20,000 nucleotides of DNA, taken from the IMG/VR virus record IMGVR_UViG_3300029319_005559. The stretch is one strand, 5' to 3'. This DNA is from an uncultured virus (IMG/VR IMGVR_UViG_3300029319_005559). Its lineage: Duplodnaviria > Heunggongvirae > Uroviricota > Caudoviricetes. Numbering within the stretch: the stretch's first letter is position 1; each line of letters starts with the position of its first letter. Positions 1 to 20,000 of this stretch are shown piece after piece. A program made the translations under genes and the position numbers. The notes beneath the pieces are model-generated. The model made no database searches and was not told the DNA's origin. It was given only the letters and a program-made list of their open reading frames with translations.

Positions 1-1
1 T

Positions 2-1078
2 ATCTTTTTTTGCTTCATCAGATTTCTCTTGTACACTGTCGTTTGAAACTTCAAGTAATACTTTTATTCTTTCTTTATTAACTATAGTGTTATTAACATG
101 TGATGATCTTATTTGAGACTGCTCATTATATTTCCTTATTAACTCACCACTTCTTAATACCTCTAATTCACTTTCTATTGATTTGATCTTTTCTTTTTCT
201 TCTTTAAGATTTAAATCTAATTCTTCTAATTCTTTTGTTTCTTTAGCTTGATCAGCTGTTTTTCTATCAATGTCTTCTTGTACATCTGCAAGTCTATTTG
301 TCATTTCACTCACTTCGTCTTTAGCAGCGTCTATATCAGATAATTTTTCCTCTCTATTAGTTATCTTTCCGTCTTTTTGTTCTTCATTATTATCTAATGA
401 CTCTGTTAATGACTTGTGAGCGTCTTCTAATGCAGCCATTTCAGACTCAAAGGTTGCAAGTTCTGTTTTACAGTATGCTAGTTCGTTAGCTTTAGTAGTT
501 TTATTTGCTGTTTCAGCAGCTTTTTTATCTTCTGTAGCTTGTCTTGATTTTGTTGTGTCGTCAATTTCTGCTTGTATTTTATCTTTTACCTCCTGATCTT
601 CTTCATTTGCTTTGTCAGCTTCTAGTTTTGTTATTCTTTCTGTGTATTTAGTTATATCTTGGTCTAGTTCTGCTATACTTGCAGTTAAATCTGTTACTTC
701 AGCATCTAATTTTTCTATTTCACTTTGCTTTGCCTTGATACTACTTGCTTTATCTTTCCTATCTTGCTCATTCTTCGACCTGTTTGTTTCGATGCCGTCT
801 ATAGCTTCAGTTAAAGCTTTTATTTCATCTTCAAGTGTTGCTACTTCAGCTGTAAAAGTTTCAATATCTTTTTCAGCTTTACTTTTGTCTGTTAAAATCT
901 TAGATTTTTGTTCATTATTGTCTTTTATATCAAGACCTACTTTTTCTATAAACTCTTTTTTCTCTTGTTGAGCGACTAATATAGACTCTTCTTTCTTTTT
1001 CTTTGAATCTAAATCTGTTTCTTTAGCTTTTATGTCGGCATTTATGTTTTCTAAATCCGATTTTGTGATTAATCCCAT
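2..1078 (-). CDS. Long coiled-coil protein of unknown function, 3'-truncated by the window edge (at least 359 aa)
   Basis: ATG at 1078-1076 on the minus strand. My translation MGLITKSDLENINADIKAKETDLDSKKKKEES...EIEKLDAEVTDLTASIAELDQDITKY...EVSNDSVQEKSDEAKKD stays open to the window edge. It is E/K/D/A-rich with heptad periodicity. It is absent from the ORF track because there is no stop in the window. Confidence 0.85.
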   Translation of the reverse strand, partial: MGLITKSDLENINADIKAKETDLDSKKKKEESILVAQQEKKEFIEKVGLDIKDNNEQKSKILTDKSKAEKDIETFTAEVATLEDEIKALTEAIDGIETNRSKNEQDRKDKASSIKAKQSEIEKLDAEVTDLTASIAELDQDITKYTERITKLEADKANEEDQEVKDKIQAEIDDTTKSRQATEDKKAAETANKTTKANELAYCKTELATFESEMAALEDAHKSLTESLDNNEEQKDGKITNREEKLSDIDAAKDEVSEMTNRLADVQEDIDRKTADQAKETKELEELDLNLKEEKEKIKSIESELEVLRSGELIRKYNEQSQIRSSHVNNTIVNKERIKVLLEVSNDSVQEKSDEAKKD

Positions 1079-1130
1079 GATTTTTTATGTTTTGCTAGTT
1101 TAATATTTTTTATTTGTACCTTATTTTAGT

Positions 1131-1157
1131 TTATTACAGGTAAATTACTCTTTTTAC
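1131..1157 (-). promoter_or_regulatory. Class II promoter-like motif GTAAA-N11-ACCTGTAATAA facing the leftward arm
   Basis: The minus strand reads GTAAA AAGAGTAATTT ACCTGTAATAA, with the same boxes and spacing as 11967-11993 (+). It lies about 50 bp upstream of the ATG at 1078. Confidence 0.6.
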
Positions 1158-1168
1158 CTACAAAAAGT

Positions 1169-1213
1169 GTGACAGTTGCCCCTTATTCTACTAATCTAGC
1201 TAGCTATTGTCAC
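1169..1213. repeat. Spaced inverted repeat, copy 1 (half-site consensus GTGACAWTAGS)
   Basis: GTGACAGTTGC (1169-1179) ... GCTATTGTCAC (1203-1213); 45 bp overall. Confidence 0.7.
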
Positions 1214-1355
1214 TATTTTATTAGAAATATAGGGAATTTTATCTATACCCCTATCTTGTTGATTATCAATCAGTTACAAAACGGATTTTGCTTTGCCGGG
1301 TTCCCCTACTTTTTCTTATATTTTTGCAAAATGTTTTACATTTTTTATATATATG

Positions 1356-1387
1356 CACAAACCTTTTACGATTCTGTGTAGATAATA
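1356..1387 (+). promoter_or_regulatory. Class I (early) promoter-like motif, copy 1
   Basis: CACAA ACCTTTTACG ATTCTGTGTA GATAATA; matches the 8-copy consensus with identical spacing. Confidence 0.7.
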
Positions 1388-1414
1388 ACTATAAACCTAA
1401 TAAAATAAATAACA

Positions 1415-1495
1415 ATGCTAATATTCTTTACAATACCACCAATAATAATTTCACTAGTCGTTCTTTATGATTTTATAAATGAATACACAAACTAA
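1415..1495 (+). CDS. 26-aa hydrophobic micropeptide
   Basis: MLIFFTIPPIIISLVVLYDFINEYTN*. It lies directly downstream of motif copy 1, and its stop falls inside motif copy 2. Confidence 0.45.
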   Translation: MLIFFTIPPIIISLVVLYDFINEYTN

Positions 1496-1517
1496 TTACG
1501 ACTATCAACAGATAATA
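1486..1517 (+). promoter_or_regulatory. Class I promoter-like motif, copy 2
   Basis: CACAA ACTAATTACG ACTATCAACA GATAATA. Confidence 0.8.
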
Positions 1518-1550
1518 TAAACAAATGTTAAACTAATAAATATAATAACT

Positions 1551-1793
1551 ATGAAAAATTCAACTAATAACTTAACTACTAAAAGATTTGTAATAAGAAA
1601 ATCTTTAATCGGTGAAAACAAAGTAATAACTTTCACTAACAAAAAAGACATTACATTCACTTATGATCACGATGTAATTTACTCAACATTTCAAGAAAAG
1701 TTTGAAAGTATGCCATGTTTTCAAGAGTATGGTTCTTACACAAACTCTAATACAGTACCAAAATTCTGTAGAGAATTAAGTGAAATATCTTAA
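1551..1793 (+). CDS. Hypothetical early phage protein (80 aa)
   Basis: ORF track; A-rich leader just after motif copy 2. Confidence 0.8.
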   Translation: MKNSTNNLTTKRFVIRKSLIGENKVITFTNKKDITFTYDHDVIYSTFQEKFESMPCFQEYGSYTNSNTVPKFCRELSEIS

Positions 1794-1796
1794 TTC
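1773..1796 (+). terminator. Hairpin overlapping the stop of 1551..1793 (possible terminator or stability element)
   Basis: GAATTAAG (1773-1780) / CTTAATTC (1789-1796), an 8-bp AT-rich stem without a U-tract. Confidence 0.3.
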
Positions 1797-1810
1797 ACAT
1801 GTAGTAAACT

Positions 1811-1855
1811 ATGACAATAGGTAGTTACTAACTATATCTAACTACCTAATGTCAC
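1811..1855. repeat. Spaced inverted repeat, copy 2 (extended arms)
   Basis: TGACAATAGGTAGTTA (1812-1827) / TAACTACCTAATGTCA (1839-1854), 15 of 16 positions complementary. The unit is 45 bp, as in copy 1. Confidence 0.8.
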
Positions 1856-1947
1856 ATTACACTCAGAATAGTAATTATCATTACATACTTTGAAGTAATG
1901 CATTATACCTAACAACTAATTTTAACTAACAAACTAATATACACCTT

Positions 1948-2175
1948 ATGAAAAAACTATTTTTATCAATATCAGCATTGTCACTCATGTCATTCAGTTC
2001 AGTAACTATTTACCAAAACTATTTAATAAGTGAATCAATTAATAACATTCAAGACATGAAAGAGTGGATGCAACAAGATATACTATCAGGTAATATCGAT
2101 GTGGAATTAGGCGAAAACTATGTATATTGGTTAGAGCAAACTGAAGATCAGTTGATCGAGTATGTCACAAACTAA
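1948..2175 (+). CDS. Small exported or membrane-anchored protein (75 aa), paralogue of 3671..3913
   Basis: MKK followed by a hydrophobic N-terminus; shares an I.N...M..W.QQD...G.I......NY pattern with 3671..3913. Confidence 0.8.
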   Translation: MKKLFLSISALSLMSFSSVTIYQNYLISESINNIQDMKEWMQQDILSGNIDVELGENYVYWLEQTEDQLIEYVTN

Positions 2176-2197
2176 TCACGATCACTTGTAGATAATA
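2166..2197 (+). promoter_or_regulatory. Class I promoter-like motif, copy 3
   Basis: CACAA ACTAATCACG ATCACTTGTA GATAATA. Confidence 0.8.
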
Positions 2198-2203
2198 TAA
2201 TAA

Positions 2204-2262
2204 AGTCGGTGTTGATCATCATACCTTAACGACTATAAATAATACGAGCATATGATGCCACC
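2204..2262 (+). ncRNA. Putative structured 5' leader RNA (H-type pseudoknot or two-state fold)
   Basis: The stem AGTC(2204-07)/GACT(2231-34) plus GTTGA(2211-15)/TTAAC(2226-30) closes a loop whose CATCATA (2217-2223) is complementary to downstream TATGATG (2251-2257). Confidence 0.45.
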
Positions 2263-2295
2263 AAACTAATTTATTAACTTTTAAAAATAACGCTT

Positions 2296-2490
2296 ATGTA
2301 TAATATAAATAATCCTTCAAACTGGTCGTGGTCAAAAGCATTTGCTGAAGTAAATAACACGATCAGAAAAGCTGAACTCGAACAGCAAATTATGAATCAC
2401 TTAGATAACTATTCTGGTAATCCAAAGTGGACTACATTCACTGACGATCAAAAAGACGATCACTATACAATCTTAACTGAATTACTATGA
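2296..2490 (+). CDS. Hypothetical protein (64 aa)
   Basis: ORF track; its stop overlaps the next ATG (ATGA). Confidence 0.75.
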   Translation: MYNINNPSNWSWSKAFAEVNNTIRKAELEQQIMNHLDNYSGNPKWTTFTDDQKDDHYTILTELL

Positions 2491-2666
2491 TTAACGATTT
2501 TATATACGAGTTTGAAATTACTCTGCCTGATGGTGAAGTATGCTATCAAGTGAACAATTCACCAAAGTTAACTAAAGAATTTGTTGACTTTTTAGAAGAA
2601 ATAGATATTGATATTTACCAATGTATCTATAAAGTATTTAACACTCAAAGTGAACTATATGAATGA
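2487..2666 (+). CDS. Hypothetical acidic protein (59 aa)
   Basis: My translation MINDFIYEFEITLPDGEVCYQVNNSPKLTKEFVDFLEEIDIDIYQCIYKVFNTQSELYE*; overlaps both neighbours by 4-8 nt. Confidence 0.65.
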   Translation: MINDFIYEFEITLPDGEVCYQVNNSPKLTKEFVDFLEEIDIDIYQCIYKVFNTQSELYE

Positions 2667-2829
2667 GAAAGAAGTAATAGAAAAGATCTGTGATCGTTTA
2701 GTCACAGTACTTTATAACGAGCTAGACTATTATATGTTTGAAGAATTAGGTTATACCGAAACTAATGACAAGTATGTCGAAGACGCAGACAAGTTAATAG
2801 TAAAAATAATAAAAGAATTAAACAAATGA
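2659..2829 (+). CDS. Hypothetical protein (56 aa; start moved from 2608 to ATG 2659)
   Basis: In-frame ATG (MNEKEVIEKICDRL...) overlaps the upstream stop. Confidence 0.7.
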   Translation: MNEKEVIEKICDRLVTVLYNELDYYMFEELGYTETNDKYVEDADKLIVKIIKELNK

Positions 2830-2918
2830 TATTTATAGCATTTCCAATCGCGGCTGCACTAATCGTTAGTGTGACCATACTACTTGACACAGTAGTAGAA
2901 CTATTTAATAATAAGTAA
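2826..2918 (+). CDS. 30-aa hydrophobic micropeptide
   Basis: MIFIAFPIAAALIVSVTILLDTVVELFNNK*; ATGA overlap with the upstream stop. Confidence 0.5.
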   Translation: MIFIAFPIAAALIVSVTILLDTVVELFNNK

Positions 2919-2928
2919 TAATAATAAT

Positions 2929-3078
2929 ATGACAAAAGCAATTAAACTATTTTTAACAAAAGCAGTACAATGGAAATTACTAAAGATCTATGCTACAATA
3001 ATGACAAGTGCGTTAGCAGTAGTGTGGTTAATAGCAATGGTTAACGTAGTAAAAGAAATTGTAAGAACATTCTTTTAA
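2929..3078 (+). CDS. 49-aa single-pass membrane protein
   Basis: MTKAIKLFLTKAVQWKLLKIYATIMTSALAVVWLIAMVNVVKEIVRTFF*. Confidence 0.6.
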   Translation: MTKAIKLFLTKAVQWKLLKIYATIMTSALAVVWLIAMVNVVKEIVRTFF

Positions 3079-3246
3079 ATGAAAGTAACGACTACATACC
3101 CTCACAAACAAATCAAGTTAACTCAGATAACTGAATATACTTTAGATGAAAAAGCCTTCTTCATCAACGAGTGTGAGGGTCGAGAAGTGTGGTCAACAGT
3201 AGAAGGAAAATATCAACGAGTAATAGAGATAAAAGACTATGATTAA
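3079..3246 (+). CDS. Hypothetical protein (55 aa)
   Basis: MKVTTTYPHKQIKLTQITEYTLDEKAFFINECEGREVWSTVEGKYQRVIEIKDYD*; abuts both neighbours. Confidence 0.6.
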   Translation: MKVTTTYPHKQIKLTQITEYTLDEKAFFINECEGREVWSTVEGKYQRVIEIKDYD

Positions 3247-3544
3247 AATAATTGACACTAAATTCAGTGTATACAGCGAAGTAAAACTAGTCGGTATGGC
3301 AGATATCGAACAAGATGGTGAAGACTTCAGAACTTATTTATCACTAAGATATCCACCTGATGAAGAGTATCGTAGATACAAAGGTGCGTTCTTTAGTGAT
3401 CTCGACAGTGCTATGAAGTGGTGTCGTGAACAATTAACGCAAGAAAACTTGCAACACATATATGAAAGAGAGCAAATAGCTAATCAAGCTATGGCAGAGT
3501 TTTACTCACAAGAAAATAGATCTAAATATTTATACAATGAATGA
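3239..3544 (+). CDS. Hypothetical protein (101 aa)
   Basis: ORF track; tightly packed. Confidence 0.8.
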   Translation: MIKIIDTKFSVYSEVKLVGMADIEQDGEDFRTYLSLRYPPDEEYRRYKGAFFSDLDSAMKWCREQLTQENLQHIYEREQIANQAMAEFYSQENRSKYLYNE

Positions 3545-3674
3545 AGAAGTATGGAGATCAATAGAAAAAGTTAGATGGTTGCAAACAAGAGAACTAGCTA
3601 ACAAATACCCTAATGACGCAGAGTTAGGTGCTGCAGTAAGAGATCTAATAAGAAAAACACCTGAAACGATATGA
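3537..3674 (+). CDS. Small phage protein (45 aa) with a KYPNDAELGAAVR motif
   Basis: My translation MNEEVWRSIEKVRWLQTRELANKYPNDAELGAAVRDLIRKTPETI*; overlapping start/stop on both sides. Confidence 0.65.
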   Translation: MNEEVWRSIEKVRWLQTRELANKYPNDAELGAAVRDLIRKTPETI

Positions 3675-3913
3675 AAAAGTTAATATTATTACTAGCATTA
3701 ACTAGTTGCACTACTAAAAATAAGATATATTATTCTACTAACGTAGATAAGTGTATTCACAATTTAAATGAAATGCAAAGATGGTTACAGCAAGACTATG
3801 CGAATGGTGACATACCTGAACATGTAGCTAATAACTATATGATAGTAATTATAAATACTAAATGTTCTTTATCTAAAAAGTATGGCAAGAAGACGGAAGA
3901 TTGTGTTGACTAA
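3671..3913 (+). CDS. Putative lipoprotein (80 aa), paralogue of 1948..2175
   Basis: MKKLILLLALTS-C: basic N-terminus, hydrophobic core and lipobox-like LTSC. Confidence 0.75.
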   Translation: MKKLILLLALTSCTTKNKIYYSTNVDKCIHNLNEMQRWLQQDYANGDIPEHVANNYMIVIINTKCSLSKKYGKKTEDCVD

Positions 3914-4505
3914 AAAATGGAGTGACTACATAGATCTTCATAAAAATAGAGATTTTATAATATGTGGCAGAGGTAGGTCATTACAACTTTTAAAAGACAC
4001 TAATTCTATACTTATTGGTGTAAATGACATAGAGAAATATAGATCTGTAGATTATTTAGTTGTAGTTGATAGAATAGCTCAATTTACAAGAGAAAATAGA
4101 CACGAAGAAATATTAAACACTAAATCAAACACTTTCTTTACTCAAATAGATGAGTATGCAGTCGGTTATTCTAATTTCAATTACGATAAAGTATGTAAAA
4201 TAAACATAAAGAATATTAGACAAGATCATCAAATAGATAAAAATATTTGCTACGCAAGTAATAACTCAACATTTATAGCATGTAGCATAGCAATAAATAT
4301 GGGTGCTAGAAATATAGGTATTATAGGTGTAGACATAACAGGTCACAAGAGTTTAGCAAGTGAAAACTCTTTAAAAAAGATAAATAGAGATTATAGTATA
4401 TTAAATAACTTACATAAAATATACAATTTATCACCAATAAGTAAAATAGAAGCATTAGAAAGTATTAGTATTGACGACTTTCACAAATTAAATACGAATG
4501 AGTAA
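3882..4505 (+). CDS. DUF115/MptE-like (Maf / CST-I sialyltransferase-like Rossmann-fold) transferase
   Basis: Motifs IICGRGRSL, IGVND, DYLVVVD and AINMGARNIGIIGVD. The true start may be GTG 3903 or TTG 3906. Confidence 0.65.
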   Translation: MARRRKIVLTKKWSDYIDLHKNRDFIICGRGRSLQLLKDTNSILIGVNDIEKYRSVDYLVVVDRIAQFTRENRHEEILNTKSNTFFTQIDEYAVGYSNFNYDKVCKINIKNIRQDHQIDKNICYASNNSTFIACSIAINMGARNIGIIGVDITGHKSLASENSLKKINRDYSILNNLHKIYNLSPISKIEALESISIDDFHKLNTNE

Positions 4506-4513
4506 AGATAATA
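4482..4513 (+). promoter_or_regulatory. Class I promoter-like motif, copy 4
   Basis: CACAA ATTAAATACG AATGAGTAAA GATAATA. Confidence 0.8.
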
Positions 4514-4518
4514 ATAAC

Positions 4519-4662
4519 ATGAAAACAATTAAATTTTACCCAAGCGATAGGTCACTAATAAGATTAGATGGCAAAATGATTAAAGGTTACAAGTTAAACG
4601 ATGTACCATACGAGAGAAATAGTTGGTTCAATTATAAAGGTTTAACATTTGTAATCGACTAA
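4519..4662 (+). CDS. Hypothetical protein (47 aa)
   Basis: MKTIKFYPSDRSLIRLDGKMIKGYKLNDVPYERNSWFNYKGLTFVID*; ATG 6 nt after motif copy 4. Confidence 0.65.
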   Translation: MKTIKFYPSDRSLIRLDGKMIKGYKLNDVPYERNSWFNYKGLTFVID

Positions 4663-4724
4663 TCCACGATCGCAGGCTTTTATGGCGGACGCGAGTGGAG
4701 GCTGAGTGACGGCTCAGCTTGGAT
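4662..4724 (+). ncRNA. GC-rich structured RNA (two hairpins) upstream of the tRNA-like pair
   Basis: TCCAC(4663-67)/GTGGA(4695-99) with inner TCGC/GCGA; GGCTGAGT(4700-07)-GACG-GCTCAGCT(4712-19); alternative ATCCA(4662-66)/TGGAT(4720-24) pairing. Confidence 0.5.
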
Positions 4725-4725
4725 A

Positions 4726-4800
4726 GCGAGGTTCGGTGTCATATGTAAAAGTGATGAACTGTTCTAGACATGAGAGGTTCGACTCCTCTCTCTCGCTCTA
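4726..4800 (+). ncRNA. tRNA-like element A (acceptor stem and T-arm; no canonical D or anticodon arm)
   Basis: T-arm AGAGG-TTCGACT-CCTCT (4773-4789); GCGAGG (4726-31) pairs with TCTCGC (4791-96); central GTGTC/GACAT helix; ends T-CTA. Confidence 0.65.
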
Positions 4801-4803
4801 AAT

Positions 4804-4883
4804 GGGCACGAAAGTTGGAAGGGTGCAACCGCGGCGTAAGCAAAGGTGCACAAACGGTGGTTCGATCCCACCCGTGTCCACTA
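4804..4883 (+). ncRNA. tRNA-like element B with alanine identity (G3-U70, A73) and no anticodon arm
   Basis: Acceptor GGGCACG (4804-10)/CGTGTCC (4873-79), discriminator A4880 followed by CTA; T-arm GGTGG-TTCGATC-CCACC (4856-4872); no 5-bp stem/7-nt loop anticodon arm. Confidence 0.75.
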
Positions 4884-4884
4884 A

Positions 4885-4916
4885 CACAAATTAAATACGA
4901 ATACTAATAGATAATA
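4885..4916 (+). promoter_or_regulatory. Class I promoter-like motif, copy 5
   Basis: CACAA ATTAAATACG AATACTAATA GATAATA; begins immediately after element B. Confidence 0.8.
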
Positions 4917-4921
4917 CATAC

Positions 4922-5362
4922 ATGAAATGTACACATCACATACCAAAAGCAAGACTAGCACTAGGTTATACTACCTGTGTTCAATGCTCAACAGAGCAAA
5001 AGCTTGGCTGTATCGATACTATTAACCACAAAACAGGCAATAGTATACAAGTTATGTCACGTGAAGATGCCGATCAGGCAAGTAAATTACTTCAGCGTGC
5101 AGGTTATTCTACGTTACGTGCGTTATCAGGTAAATCTGCAATGCCAAAACGTAAAATACTTCATGGTTGTAGGCTAACTGACGTAGGCAGTGACGAGCTT
5201 TATCAACAAGTCGGCAAGCAGTACATGGATTATCTTGACGTAGACAAAGACATTGCGCAGCGCTATCTCGATCGAGCGCTCAACAATTTTGAAATATCTC
5301 AGTTGCAGTACAACAAGATCAAGCAAATTTGTTACAGACTAAATACGATCACTAGTAGATAA
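4922..5362 (+). CDS. Protein with an N-terminal TraR/DksA-like zinc finger (146 aa)
   Basis: CTHHIPKARLALGYTTCVQCS resembles the IPxxRL...CxxC half of the DksA/TraR C4 finger. Confidence 0.6.
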   Translation: MKCTHHIPKARLALGYTTCVQCSTEQKLGCIDTINHKTGNSIQVMSREDADQASKLLQRAGYSTLRALSGKSAMPKRKILHGCRLTDVGSDELYQQVGKQYMDYLDVDKDIAQRYLDRALNNFEISQLQYNKIKQICYRLNTITSR

Positions 5363-5364
5363 TA
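5333..5364 (+). promoter_or_regulatory. Class I promoter-like motif, copy 6
   Basis: TACAG ACTAAATACG ATCACTAGTA GATAATA. Confidence 0.8.
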
Positions 5365-5377
5365 TATAAAAAAATAT

Positions 5378-5545
5378 ATGCAACAACATATAGAAGAAAT
5401 AGCCAAAGATATAATGGCGGGTTTGTACGGCACCCAACAACATGCCGGTACTGAGTGGCAAAAGTGGACCTTCGCTCTTTTGCAAGCACGAAAGATCTAT
5501 GACGGAGAATTACTAATCGATACTAATCACACACCAACAATATGA
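5378..5545 (+). CDS. Hypothetical protein (55 aa)
   Basis: MQQHIEEIAKDIMAGLYGTQQHAGTEWQKWTFALLQARKIYDGELLIDTNHTPTI*; directly after motif copy 6. Confidence 0.65.
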   Translation: MQQHIEEIAKDIMAGLYGTQQHAGTEWQKWTFALLQARKIYDGELLIDTNHTPTI

Positions 5546-5697
5546 GTGTTAAGCAATTAGAAATTACCAAAAAACTACAAAACTTGTACTCTTGGACACA
5601 ATTCTATCAAGAAACTGGTAATAAAGAACAAATAAGAAAGTGTCAAACTGAGATCGCCCAGTTGAAAAAGGCGTATAACGAAACTAAAAAGAAATAA
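5542..5697 (+). CDS. Hypothetical helical protein (51 aa)
   Basis: MSVKQLEITKKLQNLYSWTQFYQETGNKEQIRKCQTEIAQLKKAYNETKKK*; ATGA overlap. Confidence 0.65.
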   Translation: MSVKQLEITKKLQNLYSWTQFYQETGNKEQIRKCQTEIAQLKKAYNETKKK

Positions 5698-5698
5698 C

Positions 5699-5854
5699 AT
5701 GAGCGACAAAGAAGCATTAGATGAGATAGTATTCATGGTAAATGACTTTGTAAACAATGCAGAATATGAATTACCTTGGAACTTTATATATGATTTAATA
5801 AGGTTTATAGAACAAAATGTGATACATTGCGCTATGGATAATAACTATAAATAA
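5699..5854 (+). CDS. Hypothetical protein (51 aa)
   Basis: MSDKEALDEIVFMVNDFVNNAEYELPWNFIYDLIRFIEQNVIHCAMDNNYK*; 1-nt gaps to both neighbours. Confidence 0.6.
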   Translation: MSDKEALDEIVFMVNDFVNNAEYELPWNFIYDLIRFIEQNVIHCAMDNNYK

Positions 5855-5855
5855 T

Positions 5856-6053
5856 ATGGGAAATATGAGTTACTGCAGGTTTGAAAACACTGCAAATGAT
5901 TTAGCAGACTGTGTGTCTGCACTAATGAGAAACGAAACTGAAGATCTAAACCATTATGAATTAAACGGATTAGCAAGAATATTAGAATATGCTAATGACA
6001 TTGTAGATATGGAAGATTATATAAACGATATACTAGATGCAAATGAAGACTAG
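5856..6053 (+). CDS. Small acidic phage protein (MGNMSYCRFENT-type N-terminus)
   Basis: ORF track; the NMSYCRFENT..DL.DC motif is one I recall from other phage hypothetical proteins. Confidence 0.8.
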   Translation: MGNMSYCRFENTANDLADCVSALMRNETEDLNHYELNGLARILEYANDIVDMEDYINDILDANED

Positions 6054-6375
6054 AACAATGAACGAACTTAGGCAAGAGAAAACTTATGGTTATAAAGCAC
6101 CATTTGGTATGACTCACAAAGAAGAAAAACCAAAAGGTTATTCAGAGATTGATATAGAAACTACTAAGGACCTGATATTCAACAGCTTAAAGAATAAGTT
6201 TTACGATATGATATTTCAAGCAGTATGCGATGAAATGTCAAAGCATGAAGTGTTTCAAGAAGAAACTTATTTTACACCGCAAGGTATGGATGAGTTTGAA
6301 GATCAATGGTTTGAGTTTTATCACGAGCATCATGGTGATATACTAGGTTCTATAATGAAAGATTTTACAAACTAA
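6037..6375 (+). CDS. Hypothetical protein with an acidic C-terminal half (up to 112 aa; start may be 6043)
   Basis: ORF track; stop lies inside motif copy 7. Confidence 0.8.
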   Translation: MQMKTRTMNELRQEKTYGYKAPFGMTHKEEKPKGYSEIDIETTKDLIFNSLKNKFYDMIFQAVCDEMSKHEVFQEETYFTPQGMDEFEDQWFEFYHEHHGDILGSIMKDFTN

Positions 6376-6397
6376 ATACGAACACTAATAGATAATA
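6366..6397 (+). promoter_or_regulatory. Class I promoter-like motif, copy 7
   Basis: TACAA ACTAAATACG AACACTAATA GATAATA. Confidence 0.85.
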
Positions 6398-6402
6398 ATA
6401 TT

Positions 6403-6600
6403 ATGAAAAAATTTAATAAAATGGAGTCTAATCTTATATGTGATGCACTTGACTATTACGTTATACAATTAGAAGCTGACATAAAAGCTCTAGAAGAAAG
6501 CGGCAAAACATCTATATTTGCACCTGGGTTTTACCCAATGATAAAAGATGAACTAGTAGCCAAGATCAAAAAAGATATGACTAAAAAACAAACCTTTTAA
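6403..6600 (+). CDS. Hypothetical protein (65 aa)
   Basis: ORF track; ATG 6 nt after motif copy 7. Confidence 0.8.
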   Translation: MKKFNKMESNLICDALDYYVIQLEADIKALEESGKTSIFAPGFYPMIKDELVAKIKKDMTKKQTF

Positions 6601-6612
6601 TACCTTAACCAA

Positions 6613-6741
6613 ATGGCAATATGGAATGAAATACAAGAGCAGTTGAAAGAGTTGCAACAGCTACTTGATGAAAGAAAACAACTCGACCAAATATATAACC
6701 AATTAAAAAACCAACATGACGGAATCACAGATCCTAAGTAA
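6613..6741 (+). CDS. Short coiled-coil peptide (42 aa)
   Basis: MAIWNEIQEQLKELQQLLDERKQLDQIYNQLKNQHDGITDPK*. Confidence 0.5.
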   Translation: MAIWNEIQEQLKELQQLLDERKQLDQIYNQLKNQHDGITDPK

Positions 6742-7063
6742 TCTACAAGCACTAGGTGCTAAAGATACAACAAGCGATGTACAAAAGAAAAACGGTACAA
6801 CTTGCTTTACATTACCAACAGGTGACTGTATATCTGAACACAAAACAGGATATATCAGGAAAAATCTACTAAACAGCAATGGCGGTATATATACGTGCTA
6901 TCAATTAAATCCAACTTACAAAAGCGTTCATAAGTATATACTAGAAGATGGCAAGGTAAGAGTATTTGATAGAAATAACAGAATGTTAATATGGTCAAGA
7001 AAGCAAAGATTATACAAACTATTATTATACACTATAAAACAAATTAACAATGCTAGAAATTAG
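6716..7063 (+). CDS. Hypothetical basic protein (115 aa)
   Basis: ORF track. Confidence 0.8.
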   Translation: MTESQILSNLQALGAKDTTSDVQKKNGTTCFTLPTGDCISEHKTGYIRKNLLNSNGGIYTCYQLNPTYKSVHKYILEDGKVRVFDRNNRMLIWSRKQRLYKLLLYTIKQINNARN

Positions 7064-7469
7064 AAACGAAAGACTCGTAGAACTAGTTAAAAATCATTTA
7101 AGTATATCTATATCTACTAGTTTAGACGACTGGTCTAACGTAGATTGTAGAGTATATAGTGAATGTACTGCAGACGGTTATGACTTATATGTTGTAACTA
7201 ATGAAAAAGATCATCCTATTATATGTGAAGATTGCTATCAATATGATCATGATATTGCTGATGCAGTAAGAGAACAAATAAGATATGGAGATGAAACTTT
7301 TTATATTGATCTAGATTTATACAATGATTGCTACATACAAGATATGTTAATAGAATTATTTGTAGATCACGTAGAAGATATAGTTGAAGATGATGACTTA
7401 GATATAACATTAGAAGAAATTAACTACTTAAAAGAAGAATATGGCCTCACAGAAGAAGTCGAAGACTGA
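7050..7469 (+). CDS. Highly acidic protein (139 aa), possible DNA mimic
   Basis: About 40 D/E versus about 8 K/R by manual count. Confidence 0.8.
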   Translation: MLEIRNERLVELVKNHLSISISTSLDDWSNVDCRVYSECTADGYDLYVVTNEKDHPIICEDCYQYDHDIADAVREQIRYGDETFYIDLDLYNDCYIQDMLIELFVDHVEDIVEDDDLDITLEEINYLKEEYGLTEEVED

Positions 7470-7719
7470 ACAAAAATTACCTAAATGGTTCAAAGGCATG
7501 GTATACAGAGAAGGTGCAGAAGTAACTAATCCTTTTTCAGGTGAATCATATGAACTAACAGGTGTAGAACTATCATTGTATGACTTTATAATGGGTTGTA
7601 ATATGGTGTTTGAATCTGTACCTAACTCAATGACTAGCAAGAGAATAAAAGAATTTCAACAAGCATTAAACTGGTTTAGAGTAAATAATCCAGAAGCATA
7701 TTATGTCTTGCTAGACTAA
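7441..7719 (+). CDS. Hypothetical phage protein (92 aa)
   Basis: ORF track; VTNPFSGE and C-terminal WFRVNNPEAYYVLLD motifs. Confidence 0.85.
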   Translation: MASQKKSKTEQKLPKWFKGMVYREGAEVTNPFSGESYELTGVELSLYDFIMGCNMVFESVPNSMTSKRIKEFQQALNWFRVNNPEAYYVLLD

Positions 7720-7721
7720 TA

Positions 7722-7999
7722 ACGCGAATAAGCGCGTGAGAAGTGTAGGATGTGTGTAGTGTTGACATGAGCTACATTACGGAAGTGTATTCCATCTTAC
7801 TCACTTGGCAAGCTCGTACTTTCCCTTCGGCGTAAGCCCACAGGTGACGGTACGGGCTATTCGTGGTAGCACGTATGTGCTCACGAAATATATAAGGCGA
7901 CCAGGCATCCTTTGAGTGCTCGTACCTAAGATACCCCAGTCATGGCTGTATAGCTATATGAAGCGGGTGACGGTACGGGCTTTTCGTGGTATGAAACGA
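7722..7999 (+). ncRNA. GC-rich structured non-coding island with two copies of a stem-closing motif
   Basis: Direct repeat GGTGACGGTACGGGCT(A/T)TTCGTGGTA at 7843-7868 and 7966-7991, each preceded by complementary GCTCGTAC (7812-19, 7918-25); several further hairpins. Confidence 0.65.
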
Positions 8000-8188
8000 T
8001 TTATAAAATTTACTACAATCTGGATAAGTCAAAACCTGGCAATACCATTTTGGATGGTAGGTCACATCCACTTATCAACCAATGTATACCAAGATTTGTA
8101 TGAAATAATAACTTCCATAGGATTAAATCTTGTAGTTTTTGCAGGTTTTATCATGGATTACAAACTAAATACGAAAGACAATGGATAA
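7991..8188 (+). CDS. Small membrane protein (65 aa; start moved from 7916 to ATG 7991)
   Basis: MKRFIKFTTIWISQNLAIPFWMVGHIHL...IITSIGLNLVVFAGFIMDY; the upstream extension falls in the structured RNA island. Confidence 0.7.
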   Translation: MKRFIKFTTIWISQNLAIPFWMVGHIHLSTNVYQDLYEIITSIGLNLVVFAGFIMDYKLNTKDNG

Positions 8189-8190
8189 TA
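8159..8190 (+). promoter_or_regulatory. Class I promoter-like motif, copy 8
   Basis: TACAA ACTAAATACG AAAGACAATG GATAATA. Confidence 0.8.
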
Positions 8191-8198
8191 ATATTAAA

Positions 8199-8471
8199 AT
8201 GACAAACAAAGAGTTAGAAATACTAGCAGAATTGTTGTTCGATAAGCTAATGGAACGACAAGAAGAATACGACAGAGAGTTTGAAGAGTCTGTACAAGAC
8301 ATGTTTAAAGCAGGTTTTACAGCTGAACTTAAATTAACTGAAGAAGAATTAATGATCGGTGAACTAGCAAGACTACAGACATTAATGATGTTATATGAAA
8401 ACAAAGAAGAATATGAGAAAGCAGCAGTGCTTCTTAAAAAAGTAAATGACATTAAAAAGAGATTACGATAA
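8199..8471 (+). CDS. Protein with a C-terminal UVR (UvrB/UvrC) coiled-coil-like motif (start probably 8199)
   Basis: LYENKEEYEKAAVLLKKV resembles the UVR ExYExAAxL pattern; ATG 8181 lies inside promoter motif copy 8. Confidence 0.65.
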   Translation: MTNKELEILAELLFDKLMERQEEYDREFEESVQDMFKAGFTAELKLTEEELMIGELARLQTLMMLYENKEEYEKAAVLLKKVNDIKKRLR

Positions 8472-9325
8472 TGGAAATAAAACCAATGTTAGCCCATAAA
8501 TACAACCCTGATAAAATCCAATATCCTGCTTACATTCAACCAAAGCTTGATGGTGTAAGGTGTGTATTTACAAAAGATGGTGCATTCAGCAGAACAGGTA
8601 AGCAGTTTAAAAATGTAGATCACATTCAACTTGCACTAAAACCTACGTTTGCTAAATACCCTAATCTAATGCTTGACGGCGAACTATATAACCACAAACT
8701 AAAAGATGACTTCGAAAAAATTATTTCATTAGTCAGAAAAACTAAACCAACTGATGAACATAGAGCTGATGCAGCTCAACTTGTACAATATCACGTGTAC
8801 GATCTATATACTGATCACAACACCGCATTTATATTTAAAACATACAGTGCAAGAAGAAACTTTATTATAGACATAAGCATGTCTTGGCTAGATAAACCAA
8901 GTTTAAAAGTCATTGATACTTATGCAGTTACAGATGAAGATCACGCAAGAGAATGGCATCAAGACTTTCTAAAAGATGGTTACGAAGGCTCTATATTACG
9001 TGATCCTACATCACATTACAAAAATGGCAGATCATATGGTTTAATGAAGTTTAAAGATTTTGATGATTCAGAAGCTACAATTGTAGGCTATGAATTAGGT
9101 AAAGGTAAAAGAACAGGTACGCTTGGTAAGTTTATTATGTTAGATGACGAAGGTGTAGAGTTCGGTTGTCCACCGGGCAAAGGCTACAACTACAAAGATC
9201 TAGCAGCAATGCTCGATAACATTAATGACTATATAGGTCAGCGTGCTACCTTTACTTATTTTCAACGAACTAAAGCAGGTAGTTACAGACATCCGCTATA
9301 CAAATGTATAAGAAATTATGAATAA
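8471..9325 (+). CDS. lig: ATP-dependent DNA ligase (minimal adenylation plus OB domains)
   Basis: KPMLA; motif I QPKLDGVR; LDGELY; YHVYD; GYEGSILR; LMKFKDF; C-terminal YRHP. Confidence 0.95.
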   Translation: MEIKPMLAHKYNPDKIQYPAYIQPKLDGVRCVFTKDGAFSRTGKQFKNVDHIQLALKPTFAKYPNLMLDGELYNHKLKDDFEKIISLVRKTKPTDEHRADAAQLVQYHVYDLYTDHNTAFIFKTYSARRNFIIDISMSWLDKPSLKVIDTYAVTDEDHAREWHQDFLKDGYEGSILRDPTSHYKNGRSYGLMKFKDFDDSEATIVGYELGKGKRTGTLGKFIMLDDEGVEFGCPPGKGYNYKDLAAMLDNINDYIGQRATFTYFQRTKAGSYRHPLYKCIRNYE

Positions 9326-9461
9326 ATGTGAATTTTGTGGCAAGTTTATGACAGAAGAAGAATATAACTTCTGTGATATTTGTCCCGACTGTAGAGATAA
9401 AAACTATGAGTGGGAACAAAAAGCAGAAAACTTTATAAAAACAGGAAGTTATTACAAATGA
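9318..9461 (+). CDS. Small Cys-rich zinc-ribbon-like protein (47 aa)
   Basis: MNKCEFCGKFMTEEEYNFCDICPDCRDKNYEWEQKAENFIKTGSYYK*. Confidence 0.65.
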   Translation: MNKCEFCGKFMTEEEYNFCDICPDCRDKNYEWEQKAENFIKTGSYYK

Positions 9462-9721
9462 AGACTATAATACACGTAAATCAACACAAGATACGTAGTA
9501 ATTGTAAAAACAATGCTAATGAAGCAGTGTTGACTTGCAAGACATATAAATCTAATACTTACGCGCATGAAGCTGTTATATACGGCAAAGATGGTTTAGA
9601 GGCAGCTAGAATTATATACTCACCTAGTAAACCATTATCATGTGGTGCTAAAGTATGGATACAAACTGATAACAAAGTAGAAACATTAGATTATGAGAAA
9701 ATTGATATGGAAGTTGTATAA
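9458..9721 (+). CDS. Conserved hypothetical phage protein (87 aa; start moved to ATG 9458)
   Basis: MKTIIHVNQH.I..N and KPLSCGAKVWIQT motifs; ATGA overlap with the upstream stop. Confidence 0.8.
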   Translation: MKTIIHVNQHKIRSNCKNNANEAVLTCKTYKSNTYAHEAVIYGKDGLEAARIIYSPSKPLSCGAKVWIQTDNKVETLDYEKIDMEVV

Positions 9722-9779
9722 TGAAAACATGATTAGTTTAGAAGTAGCTAATCTATTATTAGATAAATATTATGAATGA
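9693..9779 (+). CDS. 28-aa peptide
   Basis: MRKLIWKLYNENMISLEVANLLLDKYYE*; fills the gap between neighbours. Confidence 0.45.
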   Translation: MRKLIWKLYNENMISLEVANLLLDKYYE

Positions 9780-9858
9780 TAAAGCAGACTGGTTTATTAT
9801 ATTACTTGCTTCGGCATGTTTACTGTGGACTATTATGTTTACAATATCTATACTATGA
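9772..9858 (+). CDS. 28-aa hydrophobic peptide
   Basis: MNDKADWFIILLASACLLWTIMFTISIL*; stop overlaps ATG 9855. Confidence 0.4.
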   Translation: MNDKADWFIILLASACLLWTIMFTISIL

Positions 9859-10340
9859 ATATATTTTATTTACATAGAGATCCTGTAAAAGCTGCACAGT
9901 ACCAATACAACAAACATGTTGTTAAGATGATCTTAGAATCAGCCCAAATGCTTTGTACAGCACATCATGAAATAATGGGAGAAGATGCAAATGTACCTTA
10001 CAAACGTGCACATGTAAATCACCCATCAACTATATGGTGTAGAAGCTCAGCTGAAAATTATACTTGGCTTTATGATCACTTTTGTGCTTTATCTGAAGAA
10101 TATACTAAACGTTACGGTAAAGTACATTTGTCATATACAAAGTGTGATCCTTATTTAAGATATTTACCTGGTGGATTGCCATACACAGGATTTACACAAC
10201 CACCTCAGGCTATGCCTGATGAATATAAAGATACATGTAGTGTTCAAGCATATTGGAATTATTACATAGGTGATAAGTTTAACATAGCTCACAAAGATGA
10301 AACAATTTATAAAACTAGGCCGTTGTGTGCGGCATCGTAG
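9855..10340 (+). CDS. Pyrimidine-dimer DNA glycosylase / endonuclease V (DenV)-family protein
   Basis: MNIFYL...KHVVKMILESAQML...YKRAHVNHPSTIW...HLSY...PPQAMPD signature; start moved to the MNIF ATG. Confidence 0.8.
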   Translation: MNIFYLHRDPVKAAQYQYNKHVVKMILESAQMLCTAHHEIMGEDANVPYKRAHVNHPSTIWCRSSAENYTWLYDHFCALSEEYTKRYGKVHLSYTKCDPYLRYLPGGLPYTGFTQPPQAMPDEYKDTCSVQAYWNYYIGDKFNIAHKDETIYKTRPLCAAS

Positions 10341-10479
10341 ATGTGTGCAAGATAGAGTGTTAGAATTACGAAAGAAAATATTTCATGATGCTATGCATCG
10401 AGGTATTATAAATACAACAACAAAAGCATTATTGCTTAAATACAATAACTATTTAATTAAACTATATGGGAGCAAGTAA
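10297..10479 (+). CDS. Small basic hypothetical protein (up to 60 aa)
   Basis: ORF track; start uncertain because of a 44-nt overlap with the upstream gene. Confidence 0.5.
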   Translation: MKQFIKLGRCVRHRRCVQDRVLELRKKIFHDAMHRGIINTTTKALLLKYNNYLIKLYGSK

Positions 10480-10606
10480 AAGAGATTATATGGACTATTA
10501 TAGCCATGCTACATTAGAAGAACTTATACGTATGTATAACTTAGACGCTGAAGAGCAAATGTGGTATGAAACATTATGTGACAATAAGCCTAAAGATATA
10601 GAGTAG
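10466..10606 (+). CDS. Hypothetical protein (46 aa)
   Basis: MGASKRDYMDYYSHATLEELIRMYNLDAEEQMWYETLCDNKPKDIE*. Confidence 0.55.
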   Translation: MGASKRDYMDYYSHATLEELIRMYNLDAEEQMWYETLCDNKPKDIE

Positions 10607-10620
10607 ACAGCTAATGTCAC
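10578..10620. repeat. Spaced inverted repeat, copy 3, covering the ATG of the HTH gene
   Basis: GTGACAATAAG (10578-88) ... GCTAATGTCAC (10610-20); 43 bp; ATG 10614 is inside the right arm. Confidence 0.7.
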
Positions 10621-11234
10621 AAAGAGCTATGAAATATCTACACGACAAACGCATCGTATATCGTCGGTATTCACCAGATCAAGCAACTGAAGAGTATGAT
10701 TGGGGTTGGTATTATGCTGAAGGTACTTATGGGTACTATAGTCTGTTTCGTAGTAATGCAAAAATTAATACTTATAAATCTTTAAAATGGCATTTATTAA
10801 CTTTGTGGTATTTAAATCCACGACTTGATTTAAAGCAATTTAAAGAATTAGCAAGTGTAATATCATATAAACCAAATGGTTTTGTTACATTCAATGTAAA
10901 TAAATGGCAACTTAATGATATGGTTAAAGATATATTTAATGAAGATCTTGAACGTCCACCTAAAAATAGGTTACGTAAAGTAGTATTTAAAGATGGCACA
11001 GGTCTTGATACTTCAGAAAAACTAAGTATTGTTGGTAGTATTGTAGGTAGAAAGCGTATACAAGAAGAAGATATATACGACGCCATGCTTCATATAAATG
11101 AGCAAGGTCAAAAAATTACAATATCAAAATTAGCTAAAGCCTTAAAATGCACATCACGTACAATACACAGAAACATGGGTGAAGAACTCAAAAAAGAAAA
11201 AGACAAACTAAATATTGACAATGAAAAAATATAA
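10614..11234 (+). CDS. DNA-binding protein with a C-terminal helix-turn-helix (206 aa); possible regulator or replication initiator
   Basis: KITISKLAKALKCTSRTIHRNM is a typical HTH pattern. Confidence 0.75.
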   Translation: MSQRAMKYLHDKRIVYRRYSPDQATEEYDWGWYYAEGTYGYYSLFRSNAKINTYKSLKWHLLTLWYLNPRLDLKQFKELASVISYKPNGFVTFNVNKWQLNDMVKDIFNEDLERPPKNRLRKVVFKDGTGLDTSEKLSIVGSIVGRKRIQEEDIYDAMLHINEQGQKITISKLAKALKCTSRTIHRNMGEELKKEKDKLNIDNEKI

Positions 11235-11970
11235 TGTAAAGAATTATATTAGGTATAAAGAAGATGTCAAGCAAGCTATTGCAAATGTAGAATTAAAAGA
11301 TTTTGTTGATTATACTAATGAAGAATTAAAAGTTATATTCTTACCGTTAGTTGAAAACATAGGTCGTAAGTTTGCTACATCGCAAGAAGCTTCAGGTGTT
11401 ATGTCTATTATGGATATAATCCAAGAAGGTAGTTTACAGTTGTGTAAAGCTGTAGATAAAATAGATAAAGACAAATTAATTGAATCTGATGACGTAGAGA
11501 AAACATTAAAGTCTTTTCTAGCTAAACGTATTCGTGGCGGTATTAGACGCGAGATAGATCGTAATAGAGGCACGATGCGTATACCTGAACATAAGTTAAA
11601 TGAAATGCGTAGTACTAAAGATGAAAAGATGGTACGTATGTTTTTTAACTCTATATTTCTATCTTATGACGCTAAGCAAGAAGATGAAGATATGATATAC
11701 CAAATACCAGATAAAGCAGATCCATACAATGAAACTTTATTAAATGCTTATATAATGAGTTTACTTAACAAACATCTTGAATGGAATGAAATGTTTGTAT
11801 TAAGCAAAAGCTATGGTCTTGATGGTCCTAAATGGAATGCTAAAGAAATAGCTAAAGCTTTAGACATACAAGGAGTGTCTGCATATGTAAGAGTTTCAGA
11901 GCTTAAAAAGCAAGCTGTTGAAAAATTAATTGCTAATGTAGACCACTCACAAGTGCTTGATTATCTGTAA
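11221..11970 (+). CDS. Phage-encoded sigma-70-family RNA polymerase sigma factor
   Basis: Region 2: LPLVENIGRKF, DIIQEGSLQLCKAVDK, RIRGGIRREI, MRIPEH. Region 4: YGLDG...KEIAKALDI...VRVSELKKQAVEKL. ATG 11221 is preferred over TTG 11215. Confidence 0.88.
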   Translation: MKKYNVKNYIRYKEDVKQAIANVELKDFVDYTNEELKVIFLPLVENIGRKFATSQEASGVMSIMDIIQEGSLQLCKAVDKIDKDKLIESDDVEKTLKSFLAKRIRGGIRREIDRNRGTMRIPEHKLNEMRSTKDEKMVRMFFNSIFLSYDAKQEDEDMIYQIPDKADPYNETLLNAYIMSLLNKHLEWNEMFVLSKSYGLDGPKWNAKEIAKALDIQGVSAYVRVSELKKQAVEKLIANVDHSQVLDYL

Positions 11971-11993
11971 ATTAAACCAAAAACCTGTAATAA
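11967..11993 (+). promoter_or_regulatory. Class II promoter-like motif heading the replication block
   Basis: GTAAA TTAAACCAAAA ACCTGTAATAA, 7 nt before ATG 12001; same boxes and spacing as 1157-1131 (-). Confidence 0.6.
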
Positions 11994-12000
11994 TAATTAT

Positions 12001-12522
12001 ATGACGTTAACCAAAAAATTAACCAAAATTCAAACAGAGTTTAAGTCGAAGAAAAGTAGATACAACTCATTTGGCAAGTATTATTTCCGATCTGCCGAAG
12101 ACATCCTAGAAGCTACAAAACCCTTTTTAAAGGAGCTAAATGTTACAGTTACTGTTAACGAGGATTTAATTAGTTTTGATCCACCAGTTATGCAGGTCAC
12201 TGCGTCTATATCTGATGGCAATGAAACAATTGAATCTAAAGCTGTAGTTGGTGTTGACTTAGATCAGAAAGGTATGCAAATGCCACAGCGATATGGTGCA
12301 GCAAGTTCTTACGGCAAGAAGTATGCACTAGGTAATTTGTTCTTGATTGATGATACACAAGATGCAGATGCCACTAATAATCATGGTAAAGCAAAAGCTA
12401 CAATAACAAACGCAGACTTTGCTAAAGCTAAAAAATATGTTAAGTCAGGCGGTAAAGTGGATGCTATAAAATCAAAATATAGTTTAACACAAGCGCAAGA
12501 GACTGAGCTACAATCGTTATGA
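12001..12522 (+). CDS. erf: ERF-family single-strand annealing protein
   Basis: NSFGKYYFRSAEDILEA.KP and GAASSYGKKYALGNLFLIDDTQDAD motifs. Confidence 0.9.
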   Translation: MTLTKKLTKIQTEFKSKKSRYNSFGKYYFRSAEDILEATKPFLKELNVTVTVNEDLISFDPPVMQVTASISDGNETIESKAVVGVDLDQKGMQMPQRYGAASSYGKKYALGNLFLIDDTQDADATNNHGKAKATITNADFAKAKKYVKSGGKVDAIKSKYSLTQAQETELQSL

Positions 12523-13250
12523 CAACAGGTCAAATCATAGATAAATTAAGAGAAGATGAACATTACTATGGCGAATTTGGCTCTAAATTTCTCAGCAACA
12601 GTGATATCAAAACATTACTCAAGAATCCGCTGGGACTTAGAGAACCAAGTAAGACAACAGTACCCTTCCTAGTAGGCGGCTACTTTCATACTGCTATACT
12701 TGAACCAGATAAGTTGAAAAACTTTAAGGTTGTACAAGCTAGCACTAGAAATACTAAAGCTTACAAAGAAATATCTAATGGTGAATTATGTTTGTTAGAA
12801 CATGAGGTTGATATGATTGAAACTCTTGTAGATAAGATTATGCAAAACAATGTATGTAGAGATCTTATACATGGTGACAATATAGATCATGAAGAACCAA
12901 GCATAACAGAATTATGTGGATTACAATGGAAAGGTAAAGCTGACATAGTTAATCATAATGAAAAGCTTATAATAGATTTAAAGACAACTAATGATTTAGA
13001 CGGCTTTAGATGGAACTCTAAGAAATATAATTATGATAGTCAAGCTTACATATACAAAGAGTTATTTGGTTATGAATTTGTATTCATAGCAATAGATAAA
13101 AATGACGGGCGTATAGGTTTGTTTGACTGCTCATCAGACTTTTATTTGTCTGGAAAAAACAAAGTCGAAAAAGCTGCTGAAGCTTACGACTTATTTTACA
13201 ACACGGAGGAGTTTGATCCTCAGCAATATTTTATAAACCAAACATTATAA
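12519..13250 (+). CDS. PD-(D/E)XK exonuclease (RecE C-terminal / DUF3799-like)
   Basis: LSNSDIK, GGYFHTAILEP, KGKAD, IIDLKTT, YNYDSQAYIY. Confidence 0.85.
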   Translation: MTTGQIIDKLREDEHYYGEFGSKFLSNSDIKTLLKNPLGLREPSKTTVPFLVGGYFHTAILEPDKLKNFKVVQASTRNTKAYKEISNGELCLLEHEVDMIETLVDKIMQNNVCRDLIHGDNIDHEEPSITELCGLQWKGKADIVNHNEKLIIDLKTTNDLDGFRWNSKKYNYDSQAYIYKELFGYEFVFIAIDKNDGRIGLFDCSSDFYLSGKNKVEKAAEAYDLFYNTEEFDPQQYFINQTL

Positions 13251-13252
13251 CA

Positions 13253-13564
13253 ATGGCAGGAATAATAAAGGCTAGTATCAATTTAAATGCAATTGATAAA
13301 AGTAAGATAATAGAAGGTAAAAAAGGTAAATACTTGCCCATTACAATAACAGTTAATGATGAACCAGATCAGTTCGGTAATCAAGGACCTGTTTGTGTAG
13401 AACAAAGTAAGGAAGAAAGAGAAGCTAAAGTTCCAAAGACTTACTTAGGCAACGTTAAAGTTGTATGGACAAACGGTACGTTTCCCGAGAGAGTACCATA
13501 TGAAGGTGGAGCACCACAAGCAAAACCACAAACACAAAAAGTAGAAGAAGATCTACCATTTTAA
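13253..13564 (+). CDS. Putative single-stranded DNA-binding protein
   Basis: Beta-rich body, flexible linker and acidic-aromatic tail EEDLPF; sits between the recombination and primase genes. Confidence 0.65.
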   Translation: MAGIIKASINLNAIDKSKIIEGKKGKYLPITITVNDEPDQFGNQGPVCVEQSKEEREAKVPKTYLGNVKVVWTNGTFPERVPYEGGAPQAKPQTQKVEEDLPF

Positions 13565-13577
13565 TTAAATAAAATAA

Positions 13578-15302
13578 ATGCAAGTCGAAGAAATAGAAAT
13601 AAATGGTTTTCAAATAGACCAATTTAATCAGCACGGCTTAGACGTAGGTAAATCGCAGGGGACTTGTCCCCTGTGTTCTTCTTCTAGGAAACCTGAGAAT
13701 AGAAAAGCAAAGTGTGCTAGCTATGATTGGGAACGTGGTCTTGGTACTTGCCATAACTGTGATAGTACTTTTCAACTACACACATACAAACGTAAAGGTA
13801 AAGCTGAACGTGAGTATGTTATACCACCTGAGCTTAATTCTCAGAAAATTAGTAATAAGCCAAAAGACAAAACATTAGATTGGTTTAAAACTAGAGGTAT
13901 ATCTAAAGATACGTTAGATGAACTAAAAGTTAGTGTAGGTAAAGAATATATGCCACAGACCGGTAAAACCGAGAATACTATTCAGTTCAACTATTATGTT
14001 GGTGGACAACTTACTAATATAAAATACCGTGATGCGCGTAAAAACTTTAAGTTATATAAAGGCGCTGAAAAAGTATTTTATAACATAGATAACATTGTAG
14101 GTCACGATACTTGTATTATAGTTGAAGGCGAAATGGATGTGTTAGCTTTACATGAAGCTAATATACCTAACGCTATATCAGTACCTAATGGTGCTACATT
14201 AAACAGTAACAACTTAGATTATTTAGATAATTGCATTGACTACTTTGAAGATAAGAAAAAGATAATCATTGCAGTTGATAATGATCCACCAGGTCAAGCG
14301 CTACAAGCAGAACTTGTACGTAGACTAGGTGCTGAAACCTGTTACTTAGCTACATTTGATGATTGTAAAGATGCTAATGAGTATCTATTAAAGTACTCAG
14401 CTAAAGAGCTATTGTCACGTATAACAAATGCAAAACCAGTACCTCTTGAAAATGTTACAACGTTTAGAGATATTGAAGATGAGGTTACTGACTTTGTACG
14501 TAATGGTTTTAAGAAAGGTTTTCAAATAGGTTTATCTAACTTTGACAACATATTCTCTACATACACAGGACAATTTATAACAGTAACTGGTATACCTAGT
14601 TCAGGTAAATCGGACTTTGTAGATCAAATGGTTGTAGGTTATAATAAAGAGTATGGTTGGAAAACAGCATTTGCTTCACCTGAAAATGCTCCTACATATT
14701 TACACGCACATAAGTTAATGCGTAAAGTATGGGGTGACATGCCTAACAAAGGCGATATCGGCGGTGACAAATGGAATAAAGTTGCAGATCATGTTAACAA
14801 CAACTTTTTCTTTATTGATATGGAACGTTATACACTTGAGTCTGTACTACGTAAGGGTGCAGAGCTTGTAAAGCGTAAAGGTATTAAATGCCTTGTTATA
14901 GATCCATTTAATAAAGTTAGAGATGTTGACTGCTCTACTGAAGATGTAAACCGTTACACAATGGAATACTTAACAAAGATAGAAACGTTTGCAAAGAAAT
15001 ATGATGTGTTAGTATTTATAGTGGCTCATCCAACTAAAATGTATAAAAACAGTGAAGGCCAAATTGAAGAGCCTACAATGTACAATATTAAAGGTGGTGG
15101 TGAATGGTACGATGCTAGTTATCATGGCTTGTTAGTACATAGAGACTATGAAGCTAAAACAACAAAGGTTAAAGTTCTTAAAGTTAAGTTTCAAAACTTA
15201 GGTGAGAACGGAGCCGAAGCTTTCTTTACATGGGAACCTAGATCAGGTTGCTTTGTACCTCATGTCATGCCTGACTTAGAGGAAAAGATGCCATGGGAAT
15301 AA
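13578..15302 (+). CDS. Bifunctional primase-helicase (T7 gp4/Twinkle-like)
   Basis: Zn finger CPLC...CHNC; TOPRIM IVEGEMD and AVDND; DCKDANE; Walker A TGIPSSGKS; Walker B LVIDP; VAHP; KVKF. Confidence 0.95.
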   Translation: MQVEEIEINGFQIDQFNQHGLDVGKSQGTCPLCSSSRKPENRKAKCASYDWERGLGTCHNCDSTFQLHTYKRKGKAEREYVIPPELNSQKISNKPKDKTLDWFKTRGISKDTLDELKVSVGKEYMPQTGKTENTIQFNYYVGGQLTNIKYRDARKNFKLYKGAEKVFYNIDNIVGHDTCIIVEGEMDVLALHEANIPNAISVPNGATLNSNNLDYLDNCIDYFEDKKKIIIAVDNDPPGQALQAELVRRLGAETCYLATFDDCKDANEYLLKYSAKELLSRITNAKPVPLENVTTFRDIEDEVTDFVRNGFKKGFQIGLSNFDNIFSTYTGQFITVTGIPSSGKSDFVDQMVVGYNKEYGWKTAFASPENAPTYLHAHKLMRKVWGDMPNKGDIGGDKWNKVADHVNNNFFFIDMERYTLESVLRKGAELVKRKGIKCLVIDPFNKVRDVDCSTEDVNRYTMEYLTKIETFAKKYDVLVFIVAHPTKMYKNSEGQIEEPTMYNIKGGGEWYDASYHGLLVHRDYEAKTTKVKVLKVKFQNLGENGAEAFFTWEPRSGCFVPHVMPDLEEKMPWE

Positions 15303-15553
15303 AAAAGAAAGTAGAATGGAAAGCGCCATACTGGAGTAAATCAAATAGACAAGCTTATGTTTGGTGTGTTAACCATGGAATTAAAATATACGCCGTGCCT
15401 TGTTCACCAGGTTTTGAAAATAAAAACTGTTGGATAGAAGTTCAGGCAAACGGTAGAAAACAACGTAGTCCTAAGACGTATGGACCAAGTGAACTATGGG
15501 ATAAAGTCTTAGAGTTATATAAATTTTATTATGATAAAAACGTGGATAAATAA
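15293..15553 (+). CDS. Hypothetical protein (86 aa)
   Basis: ORF track; overlaps both neighbours. Confidence 0.75.
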   Translation: MGIKKKVEWKAPYWSKSNRQAYVWCVNHGIKIYAVPCSPGFENKNCWIEVQANGRKQRSPKTYGPSELWDKVLELYKFYYDKNVDK

Positions 15554-16238
15554 ATTTAGAAATGCAGACTATGCTTTTGATTATTGGTATCAAACAATAG
15601 AAAGATATGGCATAGACTTTGCAGGTACTAAAGCTTTATTTAATATTGGATTTGAAATGACACATCCAATGGAAAGATCTATATCATCTGAATACAGAGG
15701 TTGGCGGCAAGACTATGCGTTTGCGGAGTGGGAATGGTATTTATCAGGTGATCGTAACATTAAAAAGCTAGGTGAATTATATGGTAAAGTTCCTGAAATA
15801 TGGAAATATATGGCAGATGATCACGGTAATGTTAACTCTAATTATGGTTGGCAGTGGAATAGAATGTATCAACTAGATTATGTTATAGACAGATTAAAAT
15901 CTGATAAAGATACAAGACAAGCTACAATATCTATTTACGATGGTAAAGAACATCCTTTGTATCATAAAGATACACCATGCACATACGCAATACAATTCAC
16001 AGTTGTAGATGATAGATTACATATGTGCGTCACGATGCGATCTAATGATCTCTGGTACGGTTTCTGCAATGATCAATACTGTTTTAGTCAACTGCAAGAA
16101 CTGGTTGCATCAGAGACAGATTATGAAATAGGTTCATACTTTCATTTTGCACATAACCTACATTTATATGAAAGAGATTTAGGTAAGTTTAAAAGACCAG
16201 ATAACATCGCACAACGTAAAGCAGATCACTATGGATAA
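15531..16238 (+). CDS. Thymidylate synthase-superfamily enzyme, T4 gp42 dCMP hydroxymethylase-like
   Basis: EWEWY, IW..MA...G.VNSNYGW, DTRQA, catalytic PCT, and MRSNDLWYGFCND with Asp at the ThyA Asn177 position; HNLHLY. Confidence 0.85.
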   Translation: MIKTWINKFRNADYAFDYWYQTIERYGIDFAGTKALFNIGFEMTHPMERSISSEYRGWRQDYAFAEWEWYLSGDRNIKKLGELYGKVPEIWKYMADDHGNVNSNYGWQWNRMYQLDYVIDRLKSDKDTRQATISIYDGKEHPLYHKDTPCTYAIQFTVVDDRLHMCVTMRSNDLWYGFCNDQYCFSQLQELVASETDYEIGSYFHFAHNLHLYERDLGKFKRPDNIAQRKADHYG

Positions 16239-17055
16239 TTTAACATATTATTTGTATCACATACCAGGTAAAAAGATAGGTGTTACACGTGATCTTAATA
16301 ACAGAGTTACACAACAACAGGGTTATAGCCCAGACGAATACGAAGTTCTAGATCAAAGCACAGACATCGATTATATATCGAGCCGCGAGTTAGAACTTCA
16401 AAAGTCTTATGGCTATAGGGTAGACCACAAACCTTATAAACAATTATTTAAAATGAAGATAAACGCAACAGAACAAACCAGCACATTTCCAGTTCCATTA
16501 AACAAGTTAAAAGGTAGATTAATGGATGAAATTGGTAGATCATGGGAAACAATACATGGCAAGTTTGAATTAACTAAAGATACGATTAAATGGATTGTAG
16601 ATAATGCTAAGACATCTATGTATAGTGAAAACAGATCTTATATATACAATAAAGCATTTTATGAAGAGTTCTTAAATGAAGCTAAGAAAGAAGCTAAATT
16701 GTTTTATGATCAACTTAAAGAAAGAGTTAACAATAATAATGGTAAAACAGAGTTTCACACTGAAAATAGATTTGATCTTATAAGAAAATGGGCTACTGAA
16801 AGAGGATTATATAAAGGCGGTGATACTAAAACTCAGTTCGCTAAACTAGTAGAAGAAACTGGTGAATTAGCTCAAGCTATACTTAAAAAAGATGATGCAG
16901 AGTTTGCAGATGCTATCGGTGATATGGTAGTTGTATTAACTAACCTAGCTCATTTAGGTGGAACAACTATTGAGCAATGTATAGATCAAGCTTACAATGA
17001 GATTAAAAACCGTAAAGGTAAAATGTCTAATGGAACATTCGTTAAAAATGACTAA
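16231..17055 (+). CDS. Fusion of an N-terminal GIY-YIG-like domain, a central domain and a C-terminal MazG-like NTP pyrophosphohydrolase
   Basis: N-terminus: YYLYHIPGKKIGVT.DLNNR...RELELQ. C-terminus: WATERGL...KLVEETGELA...DAIGDMVVVL...AYNEIKNRKG. Confidence 0.8.
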   Translation: MDNLTYYLYHIPGKKIGVTRDLNNRVTQQQGYSPDEYEVLDQSTDIDYISSRELELQKSYGYRVDHKPYKQLFKMKINATEQTSTFPVPLNKLKGRLMDEIGRSWETIHGKFELTKDTIKWIVDNAKTSMYSENRSYIYNKAFYEEFLNEAKKEAKLFYDQLKERVNNNNGKTEFHTENRFDLIRKWATERGLYKGGDTKTQFAKLVEETGELAQAILKKDDAEFADAIGDMVVVLTNLAHLGGTTIEQCIDQAYNEIKNRKGKMSNGTFVKND

Positions 17056-17335
17056 GAAAGAAATAAAATTTAGAGATCCTGTAGTTGAAAGAGTTGTAGA
17101 TAAGTTTGTTACAAGATCAGATGTTGGCTATAAAAAATATGGACAAACATTAGACAACGAACGTAAAACAAAAGTTAAAGATCTTTCTGATTATTTAAAT
17201 GATATACAAGAAGAATTAATGGATGCAATACTTTATATTCAAGCTGCACGTGAAGAGTTGGCTGAAGCTAAAGATCGTGTATACGATAATAAGTTAAATG
17301 GTTTACCATATTATGTCTCGGACATTGCGTCGTAA
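17048..17335 (+). CDS. All-alpha nucleotide pyrophosphatase-like protein (95 aa; start moved to ATG 17048)
   Basis: RSDVGYKKYGQTLD...LNDIQEELMDAILY, an EExxD metal-binding pattern. Confidence 0.65.
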   Translation: MTKKEIKFRDPVVERVVDKFVTRSDVGYKKYGQTLDNERKTKVKDLSDYLNDIQEELMDAILYIQAAREELAEAKDRVYDNKLNGLPYYVSDIAS

Positions 17336-17762
17336 ACGTGGTCCGGTTAGATCTAAAAAAGTAACTTACGATGGTATAACCTTTCAATCAGGATTAGAAA
17401 AGTATATGTACATAGCTTTAAAGAAAGCTAAGATCAAAGCTAAATATGAGGGACAATCTTACGAGCTTGTCCCTTCTTTTTCCTTTAAAAATAAATCATA
17501 TGAAAGACAAGCAAATTCAAAAGGAGAATTTAAAGAAAGAGGTGGAAAGAAAATTAGAGCTATTACGTATACACCAGACTTTATTGGAGACGGATTTATC
17601 ATCGAGTGTAAAGGAAGACCTAACGAATCATTTCCAATACGTTGGAAACTATTTAAACGTTTGGTATCTATACATTATCCGAAAGTTACGATCTATAAAC
17701 CTCAAAATCAAAAAGAATGCGACGAAACCGTGAGCTTAATACTTGGGAAAAGAAAGACTTAG
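17313..17762 (+). CDS. T7 endonuclease I-like PD-(D/E)XK nuclease (junction resolvase-like)
   Basis: FQSGLE, YTPDF, IIECKG; start probably ATG 17313. Confidence 0.8.
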   Translation: MSRTLRRKRGPVRSKKVTYDGITFQSGLEKYMYIALKKAKIKAKYEGQSYELVPSFSFKNKSYERQANSKGEFKERGGKKIRAITYTPDFIGDGFIIECKGRPNESFPIRWKLFKRLVSIHYPKVTIYKPQNQKECDETVSLILGKRKT

Positions 17763-17878
17763 CCAGACGTAAATATGCTGAGCGACAACTTGAAAAGTTT
17801 ATTAAATGGAGTATTGAATCTAAAGGATATTTAAAATACAAAGACTTAATAGAATACAGTAACAAATATAAAATATGA
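17717..17878 (+). CDS. Small basic protein (53 aa)
   Basis: MRRNRELNTWEKKDLARRKYAERQLEKFIKWSIESKGYLKYKDLIEYSNKYKI*; stop overlaps ATG 17875. Confidence 0.55.
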   Translation: MRRNRELNTWEKKDLARRKYAERQLEKFIKWSIESKGYLKYKDLIEYSNKYKI

Positions 17879-18543
17879 AACCTACTATAATAATTCCATC
17901 TTATAACTTTAAAAAAGGATTAGACTGGAACTTAAATTTTATAGACATTTGCTATGATATTTTGTTTAAAGATTTTTATTGTATAGTTGTAGATAATATG
18001 TCTGAAGAAGTAGAAGATATATTTGAATTAACAGAACAGTTTGATTGGTGTGATTTTAAAATAAATAAAACAAAAGGTTCTTTAAAAAACTCTTTATTAA
18101 TAGGATATGAATATGCTAAAGCAAATAACTCAGATGCTATACAAATTATAGAAACAGATGCGGTTATGAATTTAAATTCATTAAAAGCAATGATTAATAT
18201 TTTTGAAGAAGAAAAAGAAAATAACTTAGCTTCAGTCACTCCAATGTATAAATGGAATAATAAGTATTGTTATCCAACACATAAGCATTGGCATACAGAT
18301 CCTATATACAAGCAACATGATAAATACGGTTTGATTAGAGAGACAGCAGCAGGAGTTCCTTTTCTTTGTTCATTTTGGAATATAGATATGTTTAAATATA
18401 TGCCTGAAGTTTCTAAAGAGTTTATGAGTTGTGATGGAGAGTTTGGCCAATTAGTTTACAAAAAAGGATTTAAACATTTAAGAGCTTGTGATCATGACAT
18501 ACAGCATTATATGAGAGGTAAAAATAGTAATAATATTTTTTAA
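17875..18543 (+). CDS. GT-A fold (GT2-like) glycosyltransferase
   Basis: TIIIPSYN, IVVDNMS, GYEYA, IIETDA (DxD-equivalent ExD), late CDGEF and H.I.H. Confidence 0.75.
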   Translation: MKPTIIIPSYNFKKGLDWNLNFIDICYDILFKDFYCIVVDNMSEEVEDIFELTEQFDWCDFKINKTKGSLKNSLLIGYEYAKANNSDAIQIIETDAVMNLNSLKAMINIFEEEKENNLASVTPMYKWNNKYCYPTHKHWHTDPIYKQHDKYGLIRETAAGVPFLCSFWNIDMFKYMPEVSKEFMSCDGEFGQLVYKKGFKHLRACDHDIQHYMRGKNSNNIF

Positions 18544-18761
18544 TGAAAGAGTCAACATTATTAGAAATGAAAAAGAAAATTGAATCACTAACTAATGTGG
18601 TTCAAGCATTGATAAATGAAACAAATAACTTAAGAACATTATCAATGGGTACATTACAAACAATAAAGCTTATGCCTGATTACGAGGAAGCTTTAGGTAA
18701 ATTAAAAGAACAATTAAAAAAAGAGGAAGCAAATGGAGTTGTCAAACAAGATTCTAAGTGA
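18543..18761 (+). CDS. Small coiled-coil hypothetical protein (72 aa)
   Basis: ORF track; TAATG coupling to the upstream gene. Confidence 0.75.
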   Translation: MKESTLLEMKKKIESLTNVVQALINETNNLRTLSMGTLQTIKLMPDYEEALGKLKEQLKKEEANGVVKQDSK

Positions 18762-19998
18762 TATAACCGTTTATATGAAGTACGCCAAGTACATACCAGA
18801 AAATAACCGAAGAGAAACTTGGGAAGAACTTGTGACGCGTAATAAAAATATGCATATCAAGAAATACCCAGAACTTACTGATCAAATAGAAAAAGCTTAT
18901 GAACTTGTCTACGATAAAAAAGTTTTACCGTCTATGCGTTCGCTACAATTTGGTGGCAAACCTATTGAAATATCTCCTAATCGCGTATACAATTGTGCGT
19001 ATCTACCAATCGACGACCCTGAATCGTTTAATGAAATCATGTTTCTTTTACTTGGAGGGACAGGCGTAGGTTACTCAGTACAACATCATCATGTTGCTAA
19101 GTTACCTCCTGTTAACAAACCATATACAAAAAGAACTAGAAGATTTTTAATTGGTGATAGTATTGAAGGTTGGGCAGATGCTATTAAAGTGTTAATGAAG
19201 TCTTATATGGGTGAAAGACGATCAAGTAAAGTTGTGTTTGATTACTCAGACATAAGAGCTAAAGGAGCTTTATTAGTTACATCAGGCGGTAAAGCACCAG
19301 GACCTCAACCATTAAAAGAATGCATAGTAAAAATAACAGGAATACTAGACAACAAAGAAGACGGAGATCAACTTACGACTTTGGAAACGCACGACATAGT
19401 GTGTCATATAGCAGATGCAGTATTAGCAGGTGGAATAAGACGAGCAGCATTAATAAGTTTGTTCTCGGCGGATGACGATGCAATGATTGGTTGTAAGTCA
19501 GGTCATTGGTGGGAAGAAGCACCACAACGTGGTAGAGCTAATAACTCTGCTGTACTTATGAGACATAAAATTACCAAAGACTTTTTTATGGATCTTTGGA
19601 AACGTGTAGAGCTATCAGGCGCAGGTGAACCTGGTATTTATCTTAATAATGATAAAGACTGGGGTACAAATCCTTGTTGTGAAATAGCTTTACGACCATA
19701 CCAGTTTTGTAATCTATGTGAGGTAAACGCTAGTGATATTGAATCACAAGAAGACTTTAACAACAGGGTTAAAATTGCTTCATTTATAGGTACATTACAA
19801 GCTGGATATACAGATTTTCATTATTTAAGAGACATATGGAGAGAGACAACAGAAAAAGACGCATTGATTGGGGTCAGTATGACGGGCATAGGATCAGGCA
19901 CAGTTCTAGGTTACGATCTGAAGAAAGCAGCAAGCGTAGTAAAAAGAGAAAACACAAGGGTAGCAAAACTGATTGGGATTAATCCAGCAGCTAGATGT
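18733..19998 (+). CDS. nrdJ: Class II (adenosylcobalamin-dependent) ribonucleotide reductase, 3'-truncated by the window edge
   Basis: My translation from ATG 18733: MELSNKILSDITVYMKYAKY...RRETW...LPSMRSLQFGG...YNCAY...GGTGVGYS...SGGKAPGP...AGGIRRAALISL...RANNS...GEPG...GTNPCCEI...FCNLCEVN; open to the end. Confidence 0.92.
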   Translation, partial: MELSNKILSDITVYMKYAKYIPENNRRETWEELVTRNKNMHIKKYPELTDQIEKAYELVYDKKVLPSMRSLQFGGKPIEISPNRVYNCAYLPIDDPESFNEIMFLLLGGTGVGYSVQHHHVAKLPPVNKPYTKRTRRFLIGDSIEGWADAIKVLMKSYMGERRSSKVVFDYSDIRAKGALLVTSGGKAPGPQPLKECIVKITGILDNKEDGDQLTTLETHDIVCHIADAVLAGGIRRAALISLFSADDDAMIGCKSGHWWEEAPQRGRANNSAVLMRHKITKDFFMDLWKRVELSGAGEPGIYLNNDKDWGTNPCCEIALRPYQFCNLCEVNASDIESQEDFNNRVKIASFIGTLQAGYTDFHYLRDIWRETTEKDALIGVSMTGIGSGTVLGYDLKKAASVVKRENTRVAKLIGINPAARC

Positions 19999-20000
19999 AG

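What the first reader, a model, noticed from the sequence alone, without database searches (positions are those of the whole stretch)
4804..4883. Anticodon-less tRNA-like RNA with the complete alanine identity set (resembles an isolated tmRNA tRNA-like domain)
Seen: a full 7-bp acceptor with G1-C72, G2-C71, G3-U70 and A73, plus a canonical T-arm. The middle cannot form an anticodon arm. It folds either as a 12-nt stemless loop (AAAGTTGGAAGG), an irregular helix GTGCA-A-CC/GG-TGCAC capped by GC-GTAA-GC and a 4-nt linker, or as a D-like stem GTTG/CAAC with no anticodon stem. Established: AlaRS needs G3-U70/A73 and ignores the anticodon, and tmRNA has an Ala acceptor, a stemless D-loop and a helix replacing the anticodon arm. 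Inference: this may be a chargeable non-decoding RNA. Possible roles are a decoy for SmpB/EF-Tu or for tRNA-targeting defence toxins, or an aminoacyl donor. The encoded end is A-CTA, so CCA would have to be added after processing.
Basis: partly seen in the sequence, partly recalled or inferred. Interest (0 to 1): 0.78.

Follow-up and report, generated by a model that had tools for sequence, protein, structure and literature searches.

The report
Phage mini-tmRNA: anticodon-less alanine tRNA mimic
A marine phage carries a small conserved RNA gene that looks like only the tRNA-like head of the bacterial ribosome-rescue RNA (tmRNA), a rare known kind of element that probably lets the phage interfere with or hijack the host's ribosome-rescue system.

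Summary
Window 4804-4883 encodes an 80-nt RNA with a 7-bp acceptor stem (G3:U70), A73, a canonical T-arm, a stemless 12-nt D-loop-like linker and a GNRA-capped hairpin where the anticodon arm would be.

It is not a decayed tRNA. In 8 distinct homologues from phage contigs all 152 of 152 pair cells pair, and 9 of 19 pairs show compensatory changes. G3:U70, A73 and the CUA trailer are invariant while acceptor pairs 4-6 covary.

ARAGORN and Rfam at gathering score call nothing. Rfam's tmRNA model aligns end-to-end to relatives, skipping its whole middle, at 32-36 bits (gathering score 47). The window copy scores 13.7 bits.

The A-CUA end is normal: a Flavobacteriaceae tmRNA gene and genuine phage tRNA genes beside E2 relatives end the same way.

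The closest known element is the "TLD-only" tmRNA of mycobacteriophage DS6A. A similar molecule is reported to inhibit tmRNA, perhaps by titrating SmpB.

The most likely function is a matured, alanylated tmRNA-head mimic acting on host trans-translation. This is inferred; expression, charging and SmpB binding are untested.

Its D-loop lacks the canonical tmRNA motif, so I file it as a new variant of a known kind. A second anticodon-less tRNA-like RNA (E1) lies just upstream.

The parts
4804..4810 (+). E2 acceptor stem, 5' strand GGGCACG (G1, G2, G3)
   Evidence: Pairs 7 of 7 with 4873-4879. Pairs 4-6 covary and G3:U70 is invariant in 8 of 8 sequences.
4811..4822 (+). Stemless D-loop-like linker AAAGTTGGAAGG with a GG dinucleotide
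   Evidence: No conserved pairing. The family consensus is A-W-A-N-GG-U-N-A-G. Rfam tmRNA model positions 8-17 are only partly aligned.
4823..4851 (+). Irregular hairpin H1 in place of the anticodon arm: GTGCA-A-CC / 3x3 internal loop / GC-GTAA-GC / GG-TGCAC, with a GNRA loop
   Evidence: MFE fold. The outer stem covaries (4 of 5 pairs change on both sides). The same module occurs in other frames and alone.
4852..4855 (+). Linker AAAC before the T-arm
   Evidence: (A)AAC is kept across the family.
4856..4872 (+). T-arm GGTGG-TTCGATC-CCACC
   Evidence: Matches tmRNA-family T-arm consensus. The stem covaries: 2 of 5 pairs change on both sides.
4873..4879 (+). Acceptor stem, 3' strand CGTGTCC (U70 at 4877)
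4880..4883 (+). Discriminator A73 plus the CTA trailer that stands where CCA would
   Evidence: Invariant in 8 of 8 sequences. A Flavobacteriaceae tmRNA gene has the same end, as do phage tRNA-Met and tRNA-Gln genes.
4700..4800 (+). E1: a second anticodon-less tRNA-like RNA. It has a 5' hairpin at 4700-4719, acceptor GCGAGG at 4726-4731 pairing within CTCTCGC at 4790-4796, a variable hairpin, T-arm at 4772-4790, and T + CTA at 4797-4800.
   Evidence: 17 distinct homologues with a covarying 5' hairpin and a hypervariable insert. No Rfam or ARAGORN call.
4893..4915 (+). Repeated promoter-like motif AAATACGA-N9-GATAAT, directly 3' of E2 and 6 nt before the ATG at 4922
   Evidence: 8 matches in the window against 0.64 expected. 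The motif is conserved upstream of genes in related contigs.
4490..4512 (+). The same motif ahead of the small ORF that precedes E1 and E2; probable start of the unit that carries E1 and E2
   Evidence: No terminator-like site in 4300-5100.
4520..4662 (+). Small conserved ORF (MKTIKFYPSD...) upstream of E1. The listed ORF starts at 4498; relatives start at the ATG at 4520.
   Evidence: No family hit.
4922..5362 (+). 146-aa Cys-rich ORF downstream; its homologues lie next to E1 or E2 in relatives
   Evidence: 413 homologues, all unnamed and without Pfam domains.

Best explanation
E2 (4804-4883) is a functional phage gene for a small anticodon-less RNA built like the tRNA-like domain (TLD) of tmRNA. 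It has a 7-bp acceptor stem with the AlaRS determinants G3:U70 and A73, a T-arm, a D-loop without a stem, and a hairpin where tmRNA helix 2 or a tRNA anticodon arm would emerge. There is no mRNA-like domain. Shown: the structure, its conservation and covariation, the invariance of the alanine identity set, and the fact that it ends like host-type tmRNA and tRNA genes. Inferred mechanism: it is transcribed with the early small-ORF unit. RNase P and a 3' tRNA-processing nuclease cut it out, and the CCA-adding enzyme supplies CCA, as for host tRNA and tmRNA genes that also lack CCA. AlaRS then charges it. As a TLD-only tmRNA mimic it competes with host tmRNA for SmpB, EF-Tu and stalled ribosomes. 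The outcome would be either blocked tagging and trans-translation, or ribosome rescue without a degradation tag.
For: Structure and selection: 152 of 152 pair cells pair, 9 of 19 pairs have compensatory changes, G3:U70 is present in 8 of 8, and 0 of 500 shuffles reach the covariation score. The acceptor and T-arm were not part of the search key that found 6 of the 8 sequences (searched the hairpin only).

Size of the family: the covariance model R1 scores at least 40 bits on 27 distinct sequences. ARAGORN-called tRNA-Ala genes in the same scan score at most 38.8 bits.

tmRNA likeness: RF00023 aligns to positions 1-374 with the middle skipped. Scores are 36, 36, 34.4 and 32.4 bits for L047, L050, L048 and L045 (alignment) and 13.7 bits for the window copy. 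It is the best model within the tRNA/tmRNA clan.

CUA end: the Psychroflexus tmRNA gene ends ..CGACTCC-A-CTA, and only 2 of 31 tRNA genes listed from that genome end in an encoded CCA. Phage tRNA-Met and tRNA-Gln genes beside E2 relatives end A-CTA.

Wider class: among the first 112 IMG/VR hits to a ..UCC-A-CUA tRNA-type 3' end, 32 are ARAGORN tmRNAs, 18 are tRNAs and 35 (32 distinct) are short elements of 130 nt or less with a perfect 7-bp acceptor and no call. 26 of the 32 have G3:U70 rather than A3-U70.

Against: No expression, processing, charging or SmpB-binding data exist for this RNA.

Rfam scores are below the gathering score of 47. The window copy's 13.7 bits is lower than what ordinary tRNAs of a Flavobacteriaceae genome reach on the same model (18-24 bits).

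The E2 D-loop (AAAGUUGGAAGG; family A-W-A-N-GG-U-N-A-G) lacks the GGnUUCGAC motif, and its pre-T-arm junction lacks the GGAC motif. Both are seen in full-length phage tmRNAs from the same scan, so SmpB binding is uncertain.

The neighbour E1 has the same anticodon-less architecture but no alanine identity. This hints at a shared function unrelated to trans-translation, such as processing or a scaffold role.

Alignment A1 has only 8 related sequences, and 6 of them were found through the hairpin, so hairpin conservation in A1 is partly circular.

The cited experiment (Mao et al. 2009) could not be read. Its result is known here only through two citing papers, and it found charging dispensable for inhibition, which leaves the conserved G3:U70 not fully explained.
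Confidence: 0.55

Rival explanations
1. E2, like E1, is mainly a tRNA-shaped processing and stability element. RNase P and the 3' tRNA nuclease would cut the polycistronic early transcript at these structures, as in tRNA punctuation. This would release or stabilise flanking mRNAs, or a tRNA-scaffolded hairpin RNA. The alanine identity would be an inherited leftover.
For: Two different anticodon-less tRNA-like frames sit in tandem between ORFs. In 10 of 17 distinct E1 copies and in 3 of 8 E2 sequences the CUA trailer overlaps the next ORF's start (CUAUG), so cleavage after N73 would leave a nearly leaderless mRNA. The inserted hairpins are hypervariable and exchanged between frames. Contigs of RNA libraries from relatives bridge ORF, E1 and the next ORF.
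Against: Processing alone needs no G3:U70 wobble or A73. Yet these are invariant in 8 of 8 sequences while adjacent pairs covary, and G:U is preferred over A-U in 26 of 32 short relatives. This reading is also compatible with the best explanation rather than exclusive of it.
Confidence: 0.2
2. E2 is a chargeable alanine carrier or a sink for AlaRS and EF-Tu that does not work through SmpB. Possible roles are as an aminoacyl donor for a non-ribosomal transferase, or as a modulator of alanyl-tRNA supply.
For: The identity set is conserved, while the D-loop departs from the tmRNA consensus that full-length phage tmRNAs keep.
Against: No aminoacyl-transferase-like gene was recognised among 26 + 23 ORFs scanned in the window. 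No precedent was found in the literature searches run.
Confidence: 0.1
3. E2 is a decoy for host defence enzymes that recognise the acceptor/T-arm part of tRNA or tmRNA.
For: Phages are known to carry tRNAs that counter tRNA-targeting defences (bioRxiv 10.1101/2023.03.15.532788, search listing and abstract only). The frame is conserved while the rest varies.
Against: The element lacks the anticodon loop that known anticodon nucleases cut. There is no linked evidence in this window.
Confidence: 0.07
4. E2 is a decayed tRNA-Ala pseudogene, or a remnant of a host ssrA attachment site.
For: tmRNA genes are common integration sites, and prophages carry ssrA fragments (PMC9004378 and PMC11915505, passages read). 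A half copy of E2 (T-arm plus 3' acceptor strand) exists in L049.
Against: All helices are intact and covary. The 5' acceptor strand and D-loop are present, which an attachment site would not need. The 21-nt 3' end has 0 matches in 185,579 species' genomes. No integrase was recognised.
Confidence: 0.03

Closest known systems
TLD-only (CDS-less) tmRNA of mycobacteriophage DS6A (tmRNA Website entry; Hudson et al. 2014, PMC4131195; Nawrocki et al. 2025, PMC11915505; experiment in Mao et al. 2009, not readable here)
   Same: [quoted passage not shown] An alanine-type acceptor end is expected.
   Different: The host phylum differs (Actinobacteria against probably Flavobacteriia). I did not see the DS6A sequence, so no direct alignment was made. 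The E2 D-loop lacks the canonical tmRNA motif. E2 belongs to a family with a hypervariable, exchangeable hairpin and sits next to a second tRNA-like RNA.
CDS-less tmRNAs of jakobid mitochondria and some plastids (about 65 bp forms; PMC11915505, passage read)
   Same: These are tmRNAs reduced to the tRNA-like domain that are still conserved.
   Different: They are organellar, mostly permuted genes, and co-occur with a dedicated SmpB. E2 is a standard-order gene in a virus.
Full-length phage tmRNAs (79 bacteriophage sequences in the tmRNA database, PMC11915505; examples L214, L230, L279)
   Same: They share the acceptor with G3:U70, A73, the T-arm GGUUCGAnnCC, and in these marine contigs the same A-CUA gene end.
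   Different: They carry pseudoknots and a tag ORF (for example GENNYALAA), a GGnUUCGAC D-loop and a GGAC junction. E2 has none of these.
tRNA-Ala
   Same: G3:U70, A73, T-arm and overall length of about 77 nt.
   Different: E2 has no D-stem, no anticodon stem-loop and no anticodon. It is not called by ARAGORN or by RF00005.
Engineered tmRNA TLD constructs and 'tRNA scaffolds' with a hairpin replacing helix 2 or the anticodon arm (recalled from memory, not from a call)
   Same: An acceptor/T-arm frame carrying a foreign hairpin capped by a stable tetraloop, processed and stabilised like a tRNA.
   Different: Those are laboratory designs. E2 and E1 would be natural counterparts.

Membership tests
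tmRNA tRNA-like domain (RF00023; TLD-only form) | 7-bp acceptor stem with G3:U70 | tested here: met
   G:U in 8 of 8 sequences with covarying neighbouring pairs.
tmRNA tRNA-like domain (RF00023; TLD-only form) | Discriminator A73 | tested here: met
   A at 4880, invariant in 8 of 8.
tmRNA tRNA-like domain (RF00023; TLD-only form) | T-arm with a tRNA-type T-loop | tested here: met
   GGTGG-TTCGATC-CCACC. It matches tmRNA-family models locally, and the stem covaries.
tmRNA tRNA-like domain (RF00023; TLD-only form) | D-loop without a D-stem, and a helix instead of an anticodon arm | tested here: met
   The hairpin model is supported and the D-like stem is not. There is no ARAGORN tRNA call.
tmRNA tRNA-like domain (RF00023; TLD-only form) | Canonical D-loop motif (GGnUUCGAC) and GGAC junction before the T-arm | tested here: not met
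   The window has AAAGUUGGAAGG and AAAC. The model's D-loop positions are left unaligned. Full-length phage tmRNAs in the same scan keep both motifs.
tmRNA tRNA-like domain (RF00023; TLD-only form) | Score at or above Rfam's gathering score (47 bits) | tested here: not met
   13.7 bits for the window copy and 32.4-36 bits for four relatives. Ordinary tRNAs reach 18-24 bits.
tmRNA tRNA-like domain (RF00023; TLD-only form) | Alanylation by AlaRS and binding of SmpB and EF-Tu | not testable with these tools
   This needs biochemistry.
Full-length tmRNA | mRNA-like domain with a resume codon, tag ORF and pseudoknots | tested here: not met
   Only 29 nt lie between the D-loop and the junction. ARAGORN finds no tmRNA.
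Canonical tRNA-Ala (RF00005) | Cloverleaf with a D-arm and a 7-nt anticodon loop carrying an Ala anticodon | tested here: not met
   No ARAGORN call. No RF00005 match even at E up to 10.
Bacterial Y RNA (YrlA) and other Rfam tRNA-like families | Match to the family model | tested here: not met
   No such match among 4227 families at E up to 10.
Phage attachment site derived from host ssrA or a tRNA gene | Identity with the 3' end of a host gene, and an integrase | tested here: not met
   0 matches of the 21-nt 3' end in genome contigs. No integrase family among the ORFs scanned. Only this 20-kb window was scanned for proteins.

The most novel reading that the evidence does not exclude
E1 and E2 are two frames of a natural 'tRNA-scaffold' RNA system of marine Flavobacteriia-type phages. 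Conserved tRNA-shaped frames would be cut out and stabilised by the host tRNA maturation machinery. One frame is of alanine/tmRNA type and is delivered to AlaRS, EF-Tu and ribosomes; the other has unknown identity. Both display hypervariable hairpin modules (H1, M2 and others) that are exchanged horizontally and also exist free-standing. These modules would be the evolving business ends, for example protein decoys or aptamers in an arms race with the host. On this reading the many short TLD-like genes in uncultivated phages form a widespread, overlooked anti-trans-translation or counter-defence class.
Probability: 0.2. Interest if true: 0.8.

Novelty: new variant of a known kind. Interest (0 to 1): 0.55.

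Why it matters
TLD-only tmRNAs are known from one cultured phage and a few organelles. The tmRNA database lists 9 "standard, no CDS" sequences (PMC11915505).

This window shows a conserved, covarying family of such genes in marine phages related to Cellulophaga phages. Standard tools (ARAGORN, Rfam at gathering score) miss it. A capped scan suggests that dozens more short TLD-like genes exist in uncultivated phages.

If these RNAs are charged and act on SmpB and ribosomes, interference with (or tagless use of) trans-translation would be a common phage strategy rather than a curiosity. It would then be directly testable with a small RNA gene. The invariant G3:U70 against covarying neighbouring pairs is a clean natural experiment on AlaRS identity.

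Tried and rejected
- **Phage genome BLAST.** A blastn of 4600-4960 against 50,697 phage genomes found no match.
- **Own genome.** No whole genome is held for the window.
- **Exact 3' end in IMG/VR.** The exact 25-nt 3' end had 0 hits.
- **Close relatives via the neighbour gene.** Eleven related loci were found through the downstream ORF. By a GGTTCGA scan and the R1 model (L002 was not included in that call), none has E2 and two have E1.
- **Same acceptor plus GGTTCGA pattern.** This gave 7 hits in unrelated contigs. None was called at that position by ARAGORN. They score 23.5-39 bits with R1, and I did not count them as family members.
- **Genome-contig scan for the hairpin core.** It returned 120 or more hits, but all listed ones are chance matches inside GC-rich coding sequence without the flanking stem. 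12 of them were checked with Rfam and gave nothing.
- **RNA libraries.** Four seawater metatranscriptome runs (contigs only) hold relatives of the flanking ORFs and of E1, but nothing over 4818-4854. Those relatives go from E1 straight into the next ORF. This says nothing about E2 expression.
- **Cultured relatives.** Cellulophaga phage phi10:1, Tenacibaculum phage JQ and a Flavobacterium phage have only R1 matches of 22 bits or less. Those checked with ARAGORN are ordinary tRNA genes.
- **Neighbouring proteins.** PHROGs and Pfam give no tRNA- or tmRNA-related function. The 146-aa neighbour has 413 unnamed homologues.
- **Earlier findings of this scan.** None.
- **Mao et al. 2009.** Not held.
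- **CoCoNuT preprint (PMC10542128, passages read).** It mentions SmpB-like domains in defence proteins but makes no link to phage TLDs, so I did not use it.
- **Small-peptide gene reading.** Rejected.

Full report
**What is there**

The window is a piece of a phage genome. It holds densely packed + strand ORFs for an ATP-dependent DNA ligase, a DNA-binding protein, a sigma-like factor, an Erf-type annealing protein, an exonuclease, a primase/helicase, a thymidylate synthase, MazG and ribonucleotide reductase. No whole genome is held for it. The primase/helicase is closest, at 42% identity, to that of Cellulophaga phage phi10:1. Tenacibaculum and Flavobacterium phages follow. The host is therefore probably a marine member of the Flavobacteriia; this is an inference.

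The finding lies in a 259-nt gap (4663-4921) between a small conserved ORF and a 146-aa Cys-rich ORF.

**The observation**

Positions 4804-4883 read:

GGGCACG / AAAGTTGGAAGG / GTGCAACCGCGGCGTAAGCAAAGGTGCAC / AAAC / GGTGG-TTCGATC-CCACC / CGTGTCC / A / CTA

The free-energy fold gives the acceptor stem, the long irregular hairpin with a GUAA loop, and the T-arm. The z-score of about -2 is weak on its own.

ARAGORN finds no tRNA or tmRNA in the window, and Rfam finds nothing at gathering score. The 30-codon ORF that happens to run through the element is broken by a stop at codon 10 in a homologue.

**Homologues**

- Close relatives of the phage, found through the downstream ORF, mostly lack the element.
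- A metagenome scan for the 3' end found two identical copies of this region (L037, L043). It also found one diverged homologue (L039) with the same frame and a different, longer hairpin.
- A viral-contig scan for the hairpin alone found the same kind of element in six further distinct contigs (L044, which equals L051, and L045, L047, L049, L050, L052). This search key did not include the acceptor stem or the T-arm.

In the alignment of 8 distinct sequences (A1) every one of 152 pair cells forms a standard pair, and 9 of 19 pairs show changes on both sides. The covariation score of 0.43 is reached by 0 of 500 shuffles. When the 3' partners are slid by 1-3 columns, only 36-50% of cells pair.

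Within the acceptor stem:
- Pair 4-69 is C-G or A-U.
- Pair 5-68 is G-C or A-U.
- Pair 6-67 is U-A or C-G.
- G1-C72, G2-C71, G3:U70, G7-C66, A73 and the CUA trailer never change.

A wobble pair that stays fixed while its neighbours are replaced by compensatory changes is the signature expected if AlaRS recognition is under selection. That link to AlaRS rests on established knowledge, not on a test here.

Caveats:
- There are only eight related sequences.
- The shuffle control is not a probability.
- Conservation of the hairpin in A1 is partly a product of the search key.

**A wider family**

A covariance model built from A1 (R1) scores 93 bits on the window copy. It scores at least 40 bits on 27 distinct sequences in all. 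ARAGORN-called tRNA-Ala genes in the same material score at most 38.8 bits.

These relatives were found only through a degenerate 3'-end pattern. They share the frame GGG(A/C)GUG-A(U/A)A-GGU-AG ... (A)AAC-T-arm-acceptor-A-CUA but carry quite different hairpins of about 30 to 110 nt. The frame is conserved and the hairpin is hypervariable.

Sorting those 112 gave:

| Class | Count |
|---|---|
| ARAGORN tmRNAs with plausible tags | 32 |
| tRNAs | 18 |
| Short elements (130 nt or less) with a perfect 7-bp acceptor and no ARAGORN call | 35 (32 distinct) |
| 5' acceptor strand further away | 6 |
| No perfect partner found (some for lack of flank, or with one mismatch) | 21 |

The pattern fixed U70. 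Of the 32 distinct short elements, 26 have G3 (a wobble pair) and 6 have A3.

**What it resembles**

Rfam's tmRNA model aligns to E2 relatives from model position 1 to 374, matching both ends and skipping the whole middle. Scores are 36, 36, 34.4 and 32.4 bits (alignment). It is the best model of the tRNA/tmRNA clan for them.

The limits of this evidence are clear:
- The gathering score is 47 bits.
- Ordinary tRNAs of a Flavobacteriaceae genome reach 18-24 bits on the same model.
- The window copy reaches only 13.7 bits on RF00023 and 19.9 bits on the permuted-tmRNA model.
- Full-length phage tmRNAs from the same scan have a GGnUUCGAC D-loop and a GGAC junction. E2 has AAAGUUGGAAGG and AAAC.
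- Other short elements (for example L212, L224, L227, L270, L271) do keep the canonical D-loop.

There is thus a series running from canonical TLD-only genes to the E2 type.

**The CUA end**

The tmRNA gene of a Psychroflexus genome ends ...CGACTCC-A-CTA. Of the 31 tRNA genes listed from that genome, only 2 end in an encoded CCA, and most of the rest end in a C followed by A or T. Genuine tRNA-Met and tRNA-Gln genes lying beside E2 relatives in L049 and L050 end A-CTA as well.

The missing CCA is therefore the rule in this setting. It points to maturation by the ordinary pathway: cleavage after the discriminator or trimming, then CCA addition. This is an inference.

**What is known**

- Hudson et al. 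2014 (PMC4131195, passages read) list "Mycobacterium phage DS6A (TLD only)". [quoted passage not shown] 2009.
- Nawrocki et al. 2025 (PMC11915505, passages read) count 9 "standard, no CDS" sequences. They mention CDS-less forms of about 65 bp in plastids and tag-less mitochondrial tmRNAs.
- I could not read Mao et al..
- Six full-text searches turned up no description of TLD-only tmRNA genes in marine or Flavobacteriia phages, or of their abundance in viral metagenomes. This is only as good as those searches.

**Most likely mechanism**

*Shown:* a conserved, structured, non-coding tRNA-shaped gene with the alanine identity set, without anticodon or tag, and with the gene end of host-type tRNA and tmRNA genes.

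*Inferred:*
- It is transcribed from the promoter-like motif at 4490-4512 together with the small ORF and E1. No terminator-like site lies in 4300-5100, and the next copy of the motif follows at 4893-4915.
- The tRNA maturation enzymes release it, and it is CCA-tailed and alanylated.
- It acts as a tmRNA-head mimic on SmpB, EF-Tu and stalled ribosomes. The result would be either inhibition of tagging (the DS6A-type result) or ribosome rescue without a degradation tag.

I put this at 0.55. The main rival (0.2) is that E2 and E1 are chiefly processing and stability frames. The two readings are not exclusive.

**The neighbour and the modules**

Just upstream (4700-4800) lies E1, a second anticodon-less tRNA-like RNA with 17 distinct homologues. 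Its features are:
- a 5' hairpin whose stem covaries around a YGACGG loop;
- an acceptor GCGAGG/CUCUCGC, that is G3-C70 and U73, so not the alanine type;
- a 6-bp T-stem;
- an invariant linker;
- a hairpin of 0-70 nt in the anticodon-arm position.

Its CUA trailer overlaps the next ORF's AUG in 10 of the 17 distinct copies.

The E2 hairpin H1 also occurs inside E1 (L039, L046) and alone after an ORF stop (L045, L048). Another module, M2, stands 5' of E2 (L045), 3' of E2 (L047) or inside the E2 frame (L048). This shuffling is unexplained and is the basis of my most novel reading.

**Verdict**

The element is a new variant of a known but rare kind: a phage TLD-only tmRNA. Standard detectors miss it, and it belongs to what looks like a sizeable family in uncultivated marine phages. 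Function remains inferred.

Noticed in passing
window 4700-4800: E1, a second anticodon-less tRNA-like RNA directly 5' of the finding. It has a covarying 5' hairpin with a YGACGG loop, a non-alanine acceptor (G3-C70, U73), a 6-bp T-stem and a hypervariable hairpin insert. There are 17 distinct homologues, and no Rfam or ARAGORN call.
   Followed up: partly
window 4490-4512, 4893-4915, 5341-5363, 6374-6396, 8167-8189 (plus 3 weaker sites): The repeated motif AAATACGA-N9-GATAAT occurs 8 times against 0.64 expected. At the sites I checked it ends a few bases (6-8) before an ATG, and it is conserved in related contigs. It may be a phage promoter that gives near-leaderless mRNAs.
   Followed up: partly
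L039 (E1), L046 (E1), L045:1501-1523 and L048:1501-1523 (alone): The E2 hairpin module H1 (CAACCGCGGCGNAAGCAAAGGTG, with a GNRA loop) is also found inside the E1 frame and free-standing just after an ORF stop codon.
   Followed up: partly
L045 about 2000-2075 (-), L047 about 1560-1640 (+), L048:1030-1153 (+): A structured module of about 65 nt (CCTAACAGTAAATCGACG...GTCGTAGTGACAG) with a covarying inner hairpin stands 5' of E2, 3' of E2, or inside the E2 frame in place of the usual hairpin.
   Followed up: no
L049 and L050 (5' of E2), L045 (3' of the free H1): Another conserved structured module is closed by a covarying stem, with the motifs ACGAGTAG ... CACATAA(G/C)TGAAT(T/A)G. It has no Rfam match at E up to 0.1.
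   Followed up: no
L028:1530-1575, L039 (reverse strand, between E1 and E2): A hairpin whose loop is G-rich (GGATTGGGGTTGGTTGG) lies between E1 and the next element.
   Followed up: no
L001, L003-L006, L008, L011 (about 760-1220): A third, very short tRNA-like element (E3). It has the T-arm TGAGA-TTCGATT-TCTCA, the 3' strand CTC(A/G)GTT and then A, and it runs straight into the promoter-like motif.
   Followed up: no
L049:1304-1368 (-): A half copy of E2 (T-arm plus 3' acceptor strand plus A-CTA) lies immediately 5' of a genuine tRNA-Met gene, about 130 nt after the full E2.
   Followed up: no
L212-L323 (IMG/VR loci): There are many short genes (72-94 nt) with a G3:U70 acceptor, a T-arm and a single hairpin. 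Several have the canonical tmRNA D-loop (GGUUUCGAC or GGAUUCGA). None is called by ARAGORN. TLD-only tmRNA genes seem common in uncultivated phages.
   Followed up: partly
L215, L218, L219, L239, L253, L290: A separate family of 104-115-nt tRNA-like elements has the acceptor GGATAAG/CTTATCC (A3-U70), ends A-CTA, and is not called by ARAGORN.
   Followed up: no
G011 (Psychroflexus genome), loci L182-L211 and L324: Only 2 of 31 tRNA genes listed end in an encoded CCA. Most of the others end N73-C followed by A or T, and the tmRNA gene ends A-CTA.
   Followed up: partly
window 4507-4800 against runs X1-X4: Contigs from seawater RNA libraries, 90-99% like the window, bridge the small ORF, E1 and the next ORF of related phages. 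In these relatives E1 is followed directly by TGAATAATC...ATG.
   Followed up: partly

Follow-up and report, generated by a model that had tools for sequence, protein, structure and literature searches.

A putative dCMP hydroxymethylase gene adjoining a fused MazG-type pyrophosphatase gene in a lineage of marine phages

The modification of cytosine through a phage-encoded thymidylate synthase (TS) homolog is an established principle, known from T4, from Xanthomonas phage Xp12, and from the MetaGPA metavirome work. Asp at the position of E. coli ThyA residue 177 selects dCMP as the substrate (PMC13326640 section 24; PMC8670742 section 11). An acidic residue at position 143, found in T4-like 5-hydroxymethyl-dCMP synthases and in MilA, lets water in (PMC13326640 section 24), and a D169N exchange is the mark of 5-hydroxy-dCMP synthases (Lee 2026; PMC13326640 section 28). 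In telling modified contigs from unmodified ones, position 147 is among the two most informative residues (PMC8670742). The Xp12 homolog is described as serving complete cytosine replacement, which results in 5-methylcytosine DNA (bioRxiv 10.1101/2024.12.05.627091). PRA-PH proteins accompany TS specifically on contigs with modified cytosine (PMC8670742 section 10, and the same preprint). Because TS with Asp177, PRA-PH, and a deaminase have already been published together on such contigs from sewage and coastal viromes (PMC8670742; bioRxiv 10.1101/2024.12.05.627091), the novelty implied in an earlier note on the DNA analyzed here was overstated.

We analyzed a stretch of 20,000 nucleotides from an uncultured virus (IMG/VR IMGVR_UViG_3300029319_005559), referred to in full as the window. 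It contains a TS homolog gene located between the genes for a primase-helicase and a ribonucleotide reductase, within the phage replication module (Table 1). Flavobacterium and Cellulophaga phages, whose hosts are Bacteroidota, are relatives of this lineage, and this kinship agrees with the host group proposed in the earlier note. Close forms of the window (at least one third of sampled words) occur in marine metagenomes from at least eight studies. We propose that the source is a marine phage related to the Flavobacterium/Cellulophaga podophages and that the TS gene opens a block of four translationally coupled genes.

Table 1. Features in and around the TS gene block, in window coordinates
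Feature	Position	Strand	Evidence
Small conserved gene, 86 aa	15293..15553	+	ORF; PHROG 5945 (unknown function), E 1.2e-5
TS-fold enzyme, predicted dCMP C5-hydroxymethylase, gp42-like residue signature	15531..16238	+	PF00303, residue alignments
Gene 2 residues 1-70, GIY-YIG-like (T5orf172/MUG113-like) domain	16231..16440	+	Sub-threshold HMMs, predicted topology
Gene 2 residues 75-147, strongly conserved middle domain	16453..16671	+	Invariant columns
Gene 2 residues 179-274, MazG-type all-alpha NTP pyrophosphohydrolase, candidate dCTPase	16765..17055	+	PF03819, PF01503, fold
Gene 3, 95 aa, conserved acidic helical-hairpin protein	17048..17335	+	Ortholog starts, AF2 model
DUF1064 nuclease-like protein, probably resolvase; conserved last gene of block	17298..17762	+	PF06356, PHROG 190
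Family-2 (GT-A fold) glycosyltransferase (GT2), strain-specific accessory gene	17875..18543	+	PF00535, ESM Atlas structure

The 235-aa TS homolog matches the Pfam family Thymidylat_synt (PF00303, E = 3.1e-26). Its motifs DTPCTYA, MRSNDLWYGFCND, and NSNYGWQW lie opposite SDFMCTNT, MRSNDVVFGFRND, and NSNYGWAIW in a HMMER alignment to T4 dCMP hydroxymethylase (chain 1b49), and MAFFT alignments place the window motifs opposite LAPCH and QRSCDVFLGLPFN of E. coli ThyA. From these alignments, ThyA residues L143, H147, and N177 correspond to D/T/D in the window protein, as they do in T4. The three residues are Asp147 (in KDTPC, opposite SDFMC of T4), Thr151, and Asp181, the last within GFCND and opposite the Asp of T4 GFRND. 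Cys150 occupies the position of the catalytic ThyA C146 and is invariant in the alignments, and Asp173 (in MRSND) retains the Asp of ThyA D169. The ThyA C-terminal tail is missing, and the protein ends about 25 residues past HLY. The earlier note had pointed to PCT and a changed last motif residue relative to ThyA, to a gp42-type motif with an upstream NSNYGW, and to residue 177 as the selector between dUMP and dCMP; the alignments reproduce the first two, and the Asp rule for the third is stated in PMC13326640 and PMC8670742.

This signature is not due to chance. Of 120 TS homologs, 118 fit the pattern and the other two are short fragments; D143 and T147 are present in 118/118 and D177 in 117/118. 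D169 and D177 are found in all 81 loci examined. Could the gene nevertheless encode an ordinary thymidylate synthase that converts dUMP to dTMP? Pfam, PHROGs, and public annotations all say so, and close homologs bear the public names "thymidylate synthase" or "hypothetical protein," in line with the earlier prediction that routine annotation would miss this gene. We regard an ordinary thymidylate synthase as very improbable. The protein has neither Asn177 nor His147 nor the C-terminal folate-closing tail of a canonical ThyA, its best NCBIfam ThyA equivalog score (75.1 bits versus 327) is far below the cutoff, as are all the others, and the replacing residues are fixed throughout the family. 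PHROGs proved of no use for separating the ThyA, gp42, and Xp12 enzymes, as PHROG 160 (phrog_160) is the best match alike for gp42, the Xp12 TS, E. coli ThyA, and the window protein.

Scores thus set the protein apart from the ThyA equivalogs but did not place gp42 clearly nearest: the best PDB sequence match was MilA (4.3e-19), followed by T4 gp42 (3.9e-17) and the best ThyA (4.5e-16). MilA (PDB 5b6d), the CMP 5-hydroxymethylase of mildiomycin synthesis, likewise has Asp at positions 143 and 177. However, it acts on a ribonucleotide in a Streptomyces antibiotic pathway, whereas the window gene is part of a phage replication module. T4 gp42 is only 28-31% identical to the window protein and yet resembles it in TS fold, catalytic Cys, Asp177, Asp143, Thr147, Asp169, and the lack of the ThyA C-terminal tail. 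The features expected of a gp42-type enzyme, namely, a TS fold with the catalytic Cys, Asp at 177, and an acidic residue at 143, are all present, and on this residue pattern the protein is most likely a dCMP 5-hydroxymethylase. The earlier note had allowed a 5-hydroxymethyl, 5-methyl, or 5-hydroxy product. The 5-hydroxy product is disfavored because Asp169 (window Asp173) is retained: the 5-hydroxy-dCMP synthases of RB69, DLP3, and RL38JI share Asp177, an acidic residue 143, and a link to glycosylation clusters with the window but have Asn169 and use flavin (PMC13326640).

Hydroxymethyl is favored over methyl as the product, although this is not proven. A dCMP methyltransferase in the same cassette, giving 5-methylcytosine DNA as in Xp12, seems to us rather unlikely, but several observations speak for it. 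Asp177 by itself predicts only the use of dCMP, and the Xp12 enzyme, a phage TS homolog as well, also combines Asp169 with Asp177 and has no bulky hydrophobic residue at position 143; its Asn there makes this 5-methyl-dCMP synthase an exception to the position-143 rule. In bioRxiv 10.1101/2024.12.05.627091, five of seven deaminase-linked Asp177 enzymes made 5-methyl-dCMP, and three relatives within this family are deaminase-linked. Three further relatives (L149, L171, and L174) carry a ThyA-like TS with Asp177 in the slot of the gp42-type TS. The L171 enzyme shares 46% identity with E. coli ThyA and retains L143, H147, and the C-terminal tail, but at position 177 it, too, has Asp (GLPYD). Set against this, the window protein has Asp143 and Thr147 like gp42, whereas Xp12 has Asn143 and Pro147, and its GFCND resembles gp42 GFRND rather than GLPYD. 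It also lacks the C-terminal tail of ThyA and Xp12. This tail is needed for hydride transfer. Asp177 is thus the only one of the Xp12-type features (GLPYD, C-terminal extension, Asp177) common to both. Xp12 differs further in its adjacent DHFR and deaminase genes, and Xp12 has closer analogs in the ThyA-like Asp177 enzymes of L171 and L174 than in the window TS. DHFR was found in none of five gp42-type records and none of three ThyA-like-Asp177 records, and so its absence does not separate methyl from hydroxymethyl. As the ThyA-like occupants, in 3 of 79 loci, also have Asp177, the TS slot always holds a cytosine-type enzyme, and the cassette can be regarded as cytosine-directed.

Downstream of the TS gene, gene 2 (16231-17055) encodes a protein of three parts: a GIY-YIG-like N-terminal domain, a middle domain, and a MazG domain. 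The C-terminal part is a genuine MazG domain, with matches above cutoff to PF03819 (E = 1.7e-7; 31.9 bits versus a cutoff of 22) and to the PRA-PH family PF01503 (E = 1.9e-5). The acidic motifs EExxE/DxxxD (E208, E209, E212, D227, and D231) are invariant among 24 aligned full-length orthologs. Foldseek matched the domain with a probability of 1.00 to MazG (1vmg, 2yxh), mouse and human dCTPase (6sqw, 7mu5), and the S-2L MazG-like protein (7ody), a list that also takes in MazG enzymes of specificity other than dCTPase. The ten best VIA rows (Z 9.1-8.1) were all MazG, PRA-PH, or related pyrophosphatase-type proteins. Entry 7mu5 and the related mouse entry 6sqz are also matches of the RB69 and DLP3 dCTPases (PMC13326640 Table 1). 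Like T4, with its gp56 dCTPase, the window phage encodes an all-alpha NTP pyrophosphatase, but the window version, of MazG/PRA-PH type, forms one protein with two further domains, and hhalign found no similarity between a gene-2 profile and T4 gp56 (probability 1.4%).

The remainder of gene 2 gave less distinct matches. In 25 orthologs, the N-terminal domain matched T5orf172 (17/25), MUG113 (14/25), and GIY-YIG (2/25), all below the Pfam cutoffs; these families belong to a single clan. The AF2 model has a beta-beta-alpha-beta-alpha topology (E6-11, E15-19, H22-29, E38-43, H46-60), and residues Y6, Y9, H10, K14, K15, G17, R25, and E53 are invariant. In the middle domain, the invariant columns include N78, T80, T83, F86, W105, G110, W121, N125, R135, Y139, and N140. 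A profile of the middle domain gave no Pfam or PDB match, a PDB search with a profile of residues 1-150 gave none either, and the match lists of the Foldseek and VIA fold searches with gene 2 were occupied by the MazG domain. The GIY-YIG/MazG fusion described in the earlier note thus has a firm MazG half, while its GIY-YIG half corresponds to sub-threshold matches and a predicted topology. Our literature search found nothing specific on this lineage or on a GIY-YIG-MazG fusion tied to hydroxymethylation.

The stop codon of the TS gene overlaps the start of gene 2 in ATGGATAA (16231-16238), and gene 2 overlaps gene 3 by 8 nt (17048-17055). Most of approximately 160 related marine viral contigs keep the gene order TS, MazG fusion, gene 3, DUF1064. 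Searching IMG/VR with the TS led to 80 loci, and the gene-2 MazG adjoins it in 78 of them, with a median gap of 9 nt; one of the others has no room for it, and the other (L073) has room, yet gene 2 is missing. Conversely, the loci found through gene 2 have a gp42-type TS in 75 of 79 cases, a ThyA-like TS in three, and no room in one. The published MetaGPA neighborhoods are similar in placing PF00303 with Asp177 and a non-His residue 147 beside PF01503/PF03819 and in their coastal or marine viral origin (PMC8670742; bioRxiv 10.1101/2024.12.05.627091). Three relatives of the window (L025, L026, and L029) match the published neighborhood exactly, with TS, dCMP deaminase, and a stand-alone MazG. 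The window pyrophosphatase differs in having extra N-terminal and middle domains, and the deaminase is missing from most members of the related-locus set. A dCMP deaminase was found in 0/5 records scanned.

Gene 3 is found in 73/80 (TS-found) and 78/79 (gene-2-found) related loci. Its orthologs begin at a Met matching 17048, and the start at 16997 is probably wrong; we revised it to 17048. The earlier note had described two overlapping downstream genes with pyrophosphatase motifs. The overlaps are real and gene 2 has its MazG domain, but gene 3 was not supported as a second pyrophosphatase by any of five tests (Pfam, PDB sequence and profile, fold, hhalign, and ESM Atlas). No Pfam family was matched at a meaningful E-value by the window protein or 29 orthologs, and a search of the PDB gave no significant match with phmmer and no match with a profile. 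The AF2 model (pLDDT 83; helices 11-31 and 46-76) had a best Foldseek E-value of 4.4, with M. tuberculosis MazG at 8.1, and a VIA-wide search gave a best Z of 4.2 to unrelated helices. Comparison with gene 2 by hhalign gave a probability of 2.2% over 15 columns, and the ESM Atlas returned only unnamed viral clusters. Gene 3 and MazG/HisE-type proteins have only a short QEELMDAxLY motif in common.

The last gene of the block encodes a DUF1064 protein (PF06356, E = 4.1e-12; PHROG 190 "Holliday junction resolvase," E = 5e-15) and is present in 71/80 and 78/79 loci, as well as in Elemovirus, where no TS is nearby. At the other end, the 86-aa gene overlaps the TS start by 23 nt and has relatives in 34/79 related loci (tblastn).

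T4 also encodes the dNMP kinase gp1, whereas neither a dNMP kinase nor a phage DNA polymerase was detected in the window lineage. Outside the primase-helicase, no P-loop kinase motif was found in the window or in two relatives, G001 (98% complete) and G005. PHROG and Pfam scans of G001 revealed no kinase families. In five related records, of which three are 98% complete or more, no DNA polymerase of family A or B was detected. The sensitivity of these scans is limited, since a terminase was not recognized in G001 either.

These results bear on a reading in which the TS homolog modifies dCMP while its neighbors stand outside any base-substitution pathway: MazG would act generally on the nucleotide pool or in anti-defense, the GIY-YIG-like domain would be a homing-endonuclease remnant, and the modification partial or its product destined for nucleotide salvage. 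Besides the kinase and polymerase not found in the related records scanned, Elemovirus and Cellulophaga phage phi10:1 have MazG/PRA-PH and DUF1064 genes in their replication modules and lack an annotated TS within the 15-kb stretches viewed, L073 has a TS and room but no gene 2, and in T4 the GIY-YIG homing endonuclease gene segF simply adjoins gene 56. We nevertheless find this reading quite unlikely. TS and gene 2 are adjacent in 78/80 and 78/79 loci, with overlapping stop and start codons. The N-terminal domain keeps its invariant candidate catalytic residues in 24/24 full-length orthologs, unlike a decaying homing endonuclease, and the similarity of gene 2 to the MazG proteins of Elemovirus and phi10:1 is only remote (E of about 0.004 over 40-50 residues). 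The published association also links PRA-PH and TS to modified contigs (PMC8670742).

Downstream of the block lies a glycosyltransferase gene. In T4, beta-gt adjoins gene 42, and the window GT2 gene is similarly near the TS gene. T4 has alpha- and beta-glucosyltransferases, enzymes of the GT-B fold, whereas the window enzyme is of the GT-A type (family 2) and strain-specific. Its PF00535 match is slightly under the cutoff (E = 1.6e-4; 22.1 bits versus 23.3), close homologs have PF00535, and the ESM Atlas structure matches GT2 clusters (TM 0.77-0.80); the product thus combines a GT-A fold with a GT2 HMM match. The gene is a 705-bp strain-specific insertion (17857-18561): the stretch is absent from the closest relative, G005, and assembled contigs from two of four sequencing runs have the form without it. 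A search of related loci for GT2 homologs found 0/80 and 0/79. As a single query in IMG/VR, the gene gave no pattern match, and both of its distant IMG/VR relatives lie within glycosyltransferase clusters on contigs with a gp42-type TS. A possible role of GT2 is glycosylation of the modified cytosine.

We consider it reasonably probable, judging from sequence and synteny, that the cassette carries out dCMP hydroxymethylation with MazG-mediated dCTP removal and that 5-hydroxymethylcytosine replaces cytosine in the phage DNA; such replacement is suggested because a cytosine-type TS look-alike adjoins a nucleotide pyrophosphatase. The analysis establishes the TS fold, its residue signature, the conserved gene order, and the fold of MazG, from which the substrate and product of the TS homolog, the specificity of MazG, the nuclease role, the glycosylation, and any modification of virion DNA are inferred. 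In the proposed pathway, the TS-fold enzyme most likely uses dCMP rather than dUMP, and the methylene of 5,10-methylene-tetrahydrofolate would be transferred to C5, followed by addition of water to give 5-hydroxymethyl-dCMP, as in T4 gp42. The gene-2 MazG domain would most likely split dCTP into dCMP and pyrophosphate, thereby supplying dCMP to the TS homolog and excluding unmodified dCTP from the phage DNA. The GIY-YIG-like domain may cleave unmodified (host) DNA, and gene 3 and the DUF1064 nuclease are conserved partners in the block. A host kinase or an unrecognized phage protein would phosphorylate 5-hydroxymethyl-dCMP before its incorporation at replication, and in this strain the inserted GT2 may glycosylate the hydroxymethyl group.

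A bolder extension, which we offer as speculation with little expectation that it holds in full, is that cytosine replacement in a widespread lineage of marine Flavobacteriia phages proceeds with neither a DNA polymerase nor a recognizable dNMP kinase of the phage's own. The cassette would be modular, its writer slot being either hydroxymethylating (gp42-like) or methylating (ThyA-like with Asp177). Gene 2 would be a three-in-one protein for excluding unmodified cytosine, in which the GIY-YIG domain cuts dC-DNA, MazG acts as dCTPase, and the middle domain is the missing kinase or recognizes DNA, with gene 3 as its partner. The GT-A enzyme would represent a new family of DNA hydroxymethylcytosine glycosyltransferases.

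Should the prediction be correct, the TS gene would need an annotation other than thyA. The lineage also provides a natural case of two interchangeable enzymes, one hydroxymethyl-type and one methyl-type, in a single genomic slot, and the compact fused pyrophosphatase and the small GT-A glycosyltransferase could be useful enzymes. If the proposed pathway is true, abundant marine Bacteroidota phages carry hydroxymethylated and, in some strains, glycosylated cytosine, which would affect their recovery by sequencing and restriction-based methods as well as their escape from host restriction and CRISPR.

The TS homologue matched the Pfam family Thymidylat_synt (E 3.1e-26) and reached no NCBIfam ThyA equivalog cut-off, with a best score of 75 bits against 327. 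Its best-scoring solved relatives were the CMP hydroxymethylase MilA (E 4.3e-19), the T4 dCMP hydroxymethylase (E 3.9e-17), the first true ThyA (E 4.5e-16), and E. coli ThyA (E about 6e-13). We set the key positions by alignment with the public records of T4 gp42, E. coli ThyA, and the Xp12 enzyme. Cys146 and Asp169 of ThyA are retained as Cys150 and Asp173 in the window and as Cys and Asp in gp42. Leu143, His147, and Asn177 of ThyA correspond to Asp147, Thr151, and Asp181 in the window and to Asp, Thr, and Asp in gp42. The window protein also resembles gp42 in lacking the C-terminal tail of ThyA, which covers the folate so that hydride transfer can proceed. In these alignments, the TS motifs named in the earlier note proved to be real and correctly aligned.

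In E. coli ThyA numbering, used hereafter, excerpted text of PMC13326640 states that an Asp at 177 selects dCMP, that an acidic residue at 143 accompanies hydroxymethylation, and that an Asn at 169 marks flavin-dependent 5-hydroxy-dCMP synthases. In an extract of PMC8670742, modified-cytosine and unmodified viral contigs are told apart best by two residues, those at positions 177 and 147. The earlier note had listed 5-hydroxymethyl, 5-methyl, and 5-hydroxy products. With Asp169 kept, the 5-hydroxy product can be set aside. The same cassette could instead carry a dCMP methyltransferase and yield 5-methylcytosine, as in Xp12. However, the Xp12 methylase has Asn143, Pro147, GLPYD, and a ThyA-like tail, unlike the window protein, and because of these differences a hydroxymethyl rather than a methyl product is favored. 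Asp143 and Thr147 occur in 118 of 118 homologues matching the pattern and Asp177 in 117 (118 of 120 database homologues match; the other two are fragments), and Asp169 and Asp177 are kept in 81 of 81 loci examined. The signature is fixed across the family. The best isolate match, at 45% identity, was Bacteroides phage BF503P2 (L001, OP172671.1), one of the Bacteroides fragilis phages. Its genome carries a pair of TS genes separated by about 2 kb, with a dUTPase gene in between; both homologues have Asp177 and are annotated as dCMP hydroxymethyltransferase.

Coordinates of features in the window and in related loci
Sequence	Position	Feature	Remark
Window		ATP-dependent DNA ligase, sigma-like factor, Erf, exonuclease	Upstream genes
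Window	3882-4505	207-aa ORF	Weak MptE-like/DUF115 match (PF01973, E 5.3e-5, below cut-off)
Window	9816-10340	174-aa ORF	Pyr_excise (pyrimidine dimer DNA glycosylase), E 6e-6; PHROG 624, E 4.2e-52; found in some relatives only
Window	13578-15302	T7-type primase-helicase	Before cytosine block
Window	15531-16238	TS homologue	
Window	16231-17055	Gene 2	
Window	17048-17335	Gene 3	
Window	17298-17762	DUF1064 gene	
Window	17857-18561	Insertion hot spot	Holds GT2
Window	17875-18543	GT2 ORF	Small GT-A family-2 glycosyltransferase
Window		Class II ribonucleotide reductase (RNR)	After block; runs off window end
T4 (L091)	607-1786	segF and gene 56	Directly adjoining
BF503P2	3109-3915	TS homologue	
BF503P2	5989-6669	TS homologue	
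L025	6001-7381	TS, dCMP-deaminase-family protein, and stand-alone MazG	Deaminase-family protein of 138 aa; PHROG 174, E 1.9e-45; likewise in L026, L029
L149	4088-5004	ThyA-like enzyme	Frameshifted, split over three frames
L171	4175-4999	ThyA-like enzyme	
L174	4155-4988	ThyA-like enzyme	

The stop codon of the TS gene and the start of gene 2 overlap (ATGGATAA). An alignment of 25 orthologues resolved gene 2 into three conserved parts and a variable linker. A MazG domain makes up the C-terminal part: PF03819 and PF01503 scored above cut-off, the EExxE and DxxxD motifs are invariant in the alignment, and comparison with MazG structures gave a Foldseek probability of 1.00 (VIA Z 9.1, rmsd 2.2, 81 aligned), with mouse and human dCTPase and the S-2L MazG-like enzyme among the structural matches. 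The N-terminal 70 residues gave sub-threshold matches to T5orf172 in 17, MUG113 in 14, and GIY-YIG in 2 of the 25 orthologues, and the domain model shows a beta-beta-alpha-beta-alpha topology in which Tyr, Arg, and Glu residues are invariant. The GIY-YIG/MazG fusion proposed previously stands in its MazG half on cut-offs, motifs, and fold; for the N-terminal domain, the sub-threshold matches and modeled topology make a GIY-YIG-like identity likely but unproven. Strong conservation also marks residues 75-147, which matched no family or structure. Similarity between T4 gp56 and gene 2 was undetectable. In T4, segF, a GIY-YIG homing endonuclease gene, directly adjoins gene 56, which encodes the dCTPase, an adjacency that echoes the fusion in gene 2. 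T4 endonuclease II is a GIY-YIG enzyme that cuts dC-DNA.

Gene-3 orthologues begin at a Met matching position 17048, and many have stop codons just upstream; gene 3 therefore encodes 95 aa and shares its first 8 nt with the end of gene 2. Its product is modeled confidently as a helical hairpin (pLDDT 83) with invariant acidic residues. The proposal that it is a second pyrophosphatase found no support, as all family, profile, and fold tests were negative for pyrophosphatase and for any other family. The sole MazG/HisE echo is a QEELMDAxLY stretch that recalls the second motif. Gene 3 is a conserved partner with no function assigned.

We examined 80 IMG/VR loci taken from 518 matches to the TS homologue, and 79 loci found via gene 2. 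Gene 2 follows the TS gene in 78 of the 80 TS-found loci, the exceptions being one locus without room and one without gene 2. The latter (L073), a 4.5-kb IMG/VR contig, is the sole locus with downstream room that has a gp42-type TS and no match to gene 2, gene 3, or the DUF1064 gene. Gene 3 is present in 73 of these loci and the DUF1064 gene in 71; both are missing in four loci with room. Three of those four (L025, L026, and L029) instead carry the TS gene, a dCMP deaminase gene, and a stand-alone MazG of 100 aa without the N-terminal and middle domains. The combination of TS, dCMP deaminase, and MazG is a published neighborhood of modified-cytosine contigs, according to an excerpt of bioRxiv 10.1101/2024.12.05.627091.

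A gp42-type TS was present in 75 of the 79 gene-2-found loci, and one locus had no room. In the remaining three (L149, L171, and L174), the TS slot holds a ThyA-like enzyme. The L171 enzyme, with 46% identity to E. coli ThyA, has L143, H147, and the C-terminal tail, but Asp177. The ThyA-like Asp177 enzyme is predicted to be a dCMP methyltransferase. Because two different cytosine-type enzymes occupy one slot ahead of the same downstream genes, we read the cassette as cytosine-directed, and this writer swap is the strongest internal evidence for that reading. The swap suggests, in addition, that the genes after the slot act independently of which group is added.

Several results argue against a full T4-like pathway. 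T4 requires gp1 for phosphorylation of 5hm-dCMP. No Walker-A kinase besides the primase-helicase was found in the window, in G001 (a 63.5-kb relative, 98% complete), or in G005 (the closest relative). Pfam and PHROGs scans of G001 found neither a kinase nor a polymerase, and none of 5 related records yielded a polymerase of family A or B. A terminase was likewise not recognized in G001, so divergent proteins may escape these scans. Related isolates have MazG/PRA-PH and DUF1064 genes without a TS gene nearby, and their MazG is only remotely similar. MazG specificity is not readable from sequence, and dCTPase is a candidate role for gene 2. G001 (L082-L085) also encodes GroEL- and GroES-like proteins and, in its structural arm, a 2988-aa ORF.

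Compared with G005, where the corresponding stretch is 18 bp long, the GT2 ORF lies on a precise insertion of 705 bp, and the gene is absent from 80 of 80 and 79 of 79 related loci. The glucosyltransferases of T4 have a GT-B fold. Among four metagenome sequencing runs examined in the form of assembled contigs, two (X6 and X9) contain a contig that skips 17844-18561; one contig in X2 bridges the gene (17703-18960), and the other three runs have pieces on parts of it. IMG/VR holds two relatives of GT2 only, both distant and each within a cluster of five to six glycosyltransferases, one of which includes sugar-modifying genes as well. About 9 kb away, both of these contigs encode a TS with D143/T147/D169/D177 beside an ATP-grasp gene. 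In L175 and L176 (records G006 and G007; CheckV completeness 28% and 17%), which are probably large phages, a gp42-type TS lies beside an ATP-grasp gene, about 9 kb from a glycosyltransferase cluster (GT2, RgpF-like, and GT92). The L175 cluster also has a cupin gene, and that of L176 has DegT-type aminotransferase and PglD-like acetyltransferase genes. These clusters are candidates for complex cytosine hypermodification. With n = 2, the link between GT2 and modified cytosine is a lead, not a result.

The insertion hot spot is the gap between a 53-aa and a 72-aa ORF (hot-spot loci: L004/L005, L011, L059, and L063). In L004/L005, this gap is occupied by a 187-aa protein that matches DUF6445 weakly and also matches PHROG 1644. 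The occupant is a proline-rich protein, TonB-C-like by eye, in L011 and, in loci lacking the class II RNR, a protein that by eye is class I RNR small subunit-like. The 207-aa ORF of the window has no homologue in G001; like the GT2 gene, it may be strain-specific and transferase-like.

The window has a GC content of ~0.32, and its phage genes are all on one strand. By primase-helicase and portal, the nearest isolates are Cellulophaga and Flavobacterium (Elemovirus) phages (33-48% identity), and a Bacteroidota host is therefore likely. Near-identical DNA is present in marine metagenomes, with at least a third of sampled words in 14 runs from 8 studies; one of these runs may be the source sample.

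Collectively, the observation in the earlier note is real, and the note interpreted both the TS homologue and the MazG fusion correctly. This kind of system has already been described in T4, Xp12, MetaGPA metaviromes, and PMC13326640. Three features are noteworthy here: the fusion of three domains in one protein, the swap between hydroxymethyl and methyl writers, and the GT-A glycosyltransferase carried as an accessory gene.
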